DNA of 64,000 nucleotides, taken from the NCBI GenBank assembly GCA_035559535.1, contig DATMBG010000043.1, forward strand, positions 62,001 to 126,000, in the 5' to 3' direction. Below, piece by piece: positions 1 to 64,000 of this stretch. This DNA comes from Candidatus Limnocylindrales bacterium (GTDB taxonomy: Bacteria > Moduliflexota > Moduliflexia > Moduliflexales > JAUQPW01). The notes beneath the pieces were generated by a model that was given only the letters and a program-made list of their open reading frames with translations, was not told where the DNA came from and did not search any database. A program made the translations under genes and the position numbers. How positions within the stretch are numbered: the stretch's first letter is position 1; each line of letters starts with the position of its first letter.

Positions 1-230
1 GTGGCCCAGATGTTGATAAATACCACCTTGCCTCGATAATCTGACAACTTTCTTTCTGAATCATTTAAATCCGGGAAAGTAAAGTCCGGGGCCAAAGACC
101 CTATTTTAAGAGGTTCAGGTTTTTGAAGGGTTTTTGAGCTTTTATCCCTCTGTATAAAAGCCAGCGCAAACACAGTTAGAACCAGAAGGATCGGGCTGAT
201 CACAAGGATCAAAATTAGCTTTTTCTCCAT
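1..230 (-). CDS. TlpA/ResA-family thiol-disulfide oxidoreductase (5' part; runs off the window)
   Basis: Hand translation from ATG at 230: MEKKLILILVISPILLVLTVFALAFIQRDKSSKTLQKPEPLKIGSLAPDFTFPDLNDSERKLSDYRGKVVFINIWA(T). It has an N-terminal TM and the redoxin APDF...GKVVFINxWAT motif. The active-site CxxC lies just outside the window. Not in the ORF track. Confidence 0.85.
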   Translation of the reverse strand, partial: MEKKLILILVISPILLVLTVFALAFIQRDKSSKTLQKPEPLKIGSLAPDFTFPDLNDSERKLSDYRGKVVFINIWA

Positions 231-352
231 ACCTGATGCGGTCATATTCCAACAAAGTTGAGATTAGCCCGGACTTCCACTTTTCTCCTTTTAAAGTTTG
301 AAAGTAGAACTTTTTGTCTCCCTTCAGGCTTTTTAAGTTAGCTGGCTTCAAG

Positions 353-712
353 CTACCTCTGAAGCCAGGGCCATCTGATAGTTTCTGGGTTAAAAATTGT
401 AGGACCTATCATTTTACCTTCCATAGTCACATTCTTCTTTTGCTCTGCAGTGAGTTTCGACAGATTTTTTTCCAGATCCGGAGTTTCCTGTAAGAGAATC
501 AGTTTGCCATCGGGTGTTTTAAGGACATGGGCGCCATGGCCTTCCCCTCCGGGGCAGACTCCAGGCTCAAGTTTTACACCGGTATCTGTTGGCAATACAC
601 AATAAATATGACCGGTAAGGGTCTGGGTTTCTTCTGCAGCCATGGTTACGGCTGCTGTGGAGATCAAAAGAATTGCACTTATAGTGGATATAATTTTTTT
701 AAAACTAAACAT
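353..712 (-). CDS. Exported hypothetical protein with Cys/His motifs
   Basis: Signal peptide (MFSFKKII...AVTMA), AGGAGG SD upstream, motifs HIYC...VCPGGEGHGAH. Confidence 0.7.
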   Translation of the reverse strand: MFSFKKIISTISAILLISTAAVTMAAEETQTLTGHIYCVLPTDTGVKLEPGVCPGGEGHGAHVLKTPDGKLILLQETPDLEKNLSKLTAEQKKNVTMEGKMIGPTIFNPETIRWPWLQR

Positions 713-846
713 GGTTACTTACCTCCTATTTGTCGGTAATTCGGTAAAAAGGTTAAAAAGATCTTTCCTTACTTCCGATTTTTTAATTTAAAGGGCTCTT
801 CTCCAGGGTTAGAGATCTTCCCTCTTCTGACTCTATACAGGTAGAA

Positions 847-1770
847 CTAATCTGTAACCTTCCAGTGCGCTCCCCCATCCGAGCTTTTGAAAACCTTTCC
901 ATCGCTACTTCCTGCATATAATACCCGGGTTTCAGGGTGAATGACCAGAGTTGTAATGTTGCTTAACCCTTCCCCCACTCGATTCCAACTCCGTCCCTTA
1001 TCCTGGGATTTATAAACCCCATCTTTCATTCCCACGTAGAACACCTGAGGATCTTGGGGATCCAATATAAACGTATAAACCGTTTGGTTTGCAGGTAGAC
1101 CACCCGCTTTGCTCCATCCTCAAAATCAGTCCATGCTTAGATAAAGACCATCGGCTGTCGCAGCTATCAACCAGATTCCTCCCATTCCTGTGGGGACGTT
1201 GGCTACCGTTAGGGTCTTTACATCAGCAGGAGGCCCATCGTCCACCCGTTGCCAACTCGCTCCTCCATCCTTGGATCGGTATAGCCCTTTATCTACTACC
1301 CAGGCATGAAGCCGTTTATCCGTAGGATGAACGGAGAGTCCATGGACATCGCTACTGGGAAGTCCATTTTTAACCGTCTTCCAGCTTATCCCTCCATCGG
1401 TACTCTTAACTACCCACATGTCGTGGCCCGCTGCATACATCACTTGAGGATCTGTCGGATCTAGTACTAAAGCCATAAAGTCAAAGTTTTTAAGATCCCC
1501 TTTGAGATCCAGCTTTTGCCAGGTTTTTCCTTCATCGGTGCTTTTATAAAGTCCATGATGAGTTCCCTTGAAAAGGGTATTATTCTTGGGGTTAAGAACT
1601 AAAACATGGAGATGCTCCATTTCGGTCATCTCCATCCTATGACTTTCAAGTAAGGAGGATTCCTTCTCTTGGGCAGAAACTTCCCTATTGAGAGCCAAGA
1701 AAGAGATCCTTCCTCCAAAAACTGCCATAGTCAACAGGGTCAAGATTAACCACAGATTTTTTCTCATCAT
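847..1770 (-). CDS. Exported BNR/Asp-box (YCF48/VPS10-like) beta-propeller with two in-frame TGA codons; candidate selenoprotein (U-F-U)
   Basis: ORFs 1126..1812 and 847..1065 share one frame. The joining sequence reads LYLSMD-TGA(1126-1128)-F-TGA(1120-1122)-GWSKAGGLPANQTVYTFILDPQDPQ with no other stop. It has repeated SxDxGxxW boxes. Likely start is ATG 1770 after GGAGG, giving about 307 aa. Confidence 0.8.
1085..1122 (-). promoter_or_regulatory. Candidate bacterial SECIS element
   Basis: mRNA reads UGA-GGAUGGAGCAAA-GCGGGU-GGUCU-ACCUGC-AAACCA. The 6-bp upper stem (1091-1107) has a GGUCU loop and begins 12 nt after the second UGA. UGG/CCA can form a lower pairing. It resembles the E. coli fdhF SECIS apical GCA-GGUCU-GC. 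Confidence 0.65.
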
Positions 1771-1860
1771 TTTTTCATATCCTCCCTTATAATTCAGAAA
1801 GCAGTAGGCCATAATGACTGGTCACCTTTCGCCTTCTACCTTCTGTTTTCTGCTTTCTAT

Positions 1861-2799
1861 TTATTGCCAGGTGTTTCCACCATCCTGACTTTTAAGAATG
1901 TTTCCCCTGGCCGTTAAAGCATAAACCCTCCTGGATTCTACAGGATGCCGGGCTAGAGCCAGTATGTCTTCCCTAACCCCTTCTACAGGACTCCAGCTTA
2001 ACCCCTCATCCACGGTCTTAAGCATCCCTTGTTGCGTCCCCCCTAAAATCACCTTCGGATTTTCGGGATCTATCAACAAAGAAAATAACGGCTTCTCAGG
2101 GGATCTCTCCCTGACTGGCTGCCAGCTAAACCCTCCATTACGGGTCACTAAAAAACCGGCACTGGTTCCGGCATAAAGGGTTTCCGACTTTTCCGGATGA
2201 ACGGCTAAAGACCACACATTTATCTTGGCTAACCCCGGGCTGATCAATGACCAGCGTTCCCCTCCATTCGAACTTTTAAAGAGGCCTACACCTACTACCC
2301 AGATATAGACCTCCTGGGGATTATGGGGGTTAGAGGTCATGGCATGGACATCGGGGTGTTCAGGCAACCCTTTGACCAGGGAAATCCACCTCTGCCCTCC
2401 ATCGAGACTTTTCATAATGCCGATGTCATGGCCACTGGCATAAATCACCTGATCGGATCTCTGATGCACATAAAGTCCCATCACATCGGTTTTAGTGGCT
2501 TCTCCGGGGACTACCTCCCAGGTTTTTCCTTCGTCGGTGCTTTTGAAAAGCCCTCCATGAGCCCCTACCAGGAGGGTATCTGGATCTCCAGCCAGAACAG
2601 CCAGAGAGTGGAGATGCTGTCCTTTGATAAGAAGTTCTTCTCTTCCTATAGCGCTACCGGAAACCTGAATACTAATCTTTAAACCAACAAAAGCCAGCAC
2701 AAAGGTTATAATCAGACCCGTTATAATTTTATATAGGTTAGTATACCGCTGCATTTTAGATCGTTTCATCTTACTCTGTTTTCCCTTAGGTTCTTTCAT
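1861..2799 (-). CDS. BNR/Asp-box beta-propeller protein, membrane-anchored/exported; paralog of 847..1770
   Basis: N-terminal TM; HLHSLAV, GAHGGLFKSTDEGKTW, ASGHD, PDVHAM motifs shared with the neighbour; multiple SxDGGxxW repeats. Confidence 0.85.
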   Translation of the reverse strand: MKEPKGKQSKMKRSKMQRYTNLYKIITGLIITFVLAFVGLKISIQVSGSAIGREELLIKGQHLHSLAVLAGDPDTLLVGAHGGLFKSTDEGKTWEVVPGEATKTDVMGLYVHQRSDQVIYASGHDIGIMKSLDGGQRWISLVKGLPEHPDVHAMTSNPHNPQEVYIWVVGVGLFKSSNGGERWSLISPGLAKINVWSLAVHPEKSETLYAGTSAGFLVTRNGGFSWQPVRERSPEKPLFSLLIDPENPKVILGGTQQGMLKTVDEGLSWSPVEGVREDILALARHPVESRRVYALTARGNILKSQDGGNTWQ

Positions 2800-3304
2800 A
2801 GGACTCTCTTTCTCCTTTCGCCCCGTCAGGACCGGCAGATACCGGCTTAATCTCCGTCACAACCTTTGTTTGGACCTTTTCCTCATTCATCTTGCTTTCA
2901 TCCCAACCCTGTTCCCCTTCTCCAGGTAGATCCTTTCCAGCAGTCTCCTGGGCTTTTGGTAAGTCAGGCAATTCTTTAATTGATTTTGGGGAAAATTGTT
3001 CGGCAGATTTGTCCATAGGGGCAGGTTTTAAACCTGCTCTGACTCCAGGTGCCCCTTCTACTTCTGAAGACTGGCCTTTAGAGGGTTGCATCCTTCCCAT
3101 CCTCCACATCATATACCCCATCATGAGAGGACAGGCCAGGGCAGCCAGGAAAGAAGCATTAATTCCAAATGCCCCCAGAACTGCAGCCCCTGCCAGAGGG
3201 CCCACACAACACGCTCCCATTTTGAGCAGGTCTTTTACACCCATTTGCAGGTTATTCGTACCTTGACTACTCTTATCATCCTCGTTCTTATTACAGCAAT
3301 TCAT
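2786..3304 (-). CDS. Small Cys-rich membrane protein (DUF2933-like LACPLMM motif) with low-complexity tail
   Basis: MNCC start, MGACCVGP, TM segment, LACPLMMGYMMW; GGAGG SD. Confidence 0.65.
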   Translation of the reverse strand: MNCCNKNEDDKSSQGTNNLQMGVKDLLKMGACCVGPLAGAAVLGAFGINASFLAALACPLMMGYMMWRMGRMQPSKGQSSEVEGAPGVRAGLKPAPMDKSAEQFSPKSIKELPDLPKAQETAGKDLPGEGEQGWDESKMNEEKVQTKVVTEIKPVSAGPDGAKGERESYERT

Positions 3305-3331
3305 AGTCTCCCTCCCCGTGAAAAGTTTAAG

Positions 3332-3550
3332 TTAGCAACACCCGACTCGATGACAAGATCTATAAGTAATCTGTTCTTCCGGCTCGGATCTGAATCGGGT
3401 CACTCCGGCTCGCTGAGCTCGAACCTCCTTAACATATTCTTCGGCATGCTCTTCTGAGCATAAGTACTCTCCGAATCGTTTAATGTTGAGATCTCGAACC
3501 TCTCGTCCGCAAATCGGACAATATCTTTCTGTGGTTTGAATGATCATCAT
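3332..3550 (-). CDS. Small TRASH/YHS-like metal-binding protein
   Basis: CPICG...FGEYLCSEEH motif, C-terminal CHRVGCC, AAGGAG SD. Confidence 0.7.
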   Translation of the reverse strand: MMIIQTTERYCPICGREVRDLNIKRFGEYLCSEEHAEEYVKEVRAQRAGVTRFRSEPEEQITYRSCHRVGCC

Positions 3551-3621
3551 TGTTATCTCCTTCCAACCCTGGAAAGGTGAAAGGTGAAAGTCCTTCTAAC
3601 CTTTAACCTCTCACCCTGGGT

Positions 3622-4377
3622 TCATAACATCCAATAAAGAAAGGTATCATGAAATCCCGCCAACAGGAAAATGATCCCGGCTATTCGACGCAGGTACTTA
3701 TCCAGATTTTTCATTTTTTTCACATAGGATTCAGCCAGCTCGGATCCAAAAAGAAAGATGGACGTGAAGACCAGGAGTGGCAAAGTGGTGCCCAGCGCAA
3801 AGATAGCCGGGAAGACCCATCCTCCGGTAGCGGATAAACTCAAGGGAATGACAACACTGAAAAACAACAGGAATAAGGTCGGGCAGAAAGCAAAGGAAAA
3901 AGCCACGCCTAGGAGAAAAGCTCCCCAGATACCTTGCTGTTGAGCTTGTTCTTTCAACCACCGGCTGAAACCTTGTCCCAGGGATATCCCTGGTTTAAAC
4001 ACCCCCAGCATATATAATCCAACCAGGATCATCAGGGGACCCAGAGCTTTTTTCACCACGATGATCACCGGGATGGAAAGGGCTTGGGCCTGAGTCCCAA
4101 AGAAGACCACCAGGCCCCCAATCAAGGAATACACCAGAACCTTCCCCAACAGGTAGGCCAAAGCAGTCCTGGCAGCCTGGAAAGGGTTAGAGAGTCGTCG
4201 AGATACATAGGCAATGGCGGTGGCATTGGTGGTCAACTGACAAGGGGCCGTAGTTCCTAAAACTCCCATGAGCAACGCGCTTAGAACCGGAATATTAAGG
4301 GCATCGCTTATTTTTGTAATGGGATCGGCAACCGAAGCATAGAATTTACTTAGAAAAGTGTACCACTCAAGTAACAT
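3622..4377 (-). CDS. CcdA/DsbD-transmembrane-domain-like (DsbD_2) protein
   Basis: About 6-7 TM helices with the two intramembrane Cys motifs GTTAPCQLTTN and FSFAFCPT. Confidence 0.8.
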   Translation of the reverse strand: MLLEWYTFLSKFYASVADPITKISDALNIPVLSALLMGVLGTTAPCQLTTNATAIAYVSRRLSNPFQAARTALAYLLGKVLVYSLIGGLVVFFGTQAQALSIPVIIVVKKALGPLMILVGLYMLGVFKPGISLGQGFSRWLKEQAQQQGIWGAFLLGVAFSFAFCPTLFLLFFSVVIPLSLSATGGWVFPAIFALGTTLPLLVFTSIFLFGSELAESYVKKMKNLDKYLRRIAGIIFLLAGFHDTFLYWML

Positions 4378-4538
4378 GTCTCGCTCCTTGTTTATAGGTA
4401 ATATCCCTTCCGAAAAGGTTATCTGATTACATAGGGGTAATTTTCTCGTTACCCTTAAACAGGGCAGTTCCAGAGAGTGTTGCTATAACAGGTTATACGG
4501 CTTATTTATTCAGAATCAGTATGAGATAGGATGCCGGC

Positions 4539-5249
4539 TTATTTTTCAGGTTTTTCAAGCAAATGGGCTATCAGCTTTCTCGGCTCATCCTTATCCCACA
4601 ACCGTGCTCCCATAGCTGCCCCGATAATAAACCCCTCTGGATCAATCAAATACGTGACAGGAATTCCTCTTACTGCATAAGCCTTCGCTACCCTTTGCTC
4701 AGGATCCAAAAGTGCCTGGTAGCTGAGCTTGTGCTCCTCCATATAAGATTGAACTAAGTGGGCCGAGTCTCCCTGGTCGACGGAAATAGCCAAAACAATT
4801 AACCCTTTATCCTTAAATTCTTGATAAAGTTTTTCAATGGTTGGTTTCTCAGCGCGGCACGGGCCGCACCAGGTAGCCCAGAAGTTTAAAAATACCAGTT
4901 TACCCCGAAACTCCTTTAAACTAACCTCCTGCCCCTCCAGGTTTTTCAGGGTAAAGTCTGGGGCTTCAATTTTCTCCTTGAACTTCTGCACACCAGCTTT
5001 AACAAAGAGATCTTCTTCGGCTGAAGCTAAGAGCGTCTCGACTTCCACGGCCTGGGACTCATCTACCTGGAGACCGGCCGGTCTTTTGTCTGTTGTCCCT
5101 TGTCGGTTCTCCGTTGTCTGTTGTATCCATACCTTGACCTCTGACAACGGGCCTTTAATAACTGACCAGGAACCACTGATCAGCAACAAAAGAGCTATTC
5201 CACTGACCAGGATCAAGATAAAAATCCTTACTATGATTTTTTTAAGCAT
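4539..5249 (-). CDS. Membrane-anchored TlpA/ResA-family thiol-disulfide oxidoreductase
   Basis: N-terminal TM; APDFTL...GKLVFLNFWATWCGPC; cis-Pro loop GIPVTYLID. Confidence 0.9.
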   Translation of the reverse strand: MLKKIIVRIFILILVSGIALLLLISGSWSVIKGPLSEVKVWIQQTTENRQGTTDKRPAGLQVDESQAVEVETLLASAEEDLFVKAGVQKFKEKIEAPDFTLKNLEGQEVSLKEFRGKLVFLNFWATWCGPCRAEKPTIEKLYQEFKDKGLIVLAISVDQGDSAHLVQSYMEEHKLSYQALLDPEQRVAKAYAVRGIPVTYLIDPEGFIIGAAMGARLWDKDEPRKLIAHLLEKPEK

Positions 5250-5512
5250 AAATATCCTTTCAGGCTGTTTTTAGGGAGTAAGATTCCCACATCCCAGAAA
5301 GGTCCTCAGAGGGTTCTGGGTCCATACGGTCATCGCCCTTTCAGATCCACTTCTATCGGTTTATTGGGATAAACCGGAGATCGTAAATGGGAGAAGGACC
5401 TTACTATCCTGCTTCTTTGGAAGCAGCCTGACTACCTGCAGGCTGGAACTTCCTGAGCAAGACACCCAACAACCTCAACTTAAAGGGATTGTGAGAAGAA
5501 AAAAGAAAAGTC

Positions 5513-5821
5513 TTAGGAAAAGCAGATTACGAGCTGAGGGGGTTTAAAAAGGGAATCGATAAATTCTGATAAATGGGGGATAATATCGGCAGGGGGTAAG
5601 AAAAAGAGAAGGATTAAGCCGAATAACATAAAAAGACCAACTTCAAGGACCAGGGTGTTGGACGATAGATTACAGTTTAAAGAAGGTAGGGAATGATAAG
5701 GCTCAAAGGTAGAAGAGCAGCACAGGTGCATAAATAAGGTTAGGTACATGCAACTAATCCCGGCAATCAAGAGCGCTAAGAGACCTATGCTTATTTGTTT
5801 TCTCCGATTTATCTGATCCAT
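5513..5821 (-). CDS. Small two-TM Cys/His protein with C-terminal FKPP; putative regulatory upstream ORF
   Basis: Start re-assigned to ATG 5821 (MDQINRRK), because the longer ORF overlaps lysR and the promoter. HLCC...H...C loop and ending LSEFIDSLFKPPQ. Similar to 9362, 9799 and 34365. Confidence 0.6.
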   Translation of the reverse strand: MDQINRRKQISIGLLALLIAGISCMYLTLFMHLCCSSTFEPYHSLPSLNCNLSSNTLVLEVGLFMLFGLILLFFLPPADIIPHLSEFIDSLFKPPQLVICFS

Positions 5822-5870
5822 AAAATATCGACACTGGGTAATATAAACCAGCACCCCTGCATTCAACTTA

Positions 5871-5899
5871 GAATTTACTAAAGATTCTCCCCATGTCAA
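5871..5899 (-). promoter_or_regulatory. Putative sigma70 promoter of the redox operon leader
   Basis: Minus strand TTGACA-N16-TAAATT about 50 nt upstream of ATG 5821. Confidence 0.4.
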
Positions 5900-5996
5900 G
5901 TCCTTTTTTACTTTTTCTATAATGAATGAATTTTGTATAGCCCTTAGCTTTTTGCCCCTCTTCAAAATCCGGGATTTAGGTAATAGGCTAAGATTG

Positions 5997-6890
5997 TCAC
6001 TGCCCCTGTTTTGCCATTTCAATGAAAGCTTTTGTAGCCCGGCTCAGGTGTTTACCTTTGCGGTAAACCATTTTCAACTCTCGCGAGATAGAGAGTTCCT
6101 GAACTTTTACGATCACCAAAACTTTTGCTTTGAGTTCTGTTTCGACTGAGAACTTCGAAAGAAAAGCAATACCGAGTCCACTCACAACAGCCTGCTTCAC
6201 CGCTTCGGGGTTTCCCAATTCAACGGCTGCCTTGACTTGAAGGTTCCTGGTACGGAAATTATTCTCTATCACGGCCCGGGTAGCGGAACCTGGTTCCCGG
6301 AAAATCAGACGTTCCTTTGCCAAATCGATAAGTTTTATCTGCTGCTGTAATGCCAGGGGGTGGCTGGATGGAACAACCAGTACAATTTCATCTATGAGCC
6401 AGGGGATAGTTTCGACTTCCTCGTTAATCAGATGACCGCCCACAAAACCTAAATCAAATTCGTTTTTTACGATACCTTCTTCGACCCGACGCGTATTTTC
6501 AATGCTAAGGGAGATATCAATTTTTGGATAGACCCCTTTAAATTGGGTAATAATCCTGGGGATCAAATACATACCCGGGGTTGTACTGGCTCCGATTCTC
6601 AACGATCCTTGTTCCAAACCCTGATACTCTTTCATCACCTGCCGGACATTCTCCAGGTCCGCTACAACCCGTCGGGCATAGGGTACCAGGAGATGTCCGG
6701 CCTCCGTCAATAACACCTTCTTACCTGCCTGCTCGAAAAGTTTCACGCCCAGTTCCTCTTCAAGCTGATGAATACGTACAGAGATACTTGGCTGACTGAG
6801 GTGGATTTCCTCTCCTGCACGTGTAAAGTTTAAGTATTTGGCCACTGCCAGAAAAACTTCCAAATCCCGAATATCCATGATTCTTACCAT
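5997..6890 (-). CDS. LysR-family transcriptional regulator (CysL-like substrate-binding domain)
   Basis: HTH LNFTRAGEEIHLSQPSISVRIHQLEEELG; GASTTPGxY, REPGSATR, EAVKQAVxxGLG motifs. Confidence 0.92.
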   Translation of the reverse strand: MVRIMDIRDLEVFLAVAKYLNFTRAGEEIHLSQPSISVRIHQLEEELGVKLFEQAGKKVLLTEAGHLLVPYARRVVADLENVRQVMKEYQGLEQGSLRIGASTTPGMYLIPRIITQFKGVYPKIDISLSIENTRRVEEGIVKNEFDLGFVGGHLINEEVETIPWLIDEIVLVVPSSHPLALQQQIKLIDLAKERLIFREPGSATRAVIENNFRTRNLQVKAAVELGNPEAVKQAVVSGLGIAFLSKFSVETELKAKVLVIVKVQELSISRELKMVYRKGKHLSRATKAFIEMAKQGQ

Positions 6891-7047
6891 TAAGAAAAAC
6901 TATTATAATCATTTAAACAATTCATTTCCCTAATGATACATTAGAAGTTAATTTTTAAATCAGCAACGAAAATCTGTTCACGGTGAACGGATAGAAGCAG
7001 GCGAGGTATGGAGAGATCCCCTCTGCTTCTTAACGAGGAGAAATCCA

Positions 7048-7875
7048 ATGGACACGTTGGTTCTAAACCATGAAATGATCATTCGGCTTAGCTTCTTTTT
7101 GGGCGTCTTTGCCCTTATGGCTACCTGGGAAGCCGTAACACCACGCCGCACTCTAACAATATCTAAAATTACCCGATGGATAAATAACCTGAGCATTGCC
7201 TTTCTCAATACCTTGACTTTACGATTGTTGCTTCCCATGGGAGTGCTGGGTATGGCTATTTGGGCCCATGAACAAAGATGGGGCTTTTTGAACTATTGGA
7301 AGGTACCCTACGGGCTGGCGGTCCTGGGTAGTGTAGTGGTGCTGGATTTGGTCGTTTATCTTCAACATGTTCTCTTTCATGCCGTTCCAGTATTATGGCG
7401 GTTGCATAGGGTTCATCATACCGATTTAGATTTTGATGTAACAACCGGAATTCGCTTCCATCCTGTTGAGATGGTTCTTTCCACAGGTATTAAGCTGGTG
7501 GCAGTATCGGTACTTGGTTCTCCTGTTTTGGCTGTGGTCATCTTTGAGGTATTACTCAACATCATGGCTCTGTTTAATCACAGCAACGTTCAAATACCCT
7601 TCTATATAGATCGAATTCTACGGGTTTTTGTGGTTACCCCGGATATGCACCGGGTCCATCATTCCGTGTTACGGCATGAAAGAAACAGAAACTTTGGCTT
7701 TAACTTGTCCTGGTGGGATTATTTGTTCGGTACCTATTGGGATCAGCCCAGTGAAGGCCATGAAAAAATGACTCTTGGATTACCCGAATTTCGAAATGCC
7801 GGGTACTTAACTTTACCCTGGATGCTGGCCCTACCTTTCGTCAGTAAGTCTGGCGAATGTGTTCTGGGTCGCTAA
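7048..7875 (+). CDS. Sterol desaturase / fatty acid hydroxylase superfamily protein
   Basis: His boxes QHVLFH, HRVHH, FNHSN, HRVHHS and NFGFNLSWWD. Confidence 0.9.
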   Translation: MDTLVLNHEMIIRLSFFLGVFALMATWEAVTPRRTLTISKITRWINNLSIAFLNTLTLRLLLPMGVLGMAIWAHEQRWGFLNYWKVPYGLAVLGSVVVLDLVVYLQHVLFHAVPVLWRLHRVHHTDLDFDVTTGIRFHPVEMVLSTGIKLVAVSVLGSPVLAVVIFEVLLNIMALFNHSNVQIPFYIDRILRVFVVTPDMHRVHHSVLRHERNRNFGFNLSWWDYLFGTYWDQPSEGHEKMTLGLPEFRNAGYLTLPWMLALPFVSKSGECVLGR

Positions 7876-7886
7876 GATAGCGACTA

Positions 7887-8131
7887 CCACCTTGTAAAGG
7901 TTGGTTTTAATATACCTTAAAAACCCCGTTAGGGGGATCTGCTTATAGCAAAACAGCTCCCCAACCTTATGAGAGGAAGCTCCGTCAGGAGCGACCGGTT
8001 CGGAACAGATCGCCGCTGGGGGGGGTCAAACGAGACGTCTGGGGAGTCAAACGAGACGTTTGACCTACTCCAAACCGTCAGCTCCTGACGGAGCTTTTAA
8101 GGATTTATCAAGATTAACTTTACAAGGTAGT
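7887..8131. repeat. Nested inverted-repeat (REP/MITE-like) element
   Basis: Outer IR accttgtaaag/ctttacaaggt, inner IR agctccgtcaggagc/gctcctgacggagct, tandem gtcaaacgagacgt(ttgac). A related copy (agctccgtaggagc) lies at about 15750-15860. Confidence 0.65.
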
Positions 8132-8307
8132 ACTTTGTTTACCTAGTTTTGTTTAACGTTTAAGTGGTCCTCACCCCCGGCCCCTCTCCCACGCTGCGGG
8201 AGAGGAGAGCTGAGGAGTGAAAGCAGCCCTATGAGGCCAAAATTAAGTAAACAGTGTAGTAGTCAGATTTTGGTATTTTTTTACAGGTTTAAAAGTTACA
8301 CCCTAAC

Positions 8308-8486
8308 GGGCATACGCATCCGGCTAAGAAGGGGAAAAGCCTTTTTTCGACCTGAACATCTCCTTTCCCCCCTCGAAGACATACGGGCCAGGATAAGGAG
8401 GTTAACCGTCCCCGGTTAACCTCCTTATCCTGGCCCGTATGGGGACAAAGAGGTGTCGTCTCATCCTTAACCGGATGAATATGCCC
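8308..8486. repeat. MITE-like element containing a perfect 29-bp-arm hairpin
   Basis: 8380-8408 is the exact reverse complement of 8413-8441 (4-nt loop). Imperfect terminal IRs gggcata..catccgg.taag / cttaaccggatg..tatgccc. Confidence 0.75.
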
Positions 8487-8545
8487 TAAGATGAAACCAG
8501 CCTATCAAAATAGGTAGGTCCTGTTTGCCTGCCAAGTATAAGCTG

Positions 8546-8722
8546 TTACTTCAACTCAGAAAGTTCTCCCTTCAAAATGCTGGTTACCAACAGGTTCCAT
8601 TCTTCTTTGGAGAGTTTTACAAGATTTCCTTCCTCTCCAATATGGACTTCATCTTCATAAACTGTTACCGTTGGACAGGCACTACAGGCAGGGCACAGGG
8701 AGATAATTTGCTTAGCCTTCAT
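8546..8722 (-). CDS. 58-aa Cys-motif protein (CPACSACP), missed by the ORF track
   Basis: Hand translation MKAKQIISLCPACSACPTVTVYEDEVHIGEEGNLVKLSKEEWNLLVTSILKGELSELK*. Strong AAAGGAGG SD. Overlaps the merR stop. Confidence 0.75.
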   Translation of the reverse strand: MKAKQIISLCPACSACPTVTVYEDEVHIGEEGNLVKLSKEEWNLLVTSILKGELSELK

Positions 8723-9197
8723 GGGATTTCCCTCCTTTCTTTTTTAGATTATTCACCGTTTGGGTTTGTTCACGACCAGGAACCGGGGAATACCTCTGGA
8801 TCTGGGGACAGATAGTTTCTCTTTCAGAAGTCCTCTCGTCTGAACATTCCCACCGATATAGAAGGTCTCGGAGATCCTGTTGGAGCGTCAGCAGATCTTT
8901 GATCTGAATATCAATTTCAGAGATTTTCTGACGGATCATCTTTTGAATATGGGAACAAGGGGTTTGTCCTCTATGATAAATGTCCAGAATCTGTTTGATC
9001 TCCGAAAGTGTTAATCCCAGTCTTTGAGCCTTTTTAATAAAAACTAACCGCTCCTGGATATCCGGGTCGTAAATCCGGTATCCGGACTCCGTTCGTATCG
9101 GCTGAGGAAGAAGTCCCAGTTCTTCATAGTACCGAAGCGTTTTTGGTGAAATTCCTGTGTTTTTAGCTACTTGTCCAATATAAAGTAGTTTCTCCAT
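8712..9197 (-). CDS. MerR-family heavy-metal-responsive regulator
   Basis: IGQVAKNTGISPKTLRYYEELGLL HTH; Cys at PCSH, WEC and ICPQI; likely start ATG 9197 (MEKLL). Confidence 0.92.
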   Translation of the reverse strand: MEKLLYIGQVAKNTGISPKTLRYYEELGLLPQPIRTESGYRIYDPDIQERLVFIKKAQRLGLTLSEIKQILDIYHRGQTPCSHIQKMIRQKISEIDIQIKDLLTLQQDLRDLLYRWECSDERTSERETICPQIQRYSPVPGREQTQTVNNLKKKGGKSHEG

Positions 9198-9225
9198 AGC
9201 TTTCCCCGATCTTCTGGATACTTTT

Positions 9226-9257
9226 AAGATAAACCTTCCCCTATACGGGAAGGTCAA
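9226..9257 (-). promoter_or_regulatory. MerR-type promoter/operator of merR
   Basis: Minus strand TTGACC-N20-TATCTT with dyad ACCTTCCC-N6-GGGAAGGT in the elongated spacer (CueR/ZntR-like geometry). Confidence 0.8.
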
Positions 9258-9297
9258 GGGTTTTGTTAAATTTTTGAATGAATAAGAAAGATTAAAG

Positions 9298-9325
9298 TTG
9301 ACAGATGGCAGATAAATTCTATCTT
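9298..9325 (+). promoter_or_regulatory. Putative sigma70 promoter for leader/czcBA locus
   Basis: TTGACA-N16-TATCTT upstream of ATG 9362. Confidence 0.45.
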
Positions 9326-9361
9326 AAAGTTAGAATAGAAGTTTTTTAATTTACTTCCTTT

Positions 9362-9661
9362 ATGCTTACACATTTTGTCCGTTACAGGTTTCTTTTAGTG
9401 GGTGTTATTCTGGTCTTTACAGTGGGATATCTGTGGTGTTTTATAAACCCGGAAGAAATAAAGGGCGAGCAACATAACGACTCCCACGGATCGGGTAATA
9501 ATTTCTGCTTTCACTTCTATAATCAAACGGTTCATATTGAGATACCTCTCATCTTCCTTTCTATCATCTTACTTTTCACCTTTTTCCTATCAAATCTGGG
9601 TGAAATCCTTCCTGGTTTTACCTCTCCTCTCATCGAACCACCTAGATTCCTCCCCTTATAA
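9362..9661 (+). CDS. Small two-TM Cys/His protein ending LPGFTSPLIEPPR; putative regulatory upstream ORF
   Basis: Close paralog of 34365..34649 (shared GYLWCF.NP, HNDS, FCFHFY, GEILPGFT.PLI.PP). Confidence 0.75.
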   Translation: MLTHFVRYRFLLVGVILVFTVGYLWCFINPEEIKGEQHNDSHGSGNNFCFHFYNQTVHIEIPLIFLSIILLFTFFLSNLGEILPGFTSPLIEPPRFLPL

Positions 9662-9798
9662 GGCTTTTTAGTGTCTTTTTCCGGAAATTTCCCCTTTTTT
9701 GTTTAATAGAATTTTTATCTGGGGAGGCTTTTAACTTAGATCTGTTCTGAATAAGGGGTTTAGCTTTAAGAAGCCCCTCTTGCAGAGGCATTCTTTTT

Positions 9799-10104
9799 AT
9801 GGATAAGTACCTTAAATTCTTGATAGGTGGGGTTATTTTAATTCTTTTTGTCACGGTGATAGGATGTTTTTTTGATTCTGAAGAACTAAGCTTGCAAGGG
9901 CCTAATCATGGATCTCTTCACTCCCCAGATGGATTTTGTACCAGTGTAGCCATCCCTTCGACAGCCTGTAAGGAACCCTTTTCTTTGTTTTTACTTTTCA
10001 CTGTTTTATCCTCCCGTTTGGGTTCTATCCTGCCTGGTTTCTCCCGTCCTCAAATTCATCCGCCCGATATAATTCTAACTCAGCCATCACTATCCGATTT
10101 TTAG
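9799..10104 (+). CDS. Second small two-TM Cys/His protein with ILPGFSRPQIHPP; putative regulatory upstream ORF
   Basis: Same architecture (TM-GCFF, H..H, GFC, TM, ILPGF..IxPP) directly upstream of the RND adaptor gene. Confidence 0.7.
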   Translation: MDKYLKFLIGGVILILFVTVIGCFFDSEELSLQGPNHGSLHSPDGFCTSVAIPSTACKEPFSLFLLFTVLSSRLGSILPGFSRPQIHPPDIILTQPSLSDF

Positions 10105-10191
10105 TTTAAAACCGGAAAGAGAGTTCGTTTATAGACCTATAAGGGTAAAGTATTTAGTTTGATCGCCTAAAAGGAGTGTTTAAGGGGTATT

Positions 10192-11823
10192 ATGAGCAAA
10201 AAAATAGATAAATCTAGACTTTTTTATCTCTTGTTATTCATAGTCCTGATAGGGTTTTTGATAGGTTACTCTGAATCTCAAAGAACTTCCACGAGTAGAG
10301 TGACTGACCCTCAAGGTTCCGTAACGGAATCCCTATCGGTTACAGAAAAAAATGGGGATAACCATCTGGATAAGCATAATCCTTCAGAGGAAACCCGGCC
10401 AGATCACCATCATGAAAATTCGGATGCCTGTGGTGCCGGGAATACCCGGGCAATTCAATTGAGCCAGCAGGCCATGACCAGCCTGGGAATTCAAGTTGCA
10501 GAGGTCGATATCCGAACCCTTGTAAAAGTGGTCGAGGTACCTGGAATTATCAAACTTCCTCCTCAGCGTATGACTGGAGTGAGCCCTCGGATTTCAGGCC
10601 GGGTAGAAGAAATTCTGGTCAAGCCGGGAGATAAAGTGGAAGTGGGACAAAAACTGGCTACGCTTCGAAGCCTGGAAATTGAAAACCTCCATGTAGAATT
10701 GACCGAGGCTACTCATCGGCTCAAGGCTTTGGAAGCATCTCTGACCCTCCGCCGGGAGGTACTTCAGCGGGCCATTGGAAACGAACTGGAGCGAAATCGG
10801 ATTGAGTTGATCAATGCCAGCAACAAAGTCAAACTGGCTAAACAGAGCATGGAGCGGGCTAAAAGTCTTTCTGATAAGATTCTTCCGGCCAAGGAAATTC
10901 AACAGCGAGAGTCAGAATACCTGATGGCCTTAGGAGAGTTAGAAGGCGTGAAGAAGAAGTTAAGGCTCTTAGGACTCTCAGATAAAGAGATTGACCGATT
11001 GAACTCAAAGGCCGATGGCAAATCGGCGATAGACAGTCTTTCCCTTTCTCCAAAGGAGCTTATTAAGAAGTTCACCCCCCTGGAGAGTAATGAAGCTCTC
11101 AATGAACTCCTTAATCAGGAGGCCGAATATCGGAGTCTTCAGGTAGAAATAGAAGGAAAGAAACAGCGGCTTGAGGTTTTAGGCCATCCTCCCCATCCGG
11201 GTCATCCGACCAAAGATGAAGCTATGGTTGATTTAACCTCTCCTTTAAGCGGAACTGTAACCAGCGTGGACGCAACATTAGGGATCATTGCAGAGCCCGG
11301 GAAAGTTCTCTTCCAGATTGTAGATCCTTCGGTGGTTTATGTGGAAGGAGATGTTCCGGTGGAAAATGTAGCTCTTTTCAGGCAAGGTCAGGAAGTAAGG
11401 GTTCGGGTAGCCAGTTATCCGGATGAGGTTTTTCAAGGTAAAGTCAATTATATATCGGATGTAGCCGATCCGGTAAAACGGACGATCCATATCCTGGCCG
11501 AGGTTCCCAATCCAGATCGGAAACTAAAACCAGAGATTTTTGCAACCCTTACGGTAGTTGTAGAGAAAGCCGTGGAAGCCCTGGCCGTGCCGAAAGAGTC
11601 TCTCCTCACCGAAGGGGTTGAGCGATACGTATTTGTCAAAAATGGTACGACTCTGGTTAAACAGAGTGTTGTAACCGGAATCAGCGATGATCAATATGTA
11701 GAGATCAAAGATGGGCTTTTCCCGGGCGATGTTATTGTTACCAAAGGAGCTTATGAGCTTGGCCTGGCGAGTACTCCCAAAGCAGTTCCTGTTGGAACGG
11801 ATGGGCATGCACACACTCATTGA
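10192..11823 (+). CDS. Heavy-metal RND efflux periplasmic adaptor (CzcB/CusB family) with His-rich segments
   Basis: Lipoyl-like GRVEEILVKPGDKV, long coiled coil, SPLSGTV, VTGISDDQYVEIKDGL; HHHE and C-terminal GHAHTH. Confidence 0.9.
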   Translation: MSKKIDKSRLFYLLLFIVLIGFLIGYSESQRTSTSRVTDPQGSVTESLSVTEKNGDNHLDKHNPSEETRPDHHHENSDACGAGNTRAIQLSQQAMTSLGIQVAEVDIRTLVKVVEVPGIIKLPPQRMTGVSPRISGRVEEILVKPGDKVEVGQKLATLRSLEIENLHVELTEATHRLKALEASLTLRREVLQRAIGNELERNRIELINASNKVKLAKQSMERAKSLSDKILPAKEIQQRESEYLMALGELEGVKKKLRLLGLSDKEIDRLNSKADGKSAIDSLSLSPKELIKKFTPLESNEALNELLNQEAEYRSLQVEIEGKKQRLEVLGHPPHPGHPTKDEAMVDLTSPLSGTVTSVDATLGIIAEPGKVLFQIVDPSVVYVEGDVPVENVALFRQGQEVRVRVASYPDEVFQGKVNYISDVADPVKRTIHILAEVPNPDRKLKPEIFATLTVVVEKAVEALAVPKESLLTEGVERYVFVKNGTTLVKQSVVTGISDDQYVEIKDGLFPGDVIVTKGAYELGLASTPKAVPVGTDGHAHTH

Positions 11824-11825
11824 GA

Positions 11826-11960
11826 GAGACGCGGGGACAGAAAGATATAAGGACACGGAGTTTTGGGATACGGAGACAGGGGGACGTGGCGACACCGGGC
11901 TATATCCCCAAGTCTCCATGTTTCCCAGTCCCAAGTTCCCGCGTTTCCATACCCCTGCAT
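11826..11960. repeat. Degenerate octamer inverted-repeat element (gacacgga/g type)
   Basis: gacgcggg, gacacgga, gatacgga, gacgtggc followed by complementary tcccca..tcccgcgt units between czcB and czcA. Confidence 0.55.
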
Positions 11961-11969
11961 TGTGAAGTT

Positions 11970-14900
11970 ATGTGGGCTAAAATTATCGAGTTTTCACTTA
12001 AAAATAAACTATTTGTTCTGATAACAGCAGGTATTACTCTCATCTGGGGTTACAACCTTTTCCAGAAGATTCCTGTAGATCTTTATCCGGATATCAATAA
12101 CCCCCGGGTAACCATTTTAACCGAAGCGCCTGGATGGTCTCCTGAGGAGGTAGAGGCTTTAGTGACCTTTCCCCTGGAAAGTGTTTTCAATGGAACCCCC
12201 TTTGTGACCCGGGTTCGCTCTTCTTCGGGAATCGGGATTTCTGTGGTGTTTGTTGAATTTGAATGGGGAACGGATATTTTCAAGGCCCGACAGTTGGTTG
12301 CAGAAAAGCTTCAGACGGTAAAATTACCAGCCGGTGTGGAAGCCCCCTTCATGGCCCCTATTACCTCCAGGTTAGGTGAGATTGTAGAATATGCTCTAGA
12401 AGATAAAACCGGAAAGTATTCCCCCATGGATTTGCGGGATGTAGCGGATTGGATCATTCGGTTTCGGTTAAAATCCATCGGAGGGATTGCCAATGTAATC
12501 AATCAAGGAGGACTTCCCCGGCAGTACCAGGTTCAGGTGAGCCAGGATAAGCTGTTGGGCTATGGACTCAGTTTGATGGAGGTTCGGGAGGCTCTGGAAA
12601 AGGGAAATATGAATGCCTCGGGCGGGTTTCTTTTAACTCCCACCCAGGAATACTTAATCCGAGGGTTTGGGCGTGTTCAGGAGGTAAGTGACATTGAAAA
12701 CACGGTTATCACCACCAAAGAAGGTGGAATACCTGTCTTAATCAAGGATGTGGCCACCGTCAAAATAGCAGGACCTGCCATCCGTCGGGGAGCAGGAACT
12801 TTAAACGGCCAGGAGACGGTATTGGGGAAGATAAGTAAACAACCTGACACCAATACCCTTACTTTGACAAAAAAAATTCTGGAAGCTTTCAAGGAGTTGG
12901 AGAAATCCCTCCCCGAGGGGATTGTTATCAAACCCGAATATCTTCAATCGGACCTCATTGAACGTGCCCTGGCTACCGTCAAAGAAGCTCTCTTAGAAGG
13001 AGGTATTCTGGTCGTTGTTATTATTGTGGTTTTTCTGTTCAATCTTAGAACTTCCCTCATCAGCCTGACCGCGATTCCCCTTTCATTTGTCTTAACCTTG
13101 ATGATTCTCTACGGGTACGGATTGAGTATCAATAATATGACTCTGGCCGGGTTGGCCATTGCTGTAGGAATGGTTGTGGATGATGCCATCATCGATGTAG
13201 AGAACATCTTTCGACGCCTGAGGGAATATTTCTTCGGTACAGATCGGGCAGGAACAGGACAGGTTCCATGCCCTGGGGATACCCATAACAGGGCTTTTAC
13301 GTTACTATCTAAAATGGCCCAAACTCCCGGTGAGGTTGTTTTGAAGGCTTCTAACGAGATTCGAAGCGCAGTCGTCTTCGCGACCCTCATCATCATCCTG
13401 GTTTTTATTCCCCTGTTTACCCTGGAAGGGATTGAAGGTCGATTGTTTTATCCCCTGGGTCTGGCCGTAGTCATTTCTATGGCCGCTTCTCTGCTGGTAG
13501 CCCTGACGGTCACACCGGTGTTGAGCGATTTGATGTTAACAAAACCCAAGTATCTTAACGAACGGGAAAGTCCTCTGGTTCGTTGGCTTAAAAAAAGATA
13601 CCGTTCCACCCTCCATAGGGTCCTTAAAAAACCCAGACAAGTTCTGATTCCCATTATTCTCCTATTTTTAGGTTCGTTGGTTTTAATTCCGTTTATGGGT
13701 CGGGAGTTTCTCCCTATTGTAGACGAAGGGACTTTGTTGGTGAATGCAGTACTACCCCCGGGAACTTCCTTAGAGCAAACTCTGCAGGTCGGAGTACAGA
13801 TTGAGAAGGCTCTCCATGAGTTTCCCGAAGTAGTTTCTACCACTAACCGTCTGGGTCGAGCCGAAGAAGATGAACATGCCGAAGGGGTTAATACCTCTGA
13901 AATTTTGGTAAGTCTCCTCCCGCCAGAAAAACGAAAGCGGTCCCGAGAAGAACTTCTTACTGCCATGCGGGAACGGCTCAAGGAGTTTCCAGGGGTTCTC
14001 ATTACCATCGGACAACCCCTTCAACACCGTATTGATCATTTACTCTCTGGGGTCAATGCCCAGGTTGCCATCAAGCTTTTTGGTAATGATTTGAATGTCC
14101 TTCGGACCAAAGCGGAAGAGATTCATCGGGTTGTTTCTACCGTTCCAGGAGTTGCGGATCTCTTTGTAGAGCAACAGGTGGAGGTACCTCAGCTCAAGAT
14201 TCAGGTTGATCGAAAAGCTGTGGCTCGTTACGGCTTGACTATCGCAGACATCTCCCATTTTATTGAAACCGCTTTTAAAGGAGAAGCGGTAAGCCAGGTT
14301 CTCTTGGGACAACGGCAGTATGATCTGGTTGTGATCCTGGATGAAAAGAGTCGGGCGGACCTGGAAAAGCTCAAGAATCTGATTATACAGACCCCAACGG
14401 GATCTCGGGTTTCTTTGGAACAACTGGCAACGATACAGATAAACACCGGCCCTAATACCATCAATCGGGAAAATGTAGCCCGACGTATAGTGATTCAGAG
14501 TAACGTATCCGGGCGAGATCTGGGAGGATTTGTCCAGGAAGTTCAGCAGAAGATCGCAGATCAGGTAAAGCTCCCGGAAGGTTATTTTATTATCTATGGA
14601 GGGCAATTTGAAAGCCAGCAGCGTGCCTTCAAACGATTGGCTATCGAGTTTGTTCTGGTAACCCTTGTTATGTTCAGCTTGCTGTACATCAGCCTTCGCT
14701 CCGCCCCGCTGGCTATCGCCGTACTCCTGAATCTTCCTTTAGCTGTGGTAGGGGGGATTATCAGTGTATACCTGTCCGGTGGCGTACTTAACGTTTCCTC
14801 CCTGGTAGGTTTTATCTTGCTCTTCGGTATTGCCGTCCGAAATGGAGTACTTATGGTTTCCCATATTAACGATCTCCGATACCACGAGGGATTGGAATTG

Positions 14901-15179
14901 GATAAAGCTATCATACAAGGAGCCGAGGAGCGAATGACGCCGGTGTTGATGACGGCGCTGGCAACGGCTATGGGAATGGTTCCTTTGATCTGGGCACAGG
15001 GATCTGGATCAGAACTTCAGAAGCCTCTGGCTACAGTTATTGTAGGCGGAACCCTCTCGGCAACTGCTCTAACCCTGTTGGTATTACCTGTCTTGTACCG
15101 CCTGATAGAGGGACGTGGAAAGAAGGTAGAAAGTAAAAAGTCAGGAACTGGCGATCAGTTCACAGTTGTTAGCAGATAA
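11970..15179 (+). CDS. CusA/CzcA-family heavy-metal RND permease
   Basis: PVDLYPD, EAPGWSPEEVE, GMVVDDAIIDVEN, ERMTPVLMTA. Start re-assigned to ATG 11970 (MWAKIIEFSL); the upstream 50 codons are repeat-derived. Confidence 0.93.
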   Translation: MWAKIIEFSLKNKLFVLITAGITLIWGYNLFQKIPVDLYPDINNPRVTILTEAPGWSPEEVEALVTFPLESVFNGTPFVTRVRSSSGIGISVVFVEFEWGTDIFKARQLVAEKLQTVKLPAGVEAPFMAPITSRLGEIVEYALEDKTGKYSPMDLRDVADWIIRFRLKSIGGIANVINQGGLPRQYQVQVSQDKLLGYGLSLMEVREALEKGNMNASGGFLLTPTQEYLIRGFGRVQEVSDIENTVITTKEGGIPVLIKDVATVKIAGPAIRRGAGTLNGQETVLGKISKQPDTNTLTLTKKILEAFKELEKSLPEGIVIKPEYLQSDLIERALATVKEALLEGGILVVVIIVVFLFNLRTSLISLTAIPLSFVLTLMILYGYGLSINNMTLAGLAIAVGMVVDDAIIDVENIFRRLREYFFGTDRAGTGQVPCPGDTHNRAFTLLSKMAQTPGEVVLKASNEIRSAVVFATLIIILVFIPLFTLEGIEGRLFYPLGLAVVISMAASLLVALTVTPVLSDLMLTKPKYLNERESPLVRWLKKRYRSTLHRVLKKPRQVLIPIILLFLGSLVLIPFMGREFLPIVDEGTLLVNAVLPPGTSLEQTLQVGVQIEKALHEFPEVVSTTNRLGRAEEDEHAEGVNTSEILVSLLPPEKRKRSREELLTAMRERLKEFPGVLITIGQPLQHRIDHLLSGVNAQVAIKLFGNDLNVLRTKAEEIHRVVSTVPGVADLFVEQQVEVPQLKIQVDRKAVARYGLTIADISHFIETAFKGEAVSQVLLGQRQYDLVVILDEKSRADLEKLKNLIIQTPTGSRVSLEQLATIQINTGPNTINRENVARRIVIQSNVSGRDLGGFVQEVQQKIADQVKLPEGYFIIYGGQFESQQRAFKRLAIEFVLVTLVMFSLLYISLRSAPLAIAVLLNLPLAVVGGIISVYLSGGVLNVSSLVGFILLFGIAVRNGVLMVSHINDLRYHEGLELDKAIIQGAEERMTPVLMTALATAMGMVPLIWAQGSGSELQKPLATVIVGGTLSATALTLLVLPVLYRLIEGRGKKVESKKSGTGDQFTVVSR

Positions 15180-15246
15180 CCGGCTCGTCTCTAGGGTAGA
15201 GAACCCCCAGAGATCAGCTCTGTTAATAAGGAAAGGAGAAAACACT

Positions 15247-15711
15247 ATGAAGTACTTACAACGATCTAAAATCTACTGCCCATTGATTGTATCAATCCTG
15301 TTTGCATTCAGCCCGGTATTCATCGCCCATTTAACCTGGTCTGCTCAAGAAACCGGTAAGGAAGGCCATACCGAGAAAGCGCCCCATCAGGGTCAACTGT
15401 TGGATACCGGGGAGAAACATGTGGAATTTTTAGTAAAAGGAGGAAAAGAAGTTTACGTCTATCTTTACGATAAAAACCTGAAACCCATTTCAGCGGAAGG
15501 GATCGAAGGAGTCGTTTATTTCAGATTAACAGATAACAGCAGAAGAGAATCCAAACTGGCCCCGGTCAAAGAAAAAGACACAACCTTCCTTAAGGGAAAC
15601 GTAGACCTCGGGACGAAAGATTATAGTGAAGCCGTAGTCAGTTTAAAGAGAGGGGATAAGAAAGAGAATTTAAGGTTCGGCCATCCAGCCGGGCAAGAAC
15701 ATCATCAATAG
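15247..15711 (+). CDS. Exported His-containing protein (HTEKAPHQGQL motif), RND-locus accessory
   Basis: AAGGAG SD, signal peptide, GHTEKAPHQGQLL..HVEFL, C-terminal EHHQ. Confidence 0.7.
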   Translation: MKYLQRSKIYCPLIVSILFAFSPVFIAHLTWSAQETGKEGHTEKAPHQGQLLDTGEKHVEFLVKGGKEVYVYLYDKNLKPISAEGIEGVVYFRLTDNSRRESKLAPVKEKDTTFLKGNVDLGTKDYSEAVVSLKRGDKKENLRFGHPAGQEHHQ

Positions 15712-15954
15712 AGGTAAATGGTAAGAGGGGATGAAGCCTGCCTTGACCAGGTTAAATTACCGAAAAGCCCTAGCGGGGCAACCTGTTTGTTACCCATAGG
15801 GTCCTACTCCCAGATCTTTTAGCTCCGTAGGAGCCTCTAAGGTTAAAACCTAATTTGACATTATCGAGCTACTAACCACGGTGGTAACTGAGGCTCTTCC
15901 CCTTGGAATTGGAAGTTATTTAAATAAGGTGTTAAATCAAGGAGGAAAAAAATT

Positions 15955-17472
15955 ATGGGTTCAGACAAGTGGCTGGCTAATGTATACTCTGTACAAAAAG
16001 ACGTGGTCGGCATCGTTCTTCCACTAAAGACTGAAAACCTTTCTAGATTTATTGAGCAAATTCAATGGATGAAGTTCTATGGCAAGTCCATATTCTTAGC
16101 AATTATCCTGGTGTGGTATATGATGTCTTTCTTTCCAGAAGTGGGAGCTCAAGAAAACCCACAAACCGTAACCTCTGAGCCCACCTTACGCCTTGAAGAC
16201 CTGGAACAGAAGGCCTTGCAGAATAACCCGACTCTCGTTCAGGCGGAGGCTGTCATCCGCGTAGCCGAAGGACGAAGGATTCAGGCAGGTCTATACCCCA
16301 ATCCAGTGATGGGCTACAGGGGTGAACAGCTCAGCTTGCGGGCTCCTTCAAAGACCAGTGAGCATATGTTCTTCCTGGAACAGCGTATCATTACGGCTGG
16401 AAAACTCAGGAAAGGTCGCAATGTTTTTGCTCAGGAAAAGGCTCAGGCTCAAGCTGAAGCAGAAGCCCAGAAACTTCGGGTGCTCAGTACCGTTCGTCTT
16501 CTCTATTATGAAGCCCTGGGGGCCCAACAGTTGATCGAGTTGCATAATCAACTGGTTAAAATCGCCCGGGAAGCAGTGGATATTTCTGAGCAGCTTTTCA
16601 ACGTGGGTCAGGCTGATCAACCAGACGTCCTTGAGGCCCAGATTGAGGCACAGAGAGCCGAATTAGGTTTCAGGATAGCTGAAAATGATCGAGAGCGTAT
16701 CTGGCAGCAATTAGCAGCCGCTGTGGGTGATCCATCCCTCAAGCCGACTCGATTGGTAGGGAATCTGGAAGAAGAGATACCGATGCTTAACCGGGAGGAA
16801 ATCCTGGCCGCTCTTCTGCGTGAGAGTCCCGAGATCAAGAAGGCACAGGCCAGAGTGGAGCAGGCCCGGGCAGATTTGGAGCGGGCCCGGGCAGAGCCTA
16901 CTCCGGATCTCCTGGTGCGGGGTGCGTTTGGATACAACTTTGAGCCGTTGGAAGCACTGGGTGGGCCTACAAGACTGGAAGGAGCCATTGAAGTAGGGGT
17001 CCGGGTCCCACTTTTTAATCGTAACCAGGGGAATGTGGCAGCAGCCCGGGCTGAAGTCGATAGGGCCGAGCAGGAAGTGAAGCGTTTGGAGTTAGCTCTG
17101 CGGGCAAATCTGGCCTTGGCTTTTACACGTTACCTCAATGCCCTAAGTATGGTACAGCGTTATCAGAAGGATATTTTGCCACCGGCCCAAAAAGCCTATG
17201 AACTTTATTTAACGAGGTTTAGAGAGATGGCTGTAGCCTATCCTCAGGTGCTTATTGCACAGCGTACCCTGTTCCAGGTGCGTGTTGAATACGTAAGAGC
17301 CCTTGTGGATCTATGGCAGAATGTGATTCAACTCCGAGGATTGCTGCTGGCAGGGGGACTGAATGCACCGGACATGTCTCCAACTGGAGGCGAAATCCAG
17401 ACCGGTGAGACCCCGGGGAGCAGTCCCGGGATGCCAAGCCCTAGAATCCACGAGGTGCAGGAACAACGATGA
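15955..17472 (+). CDS. TolC/CzcC-family outer-membrane efflux protein
   Basis: AGLYPNP, two OEP helical repeats, VPLFNRNQGNV. The true start may be downstream, near 16069. Confidence 0.88.
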   Translation: MGSDKWLANVYSVQKDVVGIVLPLKTENLSRFIEQIQWMKFYGKSIFLAIILVWYMMSFFPEVGAQENPQTVTSEPTLRLEDLEQKALQNNPTLVQAEAVIRVAEGRRIQAGLYPNPVMGYRGEQLSLRAPSKTSEHMFFLEQRIITAGKLRKGRNVFAQEKAQAQAEAEAQKLRVLSTVRLLYYEALGAQQLIELHNQLVKIAREAVDISEQLFNVGQADQPDVLEAQIEAQRAELGFRIAENDRERIWQQLAAAVGDPSLKPTRLVGNLEEEIPMLNREEILAALLRESPEIKKAQARVEQARADLERARAEPTPDLLVRGAFGYNFEPLEALGGPTRLEGAIEVGVRVPLFNRNQGNVAAARAEVDRAEQEVKRLELALRANLALAFTRYLNALSMVQRYQKDILPPAQKAYELYLTRFREMAVAYPQVLIAQRTLFQVRVEYVRALVDLWQNVIQLRGLLLAGGLNAPDMSPTGGEIQTGETPGSSPGMPSPRIHEVQEQR

Positions 17473-17508
17473 TGAAGCAGCTAATAAAACAATCGAAGAA
17501 CCCTAAAA

Positions 17509-17557
17509 AGTATGGGAGTATGGGGGTGTGGGAGTGTGGGGGTGTCCATACTTCTCC
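17509..17557. repeat. GTATGGGA/GTGTGGGA octamer tandem repeat
   Basis: agtatggg-agtatggg-ggtgtggg-agtgtggg followed by ccatact; same family at 43212 and 62780. Confidence 0.75.
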
Positions 17558-17628
17558 ACTCTTCGTGGATAAATAACATCCATAACTTACAAGAAAATGT
17601 AAAAGTATAGCAAGGAGGAAAATATCCC

Positions 17629-19056
17629 ATGGATAAAGGCAGGCGTAATTTCTTGAAAAGTTTGGTACTTCTTGGAGCTACAGGGTTATTGACAGGGCGA
17701 AAAGCCATAGCCCAGAACACTCCTTCTAAGAGAAGGATATCATCCAGTCAAGCAACTATCCGGCCACCAGAAGGATTTGTTCCGGTTATCACGCCCGATG
17801 TTCCTAAACTTCCCTACACACTGGAGAATGGTATCAAGGTTTTTCATCTGATTGCCGAGCCGGTCCGGCAAGAGTTTATTCCGGGGAGAGTCTTTGATAT
17901 TTGGGGTTACAACGGCCATGTACCAGGGCCTACCATCGAGGTAATGGAAGGAGATCGGGTACGCTTCCTCTTTCATAACAAATTACCCGAGGCCACGACG
18001 ATACACTGGCATGGTCTGGAGGTCCCCCTGGAGATGGATGGTGTGCCGGCTATCAGCCAACCTTTGGTTAAACCGGGTGAGATGTTCACTTATGAATTCA
18101 CCCTTCATCAAAACGGTACTTTCTTCTACCACTCCCATATGGCAATGCAAGAAATGATGGGCCTCATAGGACTTTTTATCATTCATCCCAAAAAACCTTA
18201 CCAACCCCCTGTTCATAAGGATTTTGGGCTGATCCTTCAGGAGTTTGCCGTGTTACCCAATAATACCATTCCCAACTCCCTTTCCATGGAATTTAACTGG
18301 CTGACCATAAATGGCAAAGCGGGGCCCGCCACGACTCCTATGATCGTCAAATTGGGAGAACGTGTTCGCATTCGTATGGTGAATCTGGGTATGAACCATC
18401 ATCCCATGCATATACATGGGAACACGTTCTATGTTACCGGAACAGAAGGAGGACGTATACCAGAATCTGCCTGGTACCCTGGAAATACCGTGCTGGTCGG
18501 CGTGGCCCAGGCTCGTGATATTGAGTTCGATGCGAAGTATCCGGGGGATTGGCTACTGCACTGTCACCTCCCTCATCACATGATGAACAATATGGTCTCT
18601 ATGGTAGGCCCCATAGCACACGCAGGTTCTGGGATGCCTACCGGTATGGGAATGGAAGAAGGGATGGGGATAATCCGGCAAGGGAACGCTCTGGATGAAG
18701 ATCTTGGACCTGCTTTGGGACGTGGTACCGGCATGGTCACCCGAGAAAAACCGACTTCTCATCTCGTAGGTGTTCAGAGCACCGAACCCCACCAGGGTCA
18801 CGGGACTCCTACCGAAAATGGGAACAAAAAACGGGTACCCGGATTTCCGCAAGACATGTTCATGCTTATGGATGAAGCCGTTGCTAAACCGGAGACCTAC
18901 GGGTTACGCCCGGGATGGTCAGGCGGCATACAGGGTATGATGACCTTAGTCCGTGTCCTTCCACCAGATATGTACGAAAAAGTGATGGCTATGATGAAAG
19001 AGAGACAGACGAAACAACCCCCCCAACAGCCAGCTCCTCTTCACAGGGATCATTAA
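17629..19056 (+). CDS. Tat-exported two-domain multicopper oxidase with Met/His-rich C-terminal extension
   Basis: GRRNFLK twin-Arg; HWHG, YHSH, HPMHIHG, HCHLPHH copper motifs. Confidence 0.92.
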   Translation: MDKGRRNFLKSLVLLGATGLLTGRKAIAQNTPSKRRISSSQATIRPPEGFVPVITPDVPKLPYTLENGIKVFHLIAEPVRQEFIPGRVFDIWGYNGHVPGPTIEVMEGDRVRFLFHNKLPEATTIHWHGLEVPLEMDGVPAISQPLVKPGEMFTYEFTLHQNGTFFYHSHMAMQEMMGLIGLFIIHPKKPYQPPVHKDFGLILQEFAVLPNNTIPNSLSMEFNWLTINGKAGPATTPMIVKLGERVRIRMVNLGMNHHPMHIHGNTFYVTGTEGGRIPESAWYPGNTVLVGVAQARDIEFDAKYPGDWLLHCHLPHHMMNNMVSMVGPIAHAGSGMPTGMGMEEGMGIIRQGNALDEDLGPALGRGTGMVTREKPTSHLVGVQSTEPHQGHGTPTENGNKKRVPGFPQDMFMLMDEAVAKPETYGLRPGWSGGIQGMMTLVRVLPPDMYEKVMAMMKERQTKQPPQQPAPLHRDH

Positions 19057-19420
19057 AGGTACTTGTTTTTGTCCTGATATCTGACATCCCAGGATAAACC
19101 TGTAAATATTAGGTTTTTGAGGGTAATGTAAGATTTCAGGACAGGTAAATTAAATCCAAATCTTGGATTTATATCTTGAATTTGTAGAGGGTTAATAACT
19201 ATCATCATAAGTCCTGTCACCTCTTATGAAGTTTGGAGTCTCTCTTGCATTAGTTTTGATAGTTATAGAGGAAAGGGATCATCTGAACTAAAAGAGTCGA
19301 GGTATTTAAACTCTGGGGATAGGATCCTCTGACGGCTATACCTGGAGGACCATTCCCCCTATGCCCCCAACGAGGGTCCTTTCTCCGGCTCTTTAATTTA
19401 AATTGAAAAGGAGGGTCAAG

Positions 19421-19885
19421 ATGAAACTCTTTTTAACTTTTAGTTTAATTTCTCTATTCTTCCTGGTTCCCTTTGGAATTGCTCTGGCTCAACAATCTGA
19501 GCAACATGAACAACATCATTCCCAATCATCCCAGGAGTCTCAACAACCTCAACCATCCCAAAGGCCTCAACAACCCCAGCAAGGTATGATGGGAGGCGGC
19601 ATGATGGGAGGCATGATGGGGGGTGGTATGATGGGTCCTGGAATGATGAGGGATATGGGAACGATGATGGAAAACATGTCTTCCATGCTGGAGCAGATGT
19701 CCAAAGATCTGGCGCAGGGGAGTATAACGCCAGAAATGGCCAAGCAGATGTCTGAGAATATGCAGGAGATGGCCCAGATGCTGAAACAAATGTCAGAGAT
19801 GATGGGCGGTGGGAATATGATGAAACGGATGATGGAGCGGATGTCGGAGATGCAGAAGAGGATGCAAGGGGGGAAACAACCCTGA
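19421..19885 (+). CDS. Exported Met-rich helical protein (putative Cu/Ag binder)
   Basis: AGGAGG SD, signal peptide, HEQHH, GMMGGGMM repeats, very high Met content. Confidence 0.75.
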   Translation: MKLFLTFSLISLFFLVPFGIALAQQSEQHEQHHSQSSQESQQPQPSQRPQQPQQGMMGGGMMGGMMGGGMMGPGMMRDMGTMMENMSSMLEQMSKDLAQGSITPEMAKQMSENMQEMAQMLKQMSEMMGGGNMMKRMMERMSEMQKRMQGGKQP

Positions 19886-20024
19886 TTGGAGAAAGTATCT
19901 ATAGATAAGGTATCTGCTATACGATACGCACCAAGCTAAGAATAAGAATTAGACCTGGGGTCTAGACACCTCCCTTACCCCCGTGGTATTAAGTTAAGGC
20001 CCCCTTTCCTGACCTTTCCCTGCT

Positions 20025-20095
20025 CCCCTCACCCCCTCTCCGTAGGGGCGGGAGGCCTCCCGCCCCTACGGAGAGGGGGAACTGGGGGGCTAGGG
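20025..20095. repeat. REP-like palindrome (GTAGGGGCG...CGCCCCTAC)
   Basis: ccccctctccgtaggggcgggagg/cctcccgcccctacggagaggggg perfect hairpin. Related units at about 3016-3040, 32341-32372 and 8168-8210. Confidence 0.7.
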
Positions 20096-20298
20096 GGGAT
20101 CGAGTAAAAATGAAAAAATGTGGGTAATGGTTAAAGGGGGGGGGAAGGGGGTGTTCAGGCAGAAAATAGGGCTTTCCCCCTTCTTAGGGTGATGCCTATG
20201 AGGTATTCGTTATAAGTCGGATACCTTATGAATCAGAGGGTGCAGGCATCTTGCCTGCTTCACAATTCCTGTGATTTTAGATCAAAGGAGTAAGTAAC

Positions 20299-22968
20299 AT
20301 GGCCCAGGTGAAAGATCCAGTATGTGGTATGCAGGTGGAAGAGAATATGGCTGCAGGTACTTCCACCTATGACGGGACCGTCTATTATTTTTGTTCGGAT
20401 AAATGTCTGGGTGAGTTTAAAGCGAACCCTGGGGAATATCTTGAAAAAACTACTGAAGAAGAAAATAAAGACGCTGCCGAAACCACGGTCCATCTACCTA
20501 TCGAGGGTATCGATTATGCCAGTTCGGCGCAGGCCCTTGAACGTGAACTTAAAAAGGTCAAAGGTATAAAACGAGTATTCGTTAATCCGATTACAGGAGT
20601 GGCCAGTATAACCTTTGATCCCCATGAGACCGGAATCGCGAAGTTTGTCAAAGTGATCCGACAGAATGGGTATCAAGCCGGATTTGTGAGCACAGTTATA
20701 CCGATCTCTGGGATGTATTGTGCTTCCTGTGTGGTCGCTATTGAAAAAGCGCTGAAAAAAACGCCCGGTGTCCTGACAGCTTCGGTTAACCTGGGAACGG
20801 AATCAGCCCATGTAACCTATTTACCTGCCAAGGTAGATATGGCGGCCCTACGCGAGGCCATCGAGTCTACCGGATATCATGTCAAGTCTATCTCTGGCCT
20901 GGCACAAAATGCAATTACTGAGGAGGAACAGAATAGGGTTGAAGAATATCAAACTCTTATGCGCAAATTTTGGTTTGCAGCTATTGTGTCGCTTCCTGTG
21001 ATTGTTTTCAGCTATCCAGATTTGATTCCTGGCCTGCGGGAATGGATGCCCAGGGGGAGCATCGAACGACGTATTGTGTGGGGACTGTTGGGAGTGTTGA
21101 CATTACCTGTGATGTTATGGTCCGGTTCCCAGTTCTTCATAGGGATGTGGGAGGCTTTGAAACATCGCTCTGCAAACATGCATACCTTAATTGCCATGGG
21201 CATTTCTGCTGCCTTTCTCTATTCTGTGGTAGCTGTGGCATTTCCTGGCTTATTTCCCAAAGAGGAACTGGCCGAAGTATTCTGGGATGTAAGTGTAGTT
21301 GTAACGGCCTTAGTTGTATTAGGTCTGGCCCTTGAGGTAAAAGCCAAGGGTAAGACTTCCGAAGCAATCAGGAGGCTCATCGGCTTGCAGGCTAAAACTG
21401 CGCGGGTCATACGGGATGGTAAGGAACTCGACTTGCCGGTAGAAGAAGTTGTGGTAGGAGATATAGTCGTGGTGCGACCGGGTGAGAAGATTCCGGTGGA
21501 TGGAACGATCATTGAGGGAAGTAGCGCCGTGGATGAATCCATGATCACCGGTGAGTCCATTCCTGTAGAGAAGCATGTAGGTGATGAGGTGATTGGTGCT
21601 ACCCTCAATAAAACCGGTAGCTTCAAATTTCGGGCTACTAAGGTAGGTAAGGATACAGCACTTGCCAATATCATCCGTATGGTACAAGATGCTCAGGGTT
21701 CTAAGGCTCCTATTCAACGTGTGGTGGATACCGTTTCTGGCTATTTTGTACCGGCCGTGATGATTCTCGCGGTGCTCGCCTTCATAATCTGGTACGATTT
21801 CGGTCCTGAACCGCGTATCATCTATGCTACCATCGTGTTTGTTACCACACTCATTATTGCCTGCCCTTGTGCTTTAGGTCTTGCCACGCCTACCTCACTC
21901 ACTGTAGGTATCGGCAAGGCTGCAGAAAATGGTATTTTGATTCGTTCTGGTGATGCCTTGCAAACCACTAAGGCGTTGGATACGATCGTATTAGACAAGA
22001 CGGGTACCATTACCCAGGGTGAGCCTGCCCTGACCGATGTAATTCCGGTAACAGGCTTTCCAGGGCTCAAGCCAAGCTTTGATGAAGCCGAAATCCTACG
22101 CCTTGCGGCTTCACTGGAACGTGGCTCAGAACATCCCCTGGGAGATGCTATTGTCAAGGCCGCAAAGGCAAAAGACCTTCCACTTATGGAAGCATCGGAG
22201 TTCGTTGCTGTTCCAGGTCAAGGAGTTAAGGGTCGAGTAGGTAAGCAGGAGGTACTGCTGGGTAATATCCGGCTCATGCAGGATCACCACATTGATATTA
22301 AAGCCCTTTCCAGTTATTGGGAGCGATTAGCCGGGGAGGGCAAAACAGCCATGTATGTGGCTGTAGATGGTCAGGCGGTAGGATTGGTAGCCGTAGCGGA
22401 TACCATCAAGCCGGATTCCAAGACTGCCATTTCTGCCTTGCGCAAGTTAGGATTAGAGGTCATCATGATCACCGGGGACAATCAACGTACAGCTCAGGCT
22501 GTTGCTCGACAGGTTGGCGTGGACCGGGTACTGGCAGAAGTCCTACCCCAAGACAAAGCCCATGAAGTACAAAAACTACAACTGGAAGGTAAGACAGTGG
22601 CTATGGTGGGTGATGGGATCAATGATGCTCCGGCCTTAGCCCAAGCAGATGTGGGAATAGCCATAGGTACTGGTACGGATGTGGCCATAGAAGCCAGTGA
22701 CATTACTCTCATCAGAGGAAGTCTTATGGGAGTGGTAACAGCTATTGAGATCAGCCGTGCAACGATGCGCAATGTATATCAAAACCTGTTTGGTGCTTTC
22801 ATTTATAATGTGTTGGGTATTCCCATTGCCATGGGAGTACTTTACCCATTTTTTGGTATCTTACTTTCTCCCTTGATCGCCGCAGCAGCCATGGCTTTCA
22901 GTTCTGTAACGGTGGTTAGTAACGCCAACCGTTTACGCTACTTTAAACCGAAAGGAGGAGTCCTATGA
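20299..22968 (+). CDS. copA: Cu(I)/Ag(I)-translocating P1B-type ATPase with N-terminal YHS and two HMA-like domains
   Basis: DPVCGM..FCSDKC (YHS), [39 protein letters not shown] and MAFSS Cu+ motifs. Confidence 0.95.
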
Positions 22969-23342
22969 CCCCAGATCGCTGGATCGTTACGGTATTTGGC
23001 TTACTATTGATAGCCTTTATTATCTGGTTTTTCTGGCTCAAGAAGCCTAAGGGTACGCGGGCAGCTATTACCCGTAGTGGCTATCAAGAAGCTATGATCC
23101 TGGTCAAGGGGGGGTACACACCAGATGTGATTGTCGTGGAGCATGGGAAGCCGGTGCGTCTCAACTTCCGCCGAGAAGAGACTGCCTCTTGTTCGGAGAT
23201 GGTGTTGTTTCCAGACTTCAACAAAAGTGCCAGACTACCTACCGGTGAAACCGTGGCAGTCGAATTCCTGCCAGAAAAACCCGGTGAGTATGAATTCGCC
23301 TGTCAGATGGGTATGCTCCGTGGCAAACTTATCGTCGAATAG
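22965..23342 (+). CDS. Membrane-anchored cupredoxin-domain protein (CupA-like)
   Basis: [24 protein letters not shown] overlap with copA. Confidence 0.88.
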
Positions 23343-23353
23343 GAAGAAAAAAC

Positions 23354-23614
23354 ATGGAAACCCAACAAAATTCAAATGGCCTGTTCTCCTCACGGAGTGG
23401 TTTTGTGCTGATTGCCTTCCTTGTTATTATTGCTTTTTTTCTCGTGACCGAGCATACCGCTCATCTCTTCGGTATCTTACCTTGGTTGATGCTGTTTGCC
23501 TGCCCATTTCTGCATTTCCTCCACGGAAGACGTGGCGGGCATAGCAAAGACAGGAAAGAACCTATGAATCACGCCGAAAACCCCAATCATAACCCTCAAG
23601 GAGGTAAAAAATGA
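23354..23614 (+). CDS. DUF2933-family small membrane protein
   Basis: TEHTAHLFGILPWLMLFACPFLHFLHG motif. Confidence 0.85.
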   Translation: METQQNSNGLFSSRSGFVLIAFLVIIAFFLVTEHTAHLFGILPWLMLFACPFLHFLHGRRGGHSKDRKEPMNHAENPNHNPQGGKK

Positions 23615-24261
23615 GCGATACCCCTGCCTATGGCCTGTGGGGGTTGGTCATCATCAACTCCTTAGTCTTCATCATCTTTGCCTTTAGCTTTACTCGTCCG
23701 CATACGCGCCGTGACTGGCGGTCGTTCGGTGCTTTTGCAGCTTTCATCGTGGCACTCTTTACCGAAATGTATGGTTTTCCGTTAACCCTTTACCTGCTTT
23801 CGGGCTGGCTGGAGAGCCGCTATCCCCAGCTTAACCTCCTCTCGCACAATGCCGGGCACCTCTGGCATACGTTATTTCGTATGAAAGGGGATCCTCATTT
23901 TGACATGTTTCATATCCTCAGTAATCTGCTCATCTTCGGCGGTTTCTTCCTGATTGCATCTGCTTGGCAGGTGCTCTACAAGGCACAGCAAGGCCATAAA
24001 TTAGCGGTGACCGGCCCATACGCCTACGTACGTCATCCCCAGTATGATGGTTTTATATTGATCATGTTGGGATTCCTTCTACAGTGGCCAACCTTACTGA
24101 CATTGCTTATGTTTCCTGTACTGGTTTATAGGTACGTTCGACTGGCGCGCCAGGAGGAACGCGAGATGTTGGCAGAATTTGGTGAAGAATATGCCCACTA
24201 TGCTGAGACAACACCGGCTTTCTTTCCGTGCCTTGGCCGTGCAATTGCACACAGTAAATGA
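23611..24261 (+). CDS. Isoprenylcysteine carboxyl methyltransferase (ICMT/PEMT) family membrane protein
   Basis: ALFTEMYGFPLT, TGPYAYVRHPQY, EE...FGEEY. Confidence 0.88.
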   Translation: MSDTPAYGLWGLVIINSLVFIIFAFSFTRPHTRRDWRSFGAFAAFIVALFTEMYGFPLTLYLLSGWLESRYPQLNLLSHNAGHLWHTLFRMKGDPHFDMFHILSNLLIFGGFFLIASAWQVLYKAQQGHKLAVTGPYAYVRHPQYDGFILIMLGFLLQWPTLLTLLMFPVLVYRYVRLARQEEREMLAEFGEEYAHYAETTPAFFPCLGRAIAHSK

Positions 24262-24473
24262 TAGGTTGAGATTATAGGTTGGTTGGAGCATTTTGATGCT
24301 CCTCCCCGATTATTCATGACAGACCCGTTGCGATATCGGATCGAGGAACAGCCGAGATAGCCCTGTCGGGTACTGAAGTATCTGGAACGGGTCCGGTTGG
24401 AATAAAACAAGATCTTTAGAGTTGTTCTTAGGATGAAGAATACATGTTTTTTCAATTTAAAGGAGGTAAAACT

Positions 24474-24731
24474 ATGATGCATGATGGAGGATGGTTTTGG
24501 GGAATGCATATATTTTGGTGGCTTTTCTGGATAATCTTAATCATCTTGTTCTTTTCATTACTAACTCCGGTACCGAAAAAAAAGGCGCGACTTCACCGCG
24601 AAACGCCCTTGGAGATTCTACAACGTCGCTATGCAACGGGGGAGATATCTACCGAAGAGTATGAAGAGCGAAAGGCGAGACTGGAACGAGACAAACCACC
24701 GACCGAGCCGTCGACGGGTAAACAGATTTAG
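24474..24731 (+). CDS. SHOCT-domain small membrane protein
   Basis: AAGGAGG SD; MMH..WGMHIFWW; PLEILQRRYATGEISTEEYEER. Confidence 0.85.
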   Translation: MMHDGGWFWGMHIFWWLFWIILIILFFSLLTPVPKKKARLHRETPLEILQRRYATGEISTEEYEERKARLERDKPPTEPSTGKQI

Positions 24732-24972
24732 ACTAAGAGGTTTGTGACAAGTTTATTTATCAGAATATCCATTTTTAGTAGTCAGGTGTTTAGGGGGCTC
24801 CGCCAGGGGGCTGCTTCCTCCCCACGCCAGCTTTGGGCTGGTTATTGATCGCTGCTGGATCGGTTCCAGTGATTTGGGGACACGTGTGTCTTTATATTTA
24901 AACTGTTTATCTTTAATAAGGGGTAAATTTTTGGTATTTAATATCTGTTTATTTAACGAAAGGAGATAAGTT

Positions 24973-26013
24973 ATGAGCTCAAAAAAGACCCTAAAAGTGG
25001 CTGTTAACGGTTATGGTGTCATAGGAAAGCGCGTTGCAGACGCCGTGGCCCTACAAGAAGATATGGAATTAGTTGGTGTTTGCGATGTGGCCACCGATTG
25101 GCGTATCCGGGTTGCAGTCAATAAAGGCTATTCCCTGTTTGGTTCAACCCCTGATACCGTATTGGCTATGCGTAAGGCCGGGTTAAAAGTGGAAGGTACT
25201 TTAGATGATTTGCTAAAGCAGGTAGATGTAATTGTTGACTGTGCACCGAAGAAGTTTGGTGCAGAAAATGCCAAAAAATATCGGCAGGCCCATGTAAAGT
25301 TCATCGTTCAGGGAGGAGAAAAACATGAAGTAACCGGTCATTCCTTTGTGGCTGAATCCAATTATGAAAGTGCCCTTGGACGGGATTCAACAAGAGTAGT
25401 GTCTTGTAATACCACTTCCATTGTTAGAACCCTGACCGCTTTAAAAAGGGCTGGATTACTTTTACAGGCTCGCGGAACTTTACTCAGAAGGGCTACAGAT
25501 CCCTGGGAAAGCCATTTGGATGGGATTATGAACACGTTGGTGCCCGAAGAAGGTATTCCGAGTCATCAAGGTCCTGACGCACAAACGGTGGATCCGGAGC
25601 TGAATGTTGTGACCATGGCCGTTAAAGTACCCGAAACCCTGGGTCATCTCCATTATTGGTCTGTAAAACTGACCCGAAGGGCCTCCAACGATGAAATCCT
25701 GGATGCCTTTCATAGCTCTTCCCGCATTGCGATGGTTCGTGCCAGTGATGGATTAAAAGCCCTCAATACTGTAAAAGAGCTTATGCTGGATCTGGGTAAA
25801 CCTCAAGGGAACCTCTATGAAGTGGCCCTTTGGGAGGATATTTTAAAGGTACAGGGAGATGAGGTTTTTTATTCTTACATGGTGGACAATCAAGCCATTG
25901 TGATTCCTGAGACCATCGATGCAATTCGTGCCTTAACAGGAACGGTTAAGAATGCCCAGGAATCCATAGAAATGACGAATAAATCGTTGGGTATCCAACA
26001 ACGATTTTTATAG
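24973..26013 (+). CDS. gap: Archaeal-type (class II) glyceraldehyde-3-phosphate dehydrogenase
   Basis: VAVNGYGVIGKRVADAV, QGGEKH, RVVSCNTT, PSHQGPD, IVIPETIDAIRA. Confidence 0.92.
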   Translation: MSSKKTLKVAVNGYGVIGKRVADAVALQEDMELVGVCDVATDWRIRVAVNKGYSLFGSTPDTVLAMRKAGLKVEGTLDDLLKQVDVIVDCAPKKFGAENAKKYRQAHVKFIVQGGEKHEVTGHSFVAESNYESALGRDSTRVVSCNTTSIVRTLTALKRAGLLLQARGTLLRRATDPWESHLDGIMNTLVPEEGIPSHQGPDAQTVDPELNVVTMAVKVPETLGHLHYWSVKLTRRASNDEILDAFHSSSRIAMVRASDGLKALNTVKELMLDLGKPQGNLYEVALWEDILKVQGDEVFYSYMVDNQAIVIPETIDAIRALTGTVKNAQESIEMTNKSLGIQQRFL

Positions 26014-26023
26014 GGTAAGCAGG

Positions 26024-27700
26024 ATGCTGATAGGATCAAGGCGGGTTCGTCATCTGCGGCGTTATCGGGAGATTGCCAGCACCCTGGTTCGTCATGGCCT
26101 TGGTTGGCTGGTGATGCAATTGGGTCTGGGTGATCTTGTCCCCTTCCATTGGGGATGGTTGGGTCATCCCCGGCGATCGGAGCCTTATACTCAGCCGGAA
26201 CATGTGCGTATGGTTCTGGAGGATCTAGGTACAACGTTTATCAAGCTGGGTCAGGTGTTGAGTACCCGTCCTGACCTGGTACCCCCCGATTACCTTATTC
26301 AGTTCAGCAAACTGCAGGACAGCGCGCCACCAGTATCTTACTCCCAGGTAGTCGAAGTGATCCAACGCGAGCTGGGGGCGCCACCCGGGGAGATTTTTAA
26401 AACCTTTGAAACCCAACCCTGCGCCTCAGCTTCCATTGGCCAGGTACATCTGGCCCGTTTGCCGGATGGTACTCCGGTGGTAGTCAAGGTACAGCGTCCT
26501 GGTGTAGAAGTTCAGGTGGAGCAGGATCTAGAAGTATTGGTTGATTTAGCCCACCTGGCTACTCAATATACCACGCTGGGTACGTATCTCGATATTGAGG
26601 GTTGGGTGGAGGAGTTCGCCTTTACCTTGCGCAATGAGTTAGATTACACGCGGGAGGGTCAAAACGCCGATCGCTTTCGTCGAAACTTTGCCCATGAGCC
26701 GGCTCTCCATGTCCCTCGGATTTATTGGGAATACACCACCCAAAGGGTTCTCACCATGGAAGAGATCCGGGGGATCAAAATTAGTGATCTAGAAGCTCTG
26801 GAGGCTGCCGGGCTAGACCGCCACCGCATCGCTGAGAACAGTGCACGCATCATGCTCACCATGGTCTTTGAGCATGGTTTCTTCCACGCTGATCCCCATC
26901 CTGGCAACTTCTTTGTGTTGCCCGGTGAGGTGATTGGTCTGATTGACTACGGTATGGTCGGTCGCCTGGATACCTCTTTACGGGCGGGATTGATTCGACT
27001 ATTCCTGGCTCTGGTTCGCCAGGACGCAGATCGGTTGGTAGACGAATTTCTGGCTTTTGGCATCGCTCGAAGGCGCGTGCAACGCCAGGCCCTTAAGCGA
27101 GACCTGGATCACTTCATCCAGCGCTATTACGATCGGCCGATCAAAGAAATCGCGGCGGGGCAGGCCTTTAACGAACTGATGGCCATTGCCCTGCGTCACC
27201 GACTGCAGCTCCCCACCGATTGGACCTTAATGGCCAAGGTCATTGCCATGAGCGAGGGGTTAGGAGCTCAGTTGGATCCGGAATTTAAGCTGATGGAGTT
27301 TGCACAACCGTACTTCGAGCGCTTCTGGTGGCAGAGTCACTCTCCCAGAACACAAGCCTATCGGATTGCGGAAGGGGCGCTGGATCTGATCGATCTGGGG
27401 GTTGATCTTCCCAGACGATTCGGGCGCCTATTGGGACAGTTGGAACGGGGTGAGATTACCATTGTCAGCCGCCGTGAGGAACCAGAAGAGATCTTGAGAG
27501 AACTCCATCGAGCTACCAACCGGCAGGCAATGAGTACCCTCACAGCAGCCTTGATCATTGGACTTGGCTTGCTTATGCTGGTCTATCATCCTCCGGGTTG
27601 GGAGCGATTCGGGAGCCGGGTATTTGGGCTACTGTTCGGGATGGTCCTGTTTTTCGGCCTGGGGCTACTATGGTCTATCTGGCGGTCAGGTCGTTCATAG
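26024..27700 (+). CDS. ABC1/AarF/UbiB-family atypical kinase
   Basis: FIKLGQVLSTRPD, SASIGQVH, VVKVQRPG, FFHADPHPGN, IDYGMVG. Confidence 0.92.
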   Translation: MLIGSRRVRHLRRYREIASTLVRHGLGWLVMQLGLGDLVPFHWGWLGHPRRSEPYTQPEHVRMVLEDLGTTFIKLGQVLSTRPDLVPPDYLIQFSKLQDSAPPVSYSQVVEVIQRELGAPPGEIFKTFETQPCASASIGQVHLARLPDGTPVVVKVQRPGVEVQVEQDLEVLVDLAHLATQYTTLGTYLDIEGWVEEFAFTLRNELDYTREGQNADRFRRNFAHEPALHVPRIYWEYTTQRVLTMEEIRGIKISDLEALEAAGLDRHRIAENSARIMLTMVFEHGFFHADPHPGNFFVLPGEVIGLIDYGMVGRLDTSLRAGLIRLFLALVRQDADRLVDEFLAFGIARRRVQRQALKRDLDHFIQRYYDRPIKEIAAGQAFNELMAIALRHRLQLPTDWTLMAKVIAMSEGLGAQLDPEFKLMEFAQPYFERFWWQSHSPRTQAYRIAEGALDLIDLGVDLPRRFGRLLGQLERGEITIVSRREEPEEILRELHRATNRQAMSTLTAALIIGLGLLMLVYHPPGWERFGSRVFGLLFGMVLFFGLGLLWSIWRSGRS

Positions 27701-28007
27701 ATGGCTTCTATCCGCCAGGAATTATCAACCCGGAATCATGGCCTCATTAAACTCTACCGCCAGTTGAATCACGATTTGTGAGAAGAGTGGCCGGGTCGAT
27801 ACGTAATGGGGTAAAGACACGTTCCCCCCCGGCGGATGCCATAAAGTTAGTGATGTCCGTCTAAGCTAAGTTTACCCGCTGCTATAGGGAGAGGCGTCGG
27901 AGGGAGTCTTAAATTAGAACTAAGTTTACAAGAGGTCGAGGGTTTGCTTAAATTTGTTGAAACCCAGGAAATGACTTTGGCTCAATTAAAATGGGAGGGA
28001 ACATGAC

Positions 28008-28979
28008 ATGAAACGTATTGCGGTATTAACCAGTGGAGGGGATGCTCCCGGTATGAATGCTGCCATCCGGGCCGTGGTCCGGACCGGACTCGATAAAGGC
28101 TGGGAGGTCTTCGGTGTACGCCATGGTTACACGGGTCTTATGAGAGGTGATTTTATACCCCTGGGAGCTCGAGACGTGGGGGGTATCATCCAGCGAGGAG
28201 GTACTATACTTGGCAGTACCCGTTGTCCCGAGTTCAAGACCGAGGAAGGGCGTTTAAAAGCTCTGAACCAGCTTCAAGAACAAAACGTCTCCGGCCTGGT
28301 TGTCATCGGAGGTAATGGGTCTCAGACCGGTGCCCACAGGCTATCTCAGATGGGTTTCCCGGTGATTGGTATGGCCTCAACCATTGATAATGACCTCTAT
28401 GGGTCTGAAATCACCATCGGAGTAGATACCGCCCTCAACATTGCCCTGGAAGCTATAGATCGGTTGAAAGTTACAGCTTCGTCCCATCAACGAGCCTTTC
28501 TGGTTGAAGTTATGGGTCGAGATTGTGGCTATCTGGCCCTGATGGCCGGCATTGCTGGCGGTGCTGAAGCTGTAGTCATCCCTGAGGTGGAAACGGATCC
28601 GGAAACTATAGCCGCCGAGTTACGAGCCGCCTACGAGCGAGGCAAGGCCCATGCGCTGGTGGTGGTAGCCGAAGGGGCCCGGTATAACGCTGAAGGACTT
28701 GCACGCTACTTCCAAAAACATCAGGAACGATTGGGCTTTGAGCTACGGGTGACTGTATTGGGCCATGTTCAGCGAGGTGGAGCCCCGGGCGCCTTCGATC
28801 GGCTCCTGGCTACCCGACTGGGTGCGACAGCAGTAGAATCCCTGGCTCGGGGCGAGCATGGGCGGCTGATAGGCTTGCTTAAAGGGGAAGTTACGGCTAC
28901 GCCGCTGGCCGAAGTGGTTGTCAACAAGAAACTACCGGATCTCCATCTGCTAGAGTTGGCGCGCGTGTTGGCAAAATAA
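28008..28979 (+). CDS. pfkA: ATP-dependent 6-phosphofructokinase
   Basis: TSGGDAPGMN, GGNGS, TIDND, EVMGR, LGHVQRGG. Confidence 0.93.
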   Translation: MKRIAVLTSGGDAPGMNAAIRAVVRTGLDKGWEVFGVRHGYTGLMRGDFIPLGARDVGGIIQRGGTILGSTRCPEFKTEEGRLKALNQLQEQNVSGLVVIGGNGSQTGAHRLSQMGFPVIGMASTIDNDLYGSEITIGVDTALNIALEAIDRLKVTASSHQRAFLVEVMGRDCGYLALMAGIAGGAEAVVIPEVETDPETIAAELRAAYERGKAHALVVVAEGARYNAEGLARYFQKHQERLGFELRVTVLGHVQRGGAPGAFDRLLATRLGATAVESLARGEHGRLIGLLKGEVTATPLAEVVVNKKLPDLHLLELARVLAK

Positions 28980-29237
28980 CCGAATTAAGAGTAAAAGTCG
29001 TATGCAACGATACCTTTTGTGGCCTATCTGACCTGTATCCGGGCCGATGACTGTCCGGATTGTACCGATTGGCTGGGATCATCACTGCGGATGCAGTCCA
29101 GAATAAAGGGAGGAGGTGAGGATTATAAATAAAGATCTGACTCTTTAACTGTTAAAACCATTAAAACTATCGATCCTAAGACAAAGCTATAAACTTGTAG
29201 TCATGTGAACTAAATCAAAAAGGGGAATAGAATAAAA

Positions 29238-29633
29238 ATGAAACACTTTTTAACTCTTAGTTTAGTCACCCTATTGGGGTTGGCCCTCAGTGGGGCTATT
29301 CTGGCCCAACCCACCACTCAGGAATCCCAACCTTCTGGACAATCTAGAGGAATGATGATGGACCAGGGGATGATGAGGGATATGGGAACGATGATGGGGG
29401 CCATGTCTTCCATGATGAAACAGATGTCGGAGATGATGAGCAGTGGAAAGATGATGAACCAGGATATGATGAAACAGATGTCTGAATATATGAACCAGAT
29501 GACTCAGATGATGAAACAGATGTCGGAGATGATGAGCAGCGGAAAGATGATGAACCAGGATATGATAAAACAGATGAAAGAACGGATGTCAGAGATGCAC
29601 AAGGGAATGTCGGAGATGATGAAGCAACAATAA
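29238..29633 (+). CDS. Exported Met-rich protein, paralog of 19421..19885, with internal tandem repeat
   Basis: Signal peptide; MMRDMGTMM shared with the paralog; MMKQMSEMMSSGKMMNQDM repeated with a 96-bp period (29412, 29508). Confidence 0.78.
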   Translation: MKHFLTLSLVTLLGLALSGAILAQPTTQESQPSGQSRGMMMDQGMMRDMGTMMGAMSSMMKQMSEMMSSGKMMNQDMMKQMSEYMNQMTQMMKQMSEMMSSGKMMNQDMIKQMKERMSEMHKGMSEMMKQQ

Positions 29634-29726
29634 GACTGAAGAGCCGGGGGAAGGGGCATCCCTTACAAATCGGATGCCCCGCTATCTCGACTCTTCCTAT
29701 TAAACGAGATGAAGGGAGAAAGTACT

Positions 29727-30113
29727 ATGAGTTATTATTTTAGCAAAGTTTTAGAAATGACTTTCGATGAAGCAATAGCCAAAGTAACAGAAGAATTAAA
29801 AAAAGAGGGTTTTGGTGTTCTTACGGAAATAGATGTCAAGGAGACCCTAAAGAAAAAACTGGGGGTCGATTTTCAGAAGTACCGAATCCTGGGAGCCTGT
29901 AACCCACCTTTTGCCTATCAGGCTTTACAGGCAGAAAATAAAATTGGTACCATGCTTCCTTGTAATGTAATTGTGCAGGAAACTTCTGATGGACAAGTAG
30001 AGGTGTCTGCCATTGATCCCGTGGCCTCCATGCAGGCAATCGAAAATCCTGCGCTAAAGAAAATTGCTACAGAGGTTCGAAATAAATTAAAAAAAGTTAT
30101 CGATAGTTTATAA
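29727..30113 (+). CDS. DUF302-domain protein
   Basis: GFGVLTEIDV, YRILGACNP, IGTMLPCNV. Confidence 0.9.
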   Translation: MSYYFSKVLEMTFDEAIAKVTEELKKEGFGVLTEIDVKETLKKKLGVDFQKYRILGACNPPFAYQALQAENKIGTMLPCNVIVQETSDGQVEVSAIDPVASMQAIENPALKKIATEVRNKLKKVIDSL

Positions 30114-30163
30114 AAAGAGACGCCATCTAGAAGTTAAAATTTTACCGGGAATCTATACGGAGG

Positions 30164-30796
30164 TTAATAACTCCTTCTGGGACCTATGGAACCTATGAAA
30201 CCTCCTGCAGCGACCAGAGCACCTTCTACTAACTTAAGGGGTAATGCTGCAAGCCGCCGAGAAGCCGGTCCGTGCACAACCTGAGCCTCATTCTTGGGGT
30301 CGAATTCAGATTCATGGCAGGGGCATAGGAAAACCTTCTCTTTGCTTTTCCATTCCGTCACATCACATCCCTGATGGGTGCAGATAGCCGAGTACGCTAC
30401 AATCCCCTCGACGGAATGTGCACGGGTCTCTTCAGAAAGTTCTATCGGATCCAGGTGGATAATAATAATCTTGTTAAGACGGGAGCCGTCCTTTACAACT
30501 TTGGTTTTAGGATCCATGGGATAAGCCATCACCTGGGGTCCGCCCAGAGGGAGATCTTTAGGGGTAATAATTTCTCCCTTTTTATCTCCAAAGGCAAAAA
30601 CAAATTGATCCCCTTCCTCAGGAGGCGCTGCGGTGGGACTGGTGGGTTGAGCCAGAGCAGGATCTATAAATGGCAACCCTAAGACCATACCCAGTGCCGC
30701 TTTCAGTAAGGTACGCCGCTCCAGTAATGGATTAAAACAAGAGCAAATCTCACATTCTTCATCCATAAGGCTTACAGGTATAACATTTTTATCCAT
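30164..30796 (-). CDS. Tat-exported Rieske [2Fe-2S] protein
   Basis: ERRTLLK twin-Arg; CTHQGC and CPCHES boxes; GPAxRxL. Confidence 0.88.
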   Translation of the reverse strand: MDKNVIPVSLMDEECEICSCFNPLLERRTLLKAALGMVLGLPFIDPALAQPTSPTAAPPEEGDQFVFAFGDKKGEIITPKDLPLGGPQVMAYPMDPKTKVVKDGSRLNKIIIIHLDPIELSEETRAHSVEGIVAYSAICTHQGCDVTEWKSKEKVFLCPCHESEFDPKNEAQVVHGPASRRLAALPLKLVEGALVAAGGFIGSIGPRRSY

Positions 30797-30984
30797 AATT
30801 CCTAAAATCCTTTTTAGAAAAGATATGGACAGAAATGTTATAAAGACTCCTTTCTTTTCTTTATAAATCCAGAAATACCCTTTAACTTGAAAGAAATTCC
30901 ATAAATGAATTCCGTTATAATCCTAACATTTCTCTCTATCCTATAATCTAGCATAAGTTGGGGTAAAAAGCTATTTTCTTCCTT

Positions 30985-31974
30985 TCATCCCAAAACTTCA
31001 TAAACCCATATCTCTGCTTTTTGATTTCCACGGTGGGAGACTGCAAGGTAAAGGCGATTAAACTGAGGCACGAAAAGTCCTGTACGGGCTCCAGAAGCCG
31101 TTGGAATTTTGGTGACCCTTTCATAGTGGTCTGCATCCTTCTGTTCAAAAACATCGATAAAACCTTCTCCACCTATCCCATATATCCGTCGGTGTATAGG
31201 ATCATAGAAGATATCATCACTATCCCCCACACTGTTTAATTCAGTCACTATCCGGCCTGATTCAGTATCAAAAACGATGAGTTTTGAAGGTTTTCGAAAG
31301 CCAACGAACAGTCGGTGATGGGTTTCATCTAATGCCATGGGAAAGTTTGCTTGAGCATTTTTGAGCGGCCATTTTGCCAGCACCGTGCGTTTTTCTCGAT
31401 CCACTATGGCTATGTGATGGGCCGATGGAATATTCACAAAAATCCTCGGCCCTTGCTTCTCTAACTGGAAGGACTCGGGATGGCCTTCTAGTTGGATATT
31501 CCCAAGGTACTTGCCACTGGCTGCATCTACCAGGGCCAGGGCCCCATCACCGTAGCCGATATAAATAAACTGGGTGGTTGCATCGTAACGAATATTATCC
31601 GCATCATCTAGAGATTTGATACTTTGAAGGAGCTTGAAGGAGTTTCCGTCGAAGATATCACAGGTACCGCTTTGCCCGTTGGTTACGAAAATCTTGTTGA
31701 ATTCCGGAATGAAAGTAACCCCTTGGGGTTCGTACAATCCTGTAATACTATGGGCCGGTTTACCTGCCCGCAGGTCCAGGATTTCCAAGGTATTATTACC
31801 CAGGGCAGCAATAAAGAGTCGTTGGCCTGTAAGATCTACATCCAGATGATCTATACGACCTTCAACATGGGGTAAAGGAATGGTTTGTACCAGTTGAAGG
31901 GGTGGAGGGTTCTGAGCCTGCACTTTGAGAACGAGCAGGATAACCGGAGTTAGCAATAAGTAAAGCTTTTTCAT
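30985..31974 (-). CDS. Exported YncE/YVTN-like beta-propeller protein
   Basis: Signal peptide; GRIDH, PQGV, DADN, GHPESFQLE, NFPMALD, GART. Confidence 0.8.
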   Translation of the reverse strand: MKKLYLLLTPVILLVLKVQAQNPPPLQLVQTIPLPHVEGRIDHLDVDLTGQRLFIAALGNNTLEILDLRAGKPAHSITGLYEPQGVTFIPEFNKIFVTNGQSGTCDIFDGNSFKLLQSIKSLDDADNIRYDATTQFIYIGYGDGALALVDAASGKYLGNIQLEGHPESFQLEKQGPRIFVNIPSAHHIAIVDREKRTVLAKWPLKNAQANFPMALDETHHRLFVGFRKPSKLIVFDTESGRIVTELNSVGDSDDIFYDPIHRRIYGIGGEGFIDVFEQKDADHYERVTKIPTASGARTGLFVPQFNRLYLAVSHRGNQKAEIWVYEVLG

Positions 31975-32460
31975 TCAGGTTTTTAGGCTTTTGCAGTTTT
32001 ATATAATACTTCAGTCCAGAGCAAAACAAAGGGGCCAAAGCCGCTTCCCTCTTCGTAAGAGAGGGTTTCGCTCCCCTCGTCGCCCACAAGGACCTGAAAG
32101 ACAAACGGGGCCGTTTGTCCTACTTAAAGTGTTCTTCTCAACTTGAGAAATACCTCCTGACTGAAAGGACGACCCATTGTTAATTAAAATGTAAGCTAAA
32201 TTTTCAAACTTCCTACTGAAGGATTTCTTAAATTTGTGTAAGAATTCAGGAGTAAGGGTGAGGACCTGCAGAAAGGGGAATCGGGTTCCCTCTTTTCCTG
32301 CTAAGGACAGAGGTTATGTCAGTTTGTTGCATTTCATGGAGTAGGGGGGGAGGTTTCAAACCTGCCCCCACGGTCCCATGACCCCATGAAAGGTATGTTG
32401 GCATCGGGGAATTCGATGAAAAAGTATCCGGATCAGGCTTCCTGATAATCTCTAAAAGGC

Positions 32461-33870
32461 CTAAGGGTTTTCGGTTACCACTTCGAACCCTGCAGCGAGC
32501 CAGGCACTCATCCCACCAACGACATTTGTAATGTGTCGGAACCCTTGCTGCTCAAGAAGGCTTGTAGCGATCGAAGAGCGATAGCCTCCTGCACAGATAG
32601 TTGCAATGGCCTTATCTTTATGGAGTTGAATGGTGTTCTCTACAAGATGATTAAGGGGTATATGGATGGCTTCCTTAATGTGGCCGGCGTTCCACTCCCC
32701 AGGACGCCTTACATCTACTACCTGCAAGGGCATACCTTCTTGGATCCGGGCATTTAATTCGTTAACCGTTATCTGTTCAGTTGTAGTAAGGGGTAACCCT
32801 GCCCTGTCCCAGGCGGATATTCCTCCGGCCAGATATCCTGCGGCATTTTCAAGTCCAACACGTGCCAGCCTGATCCTGGCTTCGCGGACCCGTCCTTCAT
32901 CTTCTGCAACGATGATGATGGGAACTTCTGGTTTGATAAGGGACCCTGCCCATGAGGCAAATTGACCACCCAGACCGATATTAAGGGAGCCTGGAATATG
33001 ACCCGTTCCATATTGGGCGGAGGATCGGGTATCTAAAATTACACAGGTACGGCCTTCAGGTTCTTCCGACCGGTTTCTCATCCTTTCGATTTCTTCCGGT
33101 GAAAGAGCCGGTAGCTCCGGTAATTCATCCAATGAAGAGGGACCCTGGCGGTTTATTTGGGCATCCATGCTGAAATAAGCCGGTGCTTCGGGTAAATCGG
33201 TCGTAACCATTTGTATAAAGGTTTCTTTTGGCATTTCCTTCAAGGCGTAATTGAACCGCCTCTGCTCTCCGATGGTAGAACTTGTTTCGCTTGAAATATT
33301 TCTCCCACACAAAGAGCCGGCCCCATGGGCTGGATAAACCTTCACAGAATCAGGTAATTTTAACAACTTTTCATGGAGCGAATCATAAAGCAGGCCAGCC
33401 AGTTCTCTGGAACTCATCTTTGAGCCAAGAAGATCAGGGCGCCCAACATCTCCAATAAATAAGGTGTCACCTGTAAGTACTGCCTCGGGCTCGTCGGATT
33501 TCTCTGTATCAATCACCAGGATTGAGATGGATTCAGGGGTATGGCCGGGTGTTTCCATGAAGCGCAGAACGACTTTGCCCATCCTGATCTCATTTCCTTC
33601 ATAGACAGGAACGTGCTCAAACTTCGCTCCGGCTTTTGCACCCAGATAAATCTTTGCACCGGTACGTTTGGCAAGCTCGCAATGACCGGATACAAAATCA
33701 GCATGGAGATGGGTTTCAATCACGTGTTTGATCGTCAGTCCCTGTTGCTTCGCTTCCTCAAGATAAATATCTACATCACGTTGTGGATCGACTACAGCAG
33801 CTTCCCCGTCGGATCCTATGAGATAAGAAGCATGGGCAAGACATCCCAGATAAAATTGTCTAAAATACAT
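32461..33870 (-). CDS. MBL-fold hydrolase/persulfide dioxygenase fused to two rhodanese domains (CstB/Blh-like)
   Basis: ETHLHADF, TPGHTPE, GDVGRPDL, PAHGAGSLCG; C-terminal rhodanese ICAGGYRS. Confidence 0.9.
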   Translation of the reverse strand: MYFRQFYLGCLAHASYLIGSDGEAAVVDPQRDVDIYLEEAKQQGLTIKHVIETHLHADFVSGHCELAKRTGAKIYLGAKAGAKFEHVPVYEGNEIRMGKVVLRFMETPGHTPESISILVIDTEKSDEPEAVLTGDTLFIGDVGRPDLLGSKMSSRELAGLLYDSLHEKLLKLPDSVKVYPAHGAGSLCGRNISSETSSTIGEQRRFNYALKEMPKETFIQMVTTDLPEAPAYFSMDAQINRQGPSSLDELPELPALSPEEIERMRNRSEEPEGRTCVILDTRSSAQYGTGHIPGSLNIGLGGQFASWAGSLIKPEVPIIIVAEDEGRVREARIRLARVGLENAAGYLAGGISAWDRAGLPLTTTEQITVNELNARIQEGMPLQVVDVRRPGEWNAGHIKEAIHIPLNHLVENTIQLHKDKAIATICAGGYRSSIATSLLEQQGFRHITNVVGGMSAWLAAGFEVVTENP

Positions 33871-34278
33871 AGTTGTCTCCTTTAACTAAATTAAGGGAAA
33901 CTCCCTCTATGAAGCGAATCCCATTCACTCAAAGAGTCTTTCGTGAACTACGAATTCGCCCTACCCATGAAAAGAAATTCCCCTTCTCAGGATGAGCCCA
34001 ATAAACAATAAAAAAGGATAAATTCCCCTGCCTGCTTGTCCTTTTTACTCCTCACGAAGCACTTCAAATACCGGGGCCGTTGAAGCGCGAAAGATTCACC
34101 TACCTTCCAGAGTACGATGTGAGGATTCACACAACCTCTGGTTTCTCCCGTTTTACCACTTCAATGAATACTCTTGTTAGTGGTTTAAGTTCATTTCCTT
34201 ACTTTATTAAATTACCCTATTAAATAAATAATTCAATTAACTAAGTAAGAAAATTCAGATAATTAGAAGAGATTTCCG

Positions 34279-34307
34279 TTGACGAGATCCAAATAGATGG
34301 TTATACT
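34279..34307 (+). promoter_or_regulatory. Putative sigma70 promoter for leader/tolC
   Basis: TTGACG-N17-TATACT upstream of ATG 34365. Confidence 0.6.
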
Positions 34308-34364
34308 TCAAACCTGTAAAAATTTCTCTGGTAAACCTCTTCGCTCTAAAAGTCTACAAAATTT

Positions 34365-34649
34365 ATGCCGCGGAATTCTAGACCTTACAGATTTCTTTTA
34401 ATAGTAGCTATTTTGCTATTTTCCGTGGGATACCTGTGGTGCTTTCTAAATCCCCATGAATGGAGAGATATAGAGCATAATGATTCTTCTAACTTAGGAA
34501 ACGGCTTCTGTTTTCATTTTTATTATCAGCATCTTCATCTGATGGTCCCCGGAGTATTGGTTTTTATAGTAGTACTTTCTACGATCTCGCTTCCAACCCC
34601 TGGCGAAATCCTTCCCGGTTTTACCTATCCTCTCATCCAGCCACCTTGA
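34365..34649 (+). CDS. Small two-TM Cys/His protein ending LPGFTYPLIQPP; putative regulatory upstream ORF
   Basis: Paralog of 9362..9661; lies directly upstream of a CzcC-like gene. Confidence 0.75.
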   Translation: MPRNSRPYRFLLIVAILLFSVGYLWCFLNPHEWRDIEHNDSSNLGNGFCFHFYYQHLHLMVPGVLVFIVVLSTISLPTPGEILPGFTYPLIQPP

Positions 34650-34939
34650 TCCCTTTGAGGGGAGATACTTATCCCATTTACCAGGGTCCAAAGCCTTCGA
34701 AGAATTAAAATAGAAGTAGTTGTTTTATAACAATCTTCCTGTTTAAAATTAAAAGTCTTTCTACAAAAGAAAGTTACGCTTATTTGCTGTGAAACTATAA
34801 CCTGAAGGGTTGGGAACCCTACCTAGGGTTGGTCTTTAATTGTTTTTTCATAAAAGCACAAAGAGCTCTGTCCTGAATTTTGGAAAGGGAACCCGGATGC
34901 TAATTCCCCGGTATTCCTTCGACTAAATCAGTACAAAGC

Positions 34940-36292
34940 TTGGCGTGTGAACCCTATCTTGTGAAGCGTGTTAAACCCTTTTTTTCAATCTTATTCTCTG
35001 TACTGGTGAGTCTGAACGGTTTGTTGAACGATCCATTACAGGTAATGGGTCAGGAGGTTCCTAAACTCAATCCCACTAAGTCTTATACTTTAGATGAACT
35101 TTTGACCTTTACCATGGAGCATAATCCGGAAATATTGGCAGCTAAGGCAGAAATCGATATAGCCAGGGGAGAGTTGATAACCTCGGGACTCCTTCCCAAT
35201 CCAAGAATTGAGTTTACGGGAAGAAATCAGCGTATTCCGGATGGAGATTTGTCCGGGTTTAATTATGATGTGAACTTAAGCCAGGAAATTCCCCTGGGTG
35301 GGAAAATAGGACATCGCAAACGGGTGGCCCAATTAAAACTGGAAAAAGCCCATTTAGATTTTCAGAATGTGGTTCGGCTAAAAACGGCCGAGGTCAAAAA
35401 AGCTTTTTATGCCGTGTTATTTAATCAAAGGCGACAGGAGTTAATAAAGGAAGTCCTGGAGGTTAACAGGATTATTTTAGATATTGCTAACAAACGCTAT
35501 AAAGCCGGAGATATCCCTCTCATGGGAGTCAATCTGGCCTCTATTGAATTACAGAGGACAACTACGGAAAGTCTAAACCTTCAAAATGAGCTCAGTCAGG
35601 CGAATTCCGAGCTTTTAATGGCTCTGGGGGTTATCCTGGATTCCGGGGGGCCTTCCGGGGTGGAGGGTCTCAAAGTGGAAGGGACCCTCTCTAAGGAAGA
35701 GATTCAGTTTAATCTGACCGAATTAATCCAATTTGCTCTGGCCAATCGGCCGGATTATAAAAGTCTTCAAGTAGCCGTAAAAGCAGCAGAGGCCGATATT
35801 TCCCTGGCCCGGGCAGAAGGAGTTCCGGATATCGAGGTTGGGGGCACTTTTGAGCGAGAGTTAGGAAATGAGCGCCGTATAGGGGGGTTTGTTTCTATTC
35901 CTCTTCCTCTCTTTAACCGGAATCAGGGGGAGATTGCTAAGTCTCTGAGCCGCAAGGATCAGGTAAGCCTGGAATTGGCAGCTTTGAAAAATAGGATCGA
36001 GCAAGAGGTACGAATCGGATTTGCCAAGGTTGAAACCGGTAAGAAAAATCTGGATGTGTTTCAGCGAGGTCTTATCCAACTGGTCCGAGAAAATCTGGAG
36101 TTAAACCGGAAAGCTTTCCAGGCAGGGGAGATTGAATTTCTGGAAGTTGCTCGGGCAGAAGAAGACTTCATTCGAACAAATACCCTCTTTTTAGAAGCCC
36201 TCTATAACTATAATCTGGCTTTGATCGAGCTGGAAACGGCTATGGGAAGTCAATTTACCAGGGCTTTGAGGGGTACCGAAGAGAAGAAATAA
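34940..36292 (+). CDS. TolC/CzcC-family outer-membrane efflux protein (orphan)
   Basis: GLLPNP, SQEIPLGGK, SIPLPLFNRNQGEI; start uncertain (TTG 34940 or GTG 34961). Confidence 0.88.
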   Translation: MACEPYLVKRVKPFFSILFSVLVSLNGLLNDPLQVMGQEVPKLNPTKSYTLDELLTFTMEHNPEILAAKAEIDIARGELITSGLLPNPRIEFTGRNQRIPDGDLSGFNYDVNLSQEIPLGGKIGHRKRVAQLKLEKAHLDFQNVVRLKTAEVKKAFYAVLFNQRRQELIKEVLEVNRIILDIANKRYKAGDIPLMGVNLASIELQRTTTESLNLQNELSQANSELLMALGVILDSGGPSGVEGLKVEGTLSKEEIQFNLTELIQFALANRPDYKSLQVAVKAAEADISLARAEGVPDIEVGGTFERELGNERRIGGFVSIPLPLFNRNQGEIAKSLSRKDQVSLELAALKNRIEQEVRIGFAKVETGKKNLDVFQRGLIQLVRENLELNRKAFQAGEIEFLEVARAEEDFIRTNTLFLEALYNYNLALIELETAMGSQFTRALRGTEEKK

Positions 36293-36388
36293 GGATCAAG
36301 AACCAGGTTTATTCCAGCTGGCTTGATGTGTAGAGGGTAAACTCTTTCTTCCCTTCCATTCAGCCTGAGATGGCTTCGTGTTTCTTTG

Positions 36389-37996
36389 CTATTTGACTTT
36401 GTCAGGCAGGACATTCCGCTCTGCTAATTTTACCAGTTCGAGTTCTTCTTCTTTTTCTTCTGCTTCTCGCTGTCTTTTCCATTCCTGACGGTATCTTTCG
36501 GTGATTGTAACCGTTAATTCGTGCTGACGCTCCGCGGAAATTCCTGCCCCGGTAGAATTCAGGATAAAATTGGCTTCTCCAATATTCTGAATCATTCGTA
36601 ATATCAGGTCGTTAAAGGTACAGTAACTCACTCCCTGGACTTCATAGTCGGTTTCTCTATAAAGACTTATAAAGTCGTACTTTTCACCCAAGGTTTTATA
36701 ATCTGCAATGGCCTTATCCAGAAGTTCCAGGGCTTTTATATAATCGGTATTGGTCCGAATGATCTGAATCTCCTTCTCCGATAATTCCTGCTGTTCCAGC
36801 TCCTTTAAAGTCTTCTCGGCGGATTTAAGGACTCCGATAGGATATTTATTTAATTCTTCTAAAGTGAGTGAGGAAAGGGTTTCAAAAAGTCCATAAAAGG
36901 ACAATCGAATTAAAGCCAGGGCTTTTTGGGTTAAAGTTAAAGTCTCAAAGTGCTTCATTTCTTCCTGAATTTCCCGCTCACCCGGGGTTATTTTTACTTC
37001 CAGGGGCGAATCTGCAGGTTCTTGCTTTTCAATTCTCAGGCTCCGGATTTTTTCGGCTTCGGCAATGGTAAAACTTATTAAAATGTCGTACAGATCTAAA
37101 ATCGACTCTGAAGGTTTAGAAATCTCGATCAGTAACTCGGCCAGTTTCCTGTTATGGCGGATAATGGTGAGGGGATATTTTTCCGCTATAGCCTCGGGGA
37201 TGAGATTGGAGAAACGCTCGATAATTTCATGGGCAAACTCTGCTTCCAGGCCACTTATATTTGTTTCAATAAGATTTAAGATCTGTCTATATTGAGACTT
37301 ATCAAAAGTCTCCACGGATTCAAGGGCTCGAACGGCCAAAGCCTCCAGAATTTTGATCAGAGTTCCTTTGAGCTGCTGAATCTGTTGAGGTTTAACGGTA
37401 ATGTGGGTCTTCGTCATCAAGAGAGCGTCTTCCAGAAATCTTTTATATTGTTCTAATTCCTGTTGGGGGAATTTAGTCTTATTTTTCGCAATTTCTTCAT
37501 AGGTGGTGGAATAAAGTTCTTTGTAAATGCTCAAAGCCTCGTTAAATCGAAATTTTAAAACCTTCACCAGTTTTTGAAGAACTTCATTGTACTCTGTTTC
37601 CTCCATCTCCGGAGAAATTCCAACGTCTTTCATAAGATCCACATGGTGAAGGATATCCGACGTAGGGGCCGTTTCCAGGAAGTATTTACTATTTAAGGGG
37701 GATTCCTTCCCTAATACCTGTTGAATGAAGCCCTTTACATAATCAACCCGGGTGGTAATCAGACCGGACAGACGCTTAAGGATTTTATCGTACGTATTAT
37801 ACGACTCACTCTGGGAGGAGACAGATTCGACGGCTTCACTGAGGATTTTCTTCAATTTTTCTAATCTTGATAATGGATAAGCGTTACAATCCAGCGTATA
37901 TTCGGTTATATCAGGTATTTTTTTAAAATACTCTACGATGTCCTCTGCAGGGAGCTGTTCTAATTTTTCCCTATCGGATAAAGAAAATACTTGCAT
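36389..37996 (-). CDS. Hypothetical acidic alpha-helical protein
   Basis: 535-aa ORF starting 2 nt after the response regulator stop; no motif recognised. Confidence 0.7.
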   Translation of the reverse strand: MQVFSLSDREKLEQLPAEDIVEYFKKIPDITEYTLDCNAYPLSRLEKLKKILSEAVESVSSQSESYNTYDKILKRLSGLITTRVDYVKGFIQQVLGKESPLNSKYFLETAPTSDILHHVDLMKDVGISPEMEETEYNEVLQKLVKVLKFRFNEALSIYKELYSTTYEEIAKNKTKFPQQELEQYKRFLEDALLMTKTHITVKPQQIQQLKGTLIKILEALAVRALESVETFDKSQYRQILNLIETNISGLEAEFAHEIIERFSNLIPEAIAEKYPLTIIRHNRKLAELLIEISKPSESILDLYDILISFTIAEAEKIRSLRIEKQEPADSPLEVKITPGEREIQEEMKHFETLTLTQKALALIRLSFYGLFETLSSLTLEELNKYPIGVLKSAEKTLKELEQQELSEKEIQIIRTNTDYIKALELLDKAIADYKTLGEKYDFISLYRETDYEVQGVSYCTFNDLILRMIQNIGEANFILNSTGAGISAERQHELTVTITERYRQEWKRQREAEEKEEELELVKLAERNVLPDKVK

Positions 37997-37998
37997 GG

Positions 37999-39525
37999 CT
38001 AGTTATTCCATTCTTTTTCCCTTAGCTCATATTCCTTCATTTTAGTTTGAAGGCTCTTTCTACTGATGCCCAATTTTTTAGCTGCCCGGGTCACATTTCC
38101 TCGGGTTTCTTGAAGCGCTTTAATAATTAAATTTCTCTCCACTTGAGCAGTAGCCTGTTTAACAGCTTCTTTTAGACTCAGATCTGATTTTAAATCGGAG
38201 CCACCCTCCCTTGAACCGGTAATCTGGCCTTCTGAAGTAGAATTGGGAGGGGAACCGGTTCCCACCAACTCTCCGGACTGAGGTGCAGATATAGATTTCA
38301 AATCAGGTTCTACTCTGCCGGGTAATTCAGTTGAAATATTATATGCAACTCTTGTACTCACCAGGCTTCTCAGTTCCTCCGGTAAATCTTTCAAGGTAAT
38401 AAAATCAGAATCTAAAAGCAAAACAGTTCGTTCGATGACATTTTCCAGTTCTCGAATATTCCCCGGCCAGTTATATTCCATCAAAGCGGCCTTAGCTTCT
38501 TCGCTGATACCCTGTACGCTCTTATTCAGACGTTTATTGTATTTGGCAATAAAGTGGTGAATGAGGAGGGGGATATCTTCTTTTCGTTCCCGCAAAGGGG
38601 GTACTTTAATGGGAATTACATTGAGTCGATAAAATAAATCTTCTCGAAAATTTCCTTCCCTGACCTCTTTTTGTAAATCTCGGTTTGTGGCCGCGATGAG
38701 GCGCACATCCACCTTTAAGGTCTTAATTCCCCCCACCCTTTCAAATTCTTGTTCTTGAAGAACTCGCAGAAGTTTTACCTGCACTTCCCTTTTGATCTCG
38801 GCAATTTCATCCAAAAAAAGTGTACCGGTGTGGGCCAGCTCGAATCGACCGGGTTTACTTCCCACAGCCCCTGTGAAAGCTCCTTTCTCATAACCGAAAA
38901 GCTCACTCTCTACCAGGTTTTCGGGGATGGCAGCACAATTCACTTTGATAAAAGGCCTTCCTTTTCTGAAACTTCTTTCATGGAGAACCCGGGCAATCAA
39001 TTCTTTTCCTGTACCACTTTCACCGGTAATCAGAACGGTTGAAGGACTATCCCATATCTTTTCAAGAATTTTGTAAATTTCTTTCATAACCGGGCTATCC
39101 CCAATAATTCCAAACCGTTCCTGATACTCAAATTCAGGGAGAATATCCTTCTGGTTGAGTTCCTGGGTCTTAACTGCCTTATAAACAATGGTTCTCATCT
39201 CATCCTGCTCAAAGGGTTTTGTGATATAATCGAAGGCTCCTTTTTTCATGGCATCTACAGCCGTCTCAATGGTTCCATGTGCCGTAATAATAATGACAGG
39301 GAGACCGGGATGATCTTTTAAGATGTGCTCCATAAGAACAAGTCCATCCATTCCCGGCATCAATAAATCCGTGATGACTGCATGACAGATATTCCCTTTT
39401 AGCCAGGCGAGGGCACTTTCCCCATCCACGGCCTCGGCGACCTCATAACCCTCTTTGGTTAATAAGGCCTCTAAAATCCGACGCATGTTTTTTTCGTCAT
39501 CTACGATAAGGATCCTTTTTTTCAA
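37999..39525 (-). CDS. NtrC-family sigma54-dependent response regulator
   Basis: REC ([16 protein letters not shown]), [24 protein letters not shown], Fis HTH. Confidence 0.95.
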
Positions 39526-39646
39526 GGGCTCTTTATGGGTAGTGAAGGGTGAAAAGGGGCTCTTTATCCTTATCTTACCCCTTCACTCTCTCACTCCCGC
39601 GTAACTACCTTCCTGGGCTCCCTCACTACCTTATCACTTTACCCCC

Positions 39647-41752
39647 TCATTGAACAGGTAATTTTACCACAAATTGACTTCCCTTACCGATTTGACTGCT
39701 AACTTCAATGGCCCCGCCATGTCCTTCGATAATACGATGGCAAATGGCCAGGCCAAGCCCTGTTCCCTCTTTTTTGGTGGTAAAAAATGGATTAAACAAT
39801 TTATCTATATGATCTGCAGGAATTCCAACCCCGGTGTCTATAAATTTTATACTTAAATACGTTCCGGTTTTATCGGGATCATTCTCCAGAGTCGTAGAAA
39901 CAACTAAACTTCCACCTTCCGGCATGGCCTGGATGGCATTTAAAAAAAGGTTTAAAAAAACCTGTCGAAGTTGTTCTGCATCGGCATGGATCAAAGGTAA
40001 ATTTTCTTCAAAGTCCAGGATTACTTTTATCTGTTCGGGAATCCCCTCGGCTTTAATCAAAGCATAGGTTTTCTCCAGGATCTTATTGATTTCACAAAGG
40101 GTGATATTTTTCTTGAAGGGACGTGCATAATCCAGGAACTGAGAAACTACATGATTCAATCGATCGACCTCTTCAATAATAATACTTAAAAACTCTTTTC
40201 TTTCCTCTATGGAAGGTTCTACTTGAAGATATTGGGCTGCACCTTTAATAGCTCCCAGGGGGTTTCTTATTTCATGGGCCAGACCCGTAGCCATCTCTCC
40301 TAAGGCCGCTAAACGATCTTTCCTTTTCATGGTTTCGTAGATTTTGTAATTCTCAATAATGATAGCCGCCTGATTGGCAACGGTCATAAGCAAGGCAATC
40401 TCGTGACTGGAGTAAGCCTCTTCAGAACCTGCGTCTTTAAGGTTCCAGAGTCCCAGGACCCTGTCTTGTCTACACATCAGAGGGATGCAAACCTGGGCTT
40501 CCATTTTCTTCAACAACTCACAAATGGACTTAATAACAGCCGGAGAAGGGAGGGAGGGAGTGGAGGAACGAGTCAAAGAAGATGGGTTGTTGGTATATCC
40601 TTTTCCCCCCTCTTCTCCTCTCCCGTTCTCCATCTCGTAAGTTCTCAACTCCCGTTCCAGTTCTTCCAGAATCAAGGCACCTCTTTTCTCCTTGATATAC
40701 TCGGTGAGAACTTTAGTCTCAAGGAATTTGGGAATTCTCTCCCGATGATCGCCGATTGCTTCTACCAGCTTAAACAGATCCTCCCGTTCATCCAAAACGT
40801 AAACCGATGCATGGGTTATACGGGGAAACTCTTTAATCGTGCTGATAATCAGGCTAAAGAGTTCATCCACCGTTAAAACCCGGGCCATTTTTCGACTCAA
40901 GGTATTCAAAATATTTTGGAGATTATAACTTTCCCTGAGAAAAATACGATTTGCCCGGTCCTGGACTTTCAATTTAATCGGTTCGTAAAGAAGTAAAATC
41001 AGTAAAGAGGCAATAAAAGTGTTAAAGATAGCAAGTCCCGGCTTGTTCCCAATCCATAACACCAGAGCTCCATAGATACCTCCAGTTATAGAAGCCAGGG
41101 TAACAAGCACGATTCCCCTTCCGATGATTTCGTGGAGATCCAGTAATCGATACTTTACAATAGATTGAGAGATAAAATACATATAAACCATAACGGCCAG
41201 GTTTCCCAACTGGGGAAAGTCAATTCCTATTCCCGGTAAAAAATCTGTGATTCCGGCAGTTGTGGCAATAACTCCACCGATTATCATGTATTTGAGCTTA
41301 GCCCTTTCTGTAGTTGATTCTGTTTCAGAATACCGTTTATAGATCAAATACAGGCAAAGATAAAGAACCGGAAAGAAATAACAAACCGTTATGATACTCC
41401 ACTCTCGCATGAAAAAGAAGGGAGTCAGAACGGTTATGAAGAGACCGATACTGATTCCGTAGGTATATCTTAAAAGTCTCCATTTTATGGGATTTCGAGC
41501 CGAAAGAAATACAAGGGTAAAGTGAAGCGCGCTGGGAGGAATAAAAAGAGAACCGAGAAAAAGAATCCGGTACCAGAAATCACTTTGGGTGAGCTTATAA
41601 AGGAAAAATCCTAGATTCCAGACAAAAATATTAAAGCTGAGATAGGAGAAAGTTCGGTGAAGTTGGTTCTTTCGATCCTTAAGGATAAAGTAAACAGCAA
41701 AGCAGAGATTTACGATAGCTGCGATGAGAGCGCTCTGGACTTGAAAAGTCAT
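39647..41752 (-). CDS. Sensor histidine kinase with 7TM-type N-terminus and GAF domain
   Basis: Multiple TMs, GAF, H-box LAHEIRNPL, N-box NLFLNAIQA, DTGVG, GTGLGL; start re-assigned to ATG 41752. Confidence 0.92.
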   Translation of the reverse strand: MTFQVQSALIAAIVNLCFAVYFILKDRKNQLHRTFSYLSFNIFVWNLGFFLYKLTQSDFWYRILFLGSLFIPPSALHFTLVFLSARNPIKWRLLRYTYGISIGLFITVLTPFFFMREWSIITVCYFFPVLYLCLYLIYKRYSETESTTERAKLKYMIIGGVIATTAGITDFLPGIGIDFPQLGNLAVMVYMYFISQSIVKYRLLDLHEIIGRGIVLVTLASITGGIYGALVLWIGNKPGLAIFNTFIASLLILLLYEPIKLKVQDRANRIFLRESYNLQNILNTLSRKMARVLTVDELFSLIISTIKEFPRITHASVYVLDEREDLFKLVEAIGDHRERIPKFLETKVLTEYIKEKRGALILEELERELRTYEMENGRGEEGGKGYTNNPSSLTRSSTPSLPSPAVIKSICELLKKMEAQVCIPLMCRQDRVLGLWNLKDAGSEEAYSSHEIALLMTVANQAAIIIENYKIYETMKRKDRLAALGEMATGLAHEIRNPLGAIKGAAQYLQVEPSIEERKEFLSIIIEEVDRLNHVVSQFLDYARPFKKNITLCEINKILEKTYALIKAEGIPEQIKVILDFEENLPLIHADAEQLRQVFLNLFLNAIQAMPEGGSLVVSTTLENDPDKTGTYLSIKFIDTGVGIPADHIDKLFNPFFTTKKEGTGLGLAICHRIIEGHGGAIEVSSQIGKGSQFVVKLPVQ

Positions 41753-41813
41753 AGCTTTCAGAATCCAGAAATCAGAATTCAGGATGTAAATTTCTGGATT
41801 CTGATTTCCGGTT

Positions 41814-43205
41814 TTAACGTTTATCAATAACCCTTCGCGCTTTGAACTGGGTCCGCTCTAGTTTTCCTGGCTCTATCAACTCAACTCTCGTTCGAACTCC
41901 AAGGCGGACCCGTAGCCTGGTTTCCAGGGTTTCCCGTAATCTCTCCAGTATCTGGGGATTCTCTTCAGCTTCCTTTTGGAAGCGGGGGCTATACTCGGCC
42001 TGGACGGTCAGTTCGTCCATGGTCCGTTCCCGGGTAATGAAAATACGAAACTCTTCACCAAATCCCTCGGTGGCCCTTAGTACATCCTCAATAGCACTGG
42101 GATAAATGTTTTCGCCGCGAACAATGAACATGTCATCAATCCGACCGTATATCCCTTTGGGGAGTCTGGGATACGTCCTTCCACAACTGCAGGGTTCCTG
42201 GGTCCAGGTAGATAAATCTCCGGACCAGAAGCGAATCATAGGTTGAGAAGTCCGCTCCAGGTGGGTATAGACGGGAACACCTTCTTTTCCATAGGGGACG
42301 ACCTGCCGGGTATCCGGATCGATGAGTTCTGTGTAAACAATATCCTGCCACAGGTGCATTCCCTGACGATCTGCACATTCCCCATTACTCATCCAGGGAG
42401 TCATCTCTGCCGTACTTCCCGTATCAATACAAATAGCCCCGTAAGTTTCTTCTATGAGTTTCTTGGTGGAGGGGATTCCGGCTCCGGGCTCTCCAGAAAA
42501 GAACATGATTTTCAATCCGAAGTCCCTGGGATCGTATCCGGCTTGCCGGGTTTTCTCGGCAATATATAAAGCATAGGAAGGGGTCCCATAAAAGGCAGTT
42601 GGTTTGATGTCTCGCATCCATTCAATTCCCCGTTCGGTTTGCCCGGGAACTCCGGCTCCGAAGGGAAAACAGGTCAAACCAAGTCGCTCGGCGCCAACGA
42701 GAGCCCCCCAACTTCCCAAATAAAGGCTAAAAAAAGAGCCGATAAAAACGGTATCCCCTGGTCGTAATCCCATTCCCCACATGACCCGCGCGTGGGCATT
42801 GGCAATTCGTCTCCAATCGTCCCGACTAATGGCAAAAGCCGTTGGTTTTCCCGTTGTTCCAGAAGTCCCATGGATTCTTAACACCTGCTCCCGGGGTATA
42901 CAGAGATAGGATCCAAAAGGTGGGTGCTCCATCTGATCCTTTCGAATTTCCTGCTTAGTCACTACGGGCATCTTGTGGAAATCTTCCAGAGTTTTAATAT
43001 CTCCCGGTTGAAGTCCAGCTTCATCCCATTTTTTACGATAGAAAGGAGCGTGTTGATAGGCATAGGTAATTTGAGCCTGAAGCTTTTTCAAAATGATTTT
43101 CTCCCGTTCTTCAGGATCCATGGTTTCTTCTCGTGGGAACCAATATTTCTGATGCAACTCCGGCAAATAAGTTTCATCATAAATAGGAGGCCAGTTCATA
43201 CTCAT
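41814..43205 (-). CDS. Phenylacetate-CoA ligase (PaaK)-like AMP-binding enzyme
   Basis: HGTSGTTGKP, GTPSY, GRIDDMFIVRGENIYPS. Start re-assigned because the upstream codons are octamer repeat. Confidence 0.88.
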   Translation of the reverse strand: MSMNWPPIYDETYLPELHQKYWFPREETMDPEEREKIILKKLQAQITYAYQHAPFYRKKWDEAGLQPGDIKTLEDFHKMPVVTKQEIRKDQMEHPPFGSYLCIPREQVLRIHGTSGTTGKPTAFAISRDDWRRIANAHARVMWGMGLRPGDTVFIGSFFSLYLGSWGALVGAERLGLTCFPFGAGVPGQTERGIEWMRDIKPTAFYGTPSYALYIAEKTRQAGYDPRDFGLKIMFFSGEPGAGIPSTKKLIEETYGAICIDTGSTAEMTPWMSNGECADRQGMHLWQDIVYTELIDPDTRQVVPYGKEGVPVYTHLERTSQPMIRFWSGDLSTWTQEPCSCGRTYPRLPKGIYGRIDDMFIVRGENIYPSAIEDVLRATEGFGEEFRIFITRERTMDELTVQAEYSPRFQKEAEENPQILERLRETLETRLRVRLGVRTRVELIEPGKLERTQFKARRVIDKR

Positions 43206-43211
43206 AAAAGA

Positions 43212-43310
43212 GTAGGGAAGTGTGGAAGTGTGGAAGTATGGGGGTATGGGGGTATGGAAGTATGGGTGTAAATTCTCCCATACCCCCATACTTCCACACT
43301 TCCACACCCC
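43212..43310. repeat. Octamer tandem + inverted repeat (GTRTGGRA / TCCCATAC)
   Basis: About six direct units followed by about four complementary units; can fold into a long hairpin. Confidence 0.8.
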
Positions 43311-43315
43311 TCTAC

Positions 43316-45865
43316 TTACCCTACGCTGATCAGCTCCAATTTCTTAGCCCAACGTTTTTCTAGAGCCCATTTAAGTTTTTGATGTTCGGGTCGGGAAAGG
43401 GTAGGATCTTGTCGGACAATCCGAAAGGCTTCTTCTCGGGCCAGTTCCAGAATTTTCGCATCGCGAAGGATATTGGCTACCCTCAGGTCGGGCAAACCCG
43501 ATTGCTTGGTACCGAAAAATTCTCCAGGCCCTCGAATTTCCAGATCTCGTTCCGCGATGATAAATCCATCGGTAGTTTCGATCATGGCATTAAGACGCCT
43601 CTTAGCCTCTTCGCCAACAGGTTGATGGGCCAGAAGCAGGCAGTAGGATTTATAAGGACCTCGCCCGACACGACCCCGAAGTTGATGGAGTTGAGAAAGA
43701 CCGAATCGTTCTGCGTGCTCTACCAACATCACAGAGGCATTGGGCACATCGATCCCTACTTCTAAAACCGTTGTAGAAACCAAGATTTGAATCTCCCGGT
43801 TTTTAAAAGCCGTCATGATCTGTTCCTTTTCTTCACTACTCATTCGCCCATGGACTAATCCTACTTTGAATTGGGGAAAGATTTCGGTGCTTAATTGATT
43901 TGCCATTTCTGTTGCGGCTTTCAAGTCTAAGATTTCAGATTCCTCCACCAGCGGATAGATCACATAAGCCTGACGGCCCTGTTCTACTTCCTGTCTGATC
44001 CGGTTATAGACCCGATCCCGGTCCCGATCATAAAATAAAAGGGTTGTCACCGGAGTTCGACCCGGAGGTAACTCATCGATAATGGATACATCCAAATCCC
44101 CATAAATTGTTAGTGAAAGCGTCCTGGGAATCGGAGTTGCCGTCATGATAAGAACATCCGGTTGATATCCCTTTTCTTTTAGAGTGGCTCGCTGCATAAC
44201 CCCAAATTTATGCTGCTCATCGATAATAACAAGTCCCAATTTCTGGAACTCTACATCTTTCTGAATTAAGGCGTGGGTTCCGATAATTATCTGAGTCCGT
44301 CCTTCCCTTATGTTGGACAGGTATTGCTCTCGTTCCTTCTTCCGAAGCTTGCTGGTCAGCAGGCAGGTCGTAAGTCCTAGTTTTTCTACAAACCCGGAGA
44401 TATTTCGATAGTGTTGTTCCGCCAGGATTTCTGTGGGAACCATGATGGCTCCTTGATAGCCGGCTTCTACAGCCCAGAGCAGCGCAATAAGGGCCACAAT
44501 TGTTTTTCCGGAACCCACATCTCCTTGAAGCAGCCGGTTCATGGGATGGACGGATTGCATATCCCTTTTAATTTCAGAAAGCACACGCTCCTGGGCCTTG
44601 GTCAATTGATACGGAAGTAAAGCTCTCAGGCGCTGCTCCAGTTCTCCGGTAAACTGAAACTGAATTCCTTTCTGTTTGGTGGCAACCCCACGCTTCTTCA
44701 AACCAAGTCCCAGTTCCAGGAGAAAAAATTCGTCGAAAACCAATCGGCGATGGGGTTCGGAAGTTCCTCGATTCAGTTTTTCAATGTCATCCTCCTCCTC
44801 GGGAAAATGGACCCGACGTATTGCTTCCGGCAGATCCAACAGGCCGTACTTTTCTTTGATTCCAGGCGGAAGTATTTCTTCCAAAGCATCTGCGTAGCGA
44901 TCTACGATGGACTTCATAACCCCTCGTAAAGTCTTTTGGTAGAGTCCTTCACTGAGGGGATAGATGGGTACAATGCGTCCCATATGGACATGGGTCGTTT
45001 GCCGGGCTCCTGCCCCAACAGACAGGTCGGGTTCTTCCTCATCCAGGATTTCATATTCCGGTTGGATCATTTCCCTGGGAGCATAGCGGAAGCTGGTTTG
45101 AAACCCTCCTTTACTGAATTTAACTTTTCCATAGAGGATGACTTTGCTTCCTTTTTTAAAGATCTGTTTTAAATAAGGCTGATTAAACCATTTAGCCACC
45201 AGGGTGCCGCTATCATCTCCGATGAAAGCCTCGAAGATTTTGGTTTTCTGTCGAGGTGTTGTAACCACGCCGGTATTTTTAACTTCTCCATAAACTGTTT
45301 CCCACGCCTCGGCTTCCAGCGCTGCAATGGTTTTAATATGCCTTCTATCTTCATAACGTCGGGGAAGAAAGAAAAGAGCATCTTCAACGGTCGTCAGGTT
45401 AAGCTTCTTTAAAATTTGGGCCCGCTTTGGGCCCACTCCCTTGATATACTGAAGTGGAGTACTTAAGCTAAAGGGGGAGACATCGAAATCATCATTTTGA
45501 GACTCTGAGGCGTTCTGAGGCCCGGAGGTGTAGGGAGATTGGGATACGGGGCTTACTTTTTCGTCTCCGTATCTTCGGGTCTCCTCCTCCCCACGTCCCG
45601 AAATGGCGTCTATCACCTGTAAGGCTTCGGTGATAATCTCTATTTTTCTCTGTCGAGGAACCGTATCATATCCTTGGAACAATCCTTCTAAGACCTGAAG
45701 TTTTTGTTGAATTCCAGAAGGAAGGGATTGGATATCTAAATTTCGAATACAACTTAAAACAGTTTTCTCCAGATCTTGAACGCGCTCTATGTTGGCGAAG
45801 TTATTTTTAGCAGCATATTGAAGGGGTTTTTGTATAATAGCCAGAAAAGCTTCAAATAAAATCAA
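43316..45865 (-). CDS. recG: ATP-dependent DNA helicase RecG with N-terminal extension
   Basis: KGVGPKRA, PRRYEDR, QGDVGSGKT, DEQH, MTATPIPR, QLRGRVGRG, RGPGE. Confidence 0.96.
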   Translation of the reverse strand: MILFEAFLAIIQKPLQYAAKNNFANIERVQDLEKTVLSCIRNLDIQSLPSGIQQKLQVLEGLFQGYDTVPRQRKIEIITEALQVIDAISGRGEEETRRYGDEKVSPVSQSPYTSGPQNASESQNDDFDVSPFSLSTPLQYIKGVGPKRAQILKKLNLTTVEDALFFLPRRYEDRRHIKTIAALEAEAWETVYGEVKNTGVVTTPRQKTKIFEAFIGDDSGTLVAKWFNQPYLKQIFKKGSKVILYGKVKFSKGGFQTSFRYAPREMIQPEYEILDEEEPDLSVGAGARQTTHVHMGRIVPIYPLSEGLYQKTLRGVMKSIVDRYADALEEILPPGIKEKYGLLDLPEAIRRVHFPEEEDDIEKLNRGTSEPHRRLVFDEFFLLELGLGLKKRGVATKQKGIQFQFTGELEQRLRALLPYQLTKAQERVLSEIKRDMQSVHPMNRLLQGDVGSGKTIVALIALLWAVEAGYQGAIMVPTEILAEQHYRNISGFVEKLGLTTCLLTSKLRKKEREQYLSNIREGRTQIIIGTHALIQKDVEFQKLGLVIIDEQHKFGVMQRATLKEKGYQPDVLIMTATPIPRTLSLTIYGDLDVSIIDELPPGRTPVTTLLFYDRDRDRVYNRIRQEVEQGRQAYVIYPLVEESEILDLKAATEMANQLSTEIFPQFKVGLVHGRMSSEEKEQIMTAFKNREIQILVSTTVLEVGIDVPNASVMLVEHAERFGLSQLHQLRGRVGRGPYKSYCLLLAHQPVGEEAKRRLNAMIETTDGFIIAERDLEIRGPGEFFGTKQSGLPDLRVANILRDAKILELAREEAFRIVRQDPTLSRPEHQKLKWALEKRWAKKLELISVG

Positions 45866-45945
45866 TACTTTCCATGATCCGTGATCTGTTGTCCGTTATG
45901 GCTCTTCAAGAGCAACGGACAACAGACAACAGATTAAGGGCGTCT

Positions 45946-46515
45946 TTACTGCCGGTAGGGAACCCAGACCCCATTGGCATCGAAGTACCCGTAGGGAGTG
46001 GATCCCCCTCTTCCCGTATCGGGTACTGTTGCGGGCATCCCGCTACTTCTATAATCCTGCCATGGTGAACGGTAGGAGTCGTAATAGTCAGAGTTGTAAT
46101 AGCCATAGTTGTAGTAACCATAGCAAGATGGGGAGGTACACCGTGATTCCCAACGTCCCGGTACCCATTTTTTATCATATTTCCAATAATCCGGTATCCA
46201 AATCGGCTGATAGGACCAATATCCCGGTACCCAACGTTTGTAGTATTTATAATGGCCCGGGATCCAACGATAACAAATCTCACTACATCCTCTATATCTA
46301 TCCCCACAGGAATAAGGATATTGGGAGTTATAACACTCGGGATAACTCCAACTATAATCCGACCATCGAGAAGGATAAACTTCTTGAGGTGAAGTTGAAG
46401 GAACCAGAGAACGTTCCTGGGCTCCGGTCGGTAGAGCAAAATATGAATTTAATAATAAGCCAGCCATTAAGAAACTTATAAGAAAAAATACCCTACAGCT
46501 TATTGTGAAACGCAT
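45946..46515 (-). CDS. Exported Tyr/Trp/Cys-rich protein with WxPGxW repeats
   Basis: AAAGGAGG SD before ATG 46515, signal peptide, WIPGHY/WVPGYW/WIPDYW/WVPGRW. Confidence 0.7.
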   Translation of the reverse strand: MRFTISCRVFFLISFLMAGLLLNSYFALPTGAQERSLVPSTSPQEVYPSRWSDYSWSYPECYNSQYPYSCGDRYRGCSEICYRWIPGHYKYYKRWVPGYWSYQPIWIPDYWKYDKKWVPGRWESRCTSPSCYGYYNYGYYNSDYYDSYRSPWQDYRSSGMPATVPDTGRGGSTPYGYFDANGVWVPYRQ

Positions 46516-46660
46516 AAGGAAACCTCCTTTTTGGTTCAATATGAGATGGTGAGGTAAAGGGGGGTGGTGGGGTCTCATCTCCTATCCTGTTCCTATCCCC
46601 TCACCATCTCACTGCTTCACCACCCCATCATCACGGATAAAAGACACCTATCCGTTCTCT

Positions 46661-46984
46661 TTATTTATCCACAGAGTCTTTTCTCCAAAAAATACCCAAA
46701 ACAAGCCCTACGATGATTCCTACAGCGATGAAAATAACAAGATTAACCACAAGATTTTTAACCGTATCCAACCCATAATAGTTTGTTATCCGGTCGTAGA
46801 CATTCCACATGACCCAATTTAAAATCCCAAAGCATCCTATCACAAACCCTTTAATTGTATCCGAATGGACCCGATGGCGGATTTTCCCTACGATAAAGCC
46901 TATAAGAATACCTGAAAGGGGACCTATAACGGCTATCCAATTAATGATCATCACCACCGTCTTTTCATCCACAATTTCTTTCAC
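46661..46984 (-). CDS. Small hypothetical membrane protein (3 TM)
   Basis: GGAGG SD, hydrophobic helices, coupled to the upstream gene. Confidence 0.7.
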   Translation of the reverse strand: MKEIVDEKTVVMIINWIAVIGPLSGILIGFIVGKIRHRVHSDTIKGFVIGCFGILNWVMWNVYDRITNYYGLDTVKNLVVNLVIFIAVGIIVGLVLGIFWRKDSVDK

Positions 46985-46988
46985 ATCT

Positions 46989-47522
46989 TCACCTCCCTCT
47001 TAGGACATTCTGAACTTCTCTTTTATAAGTTTCCTTATTTAAAACATACCGTTCGCATCCTGCCCGAACTCTTTCCAGATCCTTCTCGGTTACGGCCCGT
47101 TTTGGCTTTGCCGGAATACCCATTACAAGGGTATTAGGTGGAATGATGCTTCCTTCGGCCACTACGGCTCCAGAGGCTACTATGCAATTCTCTCCAATCT
47201 TGGCTCCATCCAGGATGATGGCTCCCATACCGATTAAACAATTCGATTCAATATGACATCCGTGAATAATGGCACCGTGGCCAATCGTCACATTATCTCC
47301 TATGATAAGGTCATGTCTATCCAGGGTAACATGGAGAAGGCATCCATCCTGGATGTTGGTTCTTTCCCCAATCCGTATAGAATTAACATCTGCCCTTATA
47401 ACTGCATTAAACCAGACACTGGAATGGGCTCCAATTTTTACATCGCCAATAACCTGGGCACTTTCCTCTACAAAAGCAGTTTCATGAACTTCAGGAACGA
47501 TACCTCGATAGCTTTTGAGCAT
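46989..47522 (-). CDS. Gamma-carbonic-anhydrase-like hexapeptide repeat protein (YrdA/PaaY family)
   Basis: RADVNSIRIGERTNIQDG, H...TIGHGAIIHGC. Confidence 0.92.
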   Translation of the reverse strand: MLKSYRGIVPEVHETAFVEESAQVIGDVKIGAHSSVWFNAVIRADVNSIRIGERTNIQDGCLLHVTLDRHDLIIGDNVTIGHGAIIHGCHIESNCLIGMGAIILDGAKIGENCIVASGAVVAEGSIIPPNTLVMGIPAKPKRAVTEKDLERVRAGCERYVLNKETYKREVQNVLRGR

Positions 47523-47916
47523 ATAAGCTGATGATAAAGGCCTCTGTGGGGAGGTTTTGGCTGGCTATTCTGAACCCAGCTCAGAACCTGGCCTTGACAA
47601 GGGACAAATTTGTCAATCTTGTTCTTATAACCTTAGGACATTCAGGAAAAATTGAATCACACTTACAAAATAATTTCAAGAAAAAAGTTCGTGTTTTTAT
47701 CTTATAATGATAGTTTCAGAAAGTATAACGGATTCCTCCACGTGTCCTGACAAGTCAAGCAAAGCCATCCCTTCAAGTCATGGGAAGATTTTATCCCCTT
47801 CCCTTTACTTTGGATTTCAGCTCACCTCGCTCCTCACAAAGACATCCCGGGTTGCGGACCCGGCGTAAGAGACGGAATGTCCTCACCCGTCATTCCCTTA
47901 AAGAACTTAAAAAGAT

Positions 47917-48687
47917 TTAAACATCGCTTTCTTCCTTGAAACAAGGCCGGGGCCTGGTTTTTACGGCTAAACAGAGAAGCGAGGTACCGAACGGAAAATT
48001 CATTTTTCTCAGGAAGAAGGATTCACTCTTGAAGATTTGGGTAAGTAGGTTATTAATAAAAATGGGTAGAGGTTCCAGGTTAGATTTAGATAAGGTTTTG
48101 GGTCTGAAAAATTTGTTGAAGGTAATGATGGAGAAAATCACAGGGAATAAAAACGTATTGACATAGGAGAGTTTCTTGACCAGGAATCCACTCTTCTGGA
48201 TTTTGCTCAAGAGTTCTTTTGCCGTGTATCTTCTCCGATGTTGGGAGACCACATCCTCTCCGCTCCATAAAAATGCATAGGCCGGAACGAAAAGAAGCAG
48301 ATACCCCCCATCTTTACAGATCCGATGCATCTCTTTGAGTACCTCGACATCCTCATCCAGATGTTCCAGAAGGTCCAGCATGGTAATCAGATCAAACTGA
48401 TTGGAGGCAAAGGGAGAATTTTGGATATTTCCTCGAATCAGATTTTTTAAATTTCGAGATTTACAAAACAGAAGTCCTTCCTTGGAGAGTTCTATTCCAA
48501 AAGTTTTTCCATAGGCACTTAAAAGTTTGGTGGTCAGTCCCGTTCCACACCCCGCATCCAGGATGAGGGACTTTTCTGAATGAAGGGGCAACAGGGCAAT
48601 TTGATCGAAGATTATTTTTCTTCTACCTCTGAACCACCAGTAATCTTCTTCAAAATCATAATGCCGTTGATATACTTCAGGATTCAT
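47917..48687 (-). CDS. Class I SAM-dependent methyltransferase
   Basis: WWFRGRR, ILDAGCGTG, DLLEH, VPAY..LWS..D...HRRRY. Confidence 0.88.
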   Translation of the reverse strand: MNPEVYQRHYDFEEDYWWFRGRRKIIFDQIALLPLHSEKSLILDAGCGTGLTTKLLSAYGKTFGIELSKEGLLFCKSRNLKNLIRGNIQNSPFASNQFDLITMLDLLEHLDEDVEVLKEMHRICKDGGYLLLFVPAYAFLWSGEDVVSQHRRRYTAKELLSKIQKSGFLVKKLSYVNTFLFPVIFSIITFNKFFRPKTLSKSNLEPLPIFINNLLTQIFKSESFFLRKMNFPFGTSLLCLAVKTRPRPCFKEESDV

Positions 48688-49429
48688 AGCCTTTCCAGGT
48701 TTTAACCACCTTCCGGAATTTCAAAAGTTTAATAAGATACTCCCAGGAATCTCTAAAGAATCTTACCGTAGAAGGTACCTCATAGCGTTTGATAAAGAGG
48801 ATGGGGATTTCTTCGATTCTCAACTGCTTGTAATAGGCCCGTACCATAATTTCCGTATCCCAAAACCACCGTTTATCTTCGATCTCATCTAAAATGGGAA
48901 GAATCTTCTCTCGATTAAAAAATTTATAACCGGTTTCGGTATCTTTGAGTCGGGTATGAAGGAGCCGATTAACCAGGGTGATATAAGTTTTACTGGAAAT
49001 CGCCCGATGCAAAGTTCTTAACTGAAGCTTATAAATCCTCCAGCCTACGGCAATATCAGCTCCATTATCGATAGCCATAATCATGGAGGGGATATAGCGG
49101 GCATGGGCTTCCAGGTCGATATCTATATAACCGACCACCCTCCCTTCTGCCTGCCGAAAACCATCGGCTACCGTTTGACCTCGTCCCTGATTCTCTAAAT
49201 GGAAGATTTTTTTTATGGATCGTAAAGACCGTCCGGGTTTGTCTTTATATCTACTTACCAGCTCGTCAATAATTTTTCTTGTACCATCCTGGCTACAATC
49301 ATCGACAAAGATGAGTTCATAGGTATATCGGGTGGAGTCTAAAACTTGAAGGATCTCCTTCACACTCTGTTCTAAAACCAGTTCTTCATTGTAACAGGCA
49401 ATCACAAGACTTAAATCGAGGGTCTCCAT
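48677..49429 (-). CDS. GT2 glycosyltransferase (polyprenol-phosphate glycosyltransferase/DPM1-like)
   Basis: SLVIACYNEE, VDDCSQD, YIDID, DTETGYK, WFWDTE. Confidence 0.88.
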   Translation of the reverse strand: METLDLSLVIACYNEELVLEQSVKEILQVLDSTRYTYELIFVDDCSQDGTRKIIDELVSRYKDKPGRSLRSIKKIFHLENQGRGQTVADGFRQAEGRVVGYIDIDLEAHARYIPSMIMAIDNGADIAVGWRIYKLQLRTLHRAISSKTYITLVNRLLHTRLKDTETGYKFFNREKILPILDEIEDKRWFWDTEIMVRAYYKQLRIEEIPILFIKRYEVPSTVRFFRDSWEYLIKLLKFRKVVKTWKGYES

Positions 49430-49434
49430 ATTGA

Positions 49435-50241
49435 TTATTTTTCAAACCTCATCACGGTCATCCAACAAAAGGAACGGAGAAAGGGAACCCATTGGATTAA
49501 CCAGGAGTCTATGTATTCTAAATTTTGTTTTATTTTCTGATAAACCTTTCTCTCTCTGTTTAAGCAAATACCCAACAAAGCAGTTAAATAAAATTCTCGA
49601 TGAAAGGAGGTTTTAAAAAAACTTCCCATCTGCTCGACGTCTTTCAGGTTTATATAGTGAGGAGACGTCAATTTAAATGTTGATCGGAACTTTCGATAGA
49701 AGTAAAGAAGAGGGTTGAGTCGGAGAGGTTCCATGAAAACGGCTATTCCTCCAGGACGTAAGATTCGGGCGCTTTCTCTGGCAACCTGGAGAAAGTCCGT
49801 ATGCATCAGCATGGTCTGTGCAAAAATCCGATCGAAGGTCTCTTCCTTAAACGGCAGTTGTTCTGCATTGGCCTGAATGAGCGTGATGTGTCTATGGTTT
49901 ACTGTCCGTTGTTCACTCTGGGTGATTCGTGGCCCCTCAGGTAGGGTAAGATCCTCCATCTCATGGGCAACAGATATGTTTTTAATTAGTCGGAGGCTTT
50001 TACAGGATATATCCACAGCATAAACCTGTGCACCCTCTTTAGCAAAAAAGAGGGTTTCCTGTCCCTGTCCTGGGCCTATTTCTAGAAGTCTTTTACCTTT
50101 CAGGTCACCCAAACACTCAAAGGCAAATTCCCTACAGGAAGTCTGGAACCGAAGTCTGGTTAGGATCTCTGTATTGGGAGAGGACCAGACCAAATCATAG
50201 TACGCTTGTAGATGTTGGAGTTTCCTGTTTTGGAGAGTCAT
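49435..50241 (-). CDS. Class I SAM-dependent methyltransferase
   Basis: LLEIGPGQG, AVDIS, AEQLPF..ETFD, LRPGG. Confidence 0.85.
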   Translation of the reverse strand: MTLQNRKLQHLQAYYDLVWSSPNTEILTRLRFQTSCREFAFECLGDLKGKRLLEIGPGQGQETLFFAKEGAQVYAVDISCKSLRLIKNISVAHEMEDLTLPEGPRITQSEQRTVNHRHITLIQANAEQLPFKEETFDRIFAQTMLMHTDFLQVARESARILRPGGIAVFMEPLRLNPLLYFYRKFRSTFKLTSPHYINLKDVEQMGSFFKTSFHREFYLTALLGICLNRERKVYQKIKQNLEYIDSWLIQWVPFLRSFCWMTVMRFEK

Positions 50242-51925
50242 TTTTCATGGCCTCGGCTTGGCTTTTAGGCACTTTTTTGAAAAGGCGTACCCTGGATTGA
50301 TCTGGAAGGCTAATATCGCAGGCGACTTCTTTAAAAGGTAATTTATTTTCTTCAAGCATCTTTATAATGGAAGCATTATAAGGAACCGAGTAGGCCGGTC
50401 CCTGATCTCCGGTTTTAAACAAAACATAATCGGACATGTTCACAACCCAAAGGCATTCTTCAAGGGAAAATGTGATAGAGTAGTGATCACAGTGCCTGAT
50501 GCCTAAACCTAATTTTTGGTGATAGGAAAAGTACTTAAAAATGTCCCAGTTAAAATATTTTTGATTAGAAATAATTGCGATCTGAGGGGATGCACCGTTG
50601 GAGTTTCCAATAGAAGTTCGTAAGGTGTTAAGGATCTGTTCTGTCTTCCAGTCCTCCTGAACTGGAGGAAGGTTATAATAACCTCGTCCCATGGCTACAA
50701 ATTTGGTTCCAAACAAAACGTAATAAAGTTTATGGTTGAACATCTCAGAAGGGAGAAAGGAAAGGGAGTAGAAACTAAAGAGAGGGATTCCTAAAAGAAT
50801 CCCATAGACAGGATACAAATCCTTTTGAAAAAAAGATGTCAGAAGTAAACTTAAAAAAATTCCGAAAGCCGGTAAAGAAGGAGCGAAGAATCGCAGATCT
50901 TTATTTGTGGCAAAGGTAAAAGCGAAAAGGGGAAGTAAAAACCAGAGTACAATTACCGGCAAATAAGGGGTCTGACTCAGTGTAAGATTTTTGTGAAGGA
51001 TCCTTCTGAGGAAGACATAATAAAGAAGTGCAACCGTGAAGAGTGTAAAGTAGTAATTGGAGATTCCTCGATAGATTACAAGATGTTGGTAGTCTAAAAT
51101 CGTTTTGGGGGAAAAAACATTTTGATCAAACCCATGAACTTCCGTTAAGTGTCCATATCCTCCCCATAGGAATATCCAGATGGCATAGGCTGTGTTCGGA
51201 AAATACCAAATCGAGGAGATCACCAGAGTCAGTAAGATCATGATGCCTACATCTTGAATGAATCGGGAGGGGGTTATGGGATGAGTTTGCTTATGAAGGA
51301 AAATTTCTTCGGAAATTCGTTTAAAAAGGATGAAAAGGAAGGGGCCGATCATAAAAAGGGGGAATGTGATCTTGATTAACATCCCAAGCCCCATGGAAAG
51401 ACCCAGGTAGATGTTGTACCTGGTTTTTTTAAAATAATCGGATTTAAGTAACAGGTAGACGTTCAGCGCTACAATGGCTACCAGGGGGAATTCCGGGAAA
51501 AACATGCGAGATAAGCCGAATATGAGCGGCATGGTCGTTGTGATGTAAGCAGCCAGCAGGCCTGTTTTTTCATCTTTGAGAACTTTACCGATTCCATATA
51601 GGGAAAGACAAAGGACCGCCAGGCTGGTCATATGAACCATCATGGCCGACATTTCTGATTCTCCAAAGAGGAAGTAAAAAGGGAATGTCAAAAATAAAGA
51701 GAGGGTTCGATAGCCTTCATAGATAAAATTTTTCATGAAGAGCGAGAGGCCCCCCTCTTTCAAGGAACGGTAAAGCAGTTCGCTTTTGTAAAGATAATCG
51801 GCTGGATCCCAGGTAGGAGGCGCGGTATCCCTGATGAGCCAGATATAGTTGATAAGGAGATGGAAGCCGATTAATACAAGGAGCAGTATCGGGCAAAGAA
51901 TGGATAATCTTAAGTGGCGGTTCAT
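50195..51925 (-). CDS. ArnT/PMT-like (GT-C) membrane glycosyltransferase
   Basis: PPTWDPA loop, many TMs, GLGMLIK, NKDLRF. Confidence 0.8.
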   Translation of the reverse strand: MNRHLRLSILCPILLLVLIGFHLLINYIWLIRDTAPPTWDPADYLYKSELLYRSLKEGGLSLFMKNFIYEGYRTLSLFLTFPFYFLFGESEMSAMMVHMTSLAVLCLSLYGIGKVLKDEKTGLLAAYITTTMPLIFGLSRMFFPEFPLVAIVALNVYLLLKSDYFKKTRYNIYLGLSMGLGMLIKITFPLFMIGPFLFILFKRISEEIFLHKQTHPITPSRFIQDVGIMILLTLVISSIWYFPNTAYAIWIFLWGGYGHLTEVHGFDQNVFSPKTILDYQHLVIYRGISNYYFTLFTVALLYYVFLRRILHKNLTLSQTPYLPVIVLWFLLPLFAFTFATNKDLRFFAPSLPAFGIFLSLLLTSFFQKDLYPVYGILLGIPLFSFYSLSFLPSEMFNHKLYYVLFGTKFVAMGRGYYNLPPVQEDWKTEQILNTLRTSIGNSNGASPQIAIISNQKYFNWDIFKYFSYHQKLGLGIRHCDHYSITFSLEECLWVVNMSDYVLFKTGDQGPAYSVPYNASIIKMLEENKLPFKEVACDISLPDQSRVRLFKKVPKSQAEAMKNDSPKQETPTSTSVL

Positions 51926-52028
51926 AAGTATTAGCGTTTAAATCTGGTTTGGGGAACTCGTTGTCTTGAGAGAATAATTCTCGCGCTATGATCTTCTTTT
52001 TAAGAACAATTCTATCGAATCCCTCCCG

Positions 52029-54692
52029 TTATAAACCCAGCGAATAATTAACGGTTCTGTAGAAGTAGAAGTTAAGGTCTGCAAACCTTTCCAGTATATG
52101 GAAGTAGTACCAACAACTTCCCAGCATGGTGATCAGGACTATCAAGATAACGAGTTTGTGATGCCGCGACCAATATTCCCCTGCATACATGGCAATAAGG
52201 GGTAGAATTAAATAAATATAGCGATAATTTTCAGAAAAAAGCCCCAGTCCAATGCAGAGAACGAAAAGCAAAAAATAAACTAAAGTGAAATTCCATATGG
52301 GATTGTTTCGACTGTTTTTATAGGTTAAAATCCATCCCACAAAGAGGGGAAGAGCCGAGATGAGTATAAGCTTCATGAAAGAAAAAGCCTGGAACCACCT
52401 CGACGGATTCCAATAGCGCCAGCTTATGACCGAGAACCAGAAATCAGGAACCAGAAAAGGACTCCATACACCCGGCGCCATACCCCCTGCTTCCAGAAAC
52501 CTGGAGCGATTGCCCCACAACCCTATTATCATAATGAGCAGTGAAGGTAGAGATAGCCAAAGAATTCTTTGAAGCGTAAAGAGTTCCTTTTCAGTAAGAT
52601 TCTGATATCTTAACTTTTTGTAGGATGCCAGGAGTCGATTTTTAAGAGTTGCCAGGGAAAAATATCCGAGAAAAAAGAGGCTAAAAATCCAGGCTTCATA
52701 TCCTGTCAGGGAAGCCAAACCCAGGAAAATAGAGGGGAGGAAAACCTGTTCGTTTTTTAGAAAAAGGGTGAGGGCAACCAGGAGGAAAAAGGTCATCAAA
52801 GGCTCCCGGATAGACATGGAGGAGGCCAGAATGTCCATGGGAGTTAGGGAGAGAATTAAGGAAGCAATCAGGCCGGATTTCCAGTTCTTTGAATTGATAT
52901 AAACCAGAAAGATAATAATCAAAGAAAGGAAGATATTGCTCAATTTCAAGGTCAGCAAGCTCCAGGAGCTGATCAGGCAGTCGATAAATATGCTGAAGAT
53001 GGTGTAGAGAGGTAACCATAACTTATCCGGATCCAGATGTTGAGGGACTCCCATCCAACTGGCAGGGATGAAACCATATTCCTGCGGATTTGAAAAATCC
53101 CCTTGAAAGACCTTGAGGAAACGCAGAATAAAACCTATCAAGAGGACCAACCAGATTCCCTTGTGTTGGGTAAGGGTCTTCCAAAGATTATAAAGTACCC
53201 CATTTTGTCCGGAAAAAGAATGAACGAAGGTAAGCAGCGAAACATATAGGAAACCTCCCGTGTAAATGGCCAGGAAAGGTCCGATAAAATAACCTCGATT
53301 AGAAAGGAAAAGATAAAGCCCTATCAGGCAGTAAATTCCCATGAAGAATTCCAGAATCATCAGAAAATCCACCGGGGGAAGGTAACTTTTATTTCTCCAA
53401 TCATCGGCTTTGGATTCTACCTTAAACTTGGGAGTTCTTCGAAAACTACTTTCGATATTAAACAAGGCTTCTAAGACCGCCTTGGTGTTGCTGATGGCTA
53501 TACCGGTTCCCAGGCACATCAAAACCGGCAGATAACAAATTCTTCGATACCAGTTTTTATAAAGTTCTCGTTGGGAAAATACATACAGGGAAGAGGGACC
53601 AAAGGTAGCCAGGGCAAAAAAGGCCGCAATCACAAAGACCGTCGAAAAGTTCTGAAAAAGAGTGCTGATTTTTAAAAGGGGAATGGAGAGTAAGGCAACG
53701 GTCAGCATGAGAGGATGGACCAGGTAATGGGTCAGGTGTAAAACAGCCTGATATTTCGTAAACCAGGGGACCTGGGCTTTTAAAATTCGAGGAATGTTCT
53801 TTTTGGCTGTTTGGATAGAACCTTTAGCCCATCGATGTTGTTGAGATTTAAAAGCATTAATCTGAACCGGAAGTTCCGCAGGGGAGACCGTCCTTTGAAG
53901 AAATTTCATCTTCCATCCTCTCAGGAGGGCTCGATAACTGAGATCCAGGTCTTCTGTCAGGGTATCGGCCTGCCAGCCACCTGCATCGTAGATGGCCAGT
54001 TTTCTCCATATTCCCGCCGTGCCATTGAAATTCATGAAAAGTCCAGACCAGACACGGCCTGCCTGTTCTACGGCAAAATGTCCATCAATACCAATGGATT
54101 GTCCTAACGTAAGCAACGAATAATCCCAATTGATATGCCCCCAACGGGTTTGAACCATGGCTATCCGTGGATCTTCAAAAAATGGAATGGTATCTCTCAA
54201 AAACTCCTTGCCGGGAACAAAATCCGCATCAAAAATAGCCACAAATTCTCCACGGGCCTTTTCAAGACCGTTTTTTAATGCTCCGGCTTTATAGCCAGAT
54301 CGATTGGTACGATGGATATACGAGATATCAAAACCTTCTCGCCGATATTTTTCAACGATCTCCCGAGCAATATGAACCGTATCGTCTGTGGAATCGTCTA
54401 AGACCTGGATTTCTAATAGCTCCTTGGGATATTCTATGCGGGTAACCGCTTCAATGAGTCGTCGAATGACATACTTTTCATTATAAATGGGAAGTTGAAT
54501 GGTAACAACCGGAAGGTCTTGGGTCTTTTTGCTTCGCCAGAACCTTTCTATAATTTCCTGATCTCTCTCGTGTTGTCCTTTTTTATTCCGAATATACAAC
54601 CAGATGAGAATATAGCTATTAATGCCGTAAAGAAAAAGTAAAAATAGCGAAAAAATATAGACAAACGCCAAGACAACAGCAATAACAATCAT
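52029..54692 (-). CDS. Cellulose-synthase-like GT2 fused to a C-terminal multi-TM GT-C-like domain
   Basis: QLPIYNE, GYKAGAL, FDADF, TEDLD, QQHRW; about 380 extra hydrophobic residues at the C-terminus. Confidence 0.85.
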   Translation of the reverse strand: MIVIAVVLAFVYIFSLFLLFLYGINSYILIWLYIRNKKGQHERDQEIIERFWRSKKTQDLPVVTIQLPIYNEKYVIRRLIEAVTRIEYPKELLEIQVLDDSTDDTVHIAREIVEKYRREGFDISYIHRTNRSGYKAGALKNGLEKARGEFVAIFDADFVPGKEFLRDTIPFFEDPRIAMVQTRWGHINWDYSLLTLGQSIGIDGHFAVEQAGRVWSGLFMNFNGTAGIWRKLAIYDAGGWQADTLTEDLDLSYRALLRGWKMKFLQRTVSPAELPVQINAFKSQQHRWAKGSIQTAKKNIPRILKAQVPWFTKYQAVLHLTHYLVHPLMLTVALLSIPLLKISTLFQNFSTVFVIAAFFALATFGPSSLYVFSQRELYKNWYRRICYLPVLMCLGTGIAISNTKAVLEALFNIESSFRRTPKFKVESKADDWRNKSYLPPVDFLMILEFFMGIYCLIGLYLFLSNRGYFIGPFLAIYTGGFLYVSLLTFVHSFSGQNGVLYNLWKTLTQHKGIWLVLLIGFILRFLKVFQGDFSNPQEYGFIPASWMGVPQHLDPDKLWLPLYTIFSIFIDCLISSWSLLTLKLSNIFLSLIIIFLVYINSKNWKSGLIASLILSLTPMDILASSMSIREPLMTFFLLVALTLFLKNEQVFLPSIFLGLASLTGYEAWIFSLFFLGYFSLATLKNRLLASYKKLRYQNLTEKELFTLQRILWLSLPSLLIMIIGLWGNRSRFLEAGGMAPGVWSPFLVPDFWFSVISWRYWNPSRWFQAFSFMKLILISALPLFVGWILTYKNSRNNPIWNFTLVYFLLFVLCIGLGLFSENYRYIYLILPLIAMYAGEYWSRHHKLVILIVLITMLGSCWYYFHILERFADLNFYFYRTVNYSLGL

Positions 54693-54833
54693 AAAGAAAA
54701 CTCCTATATTCTTCTAGTATACTTCGTGGGAATTATAGAATAAAACTGCGTGAGACCCAGTTACAACTATAAACGATAATTCAATACAAAAATTCTTGCA
54801 AGTGGAAGATGTAAGAGATTCTAGAATTGATAA

Positions 54834-54862
54834 TTGACAATTAACCTTAGATAGGTGATAAT
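54834..54862 (+). promoter_or_regulatory. Putative sigma70 promoter of the second czcBA
   Basis: TTGACA-N17-GATAAT. Confidence 0.5.
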
Positions 54863-54867
54863 TTTCC

Positions 54868-56118
54868 ATGGAGGGGGTTATAAAGATTTACATGAAAAAT
54901 TTTTACTTTTTGTATATTTGGCTACTTTTGTTATTACTTCCCGGCTGTGAGAGGCTTAAATCGGAAAGGGGAGAAGAACGGGAAGAAGGGCTAAAGTCAC
55001 AGGTCAAGACCGAAGTCCTTCCGGACACTCAGGAGACATTCCTGATACTTGAAAAAGAAAAACAGGAGTTGATTGATCTCAAGGTCGAAACGGCAGTCGA
55101 GAAAGAGGTAGAAAAAACGGTTAAAAGCTTTGGTAAGGTCATTCCAAAAGTCCAGGCTGAAGCAGAAGTTTCTTCTCCGGTAGCAGGTCGGATTATTCCA
55201 GAGAGTGCCCAGTTTATTCCCCCGGTAGGTTCCCAGGTAGAAGAAGGCCAGCTTTTGGCTCAGGTGGAGCAAATTCTCAATGCTCCTGAAAAAATCCAGA
55301 TGGACGTGGACACCCGCAAAGTCGAAGCAGATATAGCCCAGGCTAAAGAGGAGATGGAAATTTATCGGGCCGAACTCGCCCGGGCGAAAAACTTATATGA
55401 AGAGCATGTCGCTCCGCTCAAACGGGTTCAGGAAGCTGAGTTGGCTTATAAACTTGCCGAGATAAAATATAAAAATGCTCTCCAGCAGAGAAAGATTTAT
55501 ACTTCTGCCAATCACGGTAATAACAGCCGCATCCGCCAGTTTCCCATCAAAGCCCCCATTGCAGGTACCCTTACGTTTGTCGATGTAACCCCAGGTCAAC
55601 AGGTCGATACATCTCAAAAACTTTTTACCATTGTCAATTTATCTGTGGTCTGGGTTGAAGCCCAACTCTTTGAGGAATATCTTCCCTACATCCAGGGTCT
55701 CAAGAAGGCTCGAATGAGCTTTACACCTTTTCCCGATGAGGTTTTTGAAGGAGAATTGATCCATGTCGGAGACAGCATTCATCCGGAAACCCGAACCGTT
55801 CAACTTATTTTTGAAGTCAAAAACCCGGACCGAAAATTAAAACTGGGTATGCAGGCAGATGTCCTGATTCCCATGGGTGAAAAGATTCAGGCTGTTTTGG
55901 TACCGGCCTCGGCGGTTTTAGAGGAAGGAGGCAAGAAGTTGGTGTTTGTTAAAATCGGTGAGGAGAAATTTGTTCGCCGAAATGTAACCTTCTTTTCCAG
56001 GGAAGGAAATCAGATGGCTCTTTCAGAGGGATTGAAACCTGGAGAGGAGGTCGTGGCGGTAGGAGCTCAGGAGCTGCTAGCAGAGAGCTTGAAATATCGA
56101 ATATCGGTGGCCGATTAA
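54868..56118 (+). CDS. Heavy-metal RND periplasmic adaptor (CzcB family), probable lipoprotein
   Basis: LLLLPGC lipobox (start possibly 54892), SPVAGRI, APIAG, PETRT, GLKPGEEVV. Confidence 0.9.
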   Translation: MEGVIKIYMKNFYFLYIWLLLLLLPGCERLKSERGEEREEGLKSQVKTEVLPDTQETFLILEKEKQELIDLKVETAVEKEVEKTVKSFGKVIPKVQAEAEVSSPVAGRIIPESAQFIPPVGSQVEEGQLLAQVEQILNAPEKIQMDVDTRKVEADIAQAKEEMEIYRAELARAKNLYEEHVAPLKRVQEAELAYKLAEIKYKNALQQRKIYTSANHGNNSRIRQFPIKAPIAGTLTFVDVTPGQQVDTSQKLFTIVNLSVVWVEAQLFEEYLPYIQGLKKARMSFTPFPDEVFEGELIHVGDSIHPETRTVQLIFEVKNPDRKLKLGMQADVLIPMGEKIQAVLVPASAVLEEGGKKLVFVKIGEEKFVRRNVTFFSREGNQMALSEGLKPGEEVVAVGAQELLAESLKYRISVAD

Positions 56119-56152
56119 GTGAAGAACTTTACCCGAATAATCCTTTTTACCT

Positions 56153-59100
56153 ATGCTCAACCATATCATCCTTTGGTCCCTTCATAATCGGGTGGTTGTC
56201 CTGGTTTTGGCAGGTATCTTATTTGGTTATGGATTGTTCGCGGCCAAAACAGCCCCTTTAGATGTTTTTCCAGAATTTGCTCCGCCTCAGGTGGTCATTC
56301 AAACCGAAGCTCCCGGGCTTTCCCCGGATGAAGTGGAGGCCCTGGTGACGATTCCCCTGGAACAGGAAATCAACGGGACGAGTAACGTAGTCAGTGTACG
56401 ATCCTCTTCGGCGGTGGGACTCTCGGTCATTACCGTTGTTTTTACGGATCAGACCAATGTTATTACCGCCCGCCAGCTCATTGCAGAGAAATTGAGCCTG
56501 GCCGCTTCCCGATTGCCCCAAGGGGTCGGCTCCCCGGAGATGGCCCCCATAACCTCTTCGAGTAGTACCATCCTGATGATCGGTTTGACTTCCAAAAGCC
56601 TCCCTCCCATGGAATTGCGGACCATAGCCGACTGGATCATCAAGCCTCGATTGTTAGCAGTTCCGGGAATTGCTAAAGTCGTTGTGTATGGAGGTGGCGT
56701 TAAACAATATCAGGTTTTAGTATCGCCCAAGAAACTCAGAACCTATGGCGTGACCCTTCAACAAGTCATTGAAGCTGCCAGACGCTCTAATTCCATGGCC
56801 GGGGCCGGATTCGCCTTCTCTCCTAATCAACAACTGGTTATTCGGGGAGATGGACGAATTAACTCCCTGGAAGATTTAAAAAATACCCTCATCATAAGTC
56901 GGGACGGCGTTCCTATTACCCTTCAACAGGTCGCTAAGGTCCAGTTTGGACCTGGAATTAAGGTTGGAGAAGCCACCATCAACGGGGAAGATGGGGTCAT
57001 CTTGATGATCTCCAAACAACCCTGGTTTAATACCCTGTCGGTCACGGAAAGCCTGGAGAAAGCACTTGCTGAACTGAAAGAAGCCATCCCCCAGGAAGTT
57101 GTCCTCTATCCGGCCTTATTCCGGCAGGCCAGTTTCATCGAAACCTCCATCCGCAATATGACCCAGGCCCTCTGGCAAGGAGGGGTTCTGGTCGCTGTGG
57201 TTCTTTTCCTTTTCCTTTTTAATACCCGCTCGGCTTTGATCAGTTTGATTGCAATTCCCCTCTCTCTTCTCGTTGCAATTATTATCCTTCGACTCTTCGG
57301 AGCCACATTGAATACCATGACCCTGGGTGGGCTTGCCATTGCTATTGGGGAGGTCGTCGATGACGCCATCATCGATGTGGAAAATATCTTCAGGCGATTG
57401 CGGGAAAATCGACGGGCTGAATACCCCAGGCCGAGCCTGGAAGTGGTTCTAAGAGCTTCTTTGGAAGTTCGTAACTCCGTGGTATATGCCACCTTCATCG
57501 TAGTTCTGGTTTTTCTTCCCATCTTTTTCTTAAGCGGCATCCAGGGAAAGATCTTTGCTCCCCTGGGTTACGCCTATATCCTTTCCATCCTGGCTTCTCT
57601 GCTGGTAGCTATTCTGGTAACTCCGGCTCTATGCCTTCTGTTGCTACCCGGGGCAGCCCAAAAGGTTGAAGAAAGCTTTCTGGTAAGAGGTCTTAAACAA
57701 TTCTACCGACCCCTTATTAGTGGAGTACTCCGACATCCGGTCCGGGTAATCCTCGCCTCCCTTCTCCTGTTCATGGGAGCTCTGTCCCTTTTTCCTTTCC
57801 TGGGAGGGGAATTTCTTCCGGAGTTCAATGAAGGTAATTTTATTGTCCATATGGCAGGTCTTCCGGGAACTTCTTTAGAGGAATCGGTACGAATGGGAAA
57901 AATAGTGGCCCGGGAGTTACTGAAAAATCCCGCCGTAGCTTCGGTGGGCCAACAGGCCGGTCGGGCTGAACTGTCCGATGATACCTGGGGCCCGGATTAT
58001 AGTGAGCTGGTCGTGGCCTTGAAAGACACAGAACTGGATATGGAGGAGGTGTTGAAAGATATCCGGGAAAGGTTGAGTCGTATTCCGGGCTTTTACTTTA
58101 ATATTATGCAATTCCTATCAGAGCGCATTGATGAAGTCATCTCCGGTACGACAGCTCAGGTGGTTGTAAAGGTCTTCGGTCCGGATCTTTCCGTTCTGAG
58201 GGAGAAGGTAGCTGAAATTCAAGGGGTATTGGCAGGAATTCCAGGGGTTGCAGATTTACAGGCGGAACAACAGGTCGATGTACCCGAGATCAAAATTAAA
58301 TTTAATCGAGATATGGCCGCCCGTTATGGCTTAAGTGTTGGAGATCTGGCCGATATTGTAACCGCCATTTTCCGGGGCGTCCACGTTTCGCAAGTCTACG
58401 AAGGACAAAGGGTCTATGATCTCGTGGTCCGATACGAAGATACCAGCGGATTTAGTCTGGATGAGATTCAAAATACCTGGATTGATACCCCTTCGGGTTC
58501 CAAAATTCCCCTTCGTAAGGTTGCAGAAATCTCCGTGGAGAATGGTCCCAATACCATTAATCGGGAAAATGTCTCTCGAAGAATGTTGGTTCAGTGCAAC
58601 GTGACCGGGCGAGATGTGGTGGGATTTGTCAATGAAGTTAAACAAAAGGTCCGTGAAAAAGTTCGGTTCCCAACAGGCTATTATGTGGAGTATAGCGGGC
58701 AATTCGAAAGTCAGGAGCAGGCCAAGCGAGAAATTTTGTTGCTGGGGATCGTCTCCGCCATTGGTATTCTGCTTCTTCTCTATATGTCCTTCCGCTCTCT
58801 GGGACTATCCCTCCTCATTATGACCAACCTTCCTTTGGCTCTTATCGGAGGTATTGTGGCGGCCTTCCTCTCAGGTGGCGTCCTTTCCGTCGGATCTATG
58901 ATCGGATTTGTGACTCTGTTTGGAATTACCACCCGAAATGGTATTATGCTCATCTCCCATTACCACCATCTCCTGACCGAGGAAGGGATGTCTTTCGGAA
59001 AAGAATTGATCATACGGGGAGCCATGGAGCGCCTCTCTCCTATTTTGATGACCGCTTTAGTCACCGGATTAGGTCTTCTTCCCATTGCTATCAGCGTAGG

Positions 59101-59275
59101 GGAACCCGGTCGGGAGTTGGAACAACCTATGGCAGTTATTATTTTAGGTGGACTCGTCACCTCTACTTTACTCAATATGATCGTTATTCCGGCCCTTTAT
59201 TTCAAATTCGGAGAGCGAACTTCCAGGCCCCTTCAAAAAGAACAGGCTTCCCGATCTATCCAACCCGTTTACTAG
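56153..59275 (+). CDS. CusA/CzcA-family heavy-metal RND permease
   Basis: PLDVFPEFAPP, GEVVDDAIIDVEN, ERLSPILMTA. Confidence 0.94.
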   Translation: MLNHIILWSLHNRVVVLVLAGILFGYGLFAAKTAPLDVFPEFAPPQVVIQTEAPGLSPDEVEALVTIPLEQEINGTSNVVSVRSSSAVGLSVITVVFTDQTNVITARQLIAEKLSLAASRLPQGVGSPEMAPITSSSSTILMIGLTSKSLPPMELRTIADWIIKPRLLAVPGIAKVVVYGGGVKQYQVLVSPKKLRTYGVTLQQVIEAARRSNSMAGAGFAFSPNQQLVIRGDGRINSLEDLKNTLIISRDGVPITLQQVAKVQFGPGIKVGEATINGEDGVILMISKQPWFNTLSVTESLEKALAELKEAIPQEVVLYPALFRQASFIETSIRNMTQALWQGGVLVAVVLFLFLFNTRSALISLIAIPLSLLVAIIILRLFGATLNTMTLGGLAIAIGEVVDDAIIDVENIFRRLRENRRAEYPRPSLEVVLRASLEVRNSVVYATFIVVLVFLPIFFLSGIQGKIFAPLGYAYILSILASLLVAILVTPALCLLLLPGAAQKVEESFLVRGLKQFYRPLISGVLRHPVRVILASLLLFMGALSLFPFLGGEFLPEFNEGNFIVHMAGLPGTSLEESVRMGKIVARELLKNPAVASVGQQAGRAELSDDTWGPDYSELVVALKDTELDMEEVLKDIRERLSRIPGFYFNIMQFLSERIDEVISGTTAQVVVKVFGPDLSVLREKVAEIQGVLAGIPGVADLQAEQQVDVPEIKIKFNRDMAARYGLSVGDLADIVTAIFRGVHVSQVYEGQRVYDLVVRYEDTSGFSLDEIQNTWIDTPSGSKIPLRKVAEISVENGPNTINRENVSRRMLVQCNVTGRDVVGFVNEVKQKVREKVRFPTGYYVEYSGQFESQEQAKREILLLGIVSAIGILLLLYMSFRSLGLSLLIMTNLPLALIGGIVAAFLSGGVLSVGSMIGFVTLFGITTRNGIMLISHYHHLLTEEGMSFGKELIIRGAMERLSPILMTALVTGLGLLPIAISVGEPGRELEQPMAVIILGGLVTSTLLNMIVIPALYFKFGERTSRPLQKEQASRSIQPVY

Positions 59276-59471
59276 CCCCTTAACCTTCAGAGGTCCTTTC
59301 TGTAAAAATATCTTGATCCTGTTTCCCCCAAGGTATACGATGGATCATCCCAAACAGGGGAAACCCCTAACTTGTTAAAAAGACGGTCCCGGAAGGACAG
59401 GGTTAATGAAAGAATTTTATAGCACGAAAGTAACCTGAAAGAATAAATAGAAAGAATAAATAAAGGAAAGT

Positions 59472-60239
59472 ATGTCTAAACATTTGAATAACTCACATAA
59501 ACTGCCAGAATCTCCCGAAATTAGTATTATTGTTCCTTGCTTAAATGAAGAGCAAAATATTCCCATACTGGTACAAAAATTGGAATCGGTTATTCAGCAC
59601 TACGATTTGTCTGCGGAAATTCTTATTGTAGACGATTGTAGCGATGATTATACCTTTCGAGAAGCTTTTATCTTACAAAATGAACATCCCAGAGTTAAAG
59701 CCCTGCATAAAGGACTACCTCGAGGGATAGGCCATGCCATACGATTTGGTATCCAACATGCCCGAGGACGAATGGGAGTTGTGGTGATGGGAGATTGTGT
59801 GGATCCGCTTATGGCCATTGCAGATTTCAGGAAAAAAATCCTCGGTGAAGGTTATCACCTGGCTTTGCTTTCCAGATATTTGGACCCTGAGGATTCTGCC
59901 AATATTCCTTTCTCCTACAAATTTTATCAATGGTGGTATCGATTTTTTTGCCGTTCCCTGATTGGTATAACCATTAAAGATATTACATATGCCTTTCGGG
60001 GTTTTGATATTGAATATATCCGGCAGCTTAATCTGGAATCCGGCGGGTTTGAAATTTCCCCGGAAATCACCTTGAAAACCTGGCTATCTGGGGGAAGAAT
60101 TTGTGAGATTAAAGGGCGTCAAGGCCGTAGAATTGCAGGAGAATCCAAATTTCTCTTTTCTAAACAGGGGTTTGGATATGCCCGGATCTTGATTAAAGGT
60201 ATTATCAAGAAGCGGACCGGTCGATGGATAGGATCCTGA
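59472..60239 (+). CDS. GT2 glycosyltransferase (DPM1-like)
   Basis: SIIVPCLNEE, VDDCSDD, GFEISPEI. Confidence 0.85.
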   Translation: MSKHLNNSHKLPESPEISIIVPCLNEEQNIPILVQKLESVIQHYDLSAEILIVDDCSDDYTFREAFILQNEHPRVKALHKGLPRGIGHAIRFGIQHARGRMGVVVMGDCVDPLMAIADFRKKILGEGYHLALLSRYLDPEDSANIPFSYKFYQWWYRFFCRSLIGITIKDITYAFRGFDIEYIRQLNLESGGFEISPEITLKTWLSGGRICEIKGRQGRRIAGESKFLFSKQGFGYARILIKGIIKKRTGRWIGS

Positions 60240-61801
60240 CTGTGGTGTGGAAAGTAAAGAAATTCATCTTATCTTTCCCTGGTTTGATTGCATCAACTAA
60301 GGATCGGAGCCGGAGCTGGCTCGGATTGATGTCCGTCCTACTGATTACGATCTATGTCCATGCTCCGTCCCTATATCTGGGCTTTACAGGTGACGATTTT
60401 CAGTGGTGGCAACAGGCTCGTATGGCACTGGACAAGCCTTCTCTGTTATTAGCTCCGGGAGGGGGTTACCGTCCTGTCAATACCTGGACGCTTTCCCTTA
60501 ATCATCTCCTGTTCGGTACAAAACCCCTGGGCTATCATGCCACCAATCTTTTCCTTCACCTTCTCTGCGGGGTACTTTTCTGGTTTCTCCTGGGCCGTTT
60601 TTCCCTTTCTGTCCAGGTCCGTTGGATAGTTGTTATTCTCTGGCTTTGCTCCCCTTACTCTCTGGAACCGGCGCAGATTGTCAATACCCGTTATGATCTC
60701 ATTCTACCTCTCTGCTGGCTTGCTTTGGCACTGATCTGGCCTGGACCCAGGGAATCCTGGAATCGAGGCCGCCTGGCAGGTGTTATAGTCCTTGCCGGCC
60801 TTACCCTCTTTACGGTTGAAACCTGGGTGGTACTTCCCGCTTTTGTCCTCTGCTTCGATCTTTGTTTGAGCCAGATCCACCTGCGCAGGGCGCTCCTTCA
60901 TACGCTGTGGGCGGGAATAGCACCGTTGATGTATCTCTTTATTTATTTTCTCCATCCTCCCATAGACAGGAGTATTTATTACGCGGGGGGTTTGAAAGCG
61001 GCCGCTAAAGTACCCCATGCCTGGGCCGTCTTCTCTAACCTGACCTTTCTCCATCCCTTGGAATTCCCCTTTGGAAGTAGGGAAGTACTTTCCTTGCTGA
61101 TGATGGGTTCCCTGGCCTGGTTCGGTTGGCGACGATCTCAGCCCTTGATGGGAATTGGATTTGCTTTTTTTCTGTTGCCTTTTCTTCCTATCCTCCCCGT
61201 AGGATTCATGACCACCCGCTATACGTCTATCCCGCTCATGGGATTTTTGATGATGGTTTGCGCCGGGGTACGAGAACTCCTCCTATCTTTGAAAGGTTGG
61301 CAGCAACGGGTAGCCAAAGTCCTTGTTGGGGCTGTGGTGTTGCTTGAGTTCATTGCAAACTTAGCAGGGTTACAGGGAGATATGATAGATGCCCAGAGAT
61401 ATACGGACCTCCATACCAGATTACTCACAGAAGCCCAGGCGTTTCTACCTTCCCTTCCCCGTGATCGCTTGATCGTCGCCGTCCGTCTGGAAAATGAGAA
61501 TCCACTCTTCGAACTTGCTCTGGATTCCAAAGGAATTCCTAAGCTTTACTATCCACGTCATCTGGATCCCTACGGACTTATTGACTGGGCTGCACTTCTG
61601 TCCTATGTCCTCGAGCCTGTTGGTGGACCCCTGTATGGGATAGCTCCCTTAGACGAAACCAAAACTCCTAACTATACCGTTGTAGGTCATATCCAGGGGG
61701 GTTTCGTCATATTACCTACGGACGCCCCTACGGCCTATGATGCGGCCTTGATCTGGCAAAACCAACACCGTTACGTTCGCTTCTTAAAACCCTGGCCATA
61801 G
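60224..61801 (+). CDS. Multi-TM GT-C-like membrane protein
   Basis: GFTGDDF, YRPV, GYHATNLFLHL motifs typical of TMTC/GT-C N-termini. Confidence 0.7.
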   Translation: MDRILTVVWKVKKFILSFPGLIASTKDRSRSWLGLMSVLLITIYVHAPSLYLGFTGDDFQWWQQARMALDKPSLLLAPGGGYRPVNTWTLSLNHLLFGTKPLGYHATNLFLHLLCGVLFWFLLGRFSLSVQVRWIVVILWLCSPYSLEPAQIVNTRYDLILPLCWLALALIWPGPRESWNRGRLAGVIVLAGLTLFTVETWVVLPAFVLCFDLCLSQIHLRRALLHTLWAGIAPLMYLFIYFLHPPIDRSIYYAGGLKAAAKVPHAWAVFSNLTFLHPLEFPFGSREVLSLLMMGSLAWFGWRRSQPLMGIGFAFFLLPFLPILPVGFMTTRYTSIPLMGFLMMVCAGVRELLLSLKGWQQRVAKVLVGAVVLLEFIANLAGLQGDMIDAQRYTDLHTRLLTEAQAFLPSLPRDRLIVAVRLENENPLFELALDSKGIPKLYYPRHLDPYGLIDWAALLSYVLEPVGGPLYGIAPLDETKTPNYTVVGHIQGGFVILPTDAPTAYDAALIWQNQHRYVRFLKPWP

Positions 61802-61829
61802 CTTAACCCTCCTTGAAATTTTTGGCAAA

Positions 61830-62696
61830 TTACTTATTGATGTATTTACCGATCAATAACTCAAGGTTCATAAGGGTTTGGGAAGGAGCCAGTTTGGGTG
61901 ATGTAATCAGCGCGTCTTTCAGAGCCGTCGCACAAGGGCAGGTCCGCTCTTTAGGTATCCTGGCGATCGCTCCTCTGATGATTTTTTTAGCAGTTCCTAC
62001 ATTTTTTAATAAATTGGCGATGATGGCTTCGGCGGTTACATCCTCCTCGGTTTCATGCCAGCAATCATAATCGGTTACCAGAGCCATAGTTGCGTAGCAA
62101 ATTTCTGCTTCCCTGGCCAGCTTGGCTTCTGGAATATTGGTCATTCCGATAACATCTACTCCCCATTGCCGATATATTCTGGATTCTGCCCGGGTAGAAA
62201 ACTGTGGCCCTTCAATGCAGAGATAGGTACCTCCCTGATGCATGGTGGCCCCGGCTTCTATCCCGGCCTCATATAAGATCTTGCTTAGAACCGGACATAC
62301 AGGGTCTGCAAAGGCAATATGTGCCACGAACCCCTCTCCAAAAAAAGTACTAACCCGACTTTTGGTTCGATCAAAAAACTGGTCTGGAATGACAATGTCA
62401 AGGGGTTTAATATCTTCCCGCATACTTCCCACGGCACTGGCCGAAAGTAACCACTCTACCCCTAATTTTTTAAAACCGTAAATATTAGCCCGAAAATTCA
62501 GTTCGCTGGGAAGAATTCGATGCCCCCGTCCATGTCTTGGAAGGAAAGCAATTCGAATCCCATCCAAAGTTCCCAGAACATATTCATCCGAGGGGTTTCC
62601 AAAGGGAGTATCTATCTCTACCGACTCGATATCGGTAAGTCCTTCCATTTCATATAAACCACTTCCTCCAATAACACCTATTTTGACTTCAGCCAT
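61830..62696 (-). CDS. mtnP: S-methyl-5'-thioadenosine phosphorylase
   Basis: IGVIGGSG, FLPRHG, EGPQFSTRAES, GMTNIPEAKLAREAE, VTDYDCW; start re-assigned to 62696. Confidence 0.93.
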   Translation of the reverse strand: MAEVKIGVIGGSGLYEMEGLTDIESVEIDTPFGNPSDEYVLGTLDGIRIAFLPRHGRGHRILPSELNFRANIYGFKKLGVEWLLSASAVGSMREDIKPLDIVIPDQFFDRTKSRVSTFFGEGFVAHIAFADPVCPVLSKILYEAGIEAGATMHQGGTYLCIEGPQFSTRAESRIYRQWGVDVIGMTNIPEAKLAREAEICYATMALVTDYDCWHETEEDVTAEAIIANLLKNVGTAKKIIRGAIARIPKERTCPCATALKDALITSPKLAPSQTLMNLELLIGKYINK

Positions 62697-62779
62697 ATTC
62701 TTTTCTCCTTTTCTAAATATACCTATACTTTGCCTTTTCTCGTAAGTTATTGATTTTATGTATCCACGAAGGGATAGGA

Positions 62780-62922
62780 AAGTATGGGGGTGTGGGAGTA
62801 TGGGAGTGTGGAAGTATGGGAGTATAGGAGTATATACTTCCATACTTCCATACTTCCATACTCCCCTACCCCCCTACTCCCATACTCCCATACCTCCATA
62901 CCCCCACCCTCCCATACTCCCA
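62780..62922. repeat. Octamer tandem + inverted repeat (GTRTGGRA / TCCCATAC)
   Basis: About seven direct units, then about ten complementary units, in the mtnP-ligA divergent region. Confidence 0.82.
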
Positions 62923-63028
62923 CTTTTTTGAGACTCTATTTAATTTAAAATGGATTGTCAAGGGTAGAGGTGAACGAATTCCACAGATAGGATTTAATTA
63001 ATTCAGGTTATAAAATTATTGACTCTGA

Positions 63029-64000
<972 letters not shown>

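Follow-up and report, generated by a model that had tools for sequence, protein, structure and literature searches.

The window, the 64,000-nt stretch of DNA analyzed here, carries near its left end a series of minus-strand genes, among them a 307-codon frame closed by a TAG (847-1770). Between ATG 1770 and the TAG at 849-847 we find no stops apart from two TGAs (1126-1128 and 1120-1122), which flank a single TTT phenylalanine codon (1123-1125). The minus strand reads CTA AGC ATG GAC TGA TTT TGA GGA TGG, or L-S-M-D-U-F-U-G-W with selenocysteine (Sec, U) at both TGAs, and the two putative Sec residues are numbers 215 and 217 of 307 (the first becomes 229 if counted from ATG 1812). ATG 1770 is the likely start, because the longer alternative at ATG 1812 is absent from a same-genus genome (G001). 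An earlier, sequence-only reading of the locus had proposed one frame that starts at 1770, is interrupted solely by TGA-TTT-TGA, encodes about 307 aa and preserves the Asp-box spacing across the interruption; our frame analysis agrees on each point. The S-x-D-x-x-x-x-W spacing is retained, in line with the protein's other five Asp boxes, and the length compares with 312 aa for a paralogous propeller encoded directly upstream (1861-2799, minus strand, 34% identity). The paralog contains neither C-F-C nor U-F-U and has T-R-N-G-G-F-S-W at the matching Asp box.

The U-F-U protein begins with a hydrophobic signal or anchor (MMRKNLWLILTLLTMAVFGG...) and contains six Asp boxes. Its Pfam matches all score above cut-off (Sortilin-Vps10, 66.5 bits with a cut-off of 33; PSII_BNR, 39.6 bits; BNR, 37.9 bits with a cut-off of 27), and the AF2 model (mean pLDDT 85, mostly above 90 in the propeller domain) has six four-stranded blades. 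These features place the protein in the BNR/Asp-box propeller superfamily and bear out the exported β-propeller anticipated from the sequence. U-F-U (residues 229-231 in the ATG 1812 numbering) is located between a strand at 222-227 and one at about residue 233; in the model it occupies the Asp-box turn of blade 4 that links strand 3 to strand 4. An invariant methionine is found in a T-G-M-G-G loop beside the U-F-U loop, and histidine residues are conserved in the Sec subgroup, not across the whole family.

Known BNR/Asp-box propellers (Ycf48/HCF136, the GH74 xyloglucanases, PDB 3b7f and NF045728) share the Asp-box repeats and the fold. Foldseek aligns the model to 2cn2, 3b7f, 5ojp and 2xbg with a probability of 1.0 and TM scores of 0.5-0.6; these scores are moderate, and there is thus no close structural match. 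Searching the PDB by sequence profile and by Foldseek returned generic BNR propellers and no solved family member, and no solved relative came up through the C-F-C region in the profile search. The ESM Atlas likewise returned only generic BNR clusters with a natural Cys-form homolog as query. The protein does not belong to Ycf48/HCF136 (NF010237, 38.8 bits compared with a cut-off of 326, and no photosynthesis context) or to the F510_1955 family glycosylhydrolases (NF045728, 125.4 compared with 175 bits, with partial coverage of the profile). No NCBIfam model reaches its cut-off for the U-F-U protein, and no selenoprotein model matches.

Comparison with homologs pairs both in-frame UGAs with conserved cysteines. 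C-F-C is aligned to U-F-U in all 57 full-length homologs (262-399 aa). Relatives in the database number at least 1245. Among the best 120 database hits, 61 contain an internal C-F-C, 38 end at ...D-C-F, 13 end at ...D and 8 are different; those that stop right after ...D-C-F or ...D, 51 stumps among the 120, are gene calls cut at TGA. We examined 32 related genome loci and located the motif in 29 of them (TGY-TTC-TGA in 27, TGA-TTY-TGA in 2), the 3 without a motif being distant ones; a further genome locus (L020) encodes C-F-TGA, and 80 metagenome loci divide into 74 C-F-U and 6 U-F-U forms. The second motif position is TGA in 29/29 motif-bearing genome loci, in L020 and in 80/80 metagenome loci, all of them together spread over many phyla. 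The first position is a TGY cysteine codon in 101 C-F-U loci from genomes and metagenomes and is also TGA in L019/L023, L027, L056-58, L062, L099 and L104. C-F-U is the commonest Sec form, with U-F-U a minority of 10 in 110 Sec-form rows. A tree of these rows needs at least three changes to account for U-F-U, and the U-F-U rows have close C-F-U relatives as neighbors, which carry the same hairpin. Homologs therefore have C-F-C or C-F-TGA at exactly the two TGA positions, where the sequence-only reading had proposed to look for them.

Translation table 11 breaks the frame into two ORFs (228 and 72 aa), which could also be the mark of a pseudogene, with two nonsense mutations or an assembly error. 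A separate assembly, G001, carries an identical TGATTTTGA in a U-F-U gene that differs at 48 nt; a 397-nt contig (X5), which comes from a sequencing run of a different study, shows no mismatch over 760-1156; and TGA-TTC-TGA recurs in unrelated lineages (L027, L058, L062, L099 and L104). A sequencing error, which the sequence-only reading had named as a risk, is ruled out by the presence of the same TGAs in these data. The frame beyond the TGAs is conserved as well: among 31 genome rows, 29 have 89-93 open codons there (the other 2 run off the contig), and among 80 metagenome loci, 73 have 89-99 (6 run off the contig and 1 reads 243); the frame ends within the last Asp box. In this part dN/dS is 0.21 compared with L056 (20 synonymous and 18 non-synonymous differences) and 0.42 compared with G001 (6 and 9, so few changes); these values exceed the 0.04-0.19 found before the TGAs, although the counts are small. 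The coding part after the TGAs is thus under purifying selection, rather than the relaxed selection that would have spoken for a decaying 3' half. With the second-position TGA shared by so many loci and a covarying hairpin behind it (see below), we consider a pseudogene extremely improbable; as far as sequence analysis goes, the comparative data refute it.

The genome encodes a complete selenocysteine system, as the sequence-only reading required. We found SelA (540 bits), SelB (a 637-aa frame whose wing domain scores 75.7 bits), SelD (388.6 bits, a Sec-type enzyme with its own in-frame TGA) and a tRNA-Sec (anticodon tca; selC); no other tRNA of the genome has the anticodon UCA. TGA is a normal stop elsewhere, terminating 336 of 1502 long frames including neighboring genes, and several relatives end the propeller gene itself with a genuine TGA stop. 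These observations bear on decoding of the two TGAs outside the Sec system, be it by a changed code (Trp or Gly), a suppressor tRNA or near-cognate read-through. Reading TGA as glycine would give S-M-D-G-F-G-G-W, an acceptable-looking Asp box; yet homologs have cysteine, not glycine or tryptophan, at both positions, the stop usage and the tRNA inventory speak against it, and the hairpin downstream of the TGAs matches the SelB-type SECIS model. We regard non-Sec decoding as highly improbable.

This hairpin (1091-1107, minus strand, GCGGGU-GGUCU-ACCUGC with GGUCU as the apical loop) starts 12 nt past the second TGA and codes for A-G-G-L-P. Counted to the loop, the spacing is 24 nt for the first UGA and 18 nt for the second. 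A GGUCU-loop hairpin is found 11-12 nt past the second TGA in 28/28 aligned Sec-form sequences, all of which form the inner six base pairs. Compensatory double changes affect two pairs in the hairpin of this gene and one in L028, and fourfold-degenerate sites within the hairpin are nearly invariant, compared with a variable glycine codon right after the UGA. The hairpin energy is about -9.0 kcal/mol here; the mean is -13.1 kcal/mol over 111 Sec-form rows compared with -4.7 over 25 Cys-form rows, from which the GGUCU hairpin is missing. The 76-nt stretch as a whole folds no better than its shuffles (z -0.44), so only the local hairpin is meaningful. With E values up to 10 allowed, Rfam returned no SECIS family for 1000-1200, with a chance MS2 match only. 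The SECIS-like hairpin of the sequence-only reading is thus present, conserved and covarying. The genome's own selD offers a parallel, with a UGA followed at a similar distance by a 7-bp hairpin with a GGU loop.

The published bSECIS model asks for a loop of 3-9 nt with G in its two opening positions, a stem of 4-16 bp, a UGA-loop spacing of 16-37 nt and an energy of at most -7.5 kcal/mol. Our hairpin falls within these ranges for both UGAs (GGUCU loop, 6-7 bp stem, 18 and 24 nt, -9.0 kcal/mol), and its 18-nt spacing, stem and energy agree with the bSECISearch consensus. It shares with the E. coli fdhF-type SECIS a short stem-loop within the coding sequence after the UGA and a small loop opened by G-G-U, and differs in that the two UGAs here, 6 nt from each other, apparently share one hairpin. 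The GGUC loop and its position resemble those of fdhF. Considering the Sec/Cys pairs, the covarying hairpin, the Sec machinery, the use of TGA as a stop and the selection past the TGAs, we conclude that 847-1770 is in all likelihood a real selenoprotein gene, and in this respect the comparative evidence supports the sequence-only reading throughout.

How many of the two UGAs are recoded is a separate question. The hairpin is placed best for the second UGA, with the first 6 nt further off. Only the second UGA might then be efficiently read as Sec, the first being a recent Cys-to-stop change in a weakened or selenium-throttled allele that yields mainly a 214-aa fragment. TGY to TGA takes one base change, the conserved spacing of the hairpin refers to the second UGA, U-F-U is the minority among the Sec forms and dN/dS is higher downstream of the TGAs than upstream. 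This scenario seems unlikely to us, because at least three species-level variants of the window's lineage keep U-F-U (the window, G001/L023, and L056/57, which is 86% identical), the form has at least three origins, downstream dN/dS is still 0.21, and a spacing of 24 nt is within the 16-37 nt range of the published model. We think it probable that both UGAs are read as Sec. SelB with Sec-tRNA(Sec) would be recruited twice to one hairpin, two codons apart, and selenium would be inserted at both codons. For one such site in E. coli, PMC4513850 gives a recoding level of 30-40%. The need to insert Sec twice in succession should cost yield, so that much of the product may end at residue 214. The runs listed for the gene included none of RNA. 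Our preferred reading, which we hold with good confidence, is that the U-F-U gene encodes an intact, exported, six-bladed BNR/Asp-box propeller in which two Sec residues replace the invariant Cys-Phe-Cys.

The genes around the propeller gene, on the minus strand where they lie in the window, point to thiol and copper chemistry. Upstream of the paralog lie a small membrane protein with a GACCVGP motif (2786-3304; a weak DUF2933 match of 17.5 bits, below cut-off), a Cys-rich 72-aa protein with CPICG...C...GCC-COOH (3332-3550; no family match), a CcdA/DsbD-type membrane protein (3622-4377; DsbD_2, PF13386, 93.1 bits), which is likely to be the route for reductant across the membrane, and a TlpA/ResA-like exported thioredoxin-fold reductase with a WCGPC motif (4539-5249; AhpC-TSA, 111.5 bits; Redoxin, 86.9 bits). 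Relatives of the small membrane protein recur beside the propeller gene in other loci, with DUF2933 in L142. Downstream are a secreted 119-aa Cys/His protein (353-712; no family match) and the start of a second TlpA-like reductase (1-245; WCPPC, 191 aa), which extends past the left end of the window. We considered this second TlpA-like gene as a selenoprotein and rejected it on its full translation, with WCPPC and no in-frame TGA. Beyond the left end follow a 98-aa ORF and a multicopper oxidase (G000:C43:59687-61303; Cu-oxidase_3, Cu-oxidase_2 and Cu-oxidase domains; copper_res_A subfamily, 261.6 bits, below cut-off). The same genome also encodes a CusBA-like pump and a MerR-type regulator, on which the MerR, CadR, CueR and ZntR models score alike and all below cut-off, so that they do not name the metal.

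Comparable neighbors recur with the propeller gene. In 30 Sec-form loci, with part of the family names assigned by eye from the sequences, we count multicopper oxidases in 11, DsbD_2 in 8, DsbA-like proteins in 7, Cu-type P-type ATPases in 5 and SCO1 in 4. Four Cys-form loci scanned have MerR, paired TlpA-like genes directly upstream (with a 29-nt gap in L136), multicopper oxidase and DUF2933 genes, and DUF411 in 3 of the 4. Cys-form genes occur in cultured genera such as Sulfitobacter, Chelativorans and Pseudaminobacter (loci L136-L162). Unlike that of Ycf48 and the GH74 enzymes, the setting is copper handling and concerns neither glycan breakdown nor photosystem II. The periplasmic copper-handling thiol proteins TlpA/ScoI and CopG (DUF411) are likewise exported Cys-motif proteins found near TlpA-like reductases, multicopper oxidases and MerR-type regulators; they have no relation in sequence or fold to the propeller protein, in which the motif sits on a propeller loop. 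From this neighborhood we think that a copper-related role is reasonably likely for the propeller protein.

The context suggests how such a protein might work. A single copper-homeostasis operon would run from the TlpA-like reductase through CcdA/DsbD_2, the Cys-rich proteins, the paralog and the U-F-U gene to the second TlpA-like reductase and the multicopper oxidase. U-F-U could form a vicinal selenol pair that is kept reduced via the TlpA/CcdA route and that binds or passes on Cu(I), possibly in cooperation with the invariant methionine (Met210) of the neighboring T-G-M-G-G loop; compared with sulfur, selenium would offer a more nucleophilic and more readily re-reduced ligand. We advance a direct Cu(I) ligand, as opposed to a purely redox motif, tentatively and from context. 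In an alternative that also has both Sec residues in place, U-F-U would be no metal ligand but a catalytic redox center, switching from selenol to diselenide or selenenylsulfide and back, and could serve in Cu(II) reduction, in the repair of wrong periplasmic disulfides made by copper, or in the reduction of a small substrate; the TlpA-like proteins and CcdA would recycle it. In other proteins, C-x-C motifs show redox activity. The TlpA-like pair directly upstream of Cys-form genes, the two TlpA-like genes flanking the propeller gene here and DsbD_2 within the operon agree with a redox center, and most known selenoproteins are redox proteins according to PMC13188914. The adjacent loop with its invariant methionine points to a soft-metal site instead, and we consider a purely redox center possible, if somewhat doubtful. 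The reductase neighbors fit both readings, since TlpA also reduces copper-binding cysteines: it acts on those of ScoI and CoxB and so enables copper uptake.

Bacterial selenoproteins with two Sec residues near each other are known, and Table 1 of PMC13188914 includes Prx-like, FmdB-family and NF041115 proteins with UxxU, MbdU with two CU motifs and TsoB with UxxxxU. They too have in-frame UGAs a few codons apart and cysteines in their homologs, and several presumably bind metals or metalloids; their domains are thioredoxin-like or small metal-binding ones, in contrast to the U-x-U spacing on a β-propeller here. The propeller family is not among the 119 families in Table 1 of that 2026 inventory, and the terms propeller, BNR, photosystem, WD40, YVTN, F510, UxU and CFU have no occurrence in PMC13188914. 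Together with the NCBIfam result this sustains the suggestion of the sequence-only reading that the family had not been recognized among selenoproteins. It was also not found in the main texts of BSepDB (PMC13326102) and SelCysML (PMC13745706), whose supplements may list more families, and our literature searches found no paper that treats the propeller family or describes two UGAs served by a single bacterial SECIS.

The locus may represent the first natural U-x-U site, placed on a propeller rim loop, with one SECIS for both UGAs and a Se-Se or Se-Cu(I)-Se center in a widespread periplasmic copper-defense family uncatalogued among selenoproteins, a composite proposal that we put forward with caution. 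If it is correct, the selenoproteome would gain a fold that is neither thioredoxin nor molybdoenzyme and a U-x-U motif, and selenium use would be linked to copper defense. The three or more Cys/Sec switches at the first position would amount to a natural experiment on the reach of a SECIS and on what selenium gains in copper chemistry; with C-F-C, C-F-U and U-F-U coexisting in close kin, SECIS reach and the gain of Sec over Cys become testable at each position. Because gene callers cut the frame at TGA, this copper-operon family is mis-annotated in Methylomirabilota/Rokubacteria, Deltaproteobacteria, Binatia, Acidobacteriota and others, and the protein that represents one 220-member ESM Atlas cluster is 199 aa long.

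The minus strand around the motif reads ...GGT CTT TAT CTA AGC ATG GAC TGA TTT TGA GGA TGG AGC AAA GCG GGT GGT CTA CCT GCA..., with the first TGA at 1128-1126 and the second at 1122-1120. Under translation table 11 this frame yields two ORFs of 228 and 72 amino acids, which the sequence-only reading had joined into a single gene. When TGA is read as selenocysteine (Sec, U), an open frame of 321 codons begins with an ATG at 1812 and closes with the TAG at 847-849, and the product is ...GLYLSMD-U-F-U-GWSKAGGLPANQTV.... An equivalent of the ATG at 1812 is absent from G001, a separately assembled genome of the same genus that retains MMRKN, and database gene calls likewise begin at MMRKN. The gene thus spans 1770-847 (minus strand, 307 codons), the extent first proposed. 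Its protein contains six Asp boxes, and read-through keeps the S-x-D-(4)-W spacing of the interrupted box, as had been noted.

A sequence error can be rejected as the source of the two TGAs: the gene differs from that of G001 at 48 of 966 nt, yet TGATTTTGA and the hairpin downstream of it are identical, and a contig from a different study's sequencing run (X5) matches the window without a difference over 760-1156. Both codons are thereby confirmed in independent DNA. TGA is an ordinary stop in this genome: of 1502 stop-to-stop frames of at least 400 codons, 336 end with it, among them the neighboring DsbD_2, LysR, CusB-like, and OEP genes; the sole tRNA with anticodon UCA is tRNA-Sec. The search for selA, selB, selC, and selD suggested by the sequence-only reading returned all four: SelA (540 bits; encoded on the window's own contig), SelB, tRNA-Sec (SelC) on contig C58, and SelD (388.6 bits). 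The selD gene (locus L003, G000:C29:76668-77594, plus strand) is itself a selenoprotein gene with an in-frame TGA (VECGG-U-AAKLSP) and a hairpin of 7-bp stem and GGU loop that begins 13 nt past the UGA, so the host SelB already reads such elements.

The read-through protein, searched against the database, matches 1245 proteins at E <=0.001. Among the best 120 of these, 61 carry a [DSNE]-C-[FL]-C-x-W motif internally, 38 stop exactly past ...D-C-F (D-C-L in one of them), 13 stop exactly past ...D, and the remaining 8 are other BNR proteins, mostly longer. Aligned homologs of 262-399 amino acids have C-F-C in the U-F-U columns in 57 of 57 cases, one of the outcomes that the sequence-only reading had proposed to look for. 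The meaning of the shortened proteins is revealed by the relatives' DNA, which carries TGA at the motif: 27 of 32 species-representative genome loci read TGY-TTC-TGA-GGN-TGG and two read TGA-TTY-TGA, namely L023 (identical to L019 of G001) and L027 from a Methylomirabilota MAG (48% identity), and no motif was recovered in three distant loci (30-32% identity). L020, from genome G048, is also C-F-TGA. The best 80 of 227 metagenome loci comprise 74 C-F-U and 6 U-F-U forms and none with Cys at the second position; the queries for genome and metagenome loci derived from the Sec-type subgroup and are biased toward Sec forms. When Cys-form proteins served as queries instead, C-F-C genes came up in cyanobacteria and in cultured members of the Alphaproteobacteria (Pseudaminobacter, Aurantimonas, Chelativorans, Nitratireductor, Jiella, Sulfitobacter, and others). 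Sec/Cys pairs are hence found at both codons. An Atlas cluster of 220 members (199-amino acid representative, Rokuibacteriota commonest) looks like a set of N-terminal fragments from Sec-form genes that were entered as if full-length.

The hairpin (G)GUGGGC-GGUCU-GCCCAC(C) is present in every Sec-form gene, 11-12 nt past the second UGA, which bears out the SECIS-like element seen in the window. When distinct sequences are aligned (n = 28), the inner six pairs are standard in every one, and shifting the 3' arm by 1-3 columns lowers pairing from 94% to 33-54%. The window carries two compensatory changes, U-A to C-G and, at a different pair, C-G to U-A; in L028 a C-G pair has become G-C. The hairpin codes for V/A-G-G-L-P with almost invariant fourfold-degenerate third positions, and the Gly codon directly past the UGA uses all four bases in its third position, which points to a constraint on the RNA. 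Folding energies over an identical 24-nt interval average -13.1 kcal/mol (-17.5 to -8.2) in 111 Sec-form rows and -4.7 kcal/mol (-13.6 to -0.7) in 25 Cys-form rows, which include a chance regex match in L157 and a second paralog in L139; no common hairpin is seen among the latter. The bSECIS model, as given in the review PMC13188914, has an apical loop of 3-9 nt with G in its first two positions, an upper stem of 4-16 bp, a UGA-to-loop distance of 16-37 nt, and an energy of <=-7.5 kcal/mol. The window hairpin (-9.0 kcal/mol, computed on the identical sequence in L148) fits these values for both the second (18 nt) and the first UGA (24 nt). U-F-U genes contain no additional hairpin, and U-F-U locus L027 and C-F-U locus L024 have the same one. 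Metagenome loci L056 and L057 carry GUGGGU-GGUCU-ACCCGC, a halfway form between family consensus and window version that shows in what order the compensatory changes came.

In 29 of 31 rows the coding frame runs on past the second TGA for 89-93 codons, and the other two reach a contig end. Among the best 80 of 227 metagenome loci it does so for 89-99 codons in 73, six reach a contig end, and one stays open for 243 codons. The frame always ends directly beyond the sixth Asp box, in several relatives at a true TGA. Compared with L056, a U-F-U relative of 86% identity, the window gene has a dN/dS of 0.044 5' of the TGAs (55.5 synonymous and 13.5 non-synonymous changes) versus 0.21 3' of them (20 and 18); against G001 the values are 0.19 and 0.42, on few changes. 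By these ratios, purifying selection acts on the 3' part, slightly more weakly than on the 5' part. We reject a pseudogene, as the TGAs are shared by G001 and X5 and the 3' frame is kept open in relatives and under purifying selection.

A FastTree phylogeny of 117 rows of at least 200 residues (100 C-F-U, 10 U-F-U, and 7 C-F-C outgroups, with TGA treated as a gap) places all Sec forms on one side of a single branch with a support of 93, FastTree support being weaker than bootstrap and the root depending on long Cys-form branches. U-F-U requires at least three changes on this tree, the same number that is enforced by well-supported branches. The first group is the window's lineage (window, L019/L023, L056/57), the second is Methylomirabilota-type (L027, L062, L099, L104) with C-F-U kin at <0.1 changes per site, and the third is L058, inside a C-F-U group. 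The simplest reading of the tree is that Sec and SECIS arose once at position 2 and that position 1 toggled repeatedly between TGY and TGA by single-base changes, which the existing hairpin would render tolerable.

The protein matches Pfam Sortilin-Vps10, PSII_BNR, and BNR above cut-off and is a member of neither the best NCBIfam model, NF045728 (125.4 bits, cut-off 175), nor Ycf48 (38.8 bits, cut-off 326). An AF2 model from 52 sequences (mean pLDDT 85, pTM 0.77) has six four-stranded blades behind a disordered, hydrophobic N-terminus. Foldseek returned generic BNR propellers only (GH74 enzymes, 3b7f, Ycf48, DAIP; TM 0.5-0.6), and a profile search located no nearer relative among PDB sequences. 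U-F-U (residues 229-231, counted from the ATG at 1812) maps to the rim, in the Asp-box turn that joins strands 3 and 4 of blade 4. Outside the repeat scaffold, M210, C229, F230, C231, and W233 are invariant across Cys and Sec forms, and H130, R189, D192, G193, and P194 are invariant or nearly so. M210 lies in the T-G-M-G-G loop that joins strands 1 and 2 of blade 4; as the 1-2 and 3-4 loops of one propeller blade share a face, the Met loop may contact the U-F-U turn.

All operon genes lie on the minus strand, in the order TlpA-like reductase (4539-5249), DsbD_2/CcdA-like protein (3622-4377), 72-amino acid Cys-rich protein (3332-3550), membrane protein with a CC motif (2786-3304), propeller paralog without the motif (1861-2799), U-F-U gene, 119-amino acid secreted protein (353-712), second TlpA-like reductase (WCPPC, crossing the window's left end), 98-amino acid ORF, and multicopper oxidase (C43:59687-61303). 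The label of reductant carrier for the DsbD_2 protein is uncertain, since its score with NF040495, a model for ArsG-family efflux permeases, reaches 190.1 bits (cut-off 200). The 72-amino acid protein (CPICG...LCSEEH, C-terminal ...VGCC), without a match in Pfam or NCBIfam, resembles small metal-binding proteins and ends in Cys-Cys-COOH; the 119-amino acid protein has Cys/His motifs (HIYC..., GVCPGGEGHGAH) and no family match. A MerR-family regulator, a CusB/CusA-like RND pump, and an outer-membrane factor lie at 8712-17472. BLAST clusters of 30 Sec-form loci, named by eye from representative sequences (scans covered the window's own members only), recurrently contain Met-rich multicopper oxidase (11), DsbD_2 (8), CC-motif membrane protein (8), DsbA-like protein (7), Met-rich cytochrome c (6), heavy-metal P-type ATPase (5), and SCO1 (4); ORF choice is rough in high-GC loci, and two of the clusters (2 and 11) are artefacts of the opposite strand. 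Pfam scans of 41 of 76 ORFs from four Cys-form loci detected a MerR regulator, a pair of TlpA-like genes immediately upstream, DUF411, multicopper oxidase, DUF2933, zf_CopZ, CDF transporters, and another propeller. Such a BNR propeller without C-F-C frequently sits beside the C-F-C/U-F-U gene, as in the window and at L136:9079-9960. Judged by gene content, the neighborhood is probably one of copper (possibly silver) homeostasis with periplasmic reductant supply.

SelB with Sec-tRNA would bind the single hairpin at the first UGA and again two codons on for the second, and the mature exported protein would display on blade 4 a pair of selenols with one residue between them. TlpA-like proteins and CcdA could hold this pair reduced, and the pair may bind or hand over Cu(I); a redox-catalytic role of the site instead is equally likely. 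Two serial Sec insertions probably reduce yield, and the U-F-U form may therefore tie expression to selenium supply.

The sequence-only reading had not recognized this selenoprotein family, and neither Table 1 nor a term search of a 119-family prokaryotic inventory (2026, PMC13188914) returned a BNR, propeller, Ycf48, or F510_1955 family or a U-x-U motif. The main texts of BSepDB (PMC13326102) and SelCysML (PMC13745706) do not mention a propeller family. The gene shares the ordinary bacterial Sec-decoding system with known selenoproteins and differs from those listed in PMC13188914 in that its family is absent there, its fold class is new for selenoproteins, and its tandem arrangement is new: the spacing is U-x-U, compared with UxxU in Prx-like proteins, the FmdB family, and NF041115, UxxxxU in TsoB, and two CU motifs in MbdU.

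Follow-up and report, generated by a model that had tools for sequence, protein, structure and literature searches.

Can one short hairpin serve two UGA codons that stand six nucleotides apart in the same gene? The question arises near the start of the window (the whole stretch of 64,000 nucleotides analysed here), where the original prediction had placed a single SECIS hairpin behind two in-frame UGA codons and had offered two ways of reading the first of them, either through the same SECIS or through a recoding tRNA. As described below, comparison of related sequences indicates that both UGAs are most likely read as selenocysteine (Sec), aided by one conserved hairpin. The features of the locus are as follows.

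847..1770, minus strand: selenoprotein gene for a BNR/Ycf48-like beta-propeller, predicted to be secreted (ORFs and read-through translation, Pfam, AF2 model)
1126..1128, minus strand: first in-frame UGA, codon 229 counted from ATG 1812 and codon 215 from ATG 1770
1120..1122, minus strand: second in-frame UGA, codon 231 from ATG 1812, the putative family-wide selenocysteine position
1108..1119, minus strand: single-stranded spacer of 12 nt, GGAUGGAGCAAA, which encodes G-W-S-K and leads from the second UGA to the stem
1102..1107, minus strand: 5' arm GCGGGU of the candidate SECIS hairpin (alignment A6, columns 25-30)
1097..1101, minus strand: apical loop GGUCU, with G23 and U24 inside it when the U of the second UGA is counted as 1
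1091..1096, minus strand: 3' arm ACCUGC of the candidate SECIS hairpin (alignment A6, columns 36-41)

A split propeller gene with two in-frame UGA codons

The minus-strand sequence of the motif is GAC TGA TTT TGA GGA TGG, which gives a predicted protein motif of D-U-F-U-G-W (U, predicted Sec) in the context S-M-D-UGA-UUU-UGA-G-W. The gene ends with a TAG stop codon (849-847, minus strand) and probably starts at ATG 1770, ten nucleotides 3' of a GGGAGG sequence (1786-1781), for a protein of 307 amino acids; the other in-frame ATG, at 1812, would give 321 amino acids. As annotated, the gene is split in two by gene callers, and the fragments P0001/P0002 are of 214 amino acids, equal to a start at Met15 of the propeller. 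Both TGAs recur in a genome of the same genus (G001) and in metagenome contigs L096/L097, and a 397-nt contig from an unrelated public run matches window positions 800-1156 with zero differences. An assembly error is thereby excluded for both TGAs. Among the 40 differences listed (of 119) between public-run contigs and the window, none falls within 1091-1128. None of the public runs listed is recorded as RNA.

The Pfam matches of the protein were Sortilin-Vps10, PSII_BNR (39.6 bits) and BNR, and in the AF2 model (mean pLDDT of 85.7) the all-beta blades run uninterrupted across both UGAs. Searches by sequence in the PDB and by structure with Foldseek brought up generic BNR/GH74/Ycf48/WD40 propellers and nothing else, without a functional clue. 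The seven-bladed BNR-type fold resembles that of Ycf48/HCF136 (Foldseek matches 2xbg, 5ojp and 5oj5, TM about 0.52), and the fold is all that the propeller and Ycf48 have in common: its score with the Ycf48 equivalog NF010237 is 38.8 bits, far below the cut-off of 326. With NF045728 (F510_1955 family glycosylhydrolase) the score is 125.4 bits, below the curated cut-off of 175, which by the NCBI criterion makes the propeller a relative of that family and not a member. Unlike Ycf48/HCF136, which belong to photosystem II assembly, the propeller has a context of envelope thiol-redox and metal handling, and to our knowledge no C-F-C motif is known in Ycf48.

The genome carries the Sec machinery, namely a tRNA-Sec (Rfam model, 74.5 bits, cut-off 47), SelB (score of 408.6 vs a cut-off of 242.25), SelA (622.1 vs 267.9) and SelD (388.6 vs 125).

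The C-F-C, C-F-U and U-F-U forms of the family

A metagenome scan yielded 320 relatives of the propeller, and the family occurs in 52 species-level genomes that span many phyla. The motif was read as DNA at 132 sites (the window, L015 and 129 of the 132 fetched loci). L081, in which the motif region is frame-shifted, the partial match L095 and the truncated L142 were left out, and a second copy in L066 (U-F-U, G-F type, frame-shifted) lies outside this census; L015 is contained in L044, and over the gene L096 equals L097 and L100 equals L101. The C-F-U form, which most selenoprotein members have as D-C-F-U-G-W, accounted for 103 sites, U-F-U for 27 and C-F-C for 2, which correspond to 81, 21 and 2 distinct 60-mers, respectively. 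By position, the first residue of the motif was Cys (TGT/TGC) in 105/132 sites and TGA in 27/132, and the second was TGA in 130/132 and Cys in 2/132. Among the best 120 protein clusters, 59 have an internal CxCG[WFY], 38 end after DC[FL], 13 end after D and 10 are of other kinds.

The Cys homologues (D-C-F-C-G-W) are 35-47% identical to the window protein over the whole length and have the invariant motif and His residues in common with it. C229, F230, C231, G232 and W233 are invariant in their 51-row alignment, and the first UGA aligns with the first Cys of C-F-C. They differ in carrying Cys at both positions, in lacking the hairpin and in the sequence that follows G-W. Their annotations read hypothetical protein, YCF48-related, or WD40/YVTN/BNR-like repeat-containing protein, with the F510_1955 family glycosylhydrolase as the nearest NCBIfam model. 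The motif likely marks the active site of the family. As a selenoprotein family, the propeller appears to be uncatalogued: it is not one of the 119 families in Table 1 of the 2026 review PMC13188914, and it did not turn up in our literature searches.

One hairpin is conserved behind the second UGA

The stem GCGGGU/ACCUGC, the GGUCU loop and the spacings of 12 and 18 nt that had been claimed were all confirmed when the minus strand was read. The stem has six pairs (G-C, C-G, G-U, G-C, G-C and U-A) and begins 12 nt past the second UGA and 18 nt past the first, and the loop starts 18 and 24 nt after them, respectively. Taken alone, the window hairpin offers weak thermodynamic evidence against chance. 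The 61-nt stretch that holds it folds like its shuffles (z = -0.01; 91/200 shuffles fold at least as well), and the 21-nt hairpin alone reaches -9.0 kcal/mol with z = -2.87 (3/200 shuffles as good). At 6 bp and this energy it is the weakest hairpin in the family; in L045, a typical member, the hairpin has -19.2 kcal/mol over 36 nt. A search of the entire window with Rfam at the gathering threshold gave no match.

The strong evidence against chance is comparative. All 130 Sec-form sites align gap-free around the hairpin (alignment A6), with zero indels in the 12-nt stretch of the spacer, and because there is not a single gap, the distance from the second UGA to the loop is 18 nt in 130/130 of them. 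In this alignment, 94.3% of the stem cells are paired, compared to 33-54% in slid controls, the six core pairs form in nearly every site, and RNAalifold returned this 6-bp helix as its sole prediction. Double changes were found in 4/7 stem pairs (25 cells), and 0/500 shuffles reached the covariation score; this control is not a probability, and the covariation stems from few independent events. Most members have 11 nt followed by a 7-bp stem and the window has 12 nt followed by a 6-bp stem, with the loop GGUC at positions 22-25. Two stem pairs of the window hairpin depart from the consensus, each with compensation: one C-G has become U-A, via synonymous third-position changes, and one U-A has become C-G. 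The fold and covariation check proposed with the original prediction finds the hairpin kept in UGA-bearing homologues, with compensatory changes in the stem.

A stem of at least 6 bp is present in 102/102 distinct Sec-form 60-mers, and in the Cys form, for which the comparison at the DNA level comprises four loci only, the best stem at the same place has 3-5 bp in 4/4 C-F-C loci. The hairpin is thus neither unconserved nor equally present in Cys homologues, either of which would have refuted the original prediction, but is kept in the UGA forms and missing from the Cys forms. Since the stem also encodes the conserved G-G-L-P, protein constraint adds to the conservation of the hairpin.

Comparison with fdhF and with the bSECIS consensus

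As read from E. coli K-12, fdhF has its UGA, 11 nt, a 7-nt 5' arm and then GGUC, with the loop 18 nt from the UGA, which bears out the likeness that had been seen to its GGUCU-type apex and spacing of about 11 nt. Like the fdhF SECIS, the family hairpin lies inside the ORF directly 3' of the UGA, with an 11-12 nt spacer, a 6-7 bp stem and GGUC at 18 nt; G23 and U24 are loop bases of the fdhF SECIS in passages of PMC8659212. Unlike the fdhF SECIS, the family stem is perfect and G+C-rich, its 5' arm has no bulged U17, there is no conserved extended lower helix that embraces the UGA, and an extra UGA lies 6 nt 5' in 27/130 family sites. The fdhF-type 17-nt placement holds for the second UGA and not for the first (17-18 nt).

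The bSECIS consensus given in passages of PMC13188914 has a loop of 3-9 nt, an upper stem of 4-16 bp, a spacing of 16-37 nt, an MFE of -7.5 kcal/mol or lower and a G as the first or second loop base. With its loop of 5 nt, stem of 6 bp, G, distances of 18/24 nt and -9.0 kcal/mol, the window element agrees with these passages for both UGAs, and a G at loop position 1 or 2 was found in all loop types of the 130/130 sites. Unlike the bSECIS model, in which each element has one UGA, the window element is placed for two. To call this arrangement mechanistically unusual, as the original prediction did, was overstated: 18 and 24 nt lie within the range of 16-37 nt, and the mechanism is less unusual than first thought because UxU and UxxU motifs had been reported earlier. 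A UxU motif occurs in a rhodanese-related sulfurtransferase of an Olavius symbiont metagenome (passages of PMC1976440), UxxU families are Prx-like, a metal-binding protein and FmdB-like, and UxxxxU is TsoB (PMC13188914 Table 1 and passages of PMC2398784). As in those proteins, an additional Sec in the propeller would take the place of the Cys that pairs with Sec in a C..U redox motif, which in the cases covered by these passages puts two UGAs 6-15 nt apart, 5' of the SECIS region. Unlike the UxU/UxxU proteins, the fold is a beta-propeller and not rhodanese or thioredoxin. The passages on UxU/UxxU proteins present alignments and are silent on which hairpin belongs to which UGA, whereas in the propeller the hairpin is fixed over 130 sites while position 1 toggles.

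A probable recurrent swap of Cys for Sec at the first UGA

In a 114-row tree, we counted 4-5 changes between U-F-U and C-F-U, at least 3 of which are forced by well-supported branches, and within one shallow clade (support 99), 4 U-F-U rows are intermingled with 3 C-F-U rows, all of which have the same hairpin. These results suggest that the first UGA is a recurrent swap of Cys for Sec, with at least 3-5 switches upstream of an unchanged hairpin. A ten-row clade and three further lineages are wholly U-F-U and have long internal branches. The 85 codons past the motif are stop-free in 22/22 U-F-U rows used, and the dN/dS 3' of the UGAs is 0.08-0.29 in 7/7 U-F-U pairs, which shows purifying selection on what follows the two UGAs in these lineages. 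The downstream dN/dS exceeds the upstream value in 5/7 pairs (0.17 vs 0.04 for the window and L096), perhaps because the C-terminal part is less constrained or less expressed.

We considered whether the first UGA could be read without SelB and Sec-tRNA, by a tRNA(Cys)-type recoding tRNA or by near-cognate tRNA-Trp/tRNA-Cys, with C/W-F-U as the protein and the hairpin for the second UGA alone. The homologous residue is Cys in most of the family, so Cys would function there, and the codon lies 6 nt beyond the fdhF-type spacing. Against a recoding tRNA, ARAGORN found one tRNA with a UCA anticodon among 44, and this one is tRNA-Sec; the Rfam tRNA-Sec model likewise had one match above the cut-off in the genome, with the remaining matches being Ser, Leu, Cys, Gly and Tyr tRNAs. 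No tRNAs were found within the window. A tRNA gene could be missing, with the assembly 95.8% complete and in 58 contigs, but a free UGA suppressor would read ordinary UGA stops as well, and a recoding tRNA would be needed anew in each of the several phyla-level lineages where U-F-U arose. Near-cognate read-through normally amounts to a few percent at best, and is hard to square with deep clades that are U-F-U only and under purifying selection. We therefore consider a reading without Sec at the first UGA unlikely. Of the two ways of reading this codon that had been proposed, use of one SECIS for both UGAs gains from the fixed family-wide hairpin, the repeated change of Cys to UGA and the selected downstream frame, and the recoding tRNA finds no support in the tRNA count.

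It is likewise improbable that the first UGA is mostly a true stop, with U-F-U genes as leaky, low-expression or decaying variants of C-F-U and a main product of the N-terminal 228 residues. A change of TGY to TGA takes one base and will arise often, and the intermixed U-F-U and C-F-U rows of the shallow clade look like a polymorphism. Two recodings in a row should also be inefficient: passages of PMC7026636 put the recoding of the fdhF UGA in E. coli at about 40%, and at that rate per UGA two consecutive UGAs would be costly. The higher downstream dN/dS points the same way, yet the values themselves and the 85 open codons speak for translation past the motif, as do the ten-row clade and the three other lineages that have stayed U-F-U over long internal branches. 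The second TGA and the hairpin are intact in 27/27 U-F-U sites, and would not be selected if translation ended earlier. In the model, closure of the propeller needs the C-terminal blades, and a product that stops after blade 4 would stay open.

That the hairpin is a by-product of G-G-L-P coding and no SECIS, with the UGAs read or unread for unrelated reasons, is very improbable. For such a by-product speak the conserved codons under the stem, the ordinary 61-nt fold and the lack of an Rfam match. Against it, the third-codon positions in the stem are nearly fixed and change in compensated pairs only, 4/4 Cys-form loci have neither the hairpin nor G-G-L-P in this register, the loop sequence and its distance agree with fdhF, and the G in the first two loop positions is there without exception.

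Thiol-redox neighbours of the propeller gene

Conservation of the neighbours was assessed by tblastn of the window neighbours against the 132 fetched loci, which replaced a listing of 303 mostly spurious ORFs. The neighbouring genes are as follows.

1..245, minus strand: second TlpA-like thioredoxin, N-terminal part, which runs off the window start; without Sec
1861..2799, minus strand: upstream paralogue, a BNR/Ycf48-like propeller with N-G-G-F-S-W in place of the C-F-C motif; without UGA
3332..3550, minus strand: small Cys-rich protein of 72 aa with CxxC near the N-terminus and GCC at its end; relatives in 26/132 loci
3622..4377, minus strand: DsbD_2/CcdA-like membrane electron transporter (PF13386, 93.1 bits); relatives in 29/132 loci
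4539..5249, minus strand: TlpA-like periplasmic thioredoxin with WCGPC (Pfam AhpC-TSA, Redoxin, Thioredoxin); relatives in 52/132 loci

The WCPPC active site of the second TlpA-like thioredoxin lies just beyond the window start, and a Pfam search with the small Cys-rich protein gave no match. TlpA, CcdA/DsbD and a second Ycf48-like gene are neighbours that the Cys homologues have in common with the window. On two plasmids, TlpA is directly upstream of the Cys homologue, a second Ycf48-related gene also goes with it, and CcdA lies inside the plasmid clusters. The neighbours (TlpA, DsbD/CcdA, SCO, mer and copper genes) suggest a role in the metal or redox chemistry of the envelope.

A model for the decoding of both UGAs

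We consider it probable that the gene encodes an exported D-U-F-U-G-W propeller and that the hairpin at 1091-1107 is a SECIS which decodes the second UGA canonically and the first at 24 nt. In this model, the 17-nt hairpin would be the bacterial SECIS of the propeller gene, and since its loop geometry is that of E. coli fdhF, SelB.GTP.Sec-tRNA(Sec) on the hairpin would decode the second UGA in the canonical way. The first UGA would have been born by one base change in a Cys codon (TGY to TGA) and would be decoded as Sec by the same hairpin, 6 nt further off and with its loop 24 nt away. The hairpin would still be wholly outside the ribosome while the first UGA occupies the A site; once Sec has been inserted and the ribosome has translocated twice, this hairpin would have to take up another SelB ternary complex for the second UGA. 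The protein would end up with two vicinal selenols (U-F-U), a pair that the adjoining TlpA-like thioredoxins and the DsbD_2/CcdA transporter may keep reduced or use, in what the neighbours suggest is an envelope metal or redox-handling cassette.

On balance, we also favour the more specific proposal that one fixed short SECIS serves two UGAs 6 nt apart, with a SelB that tolerates a 6-nt longer tether, with reloading and with a U-F-U product that works in a metal/thiol-redox cassette. Insertion of Sec by SelB at the first UGA, the reloading, the efficiency and the biochemical role of the product are inferences. Passages of PMC8659212 have the minimal E. coli SECIS acting 11 nt from the UGA, and by this standard, which comes from review passages, a UGA at 17-18 nt could be poorly decoded.

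The propeller family with its C-F-C/C-F-U/U-F-U motif would be a common, overlooked selenoprotein family, currently mislabelled as glycosyl hydrolase, sialidase or Ycf48-like. A hairpin that stays fixed while the Cys codon upstream flips to UGA amounts to a natural experiment on bacterial Sec decoding, and it bears on two little-studied questions, the reach of a SECIS from its UGA and the use of one hairpin twice in quick succession. If the model is true, the SelB of these soil and groundwater lineages tolerates a tether 6 nt longer than in the fdhF geometry, the hairpin is reloaded with a second SelB.Sec-tRNA before two elongation cycles are over, and the exported propeller contains a vicinal diselenide/selenol pair. 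The natural C-F-U and U-F-U alleles, one base apart, offer a test system for spacing tolerance and processivity.

A home-made genome-wide scan for TGA plus hairpin gave 37 candidates, mostly noise, in which the GGUCU loop was found in the propeller gene alone; five of the candidates were folded and gave heterogeneous hairpins. The SelD gene of this genome itself has one in-frame TGA.

Results

A conserved hairpin follows the second UGA codon

When its two in-frame TGA codons (first 1128-1126, second 1122-1120) are read through, the minus-strand gene runs in a single frame from ATG 1812 to TAG 849-847 (321 codons), in which the TGAs are codons 229 and 231. Translation more likely starts at ATG 1770, since GGGAGG lies 10 nt upstream of it and the N-terminal fragment predicted by gene callers (the 214-aa protein clusters P0001 and P0002) begins there. 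The minus strand at window 1131-1078 reads, 5′ to 3′, GAC TGA TTT TGA GGA TGG AGC AAA GCG GGT GGT CTA CCT GCA, and includes the following hairpin.

1107-1102, minus strand: 5′ arm GCGGGU, pairs with ACCUGC
1101-1097, minus strand: loop GGUCU, between the two arms
1096-1091, minus strand: 3′ arm ACCUGC, pairs with GCGGGU

The original prediction placed the stem 12 nt past the second UGA and 18 nt past the first, which matches the sequence exactly.

Homologous loci were compared as DNA. The species-genome collection provided 52 loci from metagenome-assembled genomes (MAGs) labeled as Methylomirabilota/Rokubacteria, Syntrophobacteraceae, Binatia, Tectomicrobia, Nitrospinota, Acidobacteriota, Chloroflexota, Actinomycetota, Eisenbacteria, Gammaproteobacteria and Thaumarchaeota, and the best 80 of 320 relatives were kept from a metagenome collection. 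A genome of the same genus (G001) is 93% identical and has two TGAs as well. The motif D-C-F-C-G-W, in which Sec (U) may occupy either Cys position, was located at 132 sites including the window and G001, and loci L081, L095 and L142 had no usable motif.

Forms of the motif at the 132 sites
D-C-F-U: 103 sites, 81 distinct 60-mers
D-U-F-U: 27 sites, 21 distinct 60-mers
D-C-F-C: 2 sites, both in MAGs labeled Thaumarchaeota, 2 distinct 60-mers

This census indicates that the second UGA encodes the standard Sec of the family and that the first stands for the partner Cys. The two C-F-C forms (L049 and L064), the only ones in the species-genome scan, lie on contigs binned as archaea and share 40-48% identity with the bacterial Sec forms. 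Two contigs, L072 (1198, 2118) and L066 (1292, 2110), carry two gene copies each, one C-F-U with G-W and the other U-F-U with G-F; the U-F-U copy of L066 has an apparent frameshift upstream of the motif. In L081, a deletion or frameshift right after T-G-M-G-G (around 3460-3560) puts the motif out of frame, as might result from misassembly or pseudogenization.

The 130 sites with a second-position UGA (Sec forms) aligned over 54 nt with zero gaps, and the consensus is UGA, an 11-nt spacer (GGN UGG NNN NN), GGUGGGC, GGUCU and GCCCACC; thus, the loop begins 18 nt past the second UGA in all 130 sites. The covariation sought by the original prediction was found in the 101 distinct rows of this alignment.

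Pairing statistics of the hairpin (101 distinct rows)
Paired cells: 94.3%
Inner pairs never broken: 5 of 6; the sixth is broken in 1 of 101 rows
Pairs changed on both sides: 4 of 7 (25 cells)
Shuffles scoring as high in covariation: 0 of 500 (given the relatedness of the rows, this should not be read as a probability)
Paired cells with the 3′ arm slid by 1-3 columns: 33-54%

An initial set of 52 sites showed a matching pairing pattern, at lower power. RNAalifold predicted this 6-bp helix and no second conserved structure within the 54 nt. GGUCU is the loop at 107 of the 130 sites, and the remainder have GGGCU, AGUCU, AGGUU, AGGCU, AGUUU, GGUUU, GGUCC, GCUCU or CGGGU; every one of these loop types has G as its first or second base. 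The window hairpin differs from the consensus by two compensated pairs, GGC/CUG to GGU/CUA, in which both changes are at synonymous third positions, and GUG/ACC to GCG/GCA. In contrast, at the corresponding place in the four C-F-C loci compared as DNA (the two from archaeal MAGs plus two on alphaproteobacterial plasmids), the top stem has 3-5 bp, compared to at least 6 bp in all 102 distinct Sec-form 60-mers; the peptide past G-W also differs in these four loci. The hairpin is therefore kept in the UGA homologs and absent from these Cys homologs, the distinction on which the original prediction had been staked. In isolation the window hairpin folds at -9.0 kcal/mol (z = -2.87; 3 of 200 shuffles were equally good), but within a 61-nt context the fold is unremarkable (z = -0.01), so the folding check gives modest support, and folding energy cannot carry the SECIS case. 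Taken together, the comparative sequence evidence indicates that the conserved hairpin after the second UGA is a SECIS.

In E. coli K-12 fdhF, the UGA is followed by 11 nt, a 7-nt 5′ arm and then GGUC. The UGA-to-loop distance (18 nt) is equal in the family hairpin, and thus G23 and U24, which are named essential in the fdhF SECIS loop (PMC8659212), are at the same positions; however, the family hairpin is without the bulged U of the fdhF minimal SECIS.

The genome encodes the Sec machinery

A full set of Sec components is encoded in the window's genome (5.6 Mb in 58 contigs; 95.8% complete), and the organism can make selenoproteins.

Sec components in the window's genome
tRNA-Sec: 74.5 bits (cut-off 47)
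SelB: 408.6 bits (cut-off 242.25)
SelA: 622.1 bits (cut-off 267.9), on the same contig as the window
SelD: 388.6 bits (cut-off 125), with its own in-frame TGA

A crude TGA-plus-hairpin scan of this genome also showed other plausible selenoprotein gene candidates on contigs C52 (minus strand, at reverse-strand offset 4155), C45 (plus strand, 35199) and C42 (minus strand, 131210), namely an OsmC-like G-A-U-T-S-M-T, a thioredoxin-like F-F-U-I-P-C and an A-P-T-U-D-E-A-G protein; the distance of their predicted hairpins from the UGA varies.

Decoding of the first UGA

A maximum-likelihood phylogeny of 114 distinct rows, built after masking the motif columns, requires 4-5 switches between U-F-U and C-F-U, and at least 3 are forced by well-supported branches. 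U-F-U is found in a clade of ten rows, in the three-row clade of the window, in a pair from Nitrospinota/Tectomicrobia and on several isolated long branches. Four U-F-U and three C-F-U rows are intermixed in one shallow clade (support 99); they have identical hairpins and differ only by TGA or TGY at the first-UGA codon. No U-F-U lineage in the 130-site alignment has the hairpin shifted toward the first UGA. The 85 codons past the motif are open in all 22 U-F-U rows used, and their dN/dS is 0.08-0.29 in 7 of 7 U-F-U pairs (0.04-0.20 upstream in the same pairs; higher downstream in 5 of 7), which indicates that translation runs through both UGAs.

The original prediction offered either one SECIS for both UGAs or a recoding tRNA for the first. 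The latter finds no support, since only 1 of the 44 tRNAs identified by ARAGORN has a UCA anticodon, and it is tRNA-Sec. With this single UGA-reading tRNA and no second structure, it is simplest to suppose that the one hairpin would also serve the first UGA, at a distance of 24 nt, which falls inside the bSECIS consensus spacing of 16-37 nt (PMC13188914). That a single SECIS serves both UGAs is the interpretation with the best support and probably the correct one, as the hairpin stays fixed while the first position toggles.

While the first UGA occupies the A site, the mRNA entrance would be 6 nt farther from the hairpin than it is in fdhF, and the hairpin should thus still be intact. Upon Sec insertion, SelB.GDP would depart, and rapid SECIS binding (kon about 10^8 M-1 s-1; PMC7026636) could let a second ternary complex load in time for the second UGA, two codons on. 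Since recoding per UGA in E. coli is about 40% (PMC7026636), the double site should lower the yield.

Closely spaced double Sec was already known before this gene: a rhodanese-related sulfurtransferase with UxU was described in 2007 (PMC1976440) and UxxU sequences in 2008 (PMC2398784), and Table 1 of a 2026 review includes UxxU and UxxxxU two-Sec families (PMC13188914). These cases and the wide consensus spacing soften the earlier view that the arrangement is mechanistically unusual. With the natural C-F-U/U-F-U allele pairs, the spacing tolerance of a bacterial SECIS and its reuse can be tested directly.

The protein family and its gene neighborhood

The UGA gene conforms to the bSECIS consensus and has the tested features of a bacterial selenoprotein gene. 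Its product is a BNR/Asp-box propeller with a signal peptide (Pfam matches Sortilin-Vps10, PSII_BNR and BNR). In the AF2 model (pLDDT 85.7), the beta-blades are unbroken over both UGA positions, and Foldseek returned only generic propellers (GH74, Ycf48 and WD40). No NCBIfam model reached its cut-off, the top one being the F510_1955 family (125.4 vs 175 bits). A protein search found 1245 relatives, of which the best 120 protein clusters were sorted by motif: 59 have an internal C-x-C-G-[WFY] in a full-length protein, 38 terminate at D-C-[FL], 13 terminate at D, and 10 are of other forms. The truncated classes are the pattern expected if gene callers halted at TGA in the second or first Cys position. 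In a 51-row alignment (the window's protein plus 50 full-length homologs), C229, F230, C231, G232 and W233 are invariant.

No BNR, Ycf48 or propeller family is among the 119 families in Table 1 of the review (PMC13188914), and our literature search found no report of a selenoprotein with Ycf48, BNR or beta-propeller. The value of the gene lies in a large selenoprotein family that is apparently unlisted so far, and in the allele pairs that allow tests of SECIS spacing and reuse.

Directly upstream (window 1861-2799, minus strand) lies a propeller paralog with 34% identity and N-G-G-F-S-W in place of the C-F-C motif, and two plasmids with a Cys homolog have a second Ycf48-related gene close by; thus, the two propellers may function as a pair. 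The window also encodes two small Cys-rich proteins.

3332-3550, minus strand: 72 aa, CxxC and C-terminal GCC
2786-3304, minus strand: 172 aa, N-terminal CC, GACC and a weak DUF2933 match

By tblastn of the window's neighbors against the 132 fetched loci, a TlpA-like thioredoxin was near the gene in at least 52 loci, a DsbD_2 transporter in at least 29 and the 72-aa protein in at least 26, which are lower bounds because many loci are merely 1-4 kb. Flanking the plasmid Cys homologs are DsbE/TlpA to one side and, to the other, DUF1573, SCO, the second Ycf48-related gene, DsbA and CcdA; the cluster adjoins mer genes on the Jiella pelagia plasmid and a copper P-type ATPase with PCu(A)C on pSinB of Sinorhizobium sp. 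M14. This context suggests an envelope thiol/selenol redox or metal-handling role, in which C-F-C, C-F-U or U-F-U would be a reactive pair. On the Jiella pelagia plasmid (L176, 1527-1751), a protein annotated as 'GDCCVxC domain-containing (seleno)protein' lies in the mer operon beside the cluster of the Cys homolog, a further tie of the cassette to mercury or selenium chemistry.

Follow-up and report, generated by a model that had tools for sequence, protein, structure and literature searches.

Four small open reading frames (ORFs) in the window (the whole stretch of DNA analyzed here, 64,000 nt) stand ahead of genes for metal efflux or envelope redox proteins. Their position raises the question of whether they encode leader peptides, whose translation would sense envelope conditions and control the genes that follow in cis, or small proteins that act in their own right.

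Four small paralogs and their gene context

The preliminary description had listed four ORFs, and all are present, with lengths of 94–102 amino acids (aa):

5513–5821, minus strand: ORF1, type C leader-like gene, 102 aa, PP codons at 5537–5542 (ISC..HLCCSS..NC..IPHLSEFIDSLFKPP, then QLVICFS)
9362–9661, plus strand: ORF2, type A leader-like gene, 99 aa, PP codons at 9638–9643 (YLWCF..HNDSH..FCFHFY..ILPGFTSPLIEPP, then RFLPL)
9799–10104, plus strand: ORF3, type B leader-like gene, 101 aa, PP codons at 10060–10065 (VIGCFF..HGSLH..FCT..ILPGFSRPQIHPP, then DIILTQPSLSDF)
34365–34649, plus strand: ORF4, second type A gene, 94 aa, PP codons at 34641–34646, then TGA

The paralogs fall into three subtypes, A (ORF2 and ORF4), B (ORF3) and C (ORF1), with 18–35% identity between subtypes; ORF2 and ORF3 form a tandem pair ahead of one efflux operon. 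Comparison with a same-genus genome and metagenome contigs revealed purifying selection, with dN/dS values of 0.15–0.47 in 10 of 11 ortholog pairs (0.18–0.22 for ORF1); in the eleventh pair, synonymous change is saturated. Since they are under such selection, we conclude that the ORFs are translated. As judged from sequence, they are real, translated paralogs, and chance ORFs are ruled out by the selection together with recurrence in relatives.

A rule-based scan of the window (45–160 aa, hydrophobic N-terminus, at least two Cys/His mid-ORF and PP within the last 17 residues) returned 8 matches among 891 ORF/start combinations, all of them alternative starts of these four ORFs. A profile built from the four, the check proposed in the preliminary description, matches exactly four places in the 5.6-Mb genome, every one inside the window. 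Two weak genome matches (G036, E = 8.1e-4; G018, E = 2.1e-3) have no proline tail, lie within or against unrelated larger ORFs and are spurious, as is a Flavipsychrobacter tblastn match (L014). The same-genus genome holds six copies, and the family as a whole is tiny, with 17 clusters out of 5.8 billion and 8 representatives out of 1.84 billion. Its members span 91–103 aa, apart from one 129-aa call with a longer start, and the reading frame is intact in 23 of 24. Genes of this type are at present "hypothetical" or uncalled.

The genes around the four ORFs were assigned with Pfam:

3622–4377, minus strand: DsbD_2/CcdA-like membrane protein, 3′ of ORF1 (DsbD_2, 2.8e-26)
4539–5249, minus strand: TlpA-like redoxin, 3′ of ORF1 (AhpC-TSA, 3.3e-32; Redoxin, 1.5e-24)
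8712–9257, minus strand: MerR-family regulator, divergent (MerR_1, 1e-18; MerR-DNA-bind, 2.2e-17)
10192–11823, plus strand: RND membrane-fusion protein, 3′ of ORF3 (HlyD_D23, 5.2e-42)
11970–15179, plus strand: RND pump, 3′ of ORF3 (ACR_tran, 7.2e-293)
34940–36292, plus strand: outer-membrane efflux protein, 3′ of ORF4 (OEP, 5.3e-56; 290-nt gap if the TTG start is right)

These assignments (redoxin–DsbD_2, HlyD_D23–ACR_tran and OEP) confirm the kinds of downstream gene given in the preliminary description, but not its specific label of Czc: because of a multicopper oxidase and a YHS+HMA P-type ATPase encoded further on, and of the divergent MerR, the island looks copper-type (Cus-like). A family ORF comes first before metal or redox envelope genes in 12 of 12 gene-context observations, made at nine operon heads. 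The arrangements comprise A–B–HlyD_D23(–ACR_tran) at three loci, A–OEP and C–redoxin(–DsbD_2) at two each, and, at one locus each, type A before a gene for a Met/Gly-rich secreted protein, C–SCO1, and a frameshifted type C before HMA/DsbD_2. In the window, the gaps from leader-like ORF to next gene are 137, 87, 290 and 263 nt.

Promoters of the TTGACx kind had been proposed before three of the ORFs, and matching sites are present:

5899–5872, minus strand: promoter-like site 5′ of ORF1, TTGACA-16-TAAATT, 10 of 12 consensus matches
9298–9325, plus strand: promoter-like site 5′ of ORF2, TTGACA-16-TATCTT, 10 of 12 consensus matches
34279–34307, plus strand: promoter-like site 5′ of ORF4, TTGACG-17-TATACT, 10 of 12 consensus matches

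Their count per region is no higher than in shuffled sequences, however, so we treat them as positional matches only. The hexamers of the ORF2 and ORF4 sites are kept between these two diverged type A loci. No Shine-Dalgarno sequence was seen before ORF2.

Cys/His loop, proline tail and noncoding element

The alignment bears out the anatomy originally proposed for these ORFs, in which a first hydrophobic segment bearing a Cys leads into a His-containing loop with another Cys, and a second hydrophobic segment precedes an xPP tail. All members have a basic N-terminus followed by 15–18 uncharged residues, and the N-terminal hydrophobic segment, which may act as a signal anchor or as a signal of type SPI or SPII, ends in a Cys that is invariant in 24 of 24 members. 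Types A and B contain two single Cys residues 22–23 residues apart; type C contains CC and a further Cys. The second hydrophobic segment spans 15–18 residues in types A and C, and in type B is a run of only ~12 residues that contains an Arg.

The 16-residue tail, aligned in the four ORFs as ..ILPGFTSPLIEPP, ..ILPGFSRPQIHPP, ..ILPGFTYPLIQPP and ..IPHLSEFIDSLFKPP, ends in xPP, and across the family its endings are IEPP, IQPP, IKPP, IHPP, FKPP, YKPP or FQPP. Of the 24 members, 23 retain PP; the remaining one carries a 1-nt deletion within the PP codons and adjoins a truncated ATPase gene. Past PP the proteins extend by a variable 0–13 residues, ORF4 stopping immediately after PP where its same-genus ortholog reads PPRSL, and by this comparison the residues beyond PP are unconstrained. 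In diverged pairs, the 16 tail codons have pN values of 0.06–0.12 versus pS values of 0.22–0.68; the peptide is therefore selected, not the RNA alone. From the loop Cys to the first Pro there are 43 residues in types A and C and 40 in type B, and this spacing is constant inside subtypes save in two members (P0015 and P0019), a constancy that a fixed helix length could also explain.

The tail and the ORF2–ORF3 spacer are the best-conserved part of the locus, with 83–97% identity per 30 nt to a relative, versus 50–80% in the ORF body. Two features lie in the spacer:

9662–9798, plus strand: conserved noncoding element between ORF2 and ORF3, 119 of 137 nt identical to a metagenome relative
9776–9788, plus strand: terminator-like hairpin CCTCT-TGC-AGAGG with a U-tract, holding the only Shine-Dalgarno-like run before ORF3

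In the same metagenome relative, the type A protein is only 65% identical, and, for comparison with the spacer, 35.4 of 69 synonymous sites are changed. Two relatives carry different bases in the hairpin stem but preserve its pairing. The first ~75 nt of the element are also present 3′ of type A ORFs that have other downstream genes, with a similarity that beats 500 of 500 shuffles in two of four within-type-A comparisons. An apparent motif common to the regions 3′ of the three subtypes does no better than shuffles (A versus B, 334/500; A versus C, 146–159/500). A minus-strand ORF (9642–9854) was considered as the cause of the spacer conservation and rejected, as its frame is broken by shifts in relatives. 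An Rfam search gave no family match, its one hit to a rimP leader (E = 0.78) lying below threshold.

RNA folding does not support a four-segment anti-Shine-Dalgarno switch from ORF2 to ORF3: with a ribosome footprint masked at PP, the ORF3 hairpin stays closed in the minimum-energy structures, and a predicted long-range pairing of 9647–9655 with 9721–9727 loses three of its seven pairs in the most distant relative. Fold z-scores versus shuffles are −0.20, +0.91, −2.03 and −1.75; the value of +0.91, a leader folding worse than shuffles, speaks against a sequestered Shine-Dalgarno sequence ahead of the fusion-protein gene. In each of the four ORFs, the 3′ half is covered by a C>G stretch (C 0.28–0.36, G 0.05–0.13) that ends just past the stop. 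Equally skewed windows make up 2.5–3.5% of the 64-kb window, and the stretch may merely reflect Leu, Phe, Pro and Ser codons.

Relation to CutF, CruR and other small metal-operon proteins

According to PMC9426467, CruR (Bp2923) of Bordetella pertussis, a protein of Pfam family DUF2946 (PF11162), is an upstream ORF heading a copper operon; DUF2946 proteins have a conserved CXXC and, 45 residues (within 1–2) from it, a C-terminal RAPP a few residues before the end, and the rut site of cruR lies in a C>G region. The present ORFs resemble CruR in heading metal operons, in a proline motif near the C-terminus, in a long intergenic region (162 nt in cruR) and in a C>G stretch toward the 3′ end of the ORF (PMC9426467). 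The distance from loop Cys to prolines, 40–43 residues here, is close but not equal to the 45 of DUF2946. The genes that follow differ. Because they encode exporters and redox proteins here, whereas CruR precedes a TonB-dependent importer, regulation by analogy would probably be of opposite sign.

CutF of Rhodobacter capsulatus (cutFOG) is likewise the small first gene of a metal operon, and the commonest downstream neighbours of CutF-like proteins are OEP, ACR_tran and HlyD_D23, as they are here (PMC9973294 and bioRxiv 10.1101/2025.02.05.636593, both in extract). Further likenesses are an N-terminal export signal and a Cys motif facing the periplasm (both putative here), the C-terminal proline motif and, before ORF3, a stem-loop holding the Shine-Dalgarno run of the next gene; in length, PP position and neighbour genes the family agrees with the rule-based CutF-like class. 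The four ORFs have no detectable sequence relation to CutF. They have two single Cys residues (A, B) or CC plus C (type C) in place of CxxxC, and xPP in place of PPP. A further hydrophobic segment separates the putative sensor loop from the tail, the gaps span 87–290 nt with the hairpin 112 nt past the stop, and two leader-like ORFs stand in tandem (A then B). At that distance, direct melting of the hairpin by a ribosome at PP is implausible.

The claim in the preliminary description that the family is sequence-distinct stands. None of the 24 members matches PF11162 or PF20558 at E ≤ 10, and all of them lack both a CXXC at the conserved positions and an R-A pair ahead of PP. Profile–profile comparison (hhalign) gave probabilities of 5% versus DUF2946 and 0.6% versus DUF6769, both weak tests with two-sequence profiles; on the negative Pfam scan and hhalign results, we reject membership in either family. 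PF11162 has no match in the own genome, one match in 150 genomes of one phylum, and none in 400 diverse genomes at E ≤ 1e-5, a cutoff that was probably too stringent for proteins this short. When one DUF2946 ORF was used as the query of a protein search, it returned only itself.

Two DUF2946 and two DUF6769 ORFs that we compared have the same order of parts as the family. DUF6769 (PF20558, Bacteroidota) shares the small ORF, the N-terminal hydrophobic segment, the His/Cys-rich middle, a proline motif near the C-terminus (2 residues from the end) and the metal-gene position, both examples (from two genomes) lying immediately ahead of a gene for a His-rich membrane-fusion (CusB-like) protein. 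A DUF6769 cluster also appeared at rank 20 (score 0.92) of a protein-language-model search. Unlike the family, DUF6769 proteins end in GLRAPP, are ~140 aa long and are far richer in His and Cys. By description, CzcI/CzcI2 of Cupriavidus metallidurans and CopL of Xanthomonas are also alike: PMC9973294 cites them as small Cys/His proteins whose genes lie ahead of czcCBA or copA and influence how the metal genes that follow are expressed. CopL reportedly has no effect in trans, and CzcI has no proline motif. For the broad "CutF-like" class before OEP, ACR_tran and HlyD_D23, the leader concept is already published (PMC9973294, in extract). New here are the tandem A–B arrangement and the conserved noncoding element after type A.

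A proposed cis-acting sensing leader and its alternatives

Based on the order of parts, the conserved tail peptide, the Cys–PP spacing and the first place before metal or redox genes, which agree with the analogy to CruR drawn in the preliminary description and with one to CutF, we propose that these ORFs act in cis as sensor-leader genes like those for CutF and CruR, though unrelated to them in sequence, and assign this reading a probability of roughly 55%. Its targeting, sensing, pausing and cis effect we infer as follows. The N-terminal hydrophobic segment would bring the nascent chain to the membrane translocon. With the ribosome at the tail and its two Pro codons, the Cys/His loop, 40–43 residues behind, would be just outside the ribosome and entering the envelope, where metal binding or the thiol/disulfide state of the loop could alter the length of a ribosome pause at xPP. 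The paused ribosome would cover the C-rich, G-poor stretch to just past the stop and so set the downstream message that is made or translated. Most likely, the paused ribosome would shield the message from premature termination, be it of the Rho type known from CruR or at the terminator-like hairpin ahead of ORF3; that it melts an anti-Shine-Dalgarno helix directly would be less likely. Copper/metal efflux genes would be controlled in this way by types A and B, and thiol-redox and copper-chaperone genes (TlpA, CcdA, SCO1) by type C.

Several observations speak against the leader reading. The putative stall motif is xPP with E, Q, K or H, neither RAPP nor PPP, and most diprolines of the xPP type are normally resolved by EF-P. 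The intergenic gaps are long, folding lends no support to a simple switch, and sequence and profile comparisons give no link to DUF2946 or DUF6769. Selection over the whole ORF, and a second segment that may be a true membrane helix, would also fit a stable protein. Tandem leaders, finally, are undescribed in the two key papers on such leaders.

Such stable proteins, an alternative that we regard as possible but somewhat unlikely, would be small two-helix hairpins of the inner membrane, whose Cys/His metal site faces the periplasm and whose short tail lies in the cytoplasm. They would serve the RND pump, the outer-membrane channel or TlpA/SCO1/CcdA in trans, whether as metallochaperones, as sensors or as accessory subunits, and the proline tail would be a docking motif. 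Full-length purifying selection agrees with this, as does the length of the hydrophobic segments in types A and C; a heteromer would be a natural reason for the A–B tandem, and CzcI-type small proteins before czcCBA are discussed as regulators that have no proline motif (PMC9973294, in extract). The AlphaFold2 model has long helices at 2–28, covering the N-terminal segment, and 48–82 with a coil tail, but its confidence is low (pLDDT 64, pTM 0.35), and the short, Arg-containing run of type B fits a second helix poorly. A trans-acting protein would, moreover, have no need of the noncoding element that accompanies type A whatever gene follows; conservation of the peptide is highest in the tail up to PP, beyond which residues are free to vary or be lost; and the search found no fused or longer forms, which is weak evidence.

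Types B and C might instead be small lipoproteins with the invariant Cys lipidated, serving as periplasmic metal- or thiol-handling factors whose place in the operon is ordinary co-expression. A lipobox follows the pattern [LVI][ASTVI][GAS]C at the signal end. By pattern, VIGC of type B fits and GISC or ALSC of type C fits only in relaxed form, while YLWC of type A does not fit, yet its Cys is just as invariant. Neither the second hydrophobic segment nor the conserved proline tail is a lipoprotein feature, and the CutF-like proteins include some with lipoprotein signals (PMC9973294, in extract), so that such a signal would be compatible with a leader role; we consider the lipoprotein explanation improbable. 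Highly improbable is the idea that the ORFs are incidental and that the functional unit is the surrounding noncoding RNA or DNA, such as an attenuator or operator. The spacer 3′ of ORF2 is better conserved than the ORF body, and in one pair the type A tail has a pS of 0.22 versus 0.51 in the rest of the ORF. Against these stand dN/dS values well below 1 in all 10 computable pairs, a tail peptide preserved despite numerous synonymous changes in type B, type C and other type A pairs, the intact frames of nearly all members, the broken minus-strand frame across the spacer and the missing Rfam match.

The sensing-leader reading admits a more elaborate form, which is speculative and in our estimate unlikely: a two-stage nascent-chain sensor in which A and then B act in series with the ~140-nt RNA element and the terminator-like hairpin, so that the pump would be made only if both peptides report stress, with type C as the same device coupling periplasmic thiol/copper status to the TlpA, SCO1 and CcdA genes. 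If so, the family would have arisen independently of DUF2946 in an uncultured lineage, and the sequence "sensor loop, 40–45 residues, diproline" would be a convergent design set by the length of ribosome tunnel and translocon.

Were the ORFs to encode stable two-helix proteins, they would be new small partners of RND pumps and TlpA. If the leader reading is correct, the transmembrane stalling principle of CutF and CruR would not be bound to one protein family and could be reinvented with a different sensor loop and stall motif (xPP versus RAPP or PPP), which would widen the search space for such leaders. With type C, the idea would reach beyond metal export into the thiol-redox/copper-delivery branch (TlpA, SCO1, CcdA). 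The tandem A–B pair with its conserved spacer is a compact test system for how two leaders combine, and the leader reading would explain unannotated small ORFs that head metal operons in uncultured bacteria.

The four ORFs and their family

All four small ORFs that the preliminary description had picked out in the window are present, and their alignment bears out the common anatomy claimed for them. Each has a basic N-terminus, an uncharged segment of 15–18 residues that closes with an invariant Cys, a His-bearing loop with a second conserved Cys, a second hydrophobic stretch, and a tail that closes with two prolines (PP). Three subtypes can be distinguished (A, B and C), which are 18–35% identical to one another:

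5513–5821, minus strand: ORF1, type C, ISC..HLCCSS..NC..IPHLSEFIDSLFKPP
9362–9661: ORF2, type A, WCF..HNDSH..FCFHFY..ILPGFTxPLIxPP, a pattern common to ORF4
9799–10104: ORF3, type B, GCFF..HGSLH..FCT..ILPGFSRPQIHPP
34365–34649: ORF4, type A, with the same pattern as ORF2

The residues before the invariant Cys are V-I-G in type B (9799–9870) and G-I-S in type C (5750–5821, minus strand), both lipobox-like, and Y-L-W in type A. Candidate roles for this Cys are lipidation, metal binding and disulfide formation.

A crude rule-based filter, applied to 891 ORF/start combinations of 45–160 aa from the whole window, gave eight matches, every one of them being ORF1–ORF4 or their alternative starts. The four-ORF profile likewise matched exactly four places in the organism's own 5.6-Mb genome, all inside the window. 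The search was extended to 61 genomes, from the own genome outward through its genus and order to diverse genomes, and four had a match at E≤0.01; two weak genome matches were rejected on inspection, and the genuine ones belong to the own genome and to the same-genus genome G001, which holds six copies. None of the seven same-order genomes was matched at this threshold. Searched with a profile, 5.8 billion protein clusters yielded 17 proteins, and 1.84 billion representatives searched exhaustively with HMMER yielded eight; the database members are 35–129 aa long and all fall within subtypes A, B and C. A search for longer proteins gave no fused forms, which is weak evidence. Values of dN/dS lie between 0.15 and 0.47 in 10 of 11 ortholog and paralog pairs, the eleventh being saturated at synonymous sites, which indicates that the ORFs are translated and, as judged by these substitution patterns, are genes selected as proteins.

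Genomic setting

Pfam scans identify the window as a copper-type metal island, with the following neighbors:

ORF1: LysR regulator upstream; DsbD_2 and a TlpA-like redoxin downstream
ORF2: divergent MerR regulator
Efflux run: ORF2, ORF3, HlyD_D23 fusion protein, ACR_tran pump, 181-aa His-rich protein, OEP
After the first OEP: multicopper oxidase and YHS+HMA P-type ATPase
ORF4: second OEP downstream

Related loci are arranged as A–B–fusion protein(–pump) in G001 and in metagenome contig L018; as A–OEP in G001; as A ahead of a gene for a Met/Gly-rich secreted protein in metagenome contig L019; and, in G001, as C–redoxin(–DsbD_2), C–SCO1/SenC, and a C copy before an HMA-DsbD_2-cupredoxin-like fusion. 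The DNA context covers 13 copies from four sources, and in every relative locus examined the leader-like ORF is the first same-strand gene after a gap. The position proposed for the family holds for its members, which stand before envelope metal/redox genes in the window and in its relatives.

The promoters claimed for three of the ORFs correspond to promoter-like hexamers upstream of ORF1, ORF2 and ORF4, with 10 of 12 consensus matches; these are consensus matches only and not proof of transcription. The ORF2 and ORF4 sites have a common core despite saturated synonymous divergence between the two ORFs. The ORF2 site shares part of its −10-like hexamer with an inverted repeat, AGATA-N6-TATCT (9309–9324), beside the divergent MerR gene, and the hexamer spacing is 16–17 nt, as compared with 19–20 nt in MerR-type promoters.

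The 181-aa ORF (15166–15711), located between the RND pump and OEP genes, has a signal-like N-terminus, His-rich ends (..KEGHTEKAPHQGQ.. and ..GHPAGQEHHQ) and no Pfam match; it may serve in the periplasm as an accessory protein that binds metal. The N-terminal region of the membrane-fusion protein (10192–11823) is rich in His (..RPDHHHENSD..), and its C-terminus reads ..DGHAHTH. Secreted proteins consisting mostly of MGPGMM or GGGMM repeats adjoin type A or type C ORFs (L019:4883–5413 and L011:309–776); they have no Pfam match and look like methionine-rich copper-binding proteins.

The proline tail and the noncoding spacer

PP is kept in 23 of 24 aligned members. The sole exception, a type C copy in G001 (L012:1501–1794), carries a 1-nt deletion within the PP codons (..SLYNPLG*). 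On one side it has a truncated E1-E2 ATPase fragment together with a transposase-like ORF, on the other the HMA-DsbD_2-cupredoxin-like fusion gene; since it adjoins the truncated P-type ATPase fragment, it is probably a decaying copy. Over the 16 codons up to PP, pN is 0.06–0.12 versus a pS of 0.22–0.68 in diverged pairs, pointing to conservation at the peptide level, and the ORF3 tail differs from its L018 ortholog at 7 of 13.2 synonymous and 3 of 34.8 non-synonymous sites. The extension past PP is variable (0–13 residues), most so in type B. In ORF4 a TGA directly follows PP (34641–34649), whereas the G001 ortholog (L008) reads PPRSL, so a nonsense change has been tolerated there; the codons past the early TGA (TCC CTT TGA) are still recognizable. 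The variable extension and the ORF4 stop together indicate that the selected unit ends at PP. The distance from the loop Cys to the first Pro is 43 residues in types A and C and 40 in type B, the exceptions being the metagenome proteins P0015 and P0019. In P0019, a type A variant, the His loop is absent (..WCFLNLNETNSFCPCQNLH..) and the full tail ILPGFTLPVIEPPRSL is retained, so the tail is kept even where the presumed sensor loop has been remodelled. Type B contains HPPD and HPPN, and PPD and PPN belong to the stronger motifs that depend on EF-P.

The best-conserved part of the ORF2 locus is not the ORF bodies, but the tail codons and the 137-nt spacer to ORF3. Compared with L018, tail and spacer are 83–97% identical per 30 nt, versus 50–80% for the ORF2 body; 119 of 137 spacer positions are identical, and 35.4 of 69 synonymous sites in ORF2 have changed. 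The spacer has no coding frame on either strand and no Rfam family match. In the 75 nt past the stop, similarity exceeds shuffles between ORF2 and L019 and between L019 and the G001 ORF4 ortholog (0 of 500 shuffles as similar in each case), with different downstream genes in both pairs. It is weaker between ORF2 and the G001 ortholog (43/500), and is lost between ORF2 and ORF4 of the window (362/500), where the element has decayed; between subtypes it is not beyond shuffles. A U-rich element of ~75 nt (..YTTTTTTCGGARATTTTYYC..ATTTAA..) trails type A ORFs regardless of the next gene (9662–9761, L019:4659–4735, and L008); neither a convincing structure nor a match in Rfam was found for it.

A hairpin before ORF3 (9776–9788, CCTCT-TGC-AGAGG, then a U-tract) contains the sole Shine-Dalgarno-like run ahead of this ORF, and its pairing is kept with changed bases in G001 (GCCTCC/GGAGGC) and L018 (CTCC/GGAG), in three sequences only. 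With a ribosome footprint masked at PP the hairpin stays closed in minimum-energy folds, and the predicted pairing of post-PP codons with GGGGAGG loses three of seven pairs in L018. Shuffled sequences fold as well as the ORF2–ORF3 spacer (z −0.20) and better than the leader from ORF3 to the fusion protein (z +0.91), which is also poorly conserved; z is −2.03 for the ORF4 spacer and −1.75 for the ORF1 spacer. Overall, the predicted folds count against a simple switch. The 3′ half of all four ORFs is C-rich and G-poor, ending just beyond the stop; equally skewed windows make up 2.5–3.5% of the 64-kb window, and such a stretch is also expected from Leu, Phe, Pro and Ser codons.

Relation to known leader peptides

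The copper-sensing leaders CruR (PMC9426467) and CutF (PMC9973294; bioRxiv 10.1101/2025.02.05.636593) are each encoded by a small gene in first position and combine an export signal with a Cys motif and a proline motif at the C-terminal end (PMC9426467; PMC9973294). Their nascent chain senses copper, and its pause governs the next gene (PMC9426467; PMC9973294; bioRxiv 10.1101/2025.02.05.636593). CruR acts by Rho-dependent termination, with a 162-nt spacer (PMC9426467), and CutF by melting a stem-loop that covers the Shine-Dalgarno sequence (PMC9973294; bioRxiv 10.1101/2025.02.05.636593). The rule-defined "CutF-like" class comprises 5,334 proteins, whose downstream neighbors are often OEP, ACR_tran or HlyD_D23 genes (PMC9973294). 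The xPP family has the features that these rules describe, its export signal being putative, and the C-rich, G-poor 3′ half of the ORFs resembles the rut-bearing region of cruR.

The family is distinct in sequence from DUF2946 (PF11162), as had been claimed: none of 24 members matches PF11162 or PF20558 (DUF6769) at E≤10, and the CXXC and RAPP motifs of DUF2946 are missing. PF11162 was not found in the own genome. The hhalign values of 5% against DUF2946 and 0.6% against DUF6769 represent a weak test because both profiles are thin (two sequences each), and a language-model search ranked a DUF2946/DUF6769-labelled cluster 20th (0.92), which is a lead only. The order of parts is the same in DUF2946 and DUF6769 examples as in the xPP ORFs, and one of two DUF2946 ORFs examined also has a long second hydrophobic segment. 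Both DUF6769 genes examined (Bacteroidota loci L101 and L102) stand before genes for fusion proteins with His-rich N-termini, like that of the 10192–11823 protein.

The most economical reading of the sequence evidence, to which we assign a probability of roughly 0.55, is that the xPP ORFs are a sequence-unrelated variant of the CutF/CruR device. This reading draws on comparative evidence throughout: on the selection of the tail peptide and PP, with function ending at PP; on the constant sensor-to-PP distance and constant first position before envelope metal/redox genes; and on the noncoding element that travels with type A. Anatomy and context support the analogy with CruR and CutF; folding gave no simple switch. 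If the ribosome pauses at PP, control of termination would be a likelier readout than direct melting of an anti-Shine-Dalgarno helix, in view of how long the spacers are, of the C>G stretch and of the hairpin that resembles a terminator. The main alternative, which we regard as less likely, is that the ORFs encode stable two-helix membrane proteins working in trans; selection over the whole length and a helical model (pLDDT 64) fit such proteins, which would account less well for a post-PP region that is dispensable and for the noncoding element linked to type A. Lipoprotein identity of types B and C, and an RNA-only function without the ORF peptides, are minor alternatives.

The kind of device is already known, and "tandem" leaders were not found in the main text of the two key CruR/CutF papers. 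Judged by sequence comparison, the xPP family is new, although a related cluster may sit in the supplementary logos or lists of PMC9973294; also new are the xPP motif, which follows a conserved ILPGF/IPHLSEF tail, the A–B tandem, and the association of type C with TlpA, SCO1 and CcdA.
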